DNA of 64,000 nucleotides from Parasitella parasitica NRRL 2501 (GCA_025201805.1 MU619299.1:71304-135303), one strand, 5' to 3'; shown: positions 1 through 64,000, numbered from the stretch's first letter. Notes: generated by a model not told the origin, from the sequence alone. Numbers and translations are program-made.

Positions 1-815
1 AAAGAATGGCTTGTATCAATCAGGTCAGGTTGTACCGTTGTGAAGAGTTGAAATGGTGTGCAGTTTGATCTGATCTGATGGTATAGTGCCTCTGTGCAAG
101 AAAAGAGGTAGTGTGGAATAATATGACCTCTGCCTGAGAGAATCATTACTGTATCTGAGATAACTATCAATAGTATTTCTTGCAACAATAATGAAATCTA
201 TACTATTATGAATTGCCTCAAGCAATCCTTGAAATGCAGATAACAGGAATCTTAAAAACAATTACATCTGGTTATCTTGTATTGTAGAGTCTAGCAATTG
301 AGGAAGAAATTGGGACGTATCATGCATTAGCCGTTGACAGCAATAGACTAAGAAGTGGATGCTAACGTATTGTGCTTGTCAGTCAAATATGGTCGAATAA
401 ATAATTACCGAAAGTTTTATCATTGTAACTTATTTTCAAACGTGAGAAAATGAAAGCGACCCATTGGAAATACACATTTACAAATTATTCAAGGCTCTGC
501 ATGGTTTTAGTATGTGAATACGTCTACTGTAATGCGGTTCTTAGAGTCATCTAACAATGGGTTCATTTGAAATGATGATTACTTCCAATCCTCATAATCT
601 GAATCCCTCGTTTTTGAGCATTAAAAGCATCTGCATTTTTTATCAACGTTCATTAGCATCCCAAGGCTTTACTAACCAGGTTGCCGGAAAAACGTTTGCA
701 ATTACCACAAACCAAAAATCATAATTTTGGCCAAACATCTCATTCCTCGTAATAAAGATGCCATAAACATTGGTTTCTTTCCTTTCCCTTTTATTCTTAT
801 CAACTTCAATATACC

Positions 816-1553
816 ATGCGCTCAAGTGTTCTTTCCGCTTTATTCATTGCATCCGCAGTTTCAACAGCTCTGGGTGTTCCCGCTGCATCGTCTTCTCTAA
901 TAGAATCTTCTTCCGCTTCCAACGAGGCACAGCACGCTCGAGCCTCCGTTGATCCCAGGATCGAAAGGTGGGCCCGCATGAAGGTAGCTCTTCCTGATGG
1001 GTTGTTTCCAGAAGATGAAGTCGTTTTAGAGGAGCAGTTGCAGATTGTTCCGATGATTGTTGACGAACTGCCACAGCCGGCTGTGTCAACAAGAAAGCCA
1101 ATTGACAAACATCAACGTATCGACATTGAGCCTGCATATAAACATATGAGCTTAATGGGAGATGATGATGAGACAGAGCTTAACAATGTAATAGAAATTA
1201 CACCATTAGCGCCTGAAATCCAACAAAATTTTAGCCAACATCATGAGGCTTCTTCTAGCAGTTTGTATACAATGCTAGGCAGTATAAATGCATACTAAAA
1301 TATTTAAATAGATGTCAAGCAAGCACCTTCAGTTGAGGCAGGTAGACGGTATAGGAAATATCTTGGTGTAAGTGACAATGGCAAATCTCAAATTATGAAT
1401 ATCCCTACTTCAGCAAATACGCCAAATGTCAATGCAAGTGAGCAGGAGGAGCTTCAAAGTTCGGTACAGGCCAAAAAAATAGTAGGGTTAGACAAGCAAG
1501 GAAGAATGAGATATGTCGATGTTACATTTTACAACCGAGGCGGATCCAACTAA
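816..1553 (+). CDS. Secreted protein of unknown function (2 exons, intron 1261-1311)
   Basis: N-terminal signal-peptide-like MRSSVLSALFIASAVSTALG. GT..TACTAA..AG intron at 1261-1311 restores the frame and extends the ORF to TAA at 1551-1553 (ends ...GRMRYVDVTFYNRGGSN). Confidence 0.7.
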
Positions 1554-1627
1554 AGGCCATCATATTGTGATTATGTGAATTAGCAAATAAACAAGGAAAA
1601 GGAAGGGGGGGCGCTCGATTTTCTTTA

Positions 1628-2737
1628 TTAAGACAGGCCTTGTGTGTTTGCCCATTCAATGGATAAGGATGTGATGAGGCTTGCAGTATGATCGGGGATC
1701 TCGCAATAGAGAATGCCTGTCAAGATGTTATTTTGAACGTCTTGCCATTTCTTTCCATGTACATCTCTGTTCTCCAGCATCATCTGAGGATCGCTTAATT
1801 CCATTGCAAAGCGTTCATACATGACGCCTAATTCTGGATAAGGTTCTTGGTAGCCATTGTCTTTGATTATAGGTACGGTTTGGAAGTGAAAGCCAATATC
1901 TTTTGCAAAAGGCAATATCCCATGTACAACTGTGCCCGGCGCTATTGGTAATAGTCGTAAGCATTCAGTAATAAATAGTGTCTGGCACCACAGGGGGATG
2001 TTTCCTCTCACTAGGACGTCCCGCATATGACTGTACGGGTCTGTGTATCGAATGCCTAATGTATGTGTATAAGGAACAAATGTTCTTGCTCTTTGCTTTT
2101 GCTCCTCCTCCTTTTCCTCCTCTCGTCTCTTTGTTTCTATCGCTGCTATGTTGGTCTGCTCCATCATATCGTTGAACAAGTCGTTAAATGTGAGCGTGTC
2201 TATAGGTGCCAAGCTATCATCTTTGGTAAACAAGTCCATCGCATTGGTGAGTGTGCTGGGAGTTGGGTATGCCACAGGCTCACAAAATTCACATTTCTGT
2301 ATCATAAAAGTGCCCAGTGATAATCTTACAAATGACAGATTGAAATCATGTTTGGCAAAACAGTGTAGCATGCGCATTAGTAAATGCTCAGAGCGTCGTT
2401 GTCTGTATTCGAAAATATCCTGTGTAGACAGAGGCTCTGCATTGAAACTGTATGCATATAAGCCCAGCATATTGTTTTCGGTCCCTGGCAAAGGCAGCTC
2501 TGCTAATCTATTTGTCGGTTTTTTGTACTTGTTTTCGTAGGTGAAAATGTGGTAAGCTGGTGAGGAGACAGACGCACTGGTGGAACTGTATACATCTTTT
2601 CTAATCTGTGCTAATGCGTAGGTCCAGTGATCGCATGAAAAACAAGGTGCAATGCCCAACTGATGGTCCTGAACACTTGCACATTGGCATTTGGGATAGT
2701 CTACAATGACAGAATTCTCTGGCGTAATATTTTGCAT
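1628..2737 (-). CDS. Hypothetical 369-aa protein with Cys pairs and an E/K-rich coiled segment
   Basis: Long uninterrupted ORF with A-rich ATG context. Motifs CQC..CFSCDH and CEFC. No family recognised. Confidence 0.75.
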   Translation of the reverse strand: MQNITPENSVIVDYPKCQCASVQDHQLGIAPCFSCDHWTYALAQIRKDVYSSTSASVSSPAYHIFTYENKYKKPTNRLAELPLPGTENNMLGLYAYSFNAEPLSTQDIFEYRQRRSEHLLMRMLHCFAKHDFNLSFVRLSLGTFMIQKCEFCEPVAYPTPSTLTNAMDLFTKDDSLAPIDTLTFNDLFNDMMEQTNIAAIETKRREEEKEEEQKQRARTFVPYTHTLGIRYTDPYSHMRDVLVRGNIPLWCQTLFITECLRLLPIAPGTVVHGILPFAKDIGFHFQTVPIIKDNGYQEPYPELGVMYERFAMELSDPQMMLENRDVHGKKWQDVQNNILTGILYCEIPDHTASLITSLSIEWANTQGLS

Positions 2738-2806
2738 GTTTTTTTTTGTTTTTTGTTTTTATTTATCAAATGCTTTTAATGAAGCAAAACAAAGAAGAGG
2801 AAAGGA

Positions 2807-4851
2807 CTAAGCATCAAGCGGGACCTTAATCGTGCGCATAAAAGAATTAGTAGTCATTCAGCAAGATCCTGTTGCTAATACTGATACTTACAGCATCATC
2901 ATACCACCATACTTTAACTGTTTGGTCGTCGCTACAGCTTGCAAGCATGCCTTGTTTAGCATTCCAGGCCGCATCGTAGACCACTCCCGAATGGCCGCGC
3001 AATTTCTGTAAAACCTCACCTGTATCTTGATCCCAAATATATACAATGCCATCTTCACTGCCCCCCACAATCAGGTTGTTGTCTGCAAAATTGGCCCGAA
3101 CGAAATTCTTTGAAGTGTTTTGGTGTCCCTTCAACTTGCGAATAGGCCGCACCATACGAACATCCCAAAGACGATTGGAATTGTCCTTGGAACTGCTTAA
3201 AAGTAAAGTGCCGCTGGAGTTCATCTCGACTGAAGTCACCTCGCCCAGATGAGACGAGATGGTGCGGATGCATAAGCCAGACACAATATCCCAAAACTTG
3301 ATTGTATTGTCTTTTGATCCGCTAATAACTAGATTGCCCAACGGATTAAAGATAGTCTTGGTCACAGCCAGTTGGTGTCCAGGGAAGGTTTTGATGATGG
3401 CCCCCGTATTGACATCAAACAGCCGCACCGTTTTATCGTACCCGCCAGTGACTATATGGCTTTCGTTTGGATGATATCTCACTGAATAAACATCACCGGC
3501 ATGTCCATTTAACGTGGATACACACGACGCTTTTTGCAGGCTCTTTATATTCCAAATTTTGATACTGGAATCTCCACTCGCACTTGCTACGAAATCGCCC
3601 GCATGCGTCGTAGTTAAATCCCAAATTCTGGACCGATGGCCCTCCAACACATCCAAGCATTTAGCAGATTCTGTATCCCAAACCCGCAACGTATTGTCGC
3701 TAGAGCCTGACACAATTTTTTTACCTTCTTGACCGATGAACTCCAAACATTTGACATTGCCTTGATGGCCCGTCAGAGTAGCTCCCACCGCATTGGGTAT
3801 CACAAAACTAGTATAATCATCCAGCAACGAGTTGACAGTAGGTGCAATTTTTGGATGGTATCGAGAGAATTCGATTTGATATGCAACTGCTTGGCGTAAT
3901 AAGCCCAACAATCGGTCGGGTGGGATGTGTCGATTACCTGTGCGATCTGCATTTTCAAATTCCAACATGCTTTGAAGCTGGTCGACAAGGCCTTCTCGCG
4001 CTGCCATGATACCTTCCCACTGCGTAAAACTAGGTGCTTCATGGATAGATTTGGCTGTGAGCAAGTAGCACATGTCTTTGAATTCGTTGGGTTTTGTTTG
4101 GAAATGCTCAAGCGGTTTTAGTCTTTTGTTCAAGAACGTAAATGCCTACATGTGCATGGATCAGTTTGTATGGTTGAGTTGATGGGATGCGCACACAAAT
4201 TTACCTTTTGAATTTCACGCCTCTCCAGATACTCTAAATATTGCTGCTTGTATACAGAATATAGAAATGATCTATGGTTTTTTACTAGTGGTTTTGTACA
4301 TAACTTCTCTACTTCTTGCCAATCGCCGTCTAAGGAACAAGTGTTGGTGTTGCGGCTCGAATTAGTCATACAAATCGCAATGTTTACCTAAAATTGCCTT
4401 CTTTAGTCGCTTCACTTCTAACGTGCGTTCTTCTCTTTCCTTCCATTTGACATTGGTTTCATCACACAAGACAGACTGGGAAGCATGGTATCCCTCGTCT
4501 TGCAAGTACTGCATGATAATGGCAATGATGTCTTCTTTGATATGAGGATCGTTTGCGTTGAAAATATCATCCGTAGGCTGGATGTGTGAGCTTTGCATGC
4601 CAATGTGTTGGCTGTAGGTTGCCAAACTACGGTTCTGTGGTTAGCGTTTGCGATGCGCAAATCATTGACACGCACACACACCTTCTGCGTTTCTTTGCAT
4701 TTTCGCTCTGAGAAATACTGCTTCTGTTCAGGATAACAGATACTGTGTCGACAACTTGTTGCTCCTCTTTGGCCATCGCATCGCTAATTTCTTCTCCTTC
4801 AACTAAAGCATTTTCAATCTCTTGTTCTTGGTTTGTAAAACTATTATCCAT
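2807..4851 (-). CDS. LisH-CTLH-CRA + WD40 protein, WDR26/Gid7-like (5 exons)
   Basis: LisH (EDIIAIIMQYLQDEGY), CTLH (ILDGDWQEVEKL..KQQYLEYLE), PPDRLLGLLRQAVAYQ, then about 7 GH..WD repeats. A final intron (GTAAGT..TACTAAT..AAG) gives C-terminus WWYDDAVPLDA with stop at 2807-2809. Confidence 0.88.
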
Positions 4852-5015
4852 ATGAAATTTTGGTTGGAGACCAAGTAAATACAGTAGAAAAAAAAATACG
4901 AAAAAAGGAAAGTCAGTGTCAATTGGCAAATTCCAAGCGTCATTTTCACCACCAACATTACAAGCACGCAAAGAGACTTTTTTAATGTCGCTAAATTTCA
5001 CTACACTCCAATTTA

Positions 5016-5975
5016 TTATTCAAAAACACTAAACTCATCTTCATCTGCCATCACTTGGTGCGTAGGCTGAAACTGTCGACGATACCTTAATCTAATTTGG
5101 TTATCGTTTGCCATGGGAGGAATTCTTTTGCCTTTACATCCTTGGCATACGGGAACGCACTTCCAGCAGTGTTCGAAACGATAACCGCATGACCAGCATT
5201 GAGCCTCGACACACAAAATTCGTTGACAGCGATCTACCCTATGTTGTAGCCGAGAATCACCTGGCCACTGCTCCTGTCTATTGTGTTCCTCCTGCTGCAT
5301 TTGCAATCTCTGGATTCGCTGTTCCAACAAACTTAGCTCCTGTTCAAGCTCGGTTTCTTTTTGATCTTCGGGCAAATAGCCGCAATGTTTGATATCTAGC
5401 TCCACATGAGGGTGGATTGATAGCTTGTTCCATGTCTTTTGATACGCCAATAAATGAGGTTCAAAATCCATGTAGTAGTGGTAAATGTTGAGTTTTTCGA
5501 TTGGTAATGAGTTGGGTTTAAGAGACTCGAATTTAAGCATTTCCTGTAGCAATTTGATATCGACTTCCAAATTGGTGTTTTCTTTACGATTTTTAGCACT
5601 AAGCTTCCGCAAGAGAGGAAACTTGATGAGCATGATGATAGGTGATAGGTCAGCATCGTCATTGTCGTCCATAATTACCTGCTGAATTGTTTAATTTTTT
5701 ACGTTATAATCGAGTGGAATCAGCCGCACTACCTCTGTGACATGCTGTCTTAATCCATTGGAGTCGTCTAATTTTCGAAGTGATGAGTAGATTCGGTGCA
5801 AATCGGTTGAATGATTCAGATCAAAGGTGATCTTCCTCCACAAATATTTTGAGCATAAAAACATGCAGCGCATATGTCTACATGTATCCATCAGACTTGT
5901 GTTGGAGCAAAGGTCTAGATTTTGACTAATATTTGCAATAATGTCGTATGGCAGTGCCAAAATTGTTGTAGTCAT
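5016..5975 (-). CDS. F-box protein with C-terminal Cys-rich (probable Zn-binding) region (2 exons)
   Basis: ILALPYDIIANISQNLD..LMDTCRHMR..LWRKITF F-box motif. Intron about 5682-5731 joins it to ORF 5016-5672, which carries CQRILC..CWSC..HCWKC..CQGC. Confidence 0.8.
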
Positions 5976-7358
5976 GTCTGCAGTAAAGAAATGGAAGCGT
6001 TCAGCTGTTCCTTGGTAATCAAGACATTTTTGTTGTGACATGTAAATGAATTAATAATCATCAAACATTAGGCCAATGAAACACATTGACCAATTTATAA
6101 CATGCATAATGAACAATGTATGAAGCGAGGCCTGGCCAAGTGAAACTGATATAGTTTGAGTGAAATTGGCCTAGTTTAACTAAAGCACGGCTAGGTTAAG
6201 TAGCATTGACTCAGGTTAGTCGATGCATGGCCAAGTCAAGTGAAATGAGCTTATATAATGACAACCATATCCGCAGCGGGATTGTAGTTCTTTAGCCTGT
6301 CATAATCCTCAAAAAAAAAAGAGAGCAACGAAAAAAGATTGTTGTCAACGAAGAGATGCCATAGTGTTTGAACTGACAGAAATATATAAAGTAAAAGGTA
6401 TTCGTGAAGCAAGCGCATTACTCCAATTTCATACCGTATTATGGCTGCATAGCCAATGTTATGGCATTTAAATCATAATACAATTACAAGATTACTTTTT
6501 TTTATTGCTATATTTGTCTTCCAATCTTTTGATTGTCCTTCTTTTCGTGTTAAAACCTTCCAATATTAAAGACTATCTTAATTTTAAGACCACTGACGCC
6601 TAAAACGGACTTTAAAACATTCGTTTATTTTTTCTTTCAGATAGGCTAAATCTGCCAAAACGAGATCCAGAGTTTACCTTTTCTCATTATTTAAGGAGGT
6701 TCTCAATAGCTAAAGAAAAAACAAAAATAAACACATATACTATTTTTTGAGCTCTACAAACTGATATAAATTTAAAAAAAATCCTAGTAAAAAAAAATTC
6801 AGCTAATATTATTTATTCAAAAAAACGTTTTTTGCCTCAAAATCAATACTTTTGTATTTGATTTTTTTAAAAGCTTCAAAATAGCTTATATTGCTTTGAA
6901 AAACTATTTCTTTTACATTTCAAGCTATTAAAAAGCAGTTTTTGGGATGAAAAGTTGAATTTTCGTGAAATGTCGAGTTTTCATGAGGGGTCATAAGGGT
7001 TTTGTTCGCCTGCAAAATAAAATCTGGATTTGAATACCGCGCCTGCTTGATTAAATCTAATGTTGGTGGTTTACTTGACCATGGCGCATATAAATACAGC
7101 AATAAAAATTGTTGGATTGAAATAGTATCCACTTGACAATACTAATTTTTTGAAGAGGCATAAAGCTAACATTTTCGGTTTTTGTACGCGGCAGCATTTT
7201 TATTTAATGAGGCCCAAATTTTTAACCTGGGCCAATTTTGCCCCATTGTGCTTAATATGGCCCGAAAAAATCCTTTTTACGTTTTTTCTATATAACTTTA
7301 CTTGTCGTATAGTTGGAATAGGCTTGCACAATAACCACCAGAAATCAATTGTTATGGG

Positions 7359-7393
<35 letters not shown>

Positions 7394-9675
7394 ATCTCTT
7401 ATGAAGATGTCAGATTTTAAAATATACTTTAGATCGGCAACCAAACTGAAATAATGCAAGGATATCGTAGCATACCTTTAGGGCTGTCTCCTACATATTT
7501 GACCTTAGATGGATAAGTGACATACTAACAGTTGCTTGATTGTGCATTTGCTCTCTAAAGTTGCTTTTTGTGAATTCTTTTTTCTGGGCATTATTTCTGC
7601 ATGCTTGATCTGGAATGGATGTGTTGTATATTCAAACTTATATTGATTCTGCGTGGTCTATTCTCAATTAAGATGCGAAAAGTAAAGTTCAAGAATTAAA
7701 AAAATCACGAGTCAAAAAATTCCACGGTGCGATATAGTGTTTGGTGTGTATGTGAAATTAAAAAATTCGTTCACTTCCATGTATAATTTTTTTACATGTT
7801 AGTTGATTCAGGTACAGATACCATTTCCACTTATAAACTAAAATTCTTCGTCTCTTGACAACTATCAGTAAAGAACAAGATAACGTTAAGGAAGATACTT
7901 ATATATCAAAGAATAACAATAAATGGGACATTAGAAAAGCATATAGATTGAGGTAATGGCTTCTCTGTGCGCATAACAATATATTGTGTCACTATAGAAC
8001 GGTTTGCGTTTGATATCGCCTGAATCAAAGAACTCTAGCAACAGAAAGTTAGGCCGTCTGCCAGATACACTACTTGACTAATATAAATGGAGTTGAGATA
8101 TAGTCAACTATAGTACCTGTTATTCCACTTTCAGAATGAAAGGATTTTGGCTTATTTTTCATTACATTTCGCTGTAATTCCAAAAATACTATATCGGGAC
8201 GAGTAATATATGCATATGCAAGCTAGGAATAGATAAATACGCAGAAAAAAATAGTGCTGCCCTCCTGAGATGTAGCAACCAAAGGATTCATTACACTTTT
8301 TTGTTGATTGTTCAATTATTGTTGTATCCATTAAAATCTGTAACTTTTTAACAGCGTTGATACCTATTCAAGTTTATTTGACGTTCCATCTGGTGGAAAG
8401 ATTGAAGTTGGAACTGTTGACATACAGCATTTGAAATAGCAGCGTCGCAGAAAACGCATTTTTATGATACTGAAAACGCATGTTTGGTTTCTAACTAATT
8501 GAACTTGTTGATACATGTATTTTACATGAAGAATTTTATCTCAATGGTGGAAAAAAAAACCCCCCAGCAAGGTGTCCATATAAAGAAATTAATTGTGAGG
8601 ATCAGTCGATATTTGAGTCAAGACATTCTTTAAATGATATCACTTGTTGGGAGATATGGAGATGTAAATGAAGAAAAAAAGCGATGTCTCACTTTCTGCT
8701 GGGTAAGTTTATTACTAATACTATTTAGTCTATTGAGGAATGTGTTGAATGTTCTGGGCCAGGTATACTATAAATTACTTCATATGATGCAATATGCATA
8801 TATTGACAGAAGATCCCTCTTATCTTATTCACTTTCTATCGCAATGTAATTGTATCGGGGGGGGGGGAGAGAGGCCTGTATTAAAGATGGTAACACATTT
8901 TCGTGGCCAAAAACGAATTGTGTCTTTGCTTATGCTTGCACTTTCTCTATTTGTATAAACATAATAATTTCTGCATGTAAACAGTCTTCTTTCAGTCTGT
9001 AGTTTCTTGAAGGAATTTGTCATGTGTATGCGTGTATATAGTCGATGTCTCAAACATCGAAATATTTTATATTCGACTAAATCGCAAAATACCGAGGTAT
9101 TGGGCTAGTATATCGGGACAGCCTCTTCTTTTGCAGCAGGTAGATCGGCAATAAACACTGTGATTAAGGAGAATGCAGGTCAGTATTGCTTATTGTGCTT
9201 AAAGAAAATCTGTCATTAGGGCGTTACATACTCAATGCCATGTCAAGCATGAACGAGGGATTTAACCATTGGCATTCTTATTTTTTTCTCTTTTTTCCTT
9301 GGGTCTACGGAATAAATGTTAATTTCCCTAACTTCTGTGAAACAATATAACTTGTTGCTAAACCTCACGAATTTGGATCGACACAATGTGTTCCTCATAC
9401 CTTACATATATATACACATTCTCTAAAAGAGCATAAATTAAACATTTCTCGGACTCAAAGCGACTATTTTCTAATATAAGATACTATAGGAGATGGTTTG
9501 ATATTTTGCCTCTGTTTCTCGTGTCAATTCCCCCCCCCCCATTTTACCCCTTGATTGTTCACTCCTTCAAAATCGACCAGAAAACTCTCTTTTTAAAAAA
9601 CAACCTTATTTTTTTTATTTTTTTCATGCATATAATAATTCATCTTTCTCTCTTGTTACATCAATTATAATAAAA

Positions 9676-10919
9676 ATGGATATCAATATGGATAATGATT
9701 GCCCGAGATATCGCCCATTTGCCTCATCGACAACACATCGCACTTCCAAGGTCAAGAAGGCCAAGTACTCGACTTCGTTGGATCCCAGAGGCTACATTCC
9801 AGGTAAGATCCAGTTGTCACCCACGCTTCGTACATTAACAGGTTATCAAGTGTATGAATATCTAATCAATGGACAGCCTATCATGTGGGACAGAGAGTCA
9901 GGTTTGTATCTCTACAGCTTTATGTTCTGTCGGCTGCCCATGTAACTGAAATACAACGTTGCATTGTTAATTAGGCTATGTCCATTTTACCGGTATCTGG
10001 AAAGCGTTGGGTAATTCCAAGGCGGACATTGTCAAAATGGTAGACTCGAATCCCGAGCTCAAGGTTAAAAAAATTCGAGGAGGCTTTCTCAAAATACAAG
10101 GGACATGGTATTTAAATATAACTGGTGTATTATTTTAAACTTGCATCTTGTTAACAGTAAAAACGTAGGATCCCATATGAATATGCGTACTTGCTTTGCA
10201 AGCGGACCGCCTGGATGATTCGTAAAGACCTTGTATCTCTATTTGGACCACGCTTTCTTAATGACGCACTTGATCCTGCGCATCCTGAATATGGCTGTCT
10301 CTTGCTGGACCCAAAATACAATAGAAAAGGCATGAACAATCGACAAACAACCATGCGCCAAGTGATCCATCATCCTTATAGACGAGGAGATTTCATGCGT
10401 CGAAATTCGCGGGATAAGCCCAGCAAAAAGAGCGACAAGATTATATCTAACATGTCTTTATCGAGATTACTGAACTCGACATCGACAGCGGATCAGCATC
10501 AGGAAGAAGATCTTGCGTATTCAGGATCGCCAAACACGACGCCCTCACCAACATTCCAAGTTGTGCCTCTTCCAATAGCTTTAAAGGAAACCAATATATT
10601 GCCGCCTATAATTACTGATAACAATGACAGAGGATTGCCTGAGCCTCGCATCACGCCAATTTATAGCCCATCCACATCATGCTCTAGCTCTTGGCCATCA
10701 CCGAGCTCCCCCCCTGCGGCTTCGGGCCTGATCCTGCCGTTAGCAGCAGCTACGCAGACATACTCTAAAGACATTGTCGATACCATCAACGCAACAATAC
10801 TTTTACAACGCCTATCACAAGACGATGGTGCCCGCCCATTCAAGTCTATGCATCTGGATTCGATACCAAGTAAAGTGATGGTTGGCAACCAAGAATTTAG
10901 AATTTGCTGGGATGATTGA
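9676..10919 (+). CDS. APSES/KilA-N domain transcription factor (Xbp1-like subgroup), 4 exons
   Basis: Introns 9803-9850, 9902-9974 and 10108-10168 assemble YSTSLDPRGYIPVYEY..IMWDRESGYVHFTGIWKALG..KKIRGGFLKIQGTWIPYEYA, a typical APSES core, followed by an S/P-rich tail. Confidence 0.92.
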
Positions 10920-11169
10920 TATCTGAGACATATCTCTTGTACATACACTACGCTCTATTATATATAATTTGCCATCACTCCATTCCACAAAATTCTACGC
11001 CAAAGTCTAATTGCTTTTAAAAAAAAATGTGTGCATTATTTTATTGCTGAATAAATGTTATTTTTTGCTGCTTGGAATGGTATACGGTAGCATCCAGAGG
11101 ACTGGTATGCGGCTGATTTTATAGTGTCCATGACGACTGTGCATCAAACAGCCTTTTTCTTCTACTAAT

Positions 11170-13146
11170 ATGACAACACAGCCAAGCACCATTTCCTTCA
11201 TACCTCCCGAAATATGGCAAGTCATCTTTTCGTATCTCTCAGCTCGAAGCAACTACGAATGTCAACGCGTATGTAAAAGTTGGTATCTACCGGCTAGACG
11301 AGCGTTTTTGGACCACATAGTGTTGAAGAGTCGCTACGACTTGGAGGAGTTCTTGCACTGCTTTTCCGACGCCAATCGACTCAATGAAGCGGTGAAGAAG
11401 CTCACTATTGGATGCGCTTACACGATGCCAAGTAGAGCCGACTTACTGCTACAGAGCGAAGCTATAGCAACTCTCGTCGACCAATTTCCCAGCGTGCAAG
11501 CAATCACAGTATCTGTCAACTGCATAGATTTAGAGAACTTTACACTGCCTCACATTATGACGGCCATGATGGAGAAATGGACATCCCTCGGTGTCTTTAG
11601 AGTGAACCAGATCCTATTGTCCAAAGAGAAGATCAGAATTTACTTGCAAACGGTGTACTATTTACGCCAACGCATGACTGAACTTTCGCTATACGACCAT
11701 GAATACGTTACAAAAGAGATGGGCGGGCCAAGCCAATTTGTTTCCATGTTTCCTCGGCTGAAGCACCTCAAAATCATACCGCAGCAGGGTAATATTGACA
11801 GTTTCTCAGACTGTTTGTCTATCATACAACGCTGCGGACAACATTTAGAGTCACTAGACATGCACAGCAAAAAGGAGAATGAAGATAAAGTGCTGTTGTC
11901 GATTATTCGATCTGCAGACGGCCGACAAAAACTGGCGCGTATCAAAGTCCTGAAAATGACCATGATTAATTTTTGTGTAAATACCATACGATTCATTATA
12001 CAGCACCTTGTGGGTTTGCAAAAAGTGATAATTGGGTTTATTTATGGAAATTTCAGCGACTGGACAGAGAATCAAAAAATGGTGTTTACCAGCGATTTTC
12101 TGGATTATTTGTGTGCGAGAAGCGAGTACCTTGTGCGGCCTTTAACCATCAACTACAAGGACGACGACATTTATTTGGAAAGAATACTAGCACGACACTA
12201 CGCTGCTAAAGATAGACAAGCTGATTTGCACACTCGCATCGTCTTGTACAACAACAACAGACAATTTGGGTATGACTACAACAATGCCATTGCAAATTCG
12301 TCCAAGTTTTCCATTCAGCTACTGTCCACAAAAATACAGCTCGGAAAACTACAGCGTACCTGTTATTTCACGCATTTTTATAACGGAAACAATGCACGGG
12401 ATGTGTATGATACGTTCAAAGTTGCGAATTCTGCGGTGCAAGCTACAAGTTTGACTTTGGATTTGGGTGGAATGTATATGTTCATGGATTCGATACCCCG
12501 TCTTTTCTACCAATTGTTGGCTTTGGCGCCTGAGATTAGCAGACTATATATTGTATGGCCTCGAAACTATTGCGAAAACAACTCGATTGTTTGGCCAGAG
12601 GATGTCCCAAGTTATCCTTGTGTGACCTATTTGGAACTCACGGCGGGCCTTACTTCGTGGGTAGACATGTTCATGTTACCTCTAGTCTCCAGTATGTTTC
12701 CAGCGTTGGATTATCTCTCTATGCAACTGTTCAGTGGCTATTGGCATGAGACGAGTAAAGCGTTTGTCATTAACTTGCCTCAAACCGCATTGACGAGATT
12801 ATATCTGGATGTTACGCCAGTGAGAATACAAACGGGAAACGCGCTCAAGCAACAGACTACGTTTGCAGAAGCCTTTTTTGTACTAAAAGTGACCAAGCTA
12901 CTGGGCTGTACAGCAACACAGGAATTCTATTATCGTGTTTCTCTGGACTATTTAAGAACTTCTCGCTTGGACGATCTTTGTCAAGTGGAAAAGAAAGAGT
13001 ATTTGACCGTGCATGTCATTGTGAAAGACATTGACTATGTCAACTTGAATCTCTCTCAAGAAATCTACGAGCAGCAGCAAGAGAATCCAATGTTATTATC
13101 GATGGACCCACAAAAGAAAGTACAAACTACAATATCTGTCTTGTGA
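11170..13146 (+). CDS. F-box protein with degenerate LRR-like repeats (intronless, 658 aa)
   Basis: IPPEIWQVIFSYLS..ECQRVCKSWYLPAR F-box, plus repeated FPxLxxLxI/L units (FPSVQAI, FPRLKHLKI, FPALDYLSM). Confidence 0.88.
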   Translation: MTTQPSTISFIPPEIWQVIFSYLSARSNYECQRVCKSWYLPARRAFLDHIVLKSRYDLEEFLHCFSDANRLNEAVKKLTIGCAYTMPSRADLLLQSEAIATLVDQFPSVQAITVSVNCIDLENFTLPHIMTAMMEKWTSLGVFRVNQILLSKEKIRIYLQTVYYLRQRMTELSLYDHEYVTKEMGGPSQFVSMFPRLKHLKIIPQQGNIDSFSDCLSIIQRCGQHLESLDMHSKKENEDKVLLSIIRSADGRQKLARIKVLKMTMINFCVNTIRFIIQHLVGLQKVIIGFIYGNFSDWTENQKMVFTSDFLDYLCARSEYLVRPLTINYKDDDIYLERILARHYAAKDRQADLHTRIVLYNNNRQFGYDYNNAIANSSKFSIQLLSTKIQLGKLQRTCYFTHFYNGNNARDVYDTFKVANSAVQATSLTLDLGGMYMFMDSIPRLFYQLLALAPEISRLYIVWPRNYCENNSIVWPEDVPSYPCVTYLELTAGLTSWVDMFMLPLVSSMFPALDYLSMQLFSGYWHETSKAFVINLPQTALTRLYLDVTPVRIQTGNALKQQTTFAEAFFVLKVTKLLGCTATQEFYYRVSLDYLRTSRLDDLCQVEKKEYLTVHVIVKDIDYVNLNLSQEIYEQQQENPMLLSMDPQKKVQTTISVL

Positions 13147-13794
13147 TGACACTCAATATACCCTCATTGTCCTTTACAAAACAATAAAATCGAGATACAG
13201 CTACGGCAGTACATGATCACCACTCTCTTCTTTTTATCTCTGGCACATTGATCAACCGTGAGTTATTTTGATGAAGCAGAATAAATATGAGATTAGATCA
13301 GGCCATGGGGCCCGATCGAGCGCCTATTTTGGAAAATCAACGCCCATGTCTCTGCTTTTACCCGCCCTTCAATGCAGTTATTCGCCTTTACTGTTTTATG
13401 GGTATTAAAAGCAGACAAGAATGTTGCGTTTGGATCACGATGTATATACCGTTAGAGTATAATACACCATGATGGCGATAATCCACATTCATGCAAGCAT
13501 GACTATATTTTTGATCATAGGCACACAGATAGCCAGCAGAATACCTCGGCTGCAACAGCTTGATAAATTGCATTGTGATCATATGATACACAAGGATCGT
13601 AGCATGTGGTCTTCTTCTGGTACTGTGTCAAGTCCAAGGAATAAATATTAAATTGTAATACATAAAAGGGGAGGAGGGGGGGGNNNNNNNNNNNNNNNNN
13701 NNNNNNNNNNNNNNNNNNNNNNNNNNNNNNNNNNNNNNTTTTTTGGTTTTCGGTTTTTTGGTTTCTTGGATCTTACTTCTTTTTCGGTATTGTC

Positions 13795-15149
13795 ATGAAT
13801 TCAGTAAACGGAATAACACAACTGCCCGTAGAGATAATAAAAGAGATATTCAAATATCTAATGCAGCATAATGTCCAGCATCCTCTGTCAATGTCATCTC
13901 CAGTACCTTGCAAATTCATCTCGGCAAAACATAAACAGCTATATCCAGGGCGTGCAAATCCACAACTTGTCAAAGAAAATGACGGTAATGTCTGTCTGTG
14001 CTGGCAATTGGATATGTTAAGCGTTGCTCTGGTATGCAAATCATGGTACCTGATCGGCCATGAAATTATTTCATGGTTACCGCTTGTAAACCACTCTGAC
14101 GATTCACGAAAATATCCATTCAGATCTCGTTTAGTGAGCATAATGAAAGAATCCAAGCTTGCAAATCTTGCCTTTCACCAAAAAGTTCGCCATCTTGTGC
14201 TTGATTTTGCGTCATTTGACACCATACCCAGCAAATCAGCCAAAAGTACCCAAAACAGTGGTAAGTAATGGAAAATTATTTAAAGCAATCTAAAGCTTAC
14301 ATTTTACAAATTATAGATGGTATTCCCACTGCCTTGTCCGAAATGACAGATCTGATCGAACTCTGCACTCAAATTGAAAAATTAGACATTGTCTTTGATG
14401 CTGATTTCAAAAAACTTGTCTCTTGCACTTCCATCGCATCCTATAACGCCGAGGATGCAGATAGCATCAGCATGAAGAATTGTATACTCGATTCATGCAA
14501 TTTCTTGCAACAAGCTCTAATTCAACAGCACGGAAATGACCGCGTGAGACGGCTTGATTTTATTGGCATTGATCCAACTCGACGATGTCCGTGCTGCATG
14601 GGCGCAAAATGGGATCAATATTTATTTCCTCTGCTGACCTGTTTAGTCAAAGTCGAGACTCTTGTCTTACACAATGTAGTGCCATCAGTAGACGCGTTTG
14701 AAGCTTTGGGGAGCCCAAACCTAACCAAAATTGTGTTTTACAAATCTGTGGTGACGATATCAGCCATAAAAGAAGGGACATCACCTCGTGGAAAATCCTC
14801 GACATCCTTCGACAGGATCCCTCCAAAACTGTGGAAACAGATTAAGCATATAGAGATATACGAGGATATTGAGGAAGCGACTACTTGGCAAATTACGAAA
14901 TACCTAACAAAACTTGTAAATAATGTACATGATTTGGAATCATTTGTATTGCAGTTTGATACAAAAGAAGCAAATGAAAAGTGCTTATCCCTAACACAAG
15001 GCAGCAACATAAACAGCATACCCGTCAAAGATACCCTTGATAGTGGCCACCGCATAGCAAATACAAGCTCACCTTTATATCATCTACAGATGAAATGCAA
15101 AAATACTTTAAACATGATAACTCTAGTCAATGTGCCAAGCGACATGTAA
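13795..15149 (+). CDS. F-box-like/LRR protein (2 exons)
   Basis: ITQLPVEIIKEIFKYL ... DMLSVALVCKSWY. GTAAGT donor at about 14261 and TATAG acceptor at about 14317 link the two ORFs. LRR-like units (LCTQIEKLDI, VKVETLVL, PNLTKIVF). Confidence 0.8.
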
Positions 15150-16329
15150 AGTGAACCATCTATATTATTTGTACACTTGTATATACTATAAATGCGATTT
15201 CTTCATCTCCATGTGATATTTTATGTCACTTTTTATAACCTACAACTATGCTCAAGTCTAATGAATATATACTTTTATGCTATGAATAAAACCCCATGAA
15301 ATCATCTTTTTAACAACTTTTAACCTTTTTGTTATTTTCTTTTCCTTATAGAAATTCTAAACCCTATATCACCTATGAAATTATAATTAATCCATTAACC
15401 GTGCTATGAAATCTGTCGGCCTTATTATATCGTAGACGGAAAAGAGAACCCAAAGTTCCAGATTTACCACCAAAGCAAGGGCAGCAAGCACCTTCTTGTA
15501 TCCTACTACAGCCACAAGACTGCCGTGCTTTACTATCATTTATCAAATACAGTATCATGTATATATAAGGAAGCTTGTACGTAGCAGATAGATGACGTGG
15601 ACCCTGCCAATCCATTATAGGGGTTCATGAAGCTACGGCATGGTTTTATTTTCGCAAATTTTGTTACCATTTTCATTTACATTATATTTGGGGGGTCGGC
15701 GTCACTTTGCGGGTAGTGTAAGGCAAAGGACACCTGTGGATTCCAAAGATAGCAAGCCAGAGCTCTGGATTCCGGGCGGAAAAAATTAGATTAACAACGT
15801 GAGGGAACATGTCCCTCATTATAGTTGTTAAACTATAAAGAACAGATACTACACTTGATCTTAGCCAAAAGGCCTGAGAGGATAAAGAGTAATCGGTTTT
15901 TGCATTTTGCGACCCTTTTTATACTTTTTTTTTTTAAGGAGTTTGTGAAATTTTTTAAATGGACAGTCTTGCTATTAGCAGTCGTGTATCCTTGGTTCAA
16001 CCGGTGTATCCTTGTTCACCCGAAAGACTTGGTTTGCTGTTTGGTAATGCAAGCATTAGCCATGTGTATTCATCATTTGAGCAAAGGGCTCTTTTATAAA
16101 TTCGCAGGGAAATTGCTCTGATTTCAACATTACACGTCGCTTTTCCCTCTAATCGATCTATTGCCGACATGCACCTTCTCTTTCTATGCTTGCTTGCAGC
16201 CATCAATGCCGTTTGATGTTTTTAAACAAGCAATCGATGTGACTAACAATCGTGACACTTTTGAAAAATCTTTGCTTTGATATGGATGGAAAAAAAATTG
16301 TTCTTTCATCAAAGCAAAATAAATCCCAA

Positions 16330-17231
16330 ATGAGCTCATCGACAAAGTAAATGAAGCGACCAACATGAATATCGCTTTCTTCTTTATAAAATTGACGAAT
16401 TTGTTTTTTTGAACTAGCATTCCTTCTGGCTTCAAACCAGCGCTTTCCAAATTTGACTCTGTCTTTGATAGAGAAGCCATCAATGATGATGACAAAGAGT
16501 TATGGTTGATTCGCATTCCTGATAACGTAAGTTCTGTTGCCGTAAAGAAATGCGGCTGCTGATACCTTTGCGTAGCTGAGCGAAGAAGATCTTGCTTCCG
16601 TAAAGATCAAAACGCCCACCAACAAAAGTATGAAAAAGCCTCTAGCTAAGCTCGAGAAAGATGATGATAAATATGCATTATACAAAGTGCCTACTGCCAG
16701 CAATTTCAAATCAGAATCAGAATCAGGTGATGAAAGTGGCGACAATGTGGATTTGGGCATCAGTGGGCATGAAATGATCTCATTCGATTGTTTGGTTCCC
16801 TCTCGTGAAGATGGTGGCAAACTCACATTTGGTAAATATGTTGTACTCGTACAGTTTACTTCAAAACTAATTTGTACGCAGCACCCAAGAAATTCGATCA
16901 ATTCTTGATCTTGAACCAAATTGTCGATATTCCAGACTCGATAGCTTTTGCACAATCGATTCTCGATAAACCTGTTTATAAAAGAGATCAACCTGAAGGT
17001 CTCCAGATGCGTTTTAAGCCTTATGGGTACTACTCTGGCCAAGTGACAAACGGAGATGCTGAAATGAAAGATACCAGGCCAGTCGATGTAGATCAATCTG
17101 AAACTGCTAAAAAGAGAAAGCGAGTCGAAAATGAAAATGAGGATGAGGATGAGGATGAGGAAAACAGGAAAAAGGTCAAGAAAGAGAAAAAGGCCAAAAA
17201 GGAAAAGAAGGTCAAGAAAGAAAAGAAATGA
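16330..17231 (+). CDS. RPA34: RNA polymerase I subunit RPA34 (A34.5), 4 exons
   Basis: Spliced product has IPSGFK, ELWLIRIPDN, CLVPS, QPEGLQMRFKPYG and a KKEKK-rich C-tail, all hallmarks of A34.5. Confidence 0.85.
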
Positions 17232-17973
17232 GCAGCTGTTGATTATAACAATAAAAGAGAGCCACAACTATAGAGAAATTCGCATTATACAACCTTTGAC
17301 CAAAAAGTATTATTTGAGGATGTTGCAACCTACTGAAAGCTGATGAGATTTTTCCATGTTATAATTACAAAATCACTCGTTAGGCAGTCTTTTTTTCGGT
17401 TGTGATATGCAGAGATTGTCTTTGCCGTCTATATCCATGTTTTCGGTCCACCTTTTGTAGTGGCTGCTTGACGTATTTTTCTCGCCTCAATCCCGTATAG
17501 AAAATATTTGAAGTACAACATATTTTTTGATTAGTCAAATCAATTTGACGTAAAAACTAAGCCTACTGGTAATTCACATTGGTATATGAAGTATGGTCGA
17601 TTCAAAAGCTTGAAACGTGCTCCCTAAATAAAAAATAAAAGAAATCAGGATTTTAAGGTCAAATCGATAAATTTGCTATGTTGTCAAAATTTTTACCATG
17701 ATACGCATTAGTCGCTAAAACTTGTATATAATTGTCATTTTAGGTATTTTGTTGTATGCATAAAACTGCACTAAAAAGCTTTATTGATATACAGCACATA
17801 TTTAGCAACGAAATGTTAAAAACATTGATGGAAATATCCTCAAAAAAAAAAACCAAAAAGACCAATTTCAATATTTTTTGATTTACTATTGAATACCAAT
17901 AATTCCCATAGAGCTCGGGCGCGCTATATATCTATCCTTGAAAATCAGTAACCGTATAACTTATGCGGCTTGT

Positions 17974-18420
17974 TTACAAGCTTTGGCGATACGAGGCACG
18001 CGTATTTGATTTATCAATTGTTGGCCTCTTTCCTCTCTCTTTGTTGATGATCGACCAGTTTTCCTCGATAGGGTTTGAGGGATTTGAGTAAGGGAGTATG
18101 AAGAACGGTTCAAGCCATATGACATTCAGAATATTATCCATCCTTGTCGTTGAAGTATACCGGTACATGTATAACTGAAGTAACTTTGTAGCCTAGACCG
18201 GTATTTGAATATTCTTTGCTGCCGTTGTTGTCAGGCTTTTTGTGGGCACAAGGACACGAGGTGTTGCATTTGGATGATTGGACCCTACAAGGAAGGACAT
18301 GTTGACTGGTAACACGTAAACGTATCTGGTAGGGCTTTACGAAAGCTTGGATAGCTGGAAATAACTTGCTGAAATAGACTACATGTCAAAAATGGCCATT
18401 GTGGTGGTTTGATGGACGTG
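17974..18420 (-). mobile_element. Degenerate 3' fragment of a non-LTR retrotransposon (zf-RVT-like region)
   Basis: Minus-strand translation PPQWPFL..RKALPDTF..TCPSL*GPIIQMQHLVSLCPQK and, in another frame, ILNVIW..F..PSNP resemble the CxxC..H...C zinc knuckle and W-rich tail of LINE ORF2. Contains stops and frameshifts. Confidence 0.4.
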
Positions 18421-18589
18421 GTTCACTACATGTGGACACTCTTTGTGATCAGGAACATGCCATAAAAGGTGTGTTTTACACGTCACCCTTCGTGTTTAGA
18501 ATTGCTTTTATTGGAATCTATTTTCTTCTTCAAGTTTCTCCTTTTTTCTATATTTCCTCTTTGCTTTAAAATACATACGAAAACGAGAA

Positions 18590-19687
18590 ATGTCTATCAA
18601 CGTCAATATAAAATCATCAAACGACAAGAAATTTGTTATTACCATTGAATCCGACAAAACTGTGTTGGATTTGAAGAATGCCATTGCTGAACAAACAGAG
18701 GTCCCTGCAGAGAGGCAGCGTCTTATTTATTCAGGCCGTGTACTGAAGGATCCGGACACCTTGGCTGGTTGTAAAGTAGCTGATGGTAATACAATTCATA
18801 TGGTGAAGGGTGGAGGAAATAAAGGTAGGAGCGAATAGTATAGTAAGGTGCTTTGAGAGAACCAGTGTTTAATGTGGTGATACATAGCTGCTCCTGCGGC
18901 ATCCAATCCTGCCTCGTCTGCTCCCGCTGCCGCAACCCCACCACCTACAAATAATTTACAAACACAACAAGCACCCAACGCTAATCCATTTGCTGGTTTC
19001 GCTGGCATGCCAGCCGATTCACAAAGTAACCCTTTCAGCATGTTTGGCTCTGGGTTCGGAGCAGGTGCGATGGGCAATAGTTTTGGGGCTATGGACCCCA
19101 ATATGACTAACCAAATGCTACAGAATCCCATGTTTGCTCAGTACATGTCCAATGTTCTTCAGAATCCTGCTGTCCTCGATTCTATCATTCAGACCAACCC
19201 TCAGTTATCCGGTATGGGCCCAGAAATCCGTGGTATGATGCAATCTCCTGAATTCAGGCAAATGCTATCTAATCCTGACATGATTCGTCAAATGGCTACC
19301 ATGGCATCTGCTATGCAAGGTAGTAACGGCGGCCCTGGAGCTGATGCTGCTAATCCCTTTGGCGCCATGATGTCTCCTCCTGCTTCTACGGCCTCCGCCA
19401 CTTCAAATGACCCGCAATCACCACAGCAACAACAGCCAAATCCGTTTGCTGGATTCGGGAATGTGCCTTCCGTTGATCCTCAATTACAACAACGGATGGC
19501 AGCACTCTTTGGAAATGCTAGTTCATCACCTGCGGATACTCGCTCGCCCGAGGAAAGATTCCAAGTTCAACTACGACAATTAAACGAAATGGGTTTTTGG
19601 GATGCAGCAAAGAATATTAGAGCTTTGACGGTAACTGGGGGAGACGTCAATGGTGCGATTGAGATGATTATCAGTGGGAATATATAA
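18590..19687 (+). CDS. DSK2: Ubiquilin/Dsk2 UBL-STI1-UBA shuttle (intron 18825-18887)
   Basis: N-terminal UBL (QRLIYSGRVLKD), M/N/P-rich STI1 repeats, C-terminal UBA (PEERFQVQLRQLNEMGF..GGDVNGAIE). Confidence 0.95.
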
Positions 19688-19913
19688 TGCGCGATACAGA
19701 ATAAAAGAGTTTTCTTTAAAGGAAAAAGGAAAAAGGAAAAAGGAAAAAAAAAAGCTAATAGTGATGGACAAGTATTGCACAACCTTGAGTGAGATGGTGG
19801 TGTGGCGACAGTTGGTTGTTTGCACTTTGCATTGTATATATATATATATATATATACAGCTCAAAAACTTTTTGTTTCATTCATTATTCATTTACACGTA
19901 AATCACAAATTGG

Positions 19914-22900
19914 CTAGCTAGTACGAAACAAGTTGACCAACAGTGTTCTAAACTGCTGAAAAGCTACCTCTACTTCGTGATGAGGAGCAGAGCTGTTACT
20001 GGCAGCAGATGCATCACTCACAGCTAAATTTGACGATGTATTCAGCAAATCTGACGATGCTGTTGATGTCAGTGGTGTTACTATGTTGCCAGATGCTGAC
20101 GATGGCGTTGTTACTGTTGCTGGATCTCTGGGTAATGACGCGACGCTCACAGTATAAACGTCTGGTCTACTAGGCAATAAGAACTCTACATTTCTCATGC
20201 CTCCTCCACCCATACTCTCAGCTCTGTCCAAGCCTTCGTTCTGTACGCGCTTACCGCTCCTTGAGTTTTCAATCAAGAATCCCTTGATACATTTCATCAC
20301 AACTTCACCACGCTTTTGAAGCCACAGGTGATGGTGATCCGCTGCCATGGAATGATCCGACTGTTCAATAGACCTGTCTGGTAAGAGCAGCAATGGGATG
20401 GACAAGGAAGAAATGTCAAATTGAGTAGTCATTTTCAGAATGTTGCGAAGACCCATGATGATGGGATGGCGATTTGAGAGGTCTGTGGTCGTGAGGGCTG
20501 CAAATAAACGGTTAGACACAGTTTATTTCTGTTTTGCCAACCAACTCACCTGCACTGTTTATCAGTAAATGAAACACAACTTGTGTGCTCGGCAGATTTG
20601 AATGCTTTGTGACGAAAAACGAACCCTCTGTCACTGGATGGTCTTTGAAATCCTCTTCCACAACACTCAATTGCGTCTCAATATCAGCGAAATGGAATTC
20701 GGTCGACTGCTGACAGCGTTCGAACAGGGCCTTGTTACTGCCTTTTCCCGTCTTGTACAGTCTCCAGCCCTCAGCAGGACGTCTTGTTAATTCGTTTATC
20801 TCCACAAGCACAATCGCTGCACTCAAGTGGCTAGTGTACAATTTGGTAGCAGTTTCTGCTCGGTAAGCCATCTCGCGGGGAGGGTCATAAATCGGATGAA
20901 ATACCTCGTTGGCTTCATCTGTTACTAGCAATCGCAAATTGTGCGAGGACTTGATTTGAGCTGTGCCCATCATAATGGTGAAAGATTCCACCAACTGTGG
21001 CGACTGCTGTTGATGCTGCAGTTGCTGCTGACGGCGAGCACGCCCTCTCATTATGCCTTGTTTGATTTCGTTTTCCTCGTTATCGATACCAAAATTCTCC
21101 ATGGCTTTGCCTAGCCAGCCTCCCAATTTGCGAACTGAACTCAAGTTTGTATTTTCCATGGCTTGCTTTTGTTGCTGCAGGAAAGAGATGGGATTCCAAG
21201 ACTTGCCTCCGGCATTACTGCTACCCGAGCTGCTAGCATTGGCATTGTTGCTTTGATTGGGCACATTCAAATTTGGACTACTGTGTGCCTTGCTTCCCAT
21301 GATATTCAAAAAAGTGGGTGTTCTCTGCGTTAGTGAAAGCCTGCGACTATTTGCATTTTCCGAGCTTTGGCGAGAATGCACAGAGGAGGTGCTTGTCGGG
21401 AGGGTTTGGGCGGAAGCAGGTTCGGAAACAAAGTTTGGGCGAGGAACTTGGCTCAGTGAATGTGATCTACGGTAGGGCGTGCTTGAACTCGCAGGCGGCA
21501 TCGCCATGGTTTGAAATTGCTGCTGCTGGATCAGCTGTTGTTGCTGGAACTTTTGCTCGGCTATATAAGCGTCAACTTTATCAGGATTCTCCAACAACAA
21601 GCCAATAGCAGCTTCCATGTTCTGGTTGCCCAAAACAAGTGCTGTCTCTGCTTGTTCCTTTTGAAATCCCATTTCCTGTATGTTTTTGACTGATTCTGCA
21701 TTCACTGCTGGTAGAGATTCGTCGTTGGAAGGAAATGAAGTAGTGCGCACCAGAGTGGCCAGCTCGCTGGGTGAGTGCTGTTGTTGCTGCAAGTTGGGCG
21801 AAGAGATGGAGCCAAGGCTGCTCGCTAATGAGCCGGTTCTGCGACGTGTGACGATGGGGTTGGCATTGTTGCTTTTGCTGTCACTATGCATACTTTTACT
21901 ACTCTCTGATGCTGCCTTTATTTCTGAATCGGTAGTTGTGTTGTTGGCGTCCCACTGTCTAACTCGACTGGCGGCAGCAGCTACCATTTCCTTACCGTCC
22001 AACTTCTTTTCTGCTGCTGCTGCTGCTGTGTTTGCTTCAGCCATCAGGCCCAATGCATTGTCTTGAGTTTTCAGATGCTGTTCGTCGGACAAGGAGGCCA
22101 ATCTTGCTTGATACTCCTTGTAGAGCTCAATCACAAACTCTCGGTATTCTTGGCGCTGTGTTTGTTGAGTTTGCAGGATATCCGACTGCCATGTGGCTTG
22201 AAACACTTGCATGTCTTCAACCTGACGAGTAAATATAGTCGTCAAATCGGTGTTGGCTTGGACATTGCTGTTTGGCGGCCCTGTGGTTGCTGTGGACGAC
22301 GAGGATGCAGATTCGATTTCTTGAGCTTGTCTAGTTTATTGACATTGCATTGAGTGTCTATATCTTGTATCGATGATAACGTTTTTTTTACCTCGCTTGG
22401 ATTGCAACTAGTTCGTGGTCGCTGGCTGTCTGAAGTTCCTGAATAGCAATAGCGTAACTTTGTTCCAATTCGAGCAGGGTATCGAAAATCGCGGGTATGG
22501 GACAATGGACTAATGTGTGGTAGGCTCGAGGAAATATGTCCTACACAATGCTATTAAATGCTAACACGCGCACGTACGACACAAGACTTACTTCCTCGGG
22601 CTTGTTATTATATTGGAGTGTATTCGACTGGTACAAGTCCATAAATATTCGGCGCAGTTCCTGTTTTTGAACAGTGTTATGCTCATGTTCAAACAGAACG
22701 TTGTGTTTGCATGTTTCGTCCATTGCAGATAGGATAGAGGAATAAAGGGATACGGCCAAATAAGGAGGCAGCGCGTGAACCCGTACAAGATGATAGACGA
22801 GATCTTTGATATTCTGGCCTTGTGCGATTTCCACATCGATGGATTTATCGTTCAAACAGGGTAATACAACTGAGGCTCGGAATGATGTTGTTGCTTGCAT
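19914..22900 (-). CDS. FERRY3: C12orf4/FERRY3 (DUF2362) homolog with internal UBA domain
   Basis: ESFTIMMGTAQIKSSHNLRLL, LYTSHLSAAIVLV, CQQSTEFHF, FFVTKHSNL..VVFHL, IIMGLRNILK..SIPLLL..VMKCIKGFLIE match conserved C12orf4 blocks. Multi-exon, ATG at 22898-22900. Confidence 0.88.
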
Positions 22901-23212
22901 TTTCCTGCTGTTTACTAAGAGGAAGAAAAGAAGAAGAAAAGATAAAATCGATGTTTCTTTCGAAATTAGAAAATAAGAAGCTTGTGTATGACGGGGCAAT
23001 ATGTCCTTTTAATGTTTGCAAAGAAGCCATTACGGGTGCTGTGATAAAATCATGTGACTCTGCCTAATGCAAATCTCGAGCCTCTGCAAGTGGGAATCAT
23101 TGATCTGATAAATGTATCAATAACAGGTATCAAAAGTAAACTGCTTTTATGCAATGGCATCATCTACTGTACGATAAAACTCCAAGCCGCTTTCAAAAAA
23201 AAAGAAAAAAAA

Positions 23213-23992
23213 NNNNNNNNNNNNNNNNNNNNNNNNNNNNNNNNNNNNNNNNNNNNNNNNNNNNNNNNNNNNNNNNNNNNNNNNNNNNNNNNNNNNNNNN
23301 NNNNNNNNNNNNNNNNNNNNNNNNNNNNNNNNNNNNNNNNNNNNNNNNNNNNNNNNNNNNNNNNNNNNNNNNNNNNNNNNNNNNNNNNNNNNNNNNNNNN
23401 NNNNNNNNNNNNNNNNNNNNNNNNNNNNNNNNNNNNNNNNNNNNNNNNNNNNNNNNNNNNNNNNNNNNNNNNNNNNNNNNNNNNNNNNNNNNNNNNNNNN
23501 NNNNNNNNNNNNNNNNNNNNNNNNNNNNNNNNNNNNNNNNNNNNNNNNNNNNNNNNNNNNNNNNNNNNNNNNNNNNNNNNNNNNNNNNNNNNNNNNNNNN
23601 NNNNNNNNNNNNNNNNNNNNNNNNNNNNNNNNNNNNNNNNNNNNNNNNNNNNNNNNNNNNNNNNNNNNNNNNNNNNNNNNNNNNNNNNNNNNNNNNNNNN
23701 NNNNNNNNNNNNNNNNNNNNNNNNNNNNNNNNNNNNNNNNNNNNNNNNNNNNNNNNNNNNNNNNNNNNNNNNNNNNNNNNNNNNNNNNNNNNNNNNNNNN
23801 NNNNNNNNNNNNNNNNNNNNNNNNNNNNNNNNNNNNNNNNNNNNNNNNNNNNNNNNNNNNNNNNNNNNNNNNNNNNNNNNNNNNNNNNNNNNNNNNNNNN
23901 NNNNNNNNNNNNNNNNNNNNNNNNNNNNNNNNNNNNNNNNNNNNNNNNNNNNNNNNNNNNNNNNNNNNNNNNNNNNNNNNNNNNNNNNNNNN
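23213..23992. other. Assembly gap (about 780 N) flanked by poly-A
   Basis: Run of N. Smaller gaps occur near 13684, 38862, 42617 and 45398, each next to a homopolymer. Confidence 0.99.
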
Positions 23993-24573
23993 AAAAAAAA
24001 AAAAAAAAAAATGTTAAAGATTTGATATATTTATGGAAACGGAATTTTTTTCTGGGTAAATATGCAATTAGTGTGATGGGGTTTCCGAAAAAAAGAGGGA
24101 GCTTATTGAAAAAGGAAACCAAATAGAGCACAAAGGCCAAGGGAGAGGTGGGGGAGATGTGTGACAAAGAAGTGAGGGAATTTGCATTATTGTAATCACA
24201 AATGTTGTCAAAAGAAGGATGGGTTGATTACAATATAATAATGAAAATAACGAGGAGAAATGTTGGGGGGTGGGTTACATCAAAGAACCTGGCGGAAGGG
24301 GATCCAAGAAAAAGCGAGGGAGGCCATTTTTTTGTTTTACATGTATCACGATGTTTTGGGACAAAAATTTATTTAGGGGCCGGTCAAACGGAAGAAATCT
24401 AGTTGTTTGCGAACCTTCTTTTTAATGTTGTAATGGAATTATCCGACATTTTGCAACCAGTATAAATATAAATCAATTCTTGTGCTTTTCCCCCTTCCTT
24501 TCTTCATTCCTTTATACACACATAAAAACCGCAATAAAAACCACAAAAAAAACCACAGCGACTAGCCAGCAAG

Positions 24574-25438
24574 ATGACAGCATCATTTCCCATTCTATCA
24601 ATTACGAATCCATCGCAGTTAGCAGACTTTTGTGCAGTGATTATACCTAGTATCTGGGCTGGATCTTTTAAAAGAGCATTGCTAAGTCCGAAACGTCATA
24701 CTGCGTTCAAGATTTACGTCCAGAAAGTTCTCAAAGCAACACAAATATCATGTACTTGCATGGTTTTGGCACTCCATTACATTCAGCGACTGAGGACAGC
24801 TTATCCATCAATCAGAGCATCTATTGGTTCTGAAGTGAGACTATTCACAACGGCACTTGTGCTGGCAAACAAATTCTTGGACGACAATACATTTACGAAT
24901 AAGGTAATTCGAGTAATTCAATGATTTGCGACACAATGATTAATTGGCTTTTTTATAGACCTGGTCGGAGGTGTCTAGCATTCCAATCAATGAACTAAAC
25001 ATCATGGAGATGGAGTTTTTATCAGCACTGGACTACAATATTCATATTCCAGACACACAGTTCTTTGCATGGACATCGACATGTCAACAATGGTGGACAA
25101 ATAGCACCTTAATGATGCCCATGTCACCAGCAACACCACCACCGCCGCCTGCAGTGGTTCCAATGATGCAACCAATGAAACGGACACATGATTACATAGA
25201 TGAATATGCAACGCAGGCAACAAAGAAACGATACATGGATGACCAGGCACCAGCGCTTACTCCAATTTACAACTACAATTACCCTACACCTCCCATCAAT
25301 GTCTGTAAGCCAATTTTGAGCTGGTCCTCATCTGTCTCTGCATTAACGTCAGCCGCCAACTTGAGCACATACTATAATAACGCTGCCAACATGAATACAT
25401 TCCACCATCATCAGCATCCATATCATTCATATCAATAG
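24574..25438 (+). CDS. Pho85-type cyclin (Pcl/Clg1-like), intron 24904-24958
   Basis: [60 protein letters not shown] cyclin box with a P-rich tail. TATA-like TATAAATATAAA at about 24461. Confidence 0.92.
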
Positions 25439-26090
25439 ATCTTTTGCTACACATTCCCCTTTAGTATAAATGTATAAATGACAATATAATCTTACTGTAC
25501 ATAGCGTATACAAAAAATAAAAATTTGCTATCTTGTAAATACATACACAAACATTTAAGCCCAAGCGACGGTTCTAGTCTTGATAGAACCGCTACAGCGA
25601 TATTGTCTCACGTGGGAGTAATTTTGTACCGATTGGGTGGTTAAACAAAAGCATAATCGTTGAAAAATGTGGTCAAATTGTATGTTTTGCAAGCAGAAAA
25701 TATGCTTTGCATGTACTCCTTTGGGACATTCAAAACCAGTTTTTTGCAGTTTCATCATGATGTTCGCAAATTCCACGTGTGTTACTGAAATTGTGATCAG
25801 CAAAAAGAAAATCGAGGCGCCTCGTCTCGTCTCGTCTATCCCCGCTAGTCTATTATAAACTTATGTCATATAAATCAGATGAAACTATAAACATGCACCT
25901 AATAAAACAAATAGTATACTTATTATAAATAAAAAACCTTTTTAGCCCTAGTGATACATGTAATTTCTTTGTTCCACCAGAAAGGACATTTGTACAAGTA
26001 AATCTATTTGGCCCGCGGTAGACCTATTATTTGTGAAACCGGGTGATATCAAGTAATCATCTTTTGATGATAATATAATTATTCCTTGCC

Positions 26091-26131
<41 letters not shown>

Positions 26132-26700
26132 GGGAATTTTTGATATGCTTGTCTATCAGCGTGAGGTACTTCCAGATTGCATGTAGAACCATCTGACATT
26201 ACGATAATAGGTCAAGCAGGGAATGCTGAGTATGTCCTAGTGGATCACCTGCCGCCGCCGCTGCTCGAGAGTTGCTATGGTAATCTATACATTTTTACAT
26301 GACAAACAAAGTATACATATTCAGCCCACATCATATGTGTATAAACTTGGAACAAATCACCTCCTTGTACCTTGGGTATTTGAATCGCATTTCAAAAATA
26401 GTTAAATTGGGGGTCCAAGGTGTTGATGTAATGTCATGCCATGTCATGTAACTCTTTTCCTGGCTGTGAGCATGTAGTGTTACCATCGTGATTTTTTATT
26501 TAGTATTTTTGACAAAAAGAAACTGTAACAAGTAATAAAAAAAAAAAATTTCCAGATGCGACCATGATTAAAACATTATACAGTGCACGCCACATGAAGG
26601 CACTCCTTTTTCGTTCATGATACATTTGAAAAGCACCCCCAATTTCGGGTTTAATGCAAAGGGAGTCAACTTGCTCTTTTAATCTGACTAATTTAACAAT

Positions 26701-28303
26701 TTATAGCACTAATTCGCTGGGATTTCTAACGTAAAACTCAACCCGATCAAGGAAAGCAGCTGCCTTCTGGTCGTTTAAAATTTTTCCAGGCTTCCCGCCG
26801 TCTAGTTTAATTTCAACAGCATGTGTTTCCTTGGGCTGTTGGTTAAAGTCTAACTTTGCATTTTTTGTTGAAAGACGAACGTTGTAAGTAACTGGTTTTT
26901 TGGCTGGTGCACTGCCAAGATAGTCGATCAGATCAAGCATTTCATGATCTGATGAACGCTTCTTTGGTTGTGATACAATGCGCTGATAGCCGCCTACTTG
27001 CATAACATAAGGCTTGGAATTCTGATATGAATCGGTAATAAAATCATAGGCAGGTTCAGCTAAATTGAAAACCCTTATTTCGCTTGTTAGCATACCAATG
27101 CATAATTTTCGCTTTCTTTCTTCCTTACTTAAATTGGCCGCCTGTGTATTTCCCGGAAAAGGAAGAAGGAGTATGCTTGTAAACAATAGGATTCTTGACT
27201 CCAACAGAACTAATTTTGTTGGCTGTAACATCTTGAAGAGCACGTTCGGCTGCCTTTGCAATGAAATCATTGATACTGGCGTGAGTTCCATGTTGTTCGT
27301 TCATCGATTGGCGTAAACTAAAGAGATTGTCGACGACAATTTGTTTGCTGATGAATGTAGGGAGAGGAGGAGCGACTTCCTTTTGATCCTGCTTCTTTTC
27401 CGTCTATAATAAACAGCGTGAATTACTTGCGAGTGTCTCCTTTCTAGTTTTTTACTACCTTGGCAAATACAATTTGATCTCTAGGGGGTGCAATGCTGAG
27501 GGTAGCCTTGGGTGCAGGCTTGGGCTTGATGAGGCCGAGATGTGCGAGGACATCGCCCTTCAAAATGCGACCGCCATTACCAGACGACTTGATGCTGTCA
27601 ACATCCTTGATGCCATACTTCAATACCAAACTCAGCACAGCCGGGGATAATGGCTTCTTGAGCTTACTAGTATCGATATCGTGATGAGAGATAGATGATG
27701 CGGTAGGAGTAGGCATGGCGGTGGCGGAGGAAGCAGGCTTTTCTTCTATGACATGTAATCAGATCAAGCGGATAAATGTTAACATGGTATTCAGTTTTAC
27801 CTTCAGCAGGAGCTGGGTTAGACGCTGACGAGGAGTCTGTTTCTTCGGGGACTTGAACATTGGAGATATCATCGCCTTCTTCAGCAATAAGGGCAATCAA
27901 ACTATTGACAGATCCTTTTTTACCATCTTGAAGCTATTCCACTTGATCAACAACTGCTCGTCCCACACCCAAAAGCCTCTAATACTTACAATAATTTTAG
28001 CCAACACACCATCTTCAGCTGCTTCGACATCGATTTGAGCTTTATCGGTCTCCAGTTCCAAAAGAACCTCACCAGCAGCAAAGGAATCGCCCTCTTTCTT
28101 CATCCACTTGTGAATGGTACCTTCTGTCATGGTAGGACTCATAGCAGGCAGATTGAAGCGGGTAATGGCAGCACTCATTGCAGAAGTGTGAAATGCTATG
28201 TTTTGGATTTTAGTTTGATTGATGATTCCACAAAATTGATTATAATACCCGCAGTTGTCTTGTTACTAACAGTTGTTGTTAATCTACTTGCTAAACGATG
28301 CAT
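26701..28303 (-). CDS. PDX1: Pyruvate dehydrogenase protein X / E3-binding protein, mitochondrial
   Basis: Mitochondrial-type leader MHRLASRL, lipoyl domain ([15 protein letters not shown]), E3-binding domain ([17 protein letters not shown]). Degenerate C-domain lacks the catalytic DHRxxDG motif of E2. Confidence 0.88.
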
Positions 28304-30855
28304 GATGTCCGTAAATCCACACAATGAGAAACTCGAAACAAGGATGAGGTGAAGACGGGAATAGAAGCGAAATCTACGGGATTGTTGTTGATATACTATG
28401 GCCCCGGATTAAATCGTGACGTTTACCCTTAGAAATGTACTATTTAAGAAAGTCGTTCCTTGCAGACAAATGAGCTTTAATGCTGTGAATAGAAAACCGG
28501 ATCAGTGAACAAACATTGAGAGTTACTGTCCACCTCACTAGGCCATGACCATGCGTACTATGATAAACCAAAGTCCTATGAGGCAGAGACAACGAGGAGT
28601 CCTTCAGGCAACAAAAACGTTTGTTTTATAACATCCCTATCCTTCCCGCTCAAAATTTGGCTTGCTCAAGGTATCAAAGCATCCTGCTACAGCTTTTCAA
28701 CTTGAAATTCAATAATGGAAAAATTTGGACACGGAATTTTAGCTGTGTCTACAAATCAATGTAACAATCTAAATGTCTTGAAATGCAAACTTTTCACATT
28801 TCATGATGGGCATTTTTATTGCTGCTGCTGTTTGTGTTGCTGTTTACTTTTGTCAGCTTGTTGTATTCAACTTGCTAGTTCCATTCCACATTGCTAAAGC
28901 AATTGTAATCTTATTTTTAAATGATTCAAGAATACCGCAAGTGAGTTTACTCGAGTATTGCTTCTATACTCATCAGTTGAAACAATAAATCTTGGACGTT
29001 GCTTAAAATTTTGACTAATTCAAAGTACAAGTCCACAAACGCCATAAAATACAAACCAAGTTTTGGACTGTAGCCAATACACTGGTTCTAGCAGCGATAT
29101 CATACATTATCCAGTTCTCCAAAGTTTTATACTCGAGAGGCTTTCTTTTTCAAAGGATTTTCTTTTGATAATCGCTGAATTTGCAATAATGCTGCTCTTT
29201 TCTCTTACGGTACGCGTGGATCACATTTATTTATCTTTAGGCAAACACCTGCATTCAAGAAAACGGTTTTAATCAGGTTGAGCTTCCATTTGAACTGGTT
29301 GATTTTGTTTCCGTTGAAGATTTGCTGTCATATGTGGTATTTCAGTTTTGACATTTACCGCTTCTGAATGTTTTCTTGACTTTTACGGTTTGCAGGTCTT
29401 TTACAAGCTATGCTATAATGATTAATAAAAGTGTTAAAAGAAAGATGTCCAATCTTTATTTACCCGTCAAATTCATATATACAATGAAAAATTGGTGGAT
29501 ACAATCCTTTATTCTATAACCTTATAGTGTGTACCAATATTAATTTTGAATCATATAAAGTAATATACTTTAAAAGCATTTAATGCAAAATAGGCATCGT
29601 ATCTGTATCGCCGTTTTTGATTTATTTATGTCTGTAATTTTTGACATATAGGTCTAGCTCTTGCACAATAGTATCATTATGTAAAACTACTAGAATGTGA
29701 AAATGCCCACTCAAGTGTGGTTAGCATCAACAAGTTGTATGTTTTTCGTATGACAGTACACTTGTTTTGAAGGAGACAAGTTTTCATTATTTTTGAACAG
29801 GATGTTGTATTGCTTGTTGCGACATTTTAGTTTACACAAGGTACATTAATTCTAGTAAATAGAGCTATAATCGTACAACAAATTTACCAGGGAAAGTGAG
29901 GGATTCAAAAATTTCTATTTAGAGATCTCTAATCTATTTTGTACTTCAACGTGCTAATTTATTTGTATACACTTTGGTTTTACATTAATGCTTACTATAA
30001 GGAATAGCAAAAAAAAAAAAAAAAAAAACCAAGTATTTTGCAACATTGAAATATTATTTTAACAAAACAAAAAAAATAGATGTTTGGTTATGTAAATGCG
30101 ACACCATCTTTCTAATGCTAGAAAATCAGTGCTCAACTTGTAGCACGGCCAAATTTCATTGCATGTAATGCACCAGATCTGGAATAGCTCGTGTGCTACT
30201 CCAATACAAAAAATCAAGCTGATTATTTTAGTTGACAAATAGCATCATTCCGCACACAGGTTGAAGAAATAACATTTTTCAATTGGATTTGTAGGGAAAT
30301 TCAAGCAACACAACTTTGGTACAAGGGAAAGAGAATTATTTGCATGATAAAAATTCCGTTTAACATAATGTCATCCACTAGAGTACACAAACGACACTAC
30401 CACATACAGTACAGTTTTGTACTGAGGAAAAATTGGTCGTTTACAATCTTTGAAACACCCTATTTTAGTTGAAAAACACCAGAATAGATAAGGAATTGTC
30501 AATGACAAAAGTCTATAAAAAGCAGAAATTGTCATTCAAGTTGCAGAATATATTCGAAAAAGACCAGAAGATGAGTTTGTGTCTAATTAAGAAGTGAAGC
30601 CGGAGAAATCGCAATATATTTTTGATGGGCCATTTATACTGATGAACATTTAGAAATCACAGAGTGCTGTAAACAATGATTGCTTACATAAATGCGGAAT
30701 ACTCTTTTCTATGAATAGATAGCACATAATAATGATGTTTCGCGCCAAATTGATGCTCTTTTTTTTTTTGTGAAAAGAGTTTGTTCTTGGAATTCATTTG
30801 TCATACACTTTACAATCTAAAATAAGCAACTCAATGTATATATGTTTTACCACCT

Positions 30856-30864
30856 ATAAATATG
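30856..30864 (+). promoter_or_regulatory. Putative TATA box of the chitin deacetylase gene
   Basis: TATAAATA about 110 nt upstream of the ATG, followed by a pyrimidine-rich leader. Confidence 0.45.
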
Positions 30865-30966
30865 ATCTGTTTAATTTTCTGGTAACAGCTTTCCATCTTT
30901 CAACTCTCTCTTTGTCAACATCTATCTTTCTTTATTCCATTACGCTCCCTTAAGACTATACTTTAC

Positions 30967-32219
30967 ATGTTCCAAAAGCTTTTCATCCTTGCAACAGTTG
31001 CACTTACAGCAGTAAATGCTCATCCTGGATCACATGTGATTGTCAACGCAGCTGCTGCTCCTCAAACCATCAAATTGAAGGAAACCTACCCTCCTGCTTT
31101 CGCAATTCCTACAGCCAAGCCTGAATGGCTCGAACTAATCAAGAATGTCAACATTACCAAGGCGCCTGTTTACAAGAACGTCAACGATGCTGGTAAGTGG
31201 TGCTCATACATGTGTTAAACACATATGCCAACATTGCCATATACATAATAGGGCCCCAACCTGAAGTTGCTGGCAAAGACCCTCACTGCGATTGGACCTT
31301 CACTGGCTGTTTTGGCAAAGAAGACCTTTACGAATGTCCCAAGGGTCAATGGGCGCTTACCTACGATGATGGGCCATCTGAATTTAGTCCCAAGCTGTAC
31401 GACTACTTGGACCAGGTCAACGTCAAGGCCACCTTCTTCATGGTGGGCGGCCAAGTTGTTCAATTCCCTGACTATGCTCTTCGAGCCTTCAAGTCTGGTC
31501 ACGAATTAGCCATGCACACTTGGTCTCATAACTATATGACCACCTTGACCAACGAACAAATTGTCGCTGAGCTCAAGTGGAATGAACTGGTTATCAAGGA
31601 GGTTACGGGCGTCGCACCTCGCTACTTTAGACCACCTTACGGTGACATCGATAACCGTGTTCGTGGTGTTGCTGCGGCTCTTGGATTTGCTCCCATCATT
31701 TGGAACCATGATACCAATGATTGGGCATATGCCTCTAATCCCAAGGCCTTTAAGGAATCCTGGATTGATGGTAATGTCACCAAGTGGGCTAATGCGGCAA
31801 AGACTGCTACTGTCGGTGGTATTTCACTTGAGCATGATTTGTATACTCAAACTGTTGATGCTGCTATCCGTATCTTGCCTATTCTTCAAAAGGAATACGA
31901 ATTAGTCCCTGCTGGCAAATGTAACAATGTTCAAGTCTATAAGGGCAATGCCACTGTTCCTGTTGTCAGTAGTGCATCTTCTACTGCTATTGCCAACGCC
32001 ACATCTTCTACTGCTATTGCCTCAACCACCACTACTCCAGTTGCCGTTGCTCCTACACCCAATGCTGTTGGTGCTGTTGATGCCGCTGCTGCAGTTTCTT
32101 CATCTTCTTCCGCCGCCGCTGGCATCGCAGCTAATGCAGTTGGCTCTAGTGCTTCGTTTACTCGTGCTAATACTATTGGTTTAGGTGTTGCTGCTATTGC
32201 CGCTATGGCACTTGTTTAA
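30967..32219 (+). CDS. Chitin deacetylase (CE4/NodB), secreted, probably GPI-anchored (intron 31193-31251)
   Basis: Signal peptide, motifs TYDDGP, HTWSH, RPPYG, DTNDW and LEHD, an S/T/A-rich linker and a hydrophobic C-terminus. Confidence 0.95.
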
Positions 32220-34066
32220 ACTTCTCGTCGGTACTCAGACGAGCCTTTTCGTCTAGTATCGTATGAAGCCATTTTAACTATTTAGACTTATGTACTCCTT
32301 TCTCGAAATGAACATCAATTAAAATTGAGATAAAAATGCAAATGTATTAACAGCGAGTATATTTGCGAGTGGAATATTTCTTCTATGAATTTAAAATACT
32401 TTTAAAGAGGCTATATATTAATCATATTCATTGACATCAAGAAGAAGCGGCCCAATCTATTAATGCACAATGTCAGAAGGTTTCTTGCCTAATTTTAACA
32501 TCCTTACCACCAAAGCATTCCTTGACTGTCTTGCTGTGTTTGTTTTCAGCATGCTCACTTAAACTACACAAAGCATATCAACATCCGTTTCTCGCCCACC
32601 TTGTACAATTTACTTACGCTTTTTCACGAGAAGTACAGAGGAAACTTTGGAAGCAGGTTTTGCATATGATATTTTTGGCAGCTTCATTCTATAAATTGAT
32701 GGTTAAGACCTTTTCTTTTTTCAAATATTTCGCATTTACCAAAATCACTCACCGTTTTTTTCTGAGAAGATGCGCCTTTCCCCGGCTGGTCTTTTTTTCG
32801 CTCCTGCCTTGATATTTTTTTTGCACCCTGTAAAAATGCAATAATTGAGTATTTTGACGCTTCTTTATCACGTATTGCTATATTTACGTTTCCCATTTTC
32901 AACGACTTGAATAGAAAGAGAGAAAGAAGAGATTTTTAATGATAAAAAAAAATTTTTTTTTTTTTTTACCTCTTCAAAAAATTGTAGACGTCTCTCAATG
33001 TGATTTAGTGGGGCGAACCAAAAGAGAGATTGAAATCATGCTATTCTCGCCATTGTATCAACATTTACATGAGACATCTTGTAATGCTTGCTTCGTATCT
33101 AATAAAAGTAACTAGTCGGTAAGTGCACGTTCAAGTATGCGACTAACAGGCGAAAACACTTAATTTTTGGTGAAAGTCATGTTTCTCCTGGATGGAAATC
33201 ACAGCTTTGGGAGTTTTTTTTCTCCTGTCAAGTAAAATACGCCGCATTTTGCCTGCATGATAATATTGATGTGTTCAAGTGCTTGATTTTGATTCGAGCC
33301 TAACCCTTTTGAGCTATTGCATGTGCTTGTGTAGGGCTATTGGTAATGGATAAAGGCCAGTTTGGAAAGACATAGCAATAATTATATCGTCCCATTTTGC
33401 ACAACATCAGTTTGCCACTTTAATACATAGTATAAGGCGGAATAATGAAGTTGATGAGAGATGTAATACAAAAGATAAATGCTACAATTATATACTACTG
33501 GATATATATATTGAAATGCCTAGTATTTGTTGAACAACAGATTAGAAATATGCTTGATTTCCATAAATGTAAAATGTGAAATTTCTGGGTACATTGCACA
33601 GCTATAATGACGAGAGATGCAGTAAGTATGTATGTTGTATGTTGGATTCAGGCTTTTGTAGGAGCTTTGTGAAGAAACTAGTTACGATGTTCAATAATAT
33701 ATCTTGATGTAGATGATTATAGACCGAGAACATCAAAGTACAGTGCCATTTTAGAGTTGATCTATGCTAAATGAATTTGTGCTATGAATTATGTAGCAAC
33801 AGCGGACTCTTGTAGATCCTTAATAGACTTTAAGTACACTTTTGTGTTATACAACTTTTCTGATCAACTAAAAAGCCTTTTGGACATGTCAGCATCTCCT
33901 CATTGCTCCTTCTTTTTTTCTTTTCTTATCGTATCAGCCCAAGATAAATCAGGGAAGTTGATCTCAATCTAGCTTTTCTCTGCTCTTATTCCTCATCTAC
34001 CCAAGTTCACGGTAAGACGATAGTTTGTTCTGCTAAAGCCAGTTGTTTAACACAAGATGATTCTAG

Positions 34067-36201
34067 ATGTCGCAGCAACAACAGCAGTATTATTCAGATA
34101 TAGCTGAAAATATCCCTCTCAGCCAGGTACCAACTTCCGATGAAAAGCATGGCCAAAACGTATACGATCCCCAGTCGCAACAGTATGATACTACATATCA
34201 AAGAGTACCAAACGTGGAGTCCATGAATAGTCTTCAACATCTTCAGAGGGAAAGCGCAGTCTCTCTTTATCTTAAACCGTTGCTTAATATCGTCGTGTCT
34301 AGTTTTCTTACAATAGCATTGCTACTCCTTTTCCTTTATGCAGATGGAAAGCCTTTGGATTTTACTATTGCTGGCCTGAAAATTCCATCTCTCGTGTCTT
34401 TTCTTTTGAGCGCAAATTTGATTTTTATTGCAAGCGGCATCTCCAGGTATAGGTTCCATTTGTATGTCATGCAGACATATTTATATTCATCACTGCATGT
34501 TTAAAATTCAGGGCAATTGCAGAGTACAAGTGGGTTCGTCTTAGCGATGGCGCTAAATTGACCGTAATTGAGATCTATGATGAATGCACTCGTGGATTAT
34601 CAGGTTTGCAAGCGAAAACTGTGCCCCAAGAAAATGACACTAAATAATCACACCTTGTTAGGATTTACCTCAGCTTTCAAAGCATATCACTTTGACTGGA
34701 TCCTACTCGTGGCACTCGTATTCAACATTGGGCTTCTGATAATTAGCCCTGCTTCTCAAGAAATCCTGACTCCCATCGTAGAAACGGTTTCTAACAGCAG
34801 TTATAAAATCAAATTCTATTACATGCGTGCTGAAGAGTTAGGTGGCCGTAGCAGTCTTCAAGGCAGTGGCATGGCTCCCAAACTGAACGGATTGACAGCA
34901 AACGCTTATATCAGCGCTTCTAGCTTTGCTCAAGCCGCAACTGGTAGTAAGCAAACGCCTATTTTTGACTGCCCATCAGGATCTGCTTATTGCCTGTTCA
35001 AAAATGTAACTTACATTTCAACTAAAATGACTTGCGACACCGTGTCTCCTGATGAAACTGCTATTGTCAATCGCCGAGGAACAGAGCGATTTGTAGTCGT
35101 TTTGAAAGAGTATTTTACAAGTTTGAACATCAGTATGAACCCTCAGAAATTCCCTCACTTTTATTATTCGGGAAACATGGTTAACCGCACCTATTGGGAT
35201 TTGGCCAACTACACTGCTCCATTGATGCCAGGTTTATCCATACCCGAAATATTTGCCGACAAAAACGTCTATGATCCAAGGTACCGGCCTTATGTTGGTG
35301 ATCAATCTTTTATCATGGCGTACAACAGATCTAGCCAAATCAATTCCTATTTGAACATAAACGGTAGCTACTTGGATTTAGAATTTAAAAAGTGCTATTT
35401 CAATTCGAGTTATGTATCGGTATGTAAATCACATTCTGAAATGCAGCCAAATACTCATCTATAATTCAGTCTACGTGGAGAACTGCAAACGGAAGTCTGG
35501 AGCAGTACAGCGTCGAGTCAACTGTACCTATTGTCATGGACTACGACAAGGTGATAGGAAACAACACTGGTAATAATTACGACGCAATGGTGGCTCACCC
35601 AATGTCTGCCGTTATGATCAACGCTTACATTATGCAGCAAACCATCATTGCTGAATTAGTGGCACCAAAGTATTACAGCATCTATGACTATTTGAGGTCA
35701 TTTCTCCAAATTGAAGGTTTCAAGTATAGCAAAGATCTTTTCCCTTTTGAAGCTTTCATGCAATATGCATTGCGGGCCTTTGACTATGCCTATTTCCAGG
35801 CTCCTTATGTTGACAGCAGATTTGAACCCATCATTTGGGGAGGTAACCAAGGTGTAGCTGTCTTTAATCTAGAACCTAAATACTCTGTCAAAAGAGAAGC
35901 ATCTTATGCTTTATGTTTGTGCTTGTTTTTGCCTGTGGTGTGGTGGGTTGCAATATGGATTGTCAGCATAAGAAAATCCAATGGTGTCGCTCGTGGTAGC
36001 TCCCAAATTGCTCTCCTGACTGCTAGTTTGACACCACTTGCTCAGCATAATTTGAGTAGATTCTCAAATATGGACTGCAGTAATGCATTTAAACATTCTA
36101 AAAATGTCAAAGTACGAATTGGCGCTTTTACAAACAACAATCAAAAGGAGATCTTTGCTTTTGGCATGGATAATGAAGAAAATTTAAAGCCTTTGAAATG
36201 A
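34067..36201 (+). CDS. Multi-pass membrane glycoprotein, DUF3176-like (4 exons)
   Basis: N-terminal TM helices, spliced AIAEYKWVRL..IYDECTRG motif, ISPASQ, an extracellular domain with FDCPSG..C and many N-x-S/T sites, and a C-terminal TM helix. Confidence 0.7.
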
Positions 36202-36300
36202 TGAGGGTTAATAAACGTTACCCGAGCATAATTCTTTTACAGTATTTGTTCGTGACTCTTGCAGTTTTCGTTACTTTTCATTTTATACATTCATTTCACT

Positions 36301-36891
36301 ATGGAAGCTTACTACAGCCAATTTACTGAGATTTTCTCCACCCTTCCCGAGGGTTATCTCCCCAAGTGGCTATTGTTCACTTCAGCCCTTGGTATTTTCA
36401 ATTCCATCCAGAACTTTTGTACTAGTTCATTGACCAAGCGCGTTTACGCCAACAAGCCTGAAGAAGGTATCATCTTCTTGCAATAGTGCTCTGGTGCTAT
36501 TCTAATATTCAGATTTATAGTTACTCCTTTGAGTGGTCGTCTTTTTGCTACTTGGACATGGTCTGTCAGCATGATTCGTATCTATGCTGCTTTCCATCTT
36601 CAGCATAAATTGTATGTATGATTTTGGCATTTTGACATTTTGACATTTGTTTATTTACATTGAATAGCATGTATGATCTCGGTATTTGGACCTATGTCAT
36701 TGCGTTGACTCATTATGCAGGCGAGCTGTTAGTTTTCCGTGGTTGTAAGCTCAATGGGCCATTCATGTCTCCTTTGTTTGTTGCAGGTAAATATGGCACG
36801 CATTATAATTGACACTAGTATTTACCACACGTTAGTTACCTCTCTCATTTGGCTCACTCAAGTCAAAGATTCGTATGTCAAATTCTATTAA
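36301..36891 (+). CDS. ERG28: Ergosterol biosynthesis scaffold Erg28 (4 exons)
   Basis: GYLPKWLLFTS..FNSIQ..VTPLSGRLFATWT..IRIYAA..SPLFVAVTSLIWL; stop at 36889-36891. Confidence 0.95.
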
Positions 36892-37120
36892 ATAAATATT
36901 ACTTGTCTGCGTCTACTTTTTTTTTTTTTTTTTTTTTTTTTGGGTGGGGGGGGGTTAGACTTGTGAGACCCTCAAAAAATCACAACATAGGTATTTTTGC
37001 CTCTTGCTGGTATTATTGGAAAGCTATCTTTCGAAATAACGCATATAAAATGCACGTAATTGTACTTGGAAAAAAAGTATTCGCTATTATCGTTCCCAGT
37101 ATTAATATTACATTTATCAG

Positions 37121-39569
37121 CTACTTTTCAGTGACATCTATAGTGGCCCATTCATGGTCATAGTATATATTTCTAGAATGAACATCTTCTGCATGATACA
37201 AAAGCTCAAACTGACCACGAGATAAAAAGTACATGGGGAAAGAGTGCGATGTAATGCCATCTGTGGCAGGTGTCTGATTGACAAAAAAAAAAAGTATTAA
37301 TAGCAGCTTTCAATAAAATCACAGCAAATCATTATTATACCTCGGGAAGGACAACCTGTTTAATGCCTTCTAACAGTAGCTTGTTTGACAAGTCATATTC
37401 TTTGACCCCATCGTTATAGCTTTGAACTGGCTGAATTCGCAAAATTAGCTTTATCGGATGGGCTGTAGTTTCAAGTAAAATCAGTCAGTAGAAGCATAAT
37501 ATTCAACAAAAAACATACTGAATCTATTTCTAATGGAAACTGTCATTGTCACATAATCATTGCAAACACACGTAAATTTTCTATGACTTAATTTCCGTAC
37601 ACTATCGCCCTTCAGTTCTACGACAAACTCCACATTCTCCTTCTTTAAAATGCCCAATTGCATAAATGTCAATTTCAATGACGATCGAAGATTCAATTCG
37701 CCCTTTCGGCCAGTTGATCCACATCTCCAGGCACCTTTTATACGATTCAGCAACTCTTCTCGATACCAGAACATTTGCAAGCGCGCTTTTTGTTGCTCTT
37801 TTGATATCTTGGGACCTTGGGAAACAACAAACTGCTTGTTTGGGTCGAAAGATGGTATTTCTTGGCGACACACATCTGGTGGTAGAAATAGTCTTTTTAA
37901 GGGCAAGATAATCCTACAAAGCATGGCTGAGGGATTTGACTCTACAATGTAGTGCTTGCCTTACCTCGATGTAGAGCCTGGCTGTACCGTAATATGTGAT
38001 ACCAGCTCATCCATATCACCCGTCTTTTTTTGATCCATTTTGTTGCTTATAACAAAATCAACGTCAAATGGTGTAGTCCATCTATTTCGTACATCAAGTG
38101 TGATTAGGCAGTACTCGTTGCTTTGTTGGTTTTCTAATTCTACGTTTCTGGTAACAAGCAAAAGATCTTCAATGGGCTGTTGCGACATTGCAAGACTGCT
38201 ACAAGTGCTTGCTTCAGCCGCTTTCATTGAAACTTTGTGTTTGTACAGATTGTTCAGTGCTGTGTTTAAGGCTTCCTTCGAGGCAGGCGTGCTATGTCTC
38301 AAATATAAAATATCCCAGTTGAATGGTTCGACGTTTTGGTATACTGTAATGAGCACATTAAGATACAACTGGCGCGTATAAAACGTAGCAGGCGCTAAAA
38401 TATTGCCTTGTGCTGATTGCAATGACTGTATCTCTTCCACTGTGCGATCTAAATAGCCATAGTCGACTTGAATTGTGCCTCCATGGCTTTGGATAATGGT
38501 TAACAAGGCACATCATTTACTACAATTCGCACGTTACCATTCTCTTTTACCATAGACACTGACCGTAACTGTTGTGCTTGCACCTCGAGGTAACCATATC
38601 TTTTTGCCAATGAAATCATTTGATCGCTTCTCAGAGGTGCCTTCCCAAGAAAAGACGCGAGTTCCTTTTGTATACAGTTCGATGTCGTATTGATCTTCAG
38701 GAGTAAGTTCTGGGTTCACTAGCATGTTTGTAGTGGTGGAATCTGTAAAGGACAAGGTGATAAAATCAACTGCAATGTTTCCGATATTCTCCAACTCTAT
38801 GATAATTTGTGTGCTATTGATAGCTATTAGTTTTGCAGCGACGAATGCCACCAAGAAAAAANNNNNNNNNNAAAAAAAAAAAAAAAAAAAAGCTCACACT
38901 TCTCCCTCGTAAAGCATAACAGCACCATGCAAAAGTGAGGTTGATTTGATCTTCAATAGAGGCTGATCATCAATCACATCCAAACGTTGAAACTTTATAG
39001 GGCTTGTATCGCCAGAAGTTTCTGATTTGAATTGCTAGTTAAAGGCACCGACCAAAACAAGGCGCTGGTTATATACTAACCTCTTCTGTTGGTTTCTATG
39101 GCACCGAGTCCGCTAAAAATATCCCAATGAGTTAATGGCAAAAGTAAAGTAACTACAATGTCCTCACCTATGCTTGATTTTAACGAAATTATCATTTGAG
39201 CTATCTTGTGATTCCTTAACTTCATCATCTACCAAGAATTCTTGTTCGGCAAAGCCAATAATTTGAATCAAACACCCCTTTATCACAAGCGTCCCGGTTT
39301 TTTCTGGTGTGCCCGTCAAGTGTATATGTATCGTCGCATTTGCAGGAATACTAACGGCAGTAGACACCGCATTAAATGCTATACCGGATGTACTAGATAT
39401 GACTTTTAGTACTCTCTGGTGTGTTTTACAGTTAAACTGGCGTTACCTTAAAGCAATACTCTGAAGCTCCAAATCAAAACCAAAGGGATTCACTAATGTC
39501 ACCATGAATTCTGATATTTCGTCTTTCACCAGTACAACTTTATACTAATGCATGAATGTGTGTAAGCGC

Positions 39570-39653
<84 letters not shown>

Positions 39654-42207
39654 GAATTATGAGATTGCCTTCACTTACTGCCGTATCTGTCTTTTTCGCA
39701 AAAGGGTTGTATATAAATGGATCGCTGGGATCTGCTGACAGAATTTCTGGTGCATTAACAACTGCTTCATTTTTAATGGGATGAGCATAAACAGCTTTTC
39801 TAGATATAGGCTTCTTTGCCTCTATCCGAGATACAATGTTGACGCCCCAATAATTGATCGATTCGGAGCCACAGACTAGCGATGATTGCTTTTTATCTCT
39901 GTTTGTGTTGGCTACCATCCCTTGTATTGTAGTAGCCAGTTTAATCTGCTCTGCTTTGGGAATGTACTGGTACAAGTTCTTTAGCAGAACAGTAGTGTAA
40001 TACAGTCGAGACGCATTGTCGACCAAAGCATCGGATACTGAGATGCATTGTTCTAGAATGACTATCTGCAATTCAGGCCATCCAAAACGGTTTTCCTTTG
40101 GCCGTATATTTCCCTTGGACCTAGATGGCGTCTGGTTTGAAAATAGTTCTTGATCCTCCTGACGCATTGCTTCCAAGGCACCTCCGTCATGCACATTGCG
40201 CTCGCCTATGCCATATATTTCGCATATTCTCTTTAGTATTTCCAAAACGCCATTATCGTGCACTGTTGAAAGTTTTCCCATGTCTTTGGGTAATCCTGAT
40301 CTACGGTGTTGTAATAGCAATGGCAGCATCTTGTCAACTCCTTCGTGCATAAGCCAAGCTGCCTTTCGATGATATCCGATAAACGTGTATATTGAAGACA
40401 TTGCTGTCGTAACATAGATCTAAAAAGGCGTTTGGGTGAGCCTCGAATTGACAGGAAGTGCGGCAACACGCTCAAATACCTGATCTAATAAACCCAATTC
40501 GCTGATGTGAATCCTCCGTATTTTGGTAACCCATTCTGCAATACGGTGCCTTGATATGCCACTGCCTTTGTACCGAACCATATTACTTGTGGATAAAAAA
40601 CAAAAGTTTTCGCCCTTCTTCTTTCGCAATTCGTCATCGTCGTTTTCGCCAAGCTTGCCCTGCACCAGCAAAGCCATGGTTTGATCGTTCCATCCTTGAT
40701 TTAAAAACGCAGTGCTGAGGAGCCGAGCAATTTTCAAACAAGCTTCCGCGTAAACTAAATCTGGCACAGAAAAATTAGCTGCCAATGATGTATGCTGATA
40801 GTGTTTAATAATGGCTGTGTACTGATCTATTATTGCGGCTATTGTAGATTGAGATCCTCTAATGTCAGGATGGGAAGACGGAGAAGAAGATTCGCTGTTG
40901 GATTGAGAGGTTGCGCCAGGTGTTGTAGGGTCTGGGGAAACCGGGTTTCTCGCGATGATATGGCCAATGTCTGCTTGAAGGTATTCTAATAAAATAGTCG
41001 CACACACTAATCCTTCCATAGCACTTGCTAACCAGAGGAAATCTGATGTTATTTTGGCCATTTCTATTGCCTGGTCATAACTAGAATCAAAATCAGTAGG
41101 TACGATCTGGACAAATGAAAGAAAAGATACTTTACTGAGATACAGCATCGGGCAATCGACCTGCCAGCAAGTAAAAATCACCCAGCAACTTTCTAATCCT
41201 TCCAGGCGTCCGTTTCCTGGTCCTTGCACTTTCGCCCGTAGATCCTGTGGAGTTCAATGTGCTTGTAGAGTACCGATGATGCTTTGTTGACACTGACTGA
41301 GGCTGTAATTGGTGATGAGGCTGTAGCGACGATCGTTTGTTGGCTACATTACTCGAGCTACTTGGCGATGTTGCCAGTGGGGGCTGTGAAAATCGTTGCT
41401 GATCCCTTCTCAAGGGGACATGAATATTGGTTGGACCTGGTGATTCTAATGTGTCCAGTTTCTGTATGCGAGTAGCTAGTATGGCAAACTGCTCAAGTAT
41501 CTCGCTGGCAAAGTCGCAAATCATGGTGCTCATGTAGAAAGACATGTTTCCGACGTTTGGTATCATTATCAAGCCCTTTGTATCGTCTTCTTGCGATTCT
41601 GAAGGGTCAAATGCAAAGCATCTAGTCGCAACTGCTGTTGGGTACTATAAAAGGAGCCTCAAATGTTTAAGGCTGTACGCAACTCGGTACCAACTTTAGT
41701 GTGTATACGTACCTGATCAAGGCCTTGGGAGAATTGCTTGAAGCCTTCACTGAGATTCTTGTTTTTCCATTCTTGACAGTCCATAATGCCAATGACCTGC
41801 GGTTCACGATTAGTCGATACTGCAAGCGGTTTGGTTTATAATTAACTACTAACGCCGAAAATACGACGGTGTGGTTGGAAATCCTCCAATTCAGCATGTT
41901 CTCGAGTCCAATGTGTTATGAACTGGAAGTGCATCTGCCCCTCTTGAAATACTTGGCTGCTAAACATGGCTTGAGCACATTTTTTTTTTTTTTTGTTTTT
42001 TTTAGTACAGGTTACACATTTAATGCATTGTCTTCATGTACCATTGGCGCCTTTTTTCAAGTCTGGAGTAACATCACCAAGTCGAACCAGGTTGAACGTT
42101 TTCACCAATTCGACATACTTGTAGAATGTTGATTTCTTGATAGGTGATACTGGAACAAGTAATACGCGCACCCTGCAACTAGAAGTAACATCTATAGCCA
42201 GATCCAT
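37121..42207 (-). CDS. TRS120: TRAPPII subunit Trs120/TRAPPC9 (many exons)
   Basis: N-terminal RVRVLLVPVSPI, RTPGRIRKLLGDFYLLAGR, DFLWLASAMEG, FGWPELQ, DPFIYNPF, TLVNPFGFDLE. Small N-gap in an intron. Confidence 0.93.
39574..39652 (+). repeat. Poly-T homopolymer (about 79 nt) in a TRS120 intron
   Basis: Directly visible. Its length may be inflated by the assembly. Confidence 0.85.
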
Positions 42208-43311
42208 TCGTATTTGCAGACGGTATGGGATTTAAGTGGAAAAAAGATGATGATAATTCCACAATATTAAAACTCGCGATTTATAATACATATCGATGCT
42301 CCCAGTTAGTGACGACACGCATTCATTCGTCGAGTGAGTTGCATAAGACGCATTCGTGTAACGGACAAAGTAACACACTAGCGGGCGAGCAGCTCTTGCT
42401 GCTGTGGCAACTCTGCTGGTAGATCAGGCAGACTAGACAGGTTTTATCTAGTGGTTTGGGTAGTTCTAGCAGGCCTCGCCCTCTAACAGCCACCATGGCC
42501 AAAAATGCTTGCCTATATTGTGGCAAGCAAAATTCCTACCAGGATAAGACTAAAGCATGTCAGCATGTTCCATTGCAAACGCAACATTATTTACAAAGTC
42601 TCTAAAAGTGAAAAAANNNNNNNNNNNNNNNNNNNNAAAAAAAAAAAAAAAAAAAAAAGCAAACTGTACAATAATGCTATAATAGATATGCTTTCCATGC
42701 TATCAGACTATTGAGTCTCACTTGTACAAGCACTGTTTGAAATCTACAGCGCTGGGCTTATGTGGATATAAACATGAAACATGGTACGCATTTCCTCTGC
42801 TACACAATTCGCTATATCACTTTATTGCACCTTTCACATCAAGTAAAATGTTCTTGAAACATACAGGCTCAATCACATTTTGTCTCTGCGCTAACTGAAT
42901 GCCCAACTTGAAAATTGTTTATTACACCATCCAGTTGTATTATGTGGTAAGTCGGATGGAAGGGGAGCAAAACTATAAATACGTTGATTGCATTACTATC
43001 GATTCATCTAAAAAGACTCGTTTGAGGCAGCCATCAGGTATTGGTCCTGAATCGTCAGGAAGCCGCTCGTTATTAACCCTTTCACAGCACAATATTTCAC
43101 CAATGTGATGCAACTTATGATATTCTAATTATGACAAGAATATTTTTAGTAAATTCCTATTTGTACTCCATTCTTTACATTTACTGTATGTTTTAAACAT
43201 TTTAAATTTTGAAGGAAAGAGTGCAGGTGAAACAGTGTCACACGAAACAAAACTGCCAAACAAGCAATGCCATGTTGTATAGCTTCTACTCTTCTTGAAC
43301 ATTTGCACGAC

Positions 43312-44330
43312 ATGTCAAATCATGTGTTTTTGTTTATAGTTCTATTTTGCACAATTGCCTTGTCTGTGGCGTCCGTGGGAGATGAGCAGCCTTCATATAA
43401 CCATTGCGTAGACGAATGTACCCAGACAACATGTCCTGCGACCTTGAGCTTTTCATTGCGATTGTTCAAATGGTCATGTAAGTATATGTATGTTGGCAGA
43501 GGCACATCCATATTAATCTGCAGTACCTGCATGTAGGCGCTGAAAATTGCAGATATATCTGCATGCAAGCAGTTACAGATAGAGCTATAGAAGAAAGCTC
43601 GCCTATCTATCAATACCACGGAAAATGGCCGTTTTACAGATGTTTTGGCATCCAAGAACCTGCATCTGTCATATTTTCTATAGGCAATGGGCTTGTCCAT
43701 GCCTATTATTTCCGTCGAATCCAAAAGCAAGTTTCTTCAAACACCTTTTTCAAAGGGTTCATGCTATTATACACCGTCATTGGCATGAATGCGTGGCTGT
43801 GGAGCACCGTATTTCATTCGAGAGACACCAAATTTACAGAGCTGATGGATTATTTTTCAGCTGGGCTCTTGGTTCTGTACAGTTTGTATTATGCCATCAT
43901 AAGGGTCTACGGATTGACCCGTAATTTCTTCATTCAAGCATTGGGTGTCCTATTTATCTGTCTGTTTGTTGCCCATGTTGGCTACTTGACCATTGTTACA
44001 TTTGACTATGTATATAACATGTGTGCCAACGTTGCAATAGGTGGCTGCCAGATTACTGTTTGGTTGGGATGGTTTCTGGTGCAAAACATGCAACGAACTG
44101 TAGCAAGATCGTATGCCCATCTTGCAGTTATTTCCGGGATTGGGGTTTCTCTCGCAATGTGCCTTGAGCTGTTTGATTTCCCCCCTCTTTTTCGAGTATT
44201 TGATGCTCATAGTCTATGGCATTTGGCTACAATACCACTATCTATTGTGTGGTATAAATTTTTGGTTGCAGATGCAAGGCATGAAGCCAACACTAGATTA
44301 TACACAGCAGTGAAACTGTTGCCTGCTTAA
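43312..44330 (+). CDS. PER1: Per1/PGAP3 GPI lipid-remodelling protein (2 exons)
   Basis: Signal peptide + ASVGDE..C..C, QYHGKWPF..GIQEPASVIFS, WSTVFHSRD, LELFDFPP..DAHSLWH. Confidence 0.95.
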
Positions 44331-44476
44331 ATGTTTCAACATTCTACACAACATTGTATGCACGCAAACAATAACAAACACTTTTACACGTAATAAAGCG
44401 TATCGTAATCATATAGCAACCATTTATTTTTAAATATTGAATTTCAAGATTCTTAACAAAAAATGCTACAGTACAA

Positions 44477-44507
<31 letters not shown>

Positions 44508-44559
44508 TAATGGTTAGTTTAAACCATGGTAAGAATTGATATCAGTTCGTGGTATTTTT

Positions 44560-45344
44560 TTAAGCGTGGGGGCCGCCTGTAGCGCGACTGCCGGCACCAG
44601 TGCCGTCTCTGTAAAGTTGTTGATCCCACAAATAGACGCCAAGACCTTCACCAACACGATTGAGTTGAGTGACCATATCAGCCAATTTCTTGATCGCTTC
44701 AACTTGTTCAGCCAAATAGGTGCTTTCAATAAAGTCGCACATTTGAGGGTCACCTTGACTATCAGCGATCTTGTGCAAGTTCAAAAGAGACTTGTTGACA
44801 TCTAGTTTTTAACTGTTAATTGCTTGGCTAGAAGCTAGTACTTGTTTGTATATTGTTACCCTTTTCAAGTTGAAGAGCAGACTCGACAGCATTTTTAGCA
44901 GATTTCCAATCGGTTTCAGGCGCTTGCAAAGCACGTAAAACAACTCTGCCACCTCTTGTATTGATGTAGTCTAGAGTATTTAGTTAGCAAAAAAAAAAAA
45001 AAAATGCTATGATATTTGCTGAGGATACTAACCAATTAATTGTTGGGCGTGCTCTCTTTCCTGGCAACGATAACAATTGAATTGAATAAGGTTGTCATGA
45101 CAGCAACCTACAAGTTACTTACCTCATGGGCGGATTCGCGAAAGTACTTTTCCAAACCTATTACTTCATGTCAGATTACCTTTCAAGTATAAACGAGGAA
45201 ATAGTTACCAGGTAAAGCCACAGAAGAGTGTTGGGCCCATGCAGCCATGGACAAGTAAACCTGAGATGCTTGCAGCTCGGTGTTAACTTGTTGATTCAAG
45301 GCTTCTTCAGATTGGCTAGCGAAATTTTGCTTGGCAAGAGACAT
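44560..45344 (-). CDS. Eukaryotic H-type ferritin (5 exons)
   Basis: Spliced: [91 protein letters not shown]. Ferroxidase residues (E, Y, ExxH, E, Q) are intact. Confidence 0.97.
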
Positions 45345-45711
45345 GTTTGACTAGGGTGAGTTTGACAAATTGGTGTAATGTAAGAAAGTTTGTAAGGNNN
45401 NNNNNNNAAAAAAAAAAAAAAAAAAAAAATTAGATTGGAAGGATTTTCAGGTATTTATGGGCGTTTCAACATTTGTTTGATTGGCACCTATACGACTACC
45501 TACCAGTACTATCGAAAGGGACAGGTTTTCCTGAACCACATGTAAGAAGAGCAACGCATTGGTCTCACAATTATCATCAAACAAGGAAGGAGGCCTATCT
45601 CGGGTAGCAGTTCCGTGTACATGTCAAATCGAGAGTCGAGTAACACACACACTGACAAAACAAACACTTATGCAAAACGTGTCGCTTTTTATTATACTAC
45701 TACTATATGGG

Positions 45712-47304
45712 CTACTTGGTAAAGCTGTTGATAACGCGCTTCATGTTGTCTAATCCCAACTTGAGCTGATCGAGGGGTGGGCCAAAACTCAGTCTTACGA
45801 AATGGTGGCAGGGAGACTCGAATAGCTCACGGCGATGAGACGGCTGCGTATGTATGATGAAAAAAAAAAAAAGTGTTTGTGTGAGTAAAAACAATAGTGT
45901 GGGAGAACAACAAACAACAGCTTACATTCACATCGAAAAAGATGCCCGGCACAACAATAACCTTCTCTTTAAGACACTCTTCGAAAAAGTTGAGACCAAT
46001 ATTGATGGGTTCTGGTAGATGAGAGAGATCCAGCCAAATGTAGAATGTCGCATTGGGTGGCACTTTGACTTCAAGTCCCATTTCCTTTAGTCGTTTAAGC
46101 ACATAGTCGCGTTTGGCTTTAAAGTGATGTTGGAGGGCTTTGGCCTCGTTCTTGAACTTTTTGGGGTCCAAGAAGGGGATGGCTGCTAGCTGAAGTGGAT
46201 GGTTGGCGCCGCCTTCCAAAAACGACCCTGCGCTTTCCATAGACGAAATAACGGCCTTTGGCCCCACAATCCAGCACACACGCCAGCCAGGCATGCGAAA
46301 GTTCTTGGTCAGCCCATCAATCAAGATGACGGGGTCTTCATTTACATCACCTACAAATTGAGACACGCTGACAGTTTTTCCTGGCTCTTGGTCGTAGATG
46401 TAGGAAGAGTAGAACTCATCCAAAACCAAGGTCGTGTGTCGTTCTTTGGCCACTTGGACCAATTCCTCCAGTTCGTCATCTTGAATCACTTGTCCTGTGG
46501 GATTGCGAGGGTTTGAAGCAACAATAACGCCGAGGCCTCTTCCTGAAATTTCTTTGCGAATTGTCTCAGAGTCAATGTGATAGCGCGAGTCCTCTTCCAA
46601 TGTCGTGGGGATAGGCACAAAGCGTTTAAAGACGGATAGCATTTGCTCGTACGCGGTATATTCAGGAAGAAAATACCCCACATTAACGTCGCCAATCGCT
46701 GCTGCCACACGAGTCAACCCAGCACGACCACCAGGGACAATACAGACATTTTCATGCGTGTACTTGGAATCCTTTTCTTTTCGATAAACCTCATTGTACA
46801 GGCGAGCTACGGCTTTTCTTAGTTCAGTAATACCACTGGTAGGCGCATACTCGTACGAATCTGACGGAAGATCGATCTGTGAGGGTCTTTCAAAACAGCC
46901 GTCGATTGGACCAACTGCCTGTCTATCAGCCAGTGATTCATCGCTATTACACACACAACTTACCTTCGGGGGCTCCTTGGCCAAAATTGGCCCAGTTCTC
47001 ACTTGCATAAGTATAGCCATTCTTCATGGCACGATCCATGACATAAATCACGCCTGTAGATCCTGGATGCTCAATGCCATGAATGGTGCCTTCGTTCTGC
47101 GCTCTGGTCGCTTTGTTTTCATTTCCCGGATAACTCCTTAGAGTCTGATGTGCTTGTGATTCGTGTTCTCTTTGACTAAATGTATTGTGTAGTTAATATA
47201 AATACTGTTTATCTGCTCATTCAAACTTACAATTTATTTTTAACTTGCATAGCAATGTCGCGAAAATGATAGCGAGGCCTTTTGCGCTCTGGACTGGTAG
47301 ACAT
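45712..47304 (-). CDS. PLP-dependent class I/II aminotransferase (4 exons)
   Basis: NFGQGAPE, YAPTSGITELRKAVA, SNPRNPTG, LDEFY, GLTKNFRMPGWR (PLP lysine), FVRLSFG. Confidence 0.93.
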
Positions 47305-47911
47305 TGTTTTACTAGTTGTATAGAGAAAGAAAGATGAGCGGAATAATGCTATAATATTTCGCAATTCAACATGGCTTTTAGTCAATAGAGTTTTATTCGA
47401 CGGTTTCACGATGATCGTATACTATCGTCATATTGATTTGCCAAGTTGGTCCAGGTAGATTTAAAGCGCACAAACAAGCCTCCCAGCTTGTCACTTTTTG
47501 ACTGAAGGTGCTTGTATTATCCATCTTTGTTACATCCGTGATTGACGTTCTCACACGATCAAAAAAACGTTGATTTATTCCTGAATAAACAAATGTCTTT
47601 ATTCTATATCCGAGAAAACATACGAGATAAATCTTTCCGCCCCCCCCCCTAATTTGGCCTCCAAATGCCCAATATCTGGTGTTATTATTGTACAGAATCC
47701 TCATTATCGCCATCAATTACAAAACTATTTTTTCAAGAATAAAGCTTCATCAACATCCTTCAACGTGAAGCTTGTATATGTTGAAGTGTTCAAACTGAAA
47801 TAAAGGTTATGCGGTAGTTAAAAGCTGTTCGGAGCCTAGCGAAAGCGATATAGCTTGGCAATCAAAAGTTTGGGTTGCATCCCGTTTTGAAATCTTCCTC
47901 AATACATCTAA

Positions 47912-48598
47912 ATGGTAATGTAGACAAAGCCCCCTCCCCATAGTAAATATCCAAGCAAAATCATGAGAAACAGTACCATGTTGTAATATAGAAGAATGGA
48001 TGGATGAATGAATGAATGGATGGATGGGTGTGATTAATCGGCAATATTGGAGAAATGTTGACCATGATTTTCTTGATCAAATGTGGGATTGACCGGATGT
48101 CTTGATGTGTTAATTAATCGCTTCCGTCAAATAGGCCAAGAAAGACGTTGCCGGTAAGCCTACCTCCTCCTCAGGTGGAAAGAAGGCCAAAAAGGCAAGT
48201 AGATTCAGATTTAATTCAGCAATTAGTATTCACATGGCAGCACATGTTTTTAGAAGTGGTCTGCCAAGAAGGTCAAGGACAAGTCCAACAACATGGTTAT
48301 TCTCGACAAGCCCACCTATGATCGTTTGTTCAAGGAAGTTCCTACCTACAAGCTCATCTCTCAATCTGTCTTGGTTGATCGTCTCAAGCTGAACGGGTCT
48401 TTGGCCCGTATTGCAATCCGTGAACTCGAAAACCAAGGTTTGATCAAGGCCATCTCTCGTCACCACTCTCAAGTTATCTACAGTAAGTAATTTAAATTTT
48501 GAAATATCACGGTTGAGAATCTAACGGTTGAGATTTGCACCTTAGCCCGTGCCACTGGTGATGATAAGCCTGCCAAGGTTGTCGAGGCTTCTGAATAA
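47912..48598 (+). CDS. RPS25: 40S ribosomal protein S25 (4 exons; ATG-only first coding exon)
   Basis: ATG, intron 47915-48134, AKKDVAGK..GGKKAKK, GC-AG intron 48195-48253, KWSAKKVKDK..LFKEVPTYKLISQSVLVDRLKLNGSLAR..HHSQVIYTRAT; stop at 48596-48598. Confidence 0.96.
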
Positions 48599-48822
48599 AC
48601 TTTGTATGCATTTTATAAATAAAGCGATGATTCTATGTAATATCTTGAGTTATTGCGACAGATTCCAGAACGCATGACATGGATGGTGATGATGGCTCAT
48701 TCTTTAAATCCCGCGATAAGTAGCGTGCTTGGGGGGGGGGGGCAGCAGTTCAATTTCTCTTTTCTTTGCATCTTTCTTCAAACTGTTTGTAATATCATCT
48801 TAAAAAGAAATATTTATTCATC

Positions 48823-50878
48823 ATGTCGACTCCTGTACCAGGAGACAAATTCATAAAGACACTGCGAAATTACTTGGAAGCAAACGAGGCTCGCTTACTA
48901 CCTCTTCAACCAAGTTTTCAACCGCAACAAGCAGCAGTTATTAAAGAAGAAGCGCCTACCACACCACAAGAAAATGGAATATTCAAAGCAGTGTCTTCGC
49001 TGTGGAATAGCAAGAATAACGGCTCGTCTTCGGCGGCGCGTTCAACTGCTTCTACCAGCGACAATAAAAGTACAGCAGCAATGAGCAGACCTAGTTCTTT
49101 ATACGGCATCCCTATCCCTTATATGTCTCTGTTAGCTGCTGCCACATCGACGTCTTATATACCTTATATGCCACCACGTTCTAGTTTGACTTTGGACATA
49201 CACTATCTGTATTTCTTATTAGTACAGTTTGAATATTTGGGCTTGCAAGACTCACATTTACCTGTGCCAGAACATGGCCTCGTTGAGACTGAAACAACTA
49301 TGGATAATGGCGGTAGCAAAGCACCCTCAATTTCCTCTGTAGGCTCAGTCATGTCTACACTATCGCTGTCAACTGGGTGGCAATTCTGGTCTTCTAATCA
49401 GCATCAAAAGCAAGATCGGCCCTTGCATGAGGACATCGTATACATCCATAGATATTTGTCTAAAGTCACTGCCCTCAAGTTACAAATGAATCTTTTGATT
49501 GATACCCAACATGGTGTAACCAAAAGCAGCCAGCGCACAATCCGTGGATATGAAACACCTTTACCACAAGATGGCTCAATAGCGCTCCCATTAAAGTGCT
49601 TCAAAAACCTCAAATTTTTAGAGTTGTCTAATATCAAACCTTGCTGCATAGACGACTGGCCTGATTTTTGCACATCATTGACGAGTTTAGTCATCAAAAC
49701 AGGAAATATAGACAATGCAGTGGATATTATTGGCACAGAATCACCTTGGTCGGAACTCAAGATGCTATCTTTACAGGATAATAGCCTTACAACTCTAGAA
49801 AGCGAACCTGCTCAATTAATAACGTCTGTTACCCATTTGAATTTATCGAGCAATTTACTCATCGACATCCCCGCTGCGTTGGCTTCATTGTATAACCTGT
49901 CTAGTTTGAATCTATCACACAACATGATATCATTTACAACAGGCATCAACACTGTATTAGGAAATATCCAGGAATTGAATTTAAGGGGCAATCGATTAAA
50001 AGTGTTGGCCGGTTTGGATCGGCTATGGGCATTAGAAAGATTGGATGTGCGCGATAATCGTATCGACGAGGCTGCTGAAGTTGGAAGGTTAACTGCTTTG
50101 CCAAACATAACCGATATTTGGGTCCTGGGAAACCCATTTACAATTCTACAGGTAATTCTACCATAGAACCAGCAGTTGACTAGACATTTAACATACTTTG
50201 AAGCCCGACTATAGAGTTGAGATGTTTTCAGTGTTCAAAAAGAATGATTTAGATATTGAATTGGACGGTACAAAACCAACGTTTACAGAACGGCGCCGCA
50301 TACAATCAGCTTCGGATAATAAGGACAAATCTTCAACAATATCAGCTACCATAGCAACGACTGAACCTGCTGCTACTGTCAAAAAATGGCCAACACCACA
50401 ATCACAACAACTACAGCAGGAAAGAGATGGCGAGAGCGTTACCAGCCAGCGTACAGCACCTGTAGCTACCAATAAAAAACTTGCTCGAGCAAAGTCAAAG
50501 GGAAATAAACGTCAGATTCGCCTAGGCCAAGCTGCTATAGAAGAAGATATACCTATTCCCGCTGCTGCTGCTGCTTCTATGGCTGCAGAGGAAGAAAATA
50601 ATAAAAAACACGTGCATCGATTAGCAGATTTAGAAGAGACTGTTCAACAGGAGCAAGTACGAGCCAGAAGAGCCGCATCTGTGCGTTCTCGTCGTAGTAA
50701 AAAAGGAGCGTCAGCAGAAGAGAAAGCTGCTATTGCTGCTGCTGCTGCTCTTTCTGGGGAGTCTACAAAAAAGTCATCAGATGCTTTTAAAAAGAAGATC
50801 CAGGCTATACGAAAAGAAGCTGGAACAGAATGGCTTCGGGTTTTACAAGAAATGGATGTTGTGAAAAAAACGTCTTAA
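48823..50878 (+). CDS. Leucine-rich repeat protein (nischarin/STK11IP-like architecture), 2 exons
   Basis: LTLDIHYLYFLL N-terminal block, LxxLxLxxN repeats (LKMLSLQDNSL, VTHLNLSSNLL, IQELNLRGNRL, LERLDVRDNRI), LRR cap GNPF..YR, and C-terminal FKKKIQAIRKEAGTEWLRVL. Confidence 0.85.
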
Positions 50879-51970
50879 TGAACAATTTATCTATATTCAT
50901 CATGACATTTAAAATAACATTTATAAAACATTTATCATCACGAGTTATAAATTTTAAATCATACTCTAGAGTGGTACAAAAGAAATAAGATGTCTCTATC
51001 TCTTATGTTTTGCAAAGGTAATAGACATTGAGCCGTAGATATTAAACCAATTATTAGCGTTATACATCAGCATAAACTGAGTTTTCACACACAAAGAATC
51101 TTCGTTAAAATAAGAGTATGATATTGTATATGAACTTCAAATAAACCAAGCTCCAATATCAATATGCCATTGGTTCTCTCTTTTTCAATCATTGCTACCA
51201 CGAAGTCATTTTATCCATAATCATTCATTCTAGAAAAACTAGTATAAAAAGATAGATGTTTATATAAAGTTTTAAAAAGTAGTTTTATATTTTTTGATAC
51301 TAGTAATTTAACAATTAGTTAGGGAAAAAGGCAACATTTTTATCCAACCAAAAATAAAGCTGTAGAAATATTTTTTTGAAATCATATTTTACTATTAAGC
51401 TATATATGAACGCCTGTTCCAAGTTGCGTACGAGATTCATGTGTCTTACTCCTCAATTGAGAATGAGTCAGCATTGGCAACATATGTACCTATATACGGT
51501 ATAAAGATTTTATACGTGGATGATTTCAAATTGTGTCAATACTATACATCACAAGAAAGTATTAGGACACACATTTACCTTATCAGCGCCAATGATTTAT
51601 GTAAGGTGATGTATTCTGCATCGAGTAATGCAAATTCTAGCACAATTAACATAACTTTCTTTTACTTTCAATTATCAAAAAAATTCTTGATTCGGCAATT
51701 TTATAATGATGGTTTGAAATTAAGCAGAACTTATATAAAACTTCCAGACAAACACATGAAACTATAAAAAAAATGAAAAAAAAACTAACAATTTTAAAGC
51801 CTGTTATAATTCAAGCATGGTTTGGGAAGTTTGCAAACCATTTGATTTCCACTGAGCGATGTCTCTATCAAAAGTTATCTGTGAAAACCGTTTCGCGTTT
51901 TTTTTTGGCGGAGTGTGAAATATAAAATCACGTGATGGGTGTGTAAGTTGTTGTGTTAAATTCTCCTCGT

Positions 51971-52140
51971 CTATTCTACGATATACTTCAGATGTTTTTT
52001 GATTACATTTTTCAATCTTACAAGTCGGAGGGGGAGTAACTGGTACTCATGGGATCCATTATGGATACCCACCTTATCCGCAATTTAATTAATATCATTT
52101 TATATGAATAAATCTTATACTTTGACTATTCTACGATATA
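51971..52140. repeat. 15-bp exact direct repeat (CTATTCTACGATATA) bounding a 140-bp segment
   Basis: Identical 15-mers at 51971-51985 and 52126-52140. Confidence 0.8.
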
Positions 52141-53407
52141 ACAAAAACTTGTTACATAGTGCCCGATTAGCATCAATAATCCTATTAGCGCTTAGCACTT
52201 CCGTATAATAAACCCATGTGTGTTGTAAAATATCAATGTTTAAAATGTATTTTAGTATTTATTGATACTGATATGATAATAAAACGTATGGATCGATTTG
52301 CGTTATGTAAAAATAGCTTTAACTTTCATGAATGACAAACTTTTGCTCATAATTTATACTAAAGGAAGGGTAGAACCGAGATAGACGAACCTGGAAATCA
52401 TCGAAAAGATTAGAGTTATCCAGTAAAAATACTTCTTTTGATGACGGAAAAATCGATCTTTATAGTCTTTCTCTTGCAACGAAAGCAGCTGCATTGTGAG
52501 TAAATACAAACTTATAGAGGCGACCAAACAATGCACCACATCAATACCTACATGCCCATATATTCTACACAACTGTTGCTCAATTATCTTTTTGCCAAAA
52601 ACCTTGACCAAAACCAATCTGCCGCGATTCTTGTCTCTAGTTTTATAGACTGCCAAAATGGGCCACCATTTATCAAATAAAGTACTGTGTTCTACGGTAG
52701 AGTCAATGTACAATAAATCTGCCAACGGAATCAGGAAGTGCTAAGAAAACGCACATTATTATAAATTATCTATTTTCAATAATGCATCATGTATAATGCT
52801 ACAGGCATATTGGATGTCAACCATGAAGTGGCGTATAGTTTACAGGAAAAATATTTAGAGTAGTTGCTTCGATTTTAGCTTCTGTGTGATGGATTTTTGA
52901 GTAACCACCAAGGTTTATACAGTGATATTATTGAAACAAGCGAATGAAATAGACATCAAAGTCTGTTTTCGATTATAGTCTACTATAGCATAGCAAGTGC
53001 CTATCATGATATATATACAACGTAGTAGACAATTTTGCTACAAGTACAGGCTGCCGTACACAAGTTGCACAAGAATATGGAGAGATGGTCCTACATGATA
53101 CAACCCAAGATGTAACCGATGGCTTTCTCTGCATCATAATGATTCAACAATAATAGCAATGCACAAACAAAATAAATCAGCAACTCGTGTTGGGGAGAGT
53201 ATTATTGTTATTATGATTTTGTTTTTAAGCCGAAGCAATTATACATGTGTATAAATTTTAATTCTTTGCTTCGCCCTCCTTTTCCTGATCTTGAACAGTG
53301 GTTTTTAAGGTTCAAACTGAGCGAATTATATATTTCATCCTTTTTTTATCCCACCAAGAATACCCTTTCTCTTCATTTTCTTACACTACACTGTGTAAAA
53401 AACAAAG

Positions 53408-56100
53408 ATGCAATCATTTGCTCAAAAGTTTACCTATGATGTAGCCTTGTGGATATTCAATCTTATGCTGGATATTTTTTTCCGAGAAGTTCGGCCTAGA
53501 GGAGCGCATAAAATACCCAAAAAAGGTCCAGTTATTTTTGTTGTGGCCCCACACGCAAATCAGGTATGTATATATGTAGGTGGCCTCGCTAGTAATTATT
53601 AACGGTTTAAATACTATAGTTTGTTGATCCCATAGTTCTCATGCGAGAATGTGGCAGAAGGGTTTCATTCCTGATAGCAGAGAAATCAATGCACCAGAAA
53701 GGAATTGGCTTCTTTGCTCGGATGATTAATGCTAGTAAGTTCCTCTATTTATCTGCAGAAATCAATCAAAATTAACGTTTGCAAGTTCCTGTTGTTCGAC
53801 CACAGGATTTGGCGAAACCTGGCAGTGGCCGTATTCAGCTGCTGAACCGCAAAACAGATCCTCTTCGTATTATTGGTATCGATACCCAGTTCACAGCCCA
53901 ATTGAAGCCACGCGATTCGATTGTACTTCCAAAGGGATGTGGTGTATCTGAAGTAGATCAAGTAATCTCGGATACAGAGATAATAATCAAAAAGGAATTT
54001 AAGGAATTGAAGGCGATGGAGATGCTGACGCAAAGCGACGGTACAGCCTACAAATGCATGCCGCATGTTGAGCAGGATTCAGTGTACAGGTGTGTTCATG
54101 ACGAGCTGAACAATGGAAGATGCATCACAATCTTTCCAGAAGGTGGCAGTCATGACAGGGCGGAAATGCTACCTTTGAAAGGTGAGAAAATTTCCTGTTT
54201 GTTTTATGTTTGTGATTTGCTGAATATTGGGGCAACTCTTTTTCTTGTAGCTGGTGTTACGTTGATGGCGTTGGGTGCAATGGCAAAGTATGAAGGGTTG
54301 GATGTTAAAATTGTCCCTTGTGGTAGGCTCTCTTTCTGCTTGAATTTTTCGAGGCATACACTGACCTAGACCATACAATAGGGCTTAACTATTTTCATGC
54401 TCATCGCTTTCGATCTCGCGCAGTGATTGAGTTTGGTAATCCCATCACAGTGTCAGCTGAGCTCGTTCAGAAGTTCAAATCGGGTGGAATAGCAAAGAGA
54501 GAAGCCTGCTCAAATTTACTGGATAGCATCTACAATGCGCTAAAAACAGTGACAATTAATGCGGGAAGTTATGAAACACTTATGGTATGTGTGAATGATT
54601 TAGGTTGTCTTGCAAGACAAATTAAACAAACAAACACCTGCTACAGTTGATTCAAGCTGCAAGGCGACTTTACAAGCCGGCACACAAGAAATTGCATCTT
54701 TCTCAAGTAGTTGATCTGAACAGACGATTTTTGATTGGATACAATATATTCAGGGACGATCCCAAAGTGATGGAGCTACAGCAAAGAGTCATGGCGTACA
54801 ACCAATTACTGAAATATCATGGCATCAAAGATCATCAAGTTTCAAAAACTAACAACGAGAACAACGGCCGGCTGTTATGGCTGCTGATTAAGCGTATATT
54901 TATTCTGATCATTTTGGGTTTGTGGGCATTTCCAGGTGGTATTTTAAATCTCCCGGTTGTTATTGTAGCCAAGGTGATTAGCCAAAAGAAGGCAAAAGGT
55001 AAAGTGAATTTCTACTCTGTACGGGATACCTAACATTTTGCTCCAGATGCTTTGAAAGGATCAACAGTTAAAATTGCAGGTCGGGATGTCCTGGCAACGT
55101 GGAAACTGCTAGTTGGATTGGTATTGCTACCGACATTGTATGGATTTTACAGCTTGATTGTGTTCATCGCTGTACTACAAACGAATTTTGATACAAAATG
55201 GAAGCTGATTTTTCCACTGGCAACATGGAGTCTGCTACCATTCGTGTCTTATGCAAGCTTGAGATTTGGTGAAATTGGTCATGATATCTTCAAGTAGGTT
55301 GGGAAGACAAAGAATTGGTAATGCAACTAAACATCTTAAATAGGTCAATTCAGCCTACAGTGATGGCATTATTAGATCCGCAGGGGGCCGAAACCCTCCG
55401 TCAGAACCGGGAGAAACTATCAAGCAATATCACCGAATTGATCAACGAATATGGGCCCAAAGTATTCCCTGATTTTGATGGTATATATATATATATATAC
55501 ACTGTGCAATCTTGATGAGTGTAGTCAATAACGCACATTAAAATAGCCAATTACATTTCAAGCCCTGTCCCTAGTCGCACAACAAGCACAAACAACATTT
55601 CATGGACATCTGCACCTAGTAAGCTACCCAAGATTGCAAGCGGTTTCTTCCAACAGGCGACGCGCATGAATTGGCTGGACGACAAGAACATATTCAACTG
55701 GGGACGAACTGAGGATTCGGACATGGCTGATGATGTATTCTTCTTTTTGGACAAATTTTATGGCAACATTAGCGGTCGCAGCAGAAGTGGCTCCGTCAGC
55801 GAATCAGACTCAAGACCTGCCAGCCGAAATCGCAGCCGTGCCAACAGCGTCAGTAACGAAAGTTTCATCAAAGTTGAAGGCATGACAAGTTTGCCTGATA
55901 ATAACAATATACCAGATGATGATATTGCTCCTGCTCCGCTCGTCATACAAGATGAAGCCCCCTCAGGTAGCAACAAATCATTGACGGCAAGACGTATATT
56001 TAGAATTGATGATGTCGAGGAGGATGATGAGGAAGAAGAGGAAGATCAGCAAGTAACCGTGCACAAGCTATCAGTGGGAGATAGCAAAAAAGATGTTTAG
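53408..56100 (+). CDS. SCT1: Glycerol-3-phosphate/DHAP sn-1 acyltransferase (Sct1/Gpt2 family), multi-exon
   Basis: FFREVRPRGAHKIP, PHANQFVDP (HxxxxD motif across an intron), IFPEGGSHDR, HRFRSRAVIEFG, GRDVLATWK, and C-terminal TM helices. Confidence 0.95.
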
Positions 56101-56269
56101 GCTATCAGAGATTGGCATCAAAACAAAAAAATACCATAATCAATAAATAAATCTTTGCTAACTCTGAGCGAAATGAATATTCCTATAACCACCCTAGCCA
56201 TTTATATTATACTCCAGGGTTTCCCATTACTATTTTTTTTTTTTTTTTTTTCCCTCACTGCCACCTCAG

Positions 56270-56958
56270 ATGATGTTACGCTGCTTTTCAACCCAAAACA
56301 AATACGCACTAAGCTTAGGTTTACAGCAAAGAAGCCTCAGTTCGACATGTCGCCTATTTAGTAGCAACAAGCCTGATGACAAGGTTATGAAGAGCACAGA
56401 GGAGGATTGGGAGCAGGCAGATGTAAAGCAATCCAGCATTGCCAATTACGCTATTCCACGGCAGGCTTCGTCCGCCATCCCGAGCAGCATGTTGGCAGCA
56501 TTCAACAACATGTTTGACCGCGGACCCAATGTAGGTGTTGAAGTGATCACAAAAAAGGGATTCGTCCTTTCGAACCATATCAAAGTCAACCAACCGCTCA
56601 TTCTACTAAACGGATCACCATTTTTATGGAACGCACCGCCGCGAACAGCTGGATTTCTACCCATGAAAGACTGGGACACTGACACTTTTAGGATATTTGA
56701 GATAGTGTCGCCCAGGCCTGAGTTGATCATGTTTGGTACCGGCCGAGAGTTTGCTCCCATTCCTGAGCATATCAGACAGTATTTCTTTAAGTTAGGAATT
56801 CAAGTAGATCAGATGAATTCTGTAAGTCTTGGCCGAAATGGCTAAACAGTCTTTGTTCTTAACCTTTAAAGTAGAAACATGCAGCCGCGACTTACAATGT
56901 ATTGGCAGAAGAGGGAAGAAGAATTGCAGCAGCTTTATTACCACTTGACGAAAATTAA
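56270..56958 (+). CDS. NDUFAF3: Complex I assembly factor NDUFAF3 (Mth938/DUF498), 2 exons
   Basis: Mitochondrial-type leader, FEIVSPRPELIMFGTG, GIQVDQMNS|KHAAATYNVLAEEGRRIAAALLP; stop at 56956-56958. Confidence 0.93.
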
Positions 56959-56988
56959 ATAAACAAATATGTACAGCTATTTACAAAA

Positions 56989-58328
56989 TCAAGGTTGGAC
57001 TAAAACCCTTTGTTGTTTGTGTATCAGTTGGATGCCACTGTCTCTTGGTGGAGGCGGGAAAGTGATCCGGTCATTGTGAAAGAACGAGGGCCCTTTTCTA
57101 ATCCTTATCACACTAGTGAAAATTGCCTGTATAAATCTCTGTTCGTCAATTAGACGCACATCTTTTCGCAGGCTAGGTTGGTCAGTTACTGTGGCGACCA
57201 GATTTCGTATGTTCCAAGCAGACAGCAAAAACAGTTTTTTGGAGCTGATGTTGTTGTCTTTGAGTTGTCTGTACGTAGTTTTTCGAACCTCTTTCACTAA
57301 ATCGCCCACTGCTTTGGCCCATAATATGTTTTGGCTCAAATCCTTGTTGTCTTCGTCTCGGGCGTATCTTTTCATCTTGGATTCGATTGCCTAATAACCA
57401 GCTATTAGTACGGTTCTTTTGCGAAACTACGCACTTACCAGGTCACAGCGGTTTTTAACAAAGAATACAGGAATGTCGTGTTCTTGTGCTTTTACCGCAA
57501 TGTCCAGATCTATCGACTGCAATCTATTATCTATGTCAGATGATCTTGTGCGCCATCACCTCGGAATTACTTTAAATATGTCCATACCTTTCTGCAGTTA
57601 CAATGATCAGAGAATCAAAGACATTCAAATGATTATCTTCAAAGTAAGTGGCTGAATTATGCGTGCAAGTTCCTCCTCCTGGCATGTCCCACAAGACCAT
57701 TGCTCGTAATTCAGGATGTCTGTGTCCTCGAGGTTCGTCGCGGTACCCAGCCGCCTCGTTAGTGGGCGCTGCACTCGGATGTGTGTCCTGGTAGCCTAAA
57801 AGAGCATTGACCATGGTGCTCTATCATGTTGTGTAAGTTGATGCTTTGCTTACCATCTCTTATGTATACGTACCTTTCCTGTTCCTGCACTGCCGACGAC
57901 TGCTATATTGTAGAATTGGTCACAGTCTACACCAATAGCTCTTCGAGCATTGAATTTGGTTTCTTCCGATATGTCAAGTGGTTTATCAGGGCTCTCAGTG
58001 AAAATGGTTTGATATGCAGACCATAATGCAACAAAAGGAGACAATGGCCCTAAGTAATGATGCATATCAGTGCGTGATGAGTTATGCGATCAAGGCAAAA
58101 CTTACATCCGACAACGCCTAGCAATCCTCCAACTGTGCTGTCTATCATTTTCACTCCCGTATATTCATGTTCACTAAATTTATACGCATTTAAAATTGGA
58201 AATGCTACAATCACCATTGGAACTGAAATGGTTGATAGAGTTGCCTTCTTAAATCGGCTGGAAAAATCATTGATATTGCACAATACATTTGATTTGTTTC
58301 CGAGTGTAATTGAAGCTGCTTGTCCCAT
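56989..58328 (-). CDS. IRG/p47 (IIGP-family) immunity-related-GTPase-like protein, 5 exons
   Basis: Spliced: MGQAAS.., NIAVVGSAGTGKSTMVNALLG (G1), AAPT (G2 region), VLWDMPGGG (G3), YFEDNHLNVFDSLIIVTAERL, PVFFVKNRCD (G4), LFLLSAW (G5). All four introns are canonical GT-AG and keep the frame. Confidence 0.85.
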
Positions 58329-58699
58329 TTTAATTGACTGAAAAAAGACAGAAAAGAGAGAAAGAAGGAGGCCGAGTTTTTCTTGATTTATAGCCTAAAG
58401 GAGGCCAGATCAGGAGCCCTCATCTCAGAGCCATATGGTCGACCTTTTCCGCAGAACAACCAGGCCCAGTTTCATGTGAAAATTTTGTCAGGAGGTCATG
58501 GGTTGGCAAGCATCATCCAATGTTTTCTAGCTACAAAATGTGAACTCTATGCTGAATTATACGATAATTTTTCTCATATTAACCACACCTATTTCCAAAG
58601 CATGGTATATCCGTATTTTCTCTCTTTACATGACGAAATTGTTAGGAAAAAAGCTTTAATTCAACATTTGTTGCTCTATGAACATGTATACGTAAACAT

Positions 58700-59890
58700 G
58701 GCTTGTGCAACGTGCAACAACAAATGCAGGAATTCGTGATTTCAAATATTACATATATCAAGTACAGCATTTCCCTCCTGACTTGAAGATCAGAGGTGGA
58801 TTATCTAAATACTATTGACTCTATTTGTGATCCCATCAATTCTTGGCCATGCTGTACGATAATAAGCCTGGGATCTTGTCTGATTACATATGACATTCGC
58901 TTGTGTAATGTAGTATTTAGTTCAGCGCCATACATGCTATGATATTCACGTTTAAGAAATACACCTTTTTTTAAAAAATATTCGTAAACTGGAGCAAGAG
59001 ATTTCGCACACTTGAAAAAACGTCTGTGGAATAAAATATGGATCAGCTATTGAAAAGTTTTGTATAGATGTCTAATAAAATCTCGTGCACTTTTGAAAAA
59101 AAAAATCGTACAGATCTTTTGCACAGAGGTTTGTAATTGTACCACATCCAAGCAACCTTGAAATTTTGACACCAAGTATTAACAAGCACTTTGCAACCCG
59201 CTCGAGTAGATATTATTACAGGCTTCAGTAATTCTAGGTAGCAGTGTTTTTTCAGGTGAAGAGACCCTTTTCAGAATTCAGTTTTGGTCCTACTTTATTT
59301 TCAACTCTCAAGTTTCAGCACTAGCAAGCAGTACCTCTTCAACAGCCATCTCTATCATCCTCGTTAATTGCAAATATGCTCTTACCTGAATCTTTGAGTA
59401 AATTCTTTGTATAGGCCACGTTTTTTTCTTTTTCTTTATATATATGGCTTCGCCTAATCTGTCAAAAGAAAAATAGCCTTCACAACAAGATTGTAAAGTC
59501 TCTTGTCAGTTCTTTGCTCATCCTTTTTAAAAGTTGCCCAAGCTTGAAAGCAACGCATATCCGTGTATAAAACCAATCTTATCAATATTTGAAGCATTGT
59601 TGTTGAAAACAGTAATGGCTTCATTTGTTGCAACATGACCTGGCTGAGAGTCGGTGTTCTCGCTTACCATAGTAGATGTAACATTATCTTGATCATCGGT
59701 CTGCAGTGAAGTCGCTTGGAGTAAATCTGGTTTCTCTGATACAGTTAACAAAGTCATTGAAGGTTGTTGAAGGCTTTTGAAGACTATTGTTAAACCTGTT
59801 GAAGCCCTGTTAAAGTCTGTTGTTTAGTCTGTTCTTGAGCCTATTATTGAGTCTATTGTTGAATCTATTGTTGAGCCTGCTGAAGTTTGT
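58700..59890 (-). pseudogene. Degenerate gene or transposon-derived fragment
   Basis: Minus-strand coding-like stretches (59527-59757, 59454-59636, ..AWPRIDGI..) interrupted by stops and frameshifts. Family not identified. Confidence 0.35.
59811..59882 (+). repeat. Degenerate 12-bp minisatellite (consensus about TTGAGTCTATTG, about 6 copies)
   Basis: Units ttgagcctatta, ttgagtctattg, ttgaatctattg, ttgagcctgctg, plus more diverged upstream copies. Confidence 0.7.
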
Positions 59891-60548
59891 TTTTAATAAG
59901 CTTACCAACAATAACTGAAAAAGCACGCACATTCACTTATCATTCATGAATTTAAGCACGTGCCGGATTAAATATTTGAAAAAAATACATTTTTCTTCTT
60001 TCTTTTTTAATAAAAAGTAAGTGTCTACAACAAAGCGTTATACAGTAGTTAAATAATTTTGCTTCCTTTGCTTACAATACAGAATATCTGCCTCTAAGAA
60101 ATTCGAGAGATCACTATAAAAACAGGTTGTAAAAGTTAAGGCTTTCCCCTTTTCAAAAATTATGCGAAATTCAGTTCTTGGCAAAAAAAAAAAAAAAAAC
60201 TCTTTCTTTTACCAAAAACTATTGATTTTCATCTTTTTGAATGCGAAATCCGGTAAGAATATGAATCACTCCTTTGTAAGCTTAATAGCTATGATAATGC
60301 TGAATGCGTATAGTCAAAAGATGAATCACTTTTCATTGGAAGAGTTTTAGATCCGTTTTTAAATGTGATTTTTCCTGCCGGTGGTACTGAGACTAGAGAT
60401 GGGTAAGTACTACGGTATACATGGCACATGTATACGCAAACTCATAACCATCTGCGTTATGTAGTCGTTTCACACTTTTATAGGAAATAGCGCCATAAGA
60501 ACTGGCATGATCATCGCTATCTGAGCATAACTTGCTTTTCACTGGGCA

Positions 60549-61065
60549 ATGTGTTCATCCAACTTGAAGCCTGATGTGAATTACAGTTCCAGAATTGGCT
60601 CTAATATATTCAAATGTCCGAACTCTGTTGCCAAACACGACTTGTTCAAGATGTCTTTGGAATTACAGCTTATGATTAATCGTATGATAGCCAACAAGGT
60701 CTATAAGCCTGTCGACTATGTATTTGTTGGACAAGGTAGAGTTATGAGCAAAGCATTGCGAAGAGTAAATAACTAACTCTTTAAGTGTAGGTTTCGATTA
60801 TGAAGTTTATAGAATGGAATTGGTCGCTCCTTATTTCTATTTACTAATCAAGGTACGCTCATTGTACCTTCCTCGAAGTAAATATAACTTGACAGTTGCC
60901 CTTACAACTATACCTACCTTGCTGCAACTGCAACAACTTACTTGCAACCAAGTGCATAAAGCAAGAAAAAATGTTGTGTTTGCTGAAAGCGAACATTGTG
61001 ATTGGACAAGATCCTCTTTGATTTTCTTAAAATCAACTTTTTTAAAAACAAATTTGTATATGTAG
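60549..61065 (+). pseudogene. 5'-truncated fragment of a Mucorales-expanded PD-(D/E)xK-like gene family (intron 60736-60790)
   Basis: Spliced LKPD..DLFKMSLELQLMINRMI..KPVDYVFVGQGFDYEVYRMEL..YLLIKVRSLYLPRS..LLQLQ resembles this family's C-terminal pattern. An in-frame stop lies just upstream (60528-60530) and the ExK motif is missing. Confidence 0.55.
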
Positions 61066-61299
61066 AATGAAAAAGAGTATACAGACACGAAATCGTTCTA
61101 GCTTCTTAGGAGTAGTAAACATACTCCCTCATATTGGAACAAATTAAATGCACAATGTATAAGTAATTTGTGATCTTTAAACATTGAAAAAATTTGACCG
61201 TTGAATCTTCAGCTGTACCTCCTTTGTTAATGTCAACACTGAAACAAATCTCTTTTCAATTTGTATTTTCTATGACTGGTTACATGGCAGTGTTGGTCA

Positions 61300-61920
61300 A
61301 CCAAAGAGAACTGCTTTATGCAGCAGAAAGCATTTCCATGGCAAATCAGTCGAGGTAGATCATACGAAGAAGATAGTTATAGATGCAAATCAAGCAAGCC
61401 GCTGTATTAGATGCGAGAAAAAAATGCTTGAAGATATCAACAACAGCAGTAGCACCCATTTTTACTACGTGAAACTTCTCGATTTATTGGCAGATATTCA
61501 ATAGGATAATTCTGGAATGGCCGCTATTTTTAGACAAGAGAACCAGTTGTTTAGAGAGGAAAATGAAAGACTACATCAACAACTGGCCAGCAAATAGTGA
61601 AAGATCAAGAGATGTGCTGATTATCCTGTAATCAAGAGAAGAAAAATTGACAAAGGCAAGCAAAAGGAAGCGAATTACATTGGTATTGGTACTGATGAAG
61701 ACGAATTTATGAATACTATTTATGTAATTTTTATTCAATTGTTTTTTCTTATGTATTTAACTAAGCATAAAACATGAGCATTTTTAAGTGTATCACAAAG
61801 GATAATTGCACCATCCATAAATCAAAACCGATGATCAGGAAGATTGAAAGTCGCGGTTATAAGGTGATTCATCTACCCCCTTATTCGGCTGAGTTACTGT
61901 CATTTTGCAGTTTCTGTAAA
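61300..61920 (+). mobile_element. Tc1/mariner (IS630-like) DDE transposase relic
   Basis: 61801-61896 translates DNCTIHKSKPMIRKIESRGYKVIHLPPYSAEL, the DN..H..LPPYSP(D/E)LN motif, then decays. Upstream sequence is fragmentary, so the left boundary is approximate. Confidence 0.85.
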
Positions 61921-64000
61921 AAACTTTAAAGTAAATGATAAAGGTCATAATGATTATGATAATATATATTAGGATTTCTGGTAACAAACCTTTTATTTCC
62001 GACGAAAGCTTAAAAGTTTCTGAGAGGAAAGAAATGTCTCCCTGAAAAGGTTTTAAGTGGGGATTTCCATATTCAGAGAAAAAGAGTAACTGCTTTGTTT
62101 TTTTCGTAGTAAGAATACAAAGAGAATGTGTTGTGAAATAAGCTTTCTACGTCATATCTTTAGGTTCAAGGTAGCCTTTAAGAAAGATTACGGCTGTCTA
62201 TAGACAAATATCTGTGATTCTGTATGTAAGTGTATCTGTTGACTTTAGATCAAAAACCTTTAATTGGATTCAGGAGCGGGGAGTAAGGTTGAAGATAAAC
62301 ACATTTATATCCTTAGGACTTCATAAATTTCTATGCAGATGATTTTTTATGAATGGATGTGTTATCCTGGTGTAATTGTTTCCTTTTCTCTGGCATTTTC
62401 TTATACCTTCAGTTGATCTAAAGGTCTTGTCAGACAAGTACCAAGCTGATTTCTATATATTCAGCAGTACAGTAGAACAGCTAGTAAAACCTGTGCCATC
62501 TTTTTCAATATTGGAATGGTTCAAAAGTGTGTCTTTGTAAAGCCAGCGTAGATTCTAGGCGCCTAACTTTTTTTTTTTGGTCTACGCGGACTTCAGTGTG
62601 TTGTTTTCAAAAAAAAAGACAAAAACTGTAAGAAAACAATGTTAAGCAATCTCAAACACAAAAAAAAAAAGTAATTAAAGCAATGCATTTGACTATAAGG
62701 CACTTTTTGATTACATATTTGCAAAGCTTAAAGAAAGATTTTGTTCTTTTTAAGTTGACATCAGATGAAAGTAACGACTTTTTGCTTTTTTTTCAGAAAA
62801 GTATTTTTCAAAATCGGAGCGTGAGGAATTTAAGCCAGTTACAGACATCCAAGTACTACCATTAAAAAGCCAAGAATTACACAATTTAATAAACGAGGTT
62901 TCAATTGTTTTTCTTTTGAATTAGTTAAGTTATGGCTTCTCAAAGCTAATGCTTTCTTCAAAAAAAGCACCATTTTTCTTTGATGGCGGAGATTAAACGC
63001 ATCTAAAATTAGGAAGAAAAAATTCTTTCAAAAACTCCATTTGGACAATTCGAAACCAAAATTACTTCTTTGAGGCAAAATATTATCTTCCGATACTATG
63101 CATACTACAGTTGTCAGTTAATGATCATAGATGTATTTTTGGGCGCTCTACAAGATGGTATCATTACATGATTCCCGTATGCTTATACAAGTAATTCTGC
63201 TGAGAAAACCTCAAAAGCAGATTAAGAGGGAGAAGTCAACATTTTGCTTAATCAGAGCGCATTTCCAGTCTTTCAGATCAAGGAATGAGCTTTTACGATC
63301 ATTTTACTCTAATATATGCTATAGTAAAAAGTCACATTTTTGAGGTCAAAATCGAGGATAATGCATAACCTACGATTTTGGATGCGTGGATACAAGGAAA
63401 AAAATGAAAAAATCCGTCATTTTGCATCGAAAAAAAAAAATCATGCTCAAATTGCACCAAAATCATATATAATATAGTTGTTTCCCAATGGATACTATTT
63501 CTGGTGTTTTCAGGGCACTTTTGATTATGAAAATTAATCAAAAAATGGCACACACAGCTAAAGTTCTTGCTTTTAAGATGTAAAAATATGTTTCTGGAGG
63601 CGATATCAAGTCAATATCAATTCTAGTACATGACTAAGTCCTATAAAGTAAGTATTTTTGATACCACAAGAATACATTTCTTCACGATACTATAATCAAA
63701 CAGATGTGGCCGATTGAGTTGGAAGCAGAAGAGGGTAATTAATGCATACAATGTTTTGCTGTAATAACCCCTTGTTATTTATGAATAATTCAAATGAATA
63801 ACGATTATTTCCAAAGACAATTAATAAAGAGACTGCAAGTGATTATATCACGAAGCACGAAAGGTCTTTATTAATGATTGAAAAAGGAAGCCAAATTGCT
63901 CTGGTCCTGGTATCTAAAAGTTTTTATACAATTCCATTTGAATTCAGTGTCAATGTTGGAATTGAGATGAGATTACCTCCAGTTAATAGGCAAAAACCGA

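Follow-up and report, generated by a model that had tools for sequence, protein, structure and literature searches.

An intact IRG-type GTPase gene in Parasitella parasitica with a candidate membrane anchor and signs of long-term conservation

IRG proteins are usually regarded as a vertebrate, interferon-driven invention, and to our knowledge the interferon system is absent from fungi. The question raised by the locus described here is what an IRG-like GTPase does in a fungus, and in particular whether it serves in cell-autonomous defence, as an earlier note on this DNA had proposed, or in a more general membrane function of the cell. The gene lies in a stretch of 64,000 nucleotides of Parasitella parasitica NRRL 2501 (GCA_025201805.1 MU619299.1:71304-135303), which is called the window from here on; all positions are counted from its first letter. 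According to the explanation that we favour, with confidence somewhat above even, the product is a membrane-anchored IRG-type GTPase with a conserved cellular role that has become a derived, probably hydrolysis-impaired partner of a second copy encoded in the same genome.

At the level of gene structure, five exons on the minus strand join into 1119 nt (stop codon included) and are translated into 372 aa with a single terminal stop. The parts of the gene are the following:

58106 to 58328, minus strand: exon 1, with the start codon, MGQAAS, hydrophobic segment 1 and the start of hydrophobic segment 2; based on frame, GT donor, upstream in-frame stop, conservation and hydropathy, with the RNA contig over 58105-58268
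58050 to 58105, minus strand: intron 1, 56 nt, GT..AG, phase 1, splitting a Trp codon; skipped by the RNA contig
57874 to 58049, minus strand: exon 2, with the remainder of hydrophobic segment 2 (WPLSPFVALW), followed by a linker helix and by the P-loop of G1, GSAGTGK(S)
57821 to 57873, minus strand: intron 2, 53 nt, GT..AG; skipped by the RNA contig
57588 to 57820, minus strand: exon 3, with a remodelled switch I (T-N-E-A-A-G-Y-R-D-E-P), G3 (WDMPG) and switch II
57524 to 57587, minus strand: intron 3, 64 nt, GT..AG; the database model P0198 wrongly continues into it
57439 to 57523, minus strand: exon 4, with NRCD as its G4 motif in place of the NKAD/SKSD of the family consensus
57391 to 57438, minus strand: intron 4, 48 nt, GT..AG; skipped by the RNA contig
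56989 to 57390, minus strand: exon 5, coding for a helical insert, G5 (LFLLSAW), a single C-terminal helix and a tail modelled at low confidence, up to and including the stop codon

The gene is real, transcribed and spliced as modelled, since an RNA contig of 1593 nt, assembled from one public run whose growth condition is not given (X1), matches it at 100% identity and omits exactly the four modelled introns. The gaps in this contig (57390-57437, 57524-57587, 57821-57873 and 58049/50-58105) end in CT..AC on the plus strand, that is, in GT..AG on the strand of the gene. The contig ends at 58268, so that the ATG at 58328 falls outside RNA coverage; this start codon is supported because it is the first in-frame ATG past an in-frame stop located 23 codons upstream and because the MGQAASIT start is identical among seven orthologues. 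The intact five-exon GTPase announced in the earlier note was thus recovered by frame, intron borders and RNA contig alike, and every motif quoted there (the GSAGTGKS P-loop, WDMPG, FVKNRCD, LFLLSA and MGQAAS) was found. The public record is different: the database protein P0198 (178 aa, "hypothetical protein", Parasitella parasitica; window 57581-58217) matches the exons exactly, begins at the internal Met38 and reads on into intron 3, and is therefore a truncated model of the same gene. This fragment is a gene-modelling error and the gene itself is unbroken, so the RNA-supported 372-aa model corrects it. Many Mucorales models of the family in the databases are comparable fragments of 170-260 aa.

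Three further features of the window are of use to place the gene in its surroundings:

56270 to 56958, plus strand: DUF498-family gene, convergent with the GTPase gene; its two exons are separated by a GT..AG intron at 56822-56874 that the RNA contig bears out
about 53100 to 56100, plus strand: acyltransferase-family gene, multi-exon; Pfam Acyltransferase on the orthologue in assembly L005, 798 aa
61895 to 63792: dispersed repeat, about 1.9 kb long, found on many contigs in at least 40 copies that are 80-89% identical

By sequence reading, the stop codon of the DUF498 gene lies 30 nt from that of the GTPase gene, and the 3' ends of both genes probably overlap, since the RNA contig of run X1 spans the two. 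The DUF498 and acyltransferase genes are syntenic with the GTPase gene in L005, another assembly labelled P. parasitica, and this synteny stops about 550 bp upstream of the GTPase ATG. A glycerolipid acyltransferase adjoins a putative membrane or lipid-droplet GTPase, possibly by coincidence. On the upstream side, the adjoining repeats noticed earlier were confirmed as a dispersed repeat family located about 3.5 kb from the gene; as judged from the lack of any long ORF at 61895-63792, the family consists of transposon relics. Some 530 bp (59300-59833) recur in inverted orientation, at 96% identity, about 4.4 kb away and just past the end of the window (G000:C63:135494-136036), and this pair, which flanks the repeat-rich segment, may represent the long terminal inverted repeats of a large element. 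A second RNA-derived contig of 1489 nt (58618-59200 and beyond, plus strand) has its start about 290 bp upstream of the GTPase ATG and extends in the direction leading away from the gene. No long ORF is visible over the first kilobases, and the contig may stem from a divergent transcript, either non-coding or rich in introns, that shares a promoter region with the GTPase gene.

Regarding the family of the protein, searches were carried out with single exons or database orthologues as queries, and the joined coding sequence was used locally for the frame check, hydropathy, BLAST, MAFFT alignment, tree and dN/dS. The motif and family match is far past chance, since exon 3 alone reaches 33.2 bits against Pfam IIGP (PF05049), whose cut-off is 24. 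Exons 1, 2, 4 and 5 taken singly gave no match in the Pfam search, and exon 5 singly gave none against PDB sequences. In a six-frame search of the 32.8-Mb genome, IIGP scored 35.5 bits at the window gene. Full-length orthologues obtained 87-113 bits with IIGP versus 30-43 with MMR_HSR1 (the widest range reported for IIGP is 62-113 bits, all above cut-off), and with the same orthologues Roc, FeoB, RsgA and Dynamin_N stayed under their cut-offs. Family models for dynamin/mitofusin, septin and AIG1 (GIMAP) were likewise not passed. An exon-3 profile built from both copies of the gene retrieved only IRG chains from the PDB (Irga6, Irgb10, Irgb6 and GM4951) and collected 977 relatives at E <= 0.001 among 1.84 billion representatives, while a 27-sequence family profile scored 107-128 bits on IRGs in the PDB and 45 on the runner-up, mt-EngA. 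The idea that the protein is a ribosome-assembly or housekeeping TRAFAC GTPase of the Era, EngA, EngB or HSR1 type, with only a superficial likeness to IRGs, is effectively refuted by these comparisons and retains a negligible probability: MMR_HSR1 had no match at the locus in the six-frame genome search at E <= 1e-3, the NCBIfam models for Era, Der, YsxC and HydF reached 19-30 bits against cut-offs of 116-325, and IRGs are ahead by more than 60 bits and by 26-28% versus 14-18% sequence identity. IRGs are the best match over other GTPase families both by sequence and by fold, and the protein is a GKS-class member of the IRG/IIGP family, in which GSAGTGKS, WDMPG and LLSA are present and G4 reads NRCD (Lys replaced by Arg, Asp retained). 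Profile comparison of IIGP with the MMR_HSR1, septin and dynamin models, a check suggested in the earlier note, came out in favour of its assignment. Fungal proteins of this kind carry database names such as 'interferon-inducible GTPase-domain-containing' or 'IRG-type G domain-containing'. Our literature search found no paper linking the IRG-type family to Mucorales (PF05049 led to mammalian papers only) and no functional study of the fungal family, in accordance with what the earlier note had stated for Mucorales.

It is important to remark that membership in the family does not extend to the whole IRG architecture. P0159, a Mucor circinelloides protein that is 67% identical and the closest among the complete orthologues, was folded with the family alignment. 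The resulting model has a mean pLDDT of 73, with values above 90 for the larger part of residues 100-300 and under 50 at 1-74 and 341-380. When this model was compared by Foldseek, another check suggested beforehand, ranks 1-37 were all IRG structures, with mouse GM4951 on top (E 2.7e-13) and mitofusins next. Pfam IIGP matches in the orthologues span only profile positions ~35-240 of 375, and the structural alignment reaches only residues 66-257 of Irga6; both are limited to the region of the G domain, and therefore the full IRG architecture is not there. The IRG helical domain was absent by Pfam coverage, by structural alignment and in the P0159 model. As modelled, the protein has an IRG-type G domain in which a helical insert follows G4, and a single C-terminal helix.

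In front of the G domain, the two hydrophobic stretches described in the earlier note were located at residues ~27-52 and ~64-87, with Kyte-Doolittle 19-residue maxima of 1.70 and 1.55 that are borderline for transmembrane helices. Four prolines (P37, P44, P76 and P79) are invariant in 27 Mucoromycotina sequences, Pro37 and Pro44 being within segment 1. The myristoylation-type MG-x-x-x-S start also proved to be conserved, G2 and S6 being retained in at least 90% of these sequences, and an MGxxx[S/T] start occurs in 35 of 134 complete representatives. The M-G-Q-A-A-S motif of the window gene is a candidate site of myristoylation. The N-terminal 100 codons have the lowest dN/dS of the gene (0.09-0.10) and 90% identity between the two Parasitella assemblies; no usable match came from a feature search of the ESM Atlas with the first 100 residues of P0159. 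The layout of the two hydrophobic segments would fit an even number of passes or a monotopic hairpin, because the lipidated N-terminus and the G domain would both be cytosolic. The N-myristoylated glycine and the two proline-containing segments, forming either a hairpin or two short spans, would keep the protein attached to an internal membrane from the cytosolic side, followed by a single IRG-like G domain. Gene structure, transcription and splicing, the family assignment, the states of the motifs, conservation and copy number are direct observations of the analysis, whereas lipidation, membrane topology, the organelle, the pairing and the weakened catalysis considered below are inferred.

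The evolutionary context of the gene was examined through its copies and relatives. Two loci in the genome exceed the IIGP cut-off in the six-frame search, the window gene and a paralogue on contig 21 (L001:984-2380), and the same two loci alone were recovered with the clade-C protein P0211 as query. The paralogue encodes 373 aa, is 44% identical to the window gene and shares its four intron positions and phases, with one extra intron in the C-terminal part and a Lys/Ser/Asn-rich tail at its end. Orthologues of the family occur broadly as one per species in Mucorales, Umbelopsidales and Endogonales, the named relatives belonging to some 30 Mucorales genera and to Umbelopsis, Endogone and Jimgerdemannia; at the sensitivity that a word-indexed search affords, no relative at E <= 1e-15 was found in other fungal groups, and among fungi the family would be specific to Mucoromycotina. 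The exon-3 profile also reaches proteins of fish, turtle, lizard, nematode and choanoflagellate. In a maximum-likelihood tree the sequences fall into three groups. Clade A contains the window gene together with copies from Mucor, Rhizopus, Choanephora, Helicostylum and Pilobolus, with a support of 100/99 and a long stem (0.51). Clade B comprises the contig 21 paralogue and copies from Mucor, Gilbertella and Rhizopus; the paralogue is 85-88% identical to its Mucor orthologues versus 67% for the window gene. Clade C gathers copies with an MGN or MGS start and is absent from the P. parasitica genome studied. An ancestral-type group (Radiomyces, Apophysomyces, Umbelopsis, Cunninghamella, Absidia and Lichtheimia) remains 65-83% identical across orders.

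Selection was estimated against the L005 assembly. The dN/dS ratio amounts to 0.16-0.18 over the whole gene, to 0.15-0.17 over the G domain and to 0.05-0.15 in three neighbouring coding stretches, these values being pairwise averages behind which positive selection at a few sites may stay hidden. DNA identity to L005 is 79% in the gene and 79-80% in its neighbours. A hypervariable locus with polymorphism of the IRG kind, considered because the orthologue P0172, which bears the same species label, is only 77-80% identical, was rejected, since the DUF498 and acyltransferase neighbours are equally diverged (79-80%). The two assemblies labelled P. parasitica are about 20% apart in DNA over three genes (window 53100-58900 versus L005), a gap that resembles a difference between species more than one between strains. 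Intron 4 of the L005 orthologue (L005:10001-11389) aligns with a GC donor instead of GT, which probably explains why P0172 is missing 10 residues that include the G4 motif.

A feature that separates the two copies, and one that the earlier note had not contained, is the loss of the Irga6 Glu106 equivalent in switch I. The switch I of the family was mapped on Irga6 by profile alignments, in which the T-G-E-x-E-x-T of the family aligns to T102-G103-V-V-E106-V-T108 of Irga6; the loop has a one-residue indel, so this mapping is alignment-dependent. Clade B and the ancestral-type copies retain T-G-E-x-E-x-T and an N/SKxD G4. In clade A, by contrast, the Glu106 position is non-acidic in all eight sequences by two independent alignments. 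The window gene keeps the Thr102 equivalent, has Ala or Gly at the Glu106 equivalent and Tyr or Arg at the Thr108 equivalent, and shares the NRCD form of G4 with most clade-A copies. The score to Irga6 is 78 bits for clade A versus 127 for the whole family. It has been demonstrated in Irga6 that no Glu106 mutant activates hydrolysis, although E106A still oligomerises, and regulatory GMS proteins carry E106R (PMC3042988). The loss of the equivalent of a residue that is essential in Irga6, together with the NRCD G4, suggests that catalysis is weakened in clade A. Two residues past the Thr108 position, clade A carries an invariant Glu of its own (an 'EP' motif), which might perhaps have taken catalysis over.

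Two different explanations have to be weighed against these substitutions. Degenerate switch I and G4 motifs, and the 178-aa fragment that stands for the gene in the database, could be expected of a decaying or non-functional duplicate; this possibility is effectively refuted, with next to no probability left, because the gene is under purifying selection (dN/dS 0.16-0.18) and correctly spliced, besides having an intact frame and an orthogroup kept in Mucor, Rhizopus, Choanephora, Helicostylum and Pilobolus. A second explanation, unlikely but of some weight, is that the protein is an active and self-sufficient membrane-remodelling GTPase, whose homodimers, in analogy to hairpin-anchored atlastin/Sey1 or to mitofusin, would bring about the tethering or fusion of an organelle membrane, be it that of the ER, a vacuole or a lipid droplet. 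Clade-specific residues would then compensate for the change in switch I, and the protein could dispense with regulatory pairing to its paralogue. Against it stand the non-acidic residue at the Glu106 position throughout clade A, the replacement of the G4 lysine by arginine, and the long stem and lower IRG similarity, which indicate a functional shift after duplication. In the favoured explanation of an impaired membrane partner, the G domains would pair head to head in a nucleotide-dependent manner, on or between membranes, like those of Irga6 and other dynamin-like GTPases, and the clade-A copy would probably be the slow, hydrolysis-impaired or regulatory partner of the canonical paralogue of clade B on contig 21.

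Such pairing was addressed by complex prediction with clade A and clade B G domains of the same species, Rhizopus microsporus, GTP included. The A/B complex scored 0.75 versus 0.28 for the best control, a mark that is reached by 51 of 78 solved complexes and by 2 of 108 mismatched pairs. Contact agreement between runs was at least 96% and partner pLDDT at least 84, and the predicted interface is formed by the P-loop, switch II and G4 regions. Since the Irga6 dimer has been solved (5FPH), the prediction may echo that structure, and it does not distinguish hetero-pairs from homo-pairs, A-B being inseparable from A-A. It is best read as a modelled likeness to the solved Irga6 G dimer and as compatibility with pairing through the G face. 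A more ambitious proposal, which we consider rather improbable, is that core Mucorales have evolved by independent duplication a two-component IRG-type system. In it, clade B would supply a canonical, membrane-anchored GTPase competent for hydrolysis, and clade A, its Glu106-type switch I being disabled, would pair with clade B by the G-domain face and determine the places at which clade B can be activated. If true, such a system would constitute a fungal parallel to the 'guard of self membranes' logic of mouse GMS and GKS proteins, with possible use in hyphal or mycoparasitic fusion or against endobacteria.

The defence proposal can now be considered. It holds that this myristoylated IRG-like GTPase is a cell-autonomous effector that is loaded onto membranes around intracellular bacteria, or takes part in non-self reactions such as mycoparasitic fusion, and disrupts these membranes in the way that Irga6 disrupts parasite vacuoles; it is unlikely on present evidence. 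In its favour, the relatives that are closest among those characterised serve as immune effectors, the myristoylation-type start is retained as it is in Irga6, Irgb10 and GM4951 (PMC12749288), the source organism is a mycoparasite, the region upstream of the gene is repeat-rich, and clade A evolves about twice as fast as its neighbours and also faster than clade B. All this has to be set against the presence of only two copies, without expansion, against orthologues that are broadly one per species over deep divergences, and against a dN/dS of 0.16-0.18 with no locus-specific hypervariability, the neighbours being equally diverged. The helical domain with which IRGs attack membranes is absent, the window copy lacks the Glu106 equivalent needed for Irga6 activity, PADLOC defence-system profiles returned only noise (at most 16 bits), and no literature was found for Mucorales. 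The earlier note had presented the locus as a candidate defence gene, likened to those that evolve fast, and had named a strictly single-copy, slowly evolving and constitutively expressed gene as what would speak against this; the defence interpretation is not supported because copy number, orthology and dN/dS come near to that description. Since there are two loci with broad orthologues, a low dN/dS and flanks that are equally diverged, the pattern of sequence evolution points to a conserved cellular membrane function rather than to an effector engaged in an arms race. A conserved low-copy gene can still act in immunity.

Comparison with known systems helps to delimit what is shared and what is particular to the fungal protein. 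Mouse Irga6 (IIGP1) has an N- and C-terminal helical domain, and the fungal protein has neither part; instead, two hydrophobic segments with prolines separate its myristoylation motif from the G domain, and G4 is followed by a helical insert of about 50 residues. In addition, the window copy is devoid of the Glu106 and Thr108 equivalents, and the gene is low-copy and conserved instead of expanded and polymorphic. The likeness to an Irga6-type effector drawn in the earlier note was overstated, because the helical domain and the Glu106 equivalent are missing; the IRG-type GKS G domain and the conserved myristoylation-type start stand.

Among IRGs, mouse GM4951 (Iigp1c) is a lipid-droplet protein that serves metabolism and not immunity, and its localisation is dependent on G2 and on the first 50 residues (PMC12749288). 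IRG-type GTPases need not be immune effectors because GM4951 works on lipid droplets, and this protein sets a precedent for housekeeping membrane work by such GTPases. By analogy, it is a possibility that the fungal protein resides on lipid droplets; GM4951, however, has a full IRG helical domain, forms tail-to-tail dimers and has no hydrophobic hairpin, unlike the fungal protein. At the level of paralogue pairs, the GMS proteins Irgm1, Irgm2 and Irgm3 have an altered catalytic interface, and it is by the interface of the G domains that they pair with GKS proteins (PMC3042988). An asymmetry like that of GMS and GKS proteins, known here from sequences, is seen between clades A and B of core Mucorales. 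The hallmark of GMS proteins is nevertheless a change in G1 (GKS to GMS), whereas G1 is canonical in fungal clade A, whose duplication was independent.

The membrane hairpin of atlastin/Sey1, mitofusin/Fzo1 and BDLP is placed after the G domain, and their helical bundle is essential. In contrast, the fungal anchor lies before the G domain and a stalk is almost lacking, sequence identity to these proteins is 14-18%, and Pfam Dynamin_N remains under its cut-off. The closest relatives retrieved include animal proteins and one choanoflagellate protein. The conservation of the IRG-type G domain and of MG..S across Mucoromycotina, with such relatives outside fungi, suggests that the module of G domain and lipid anchor is old and that its original job was perhaps ordinary membrane biology. 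The fungal proteins are small, exist in two or three copies and occur in the tractable genera Mucor and Rhizopus, some of which host endobacteria. They provide a simple system in which to study the work of an IRG-type G domain that is devoid of the helical domain, and the possible regulation of a canonical paralogue by one with altered catalytic residues.
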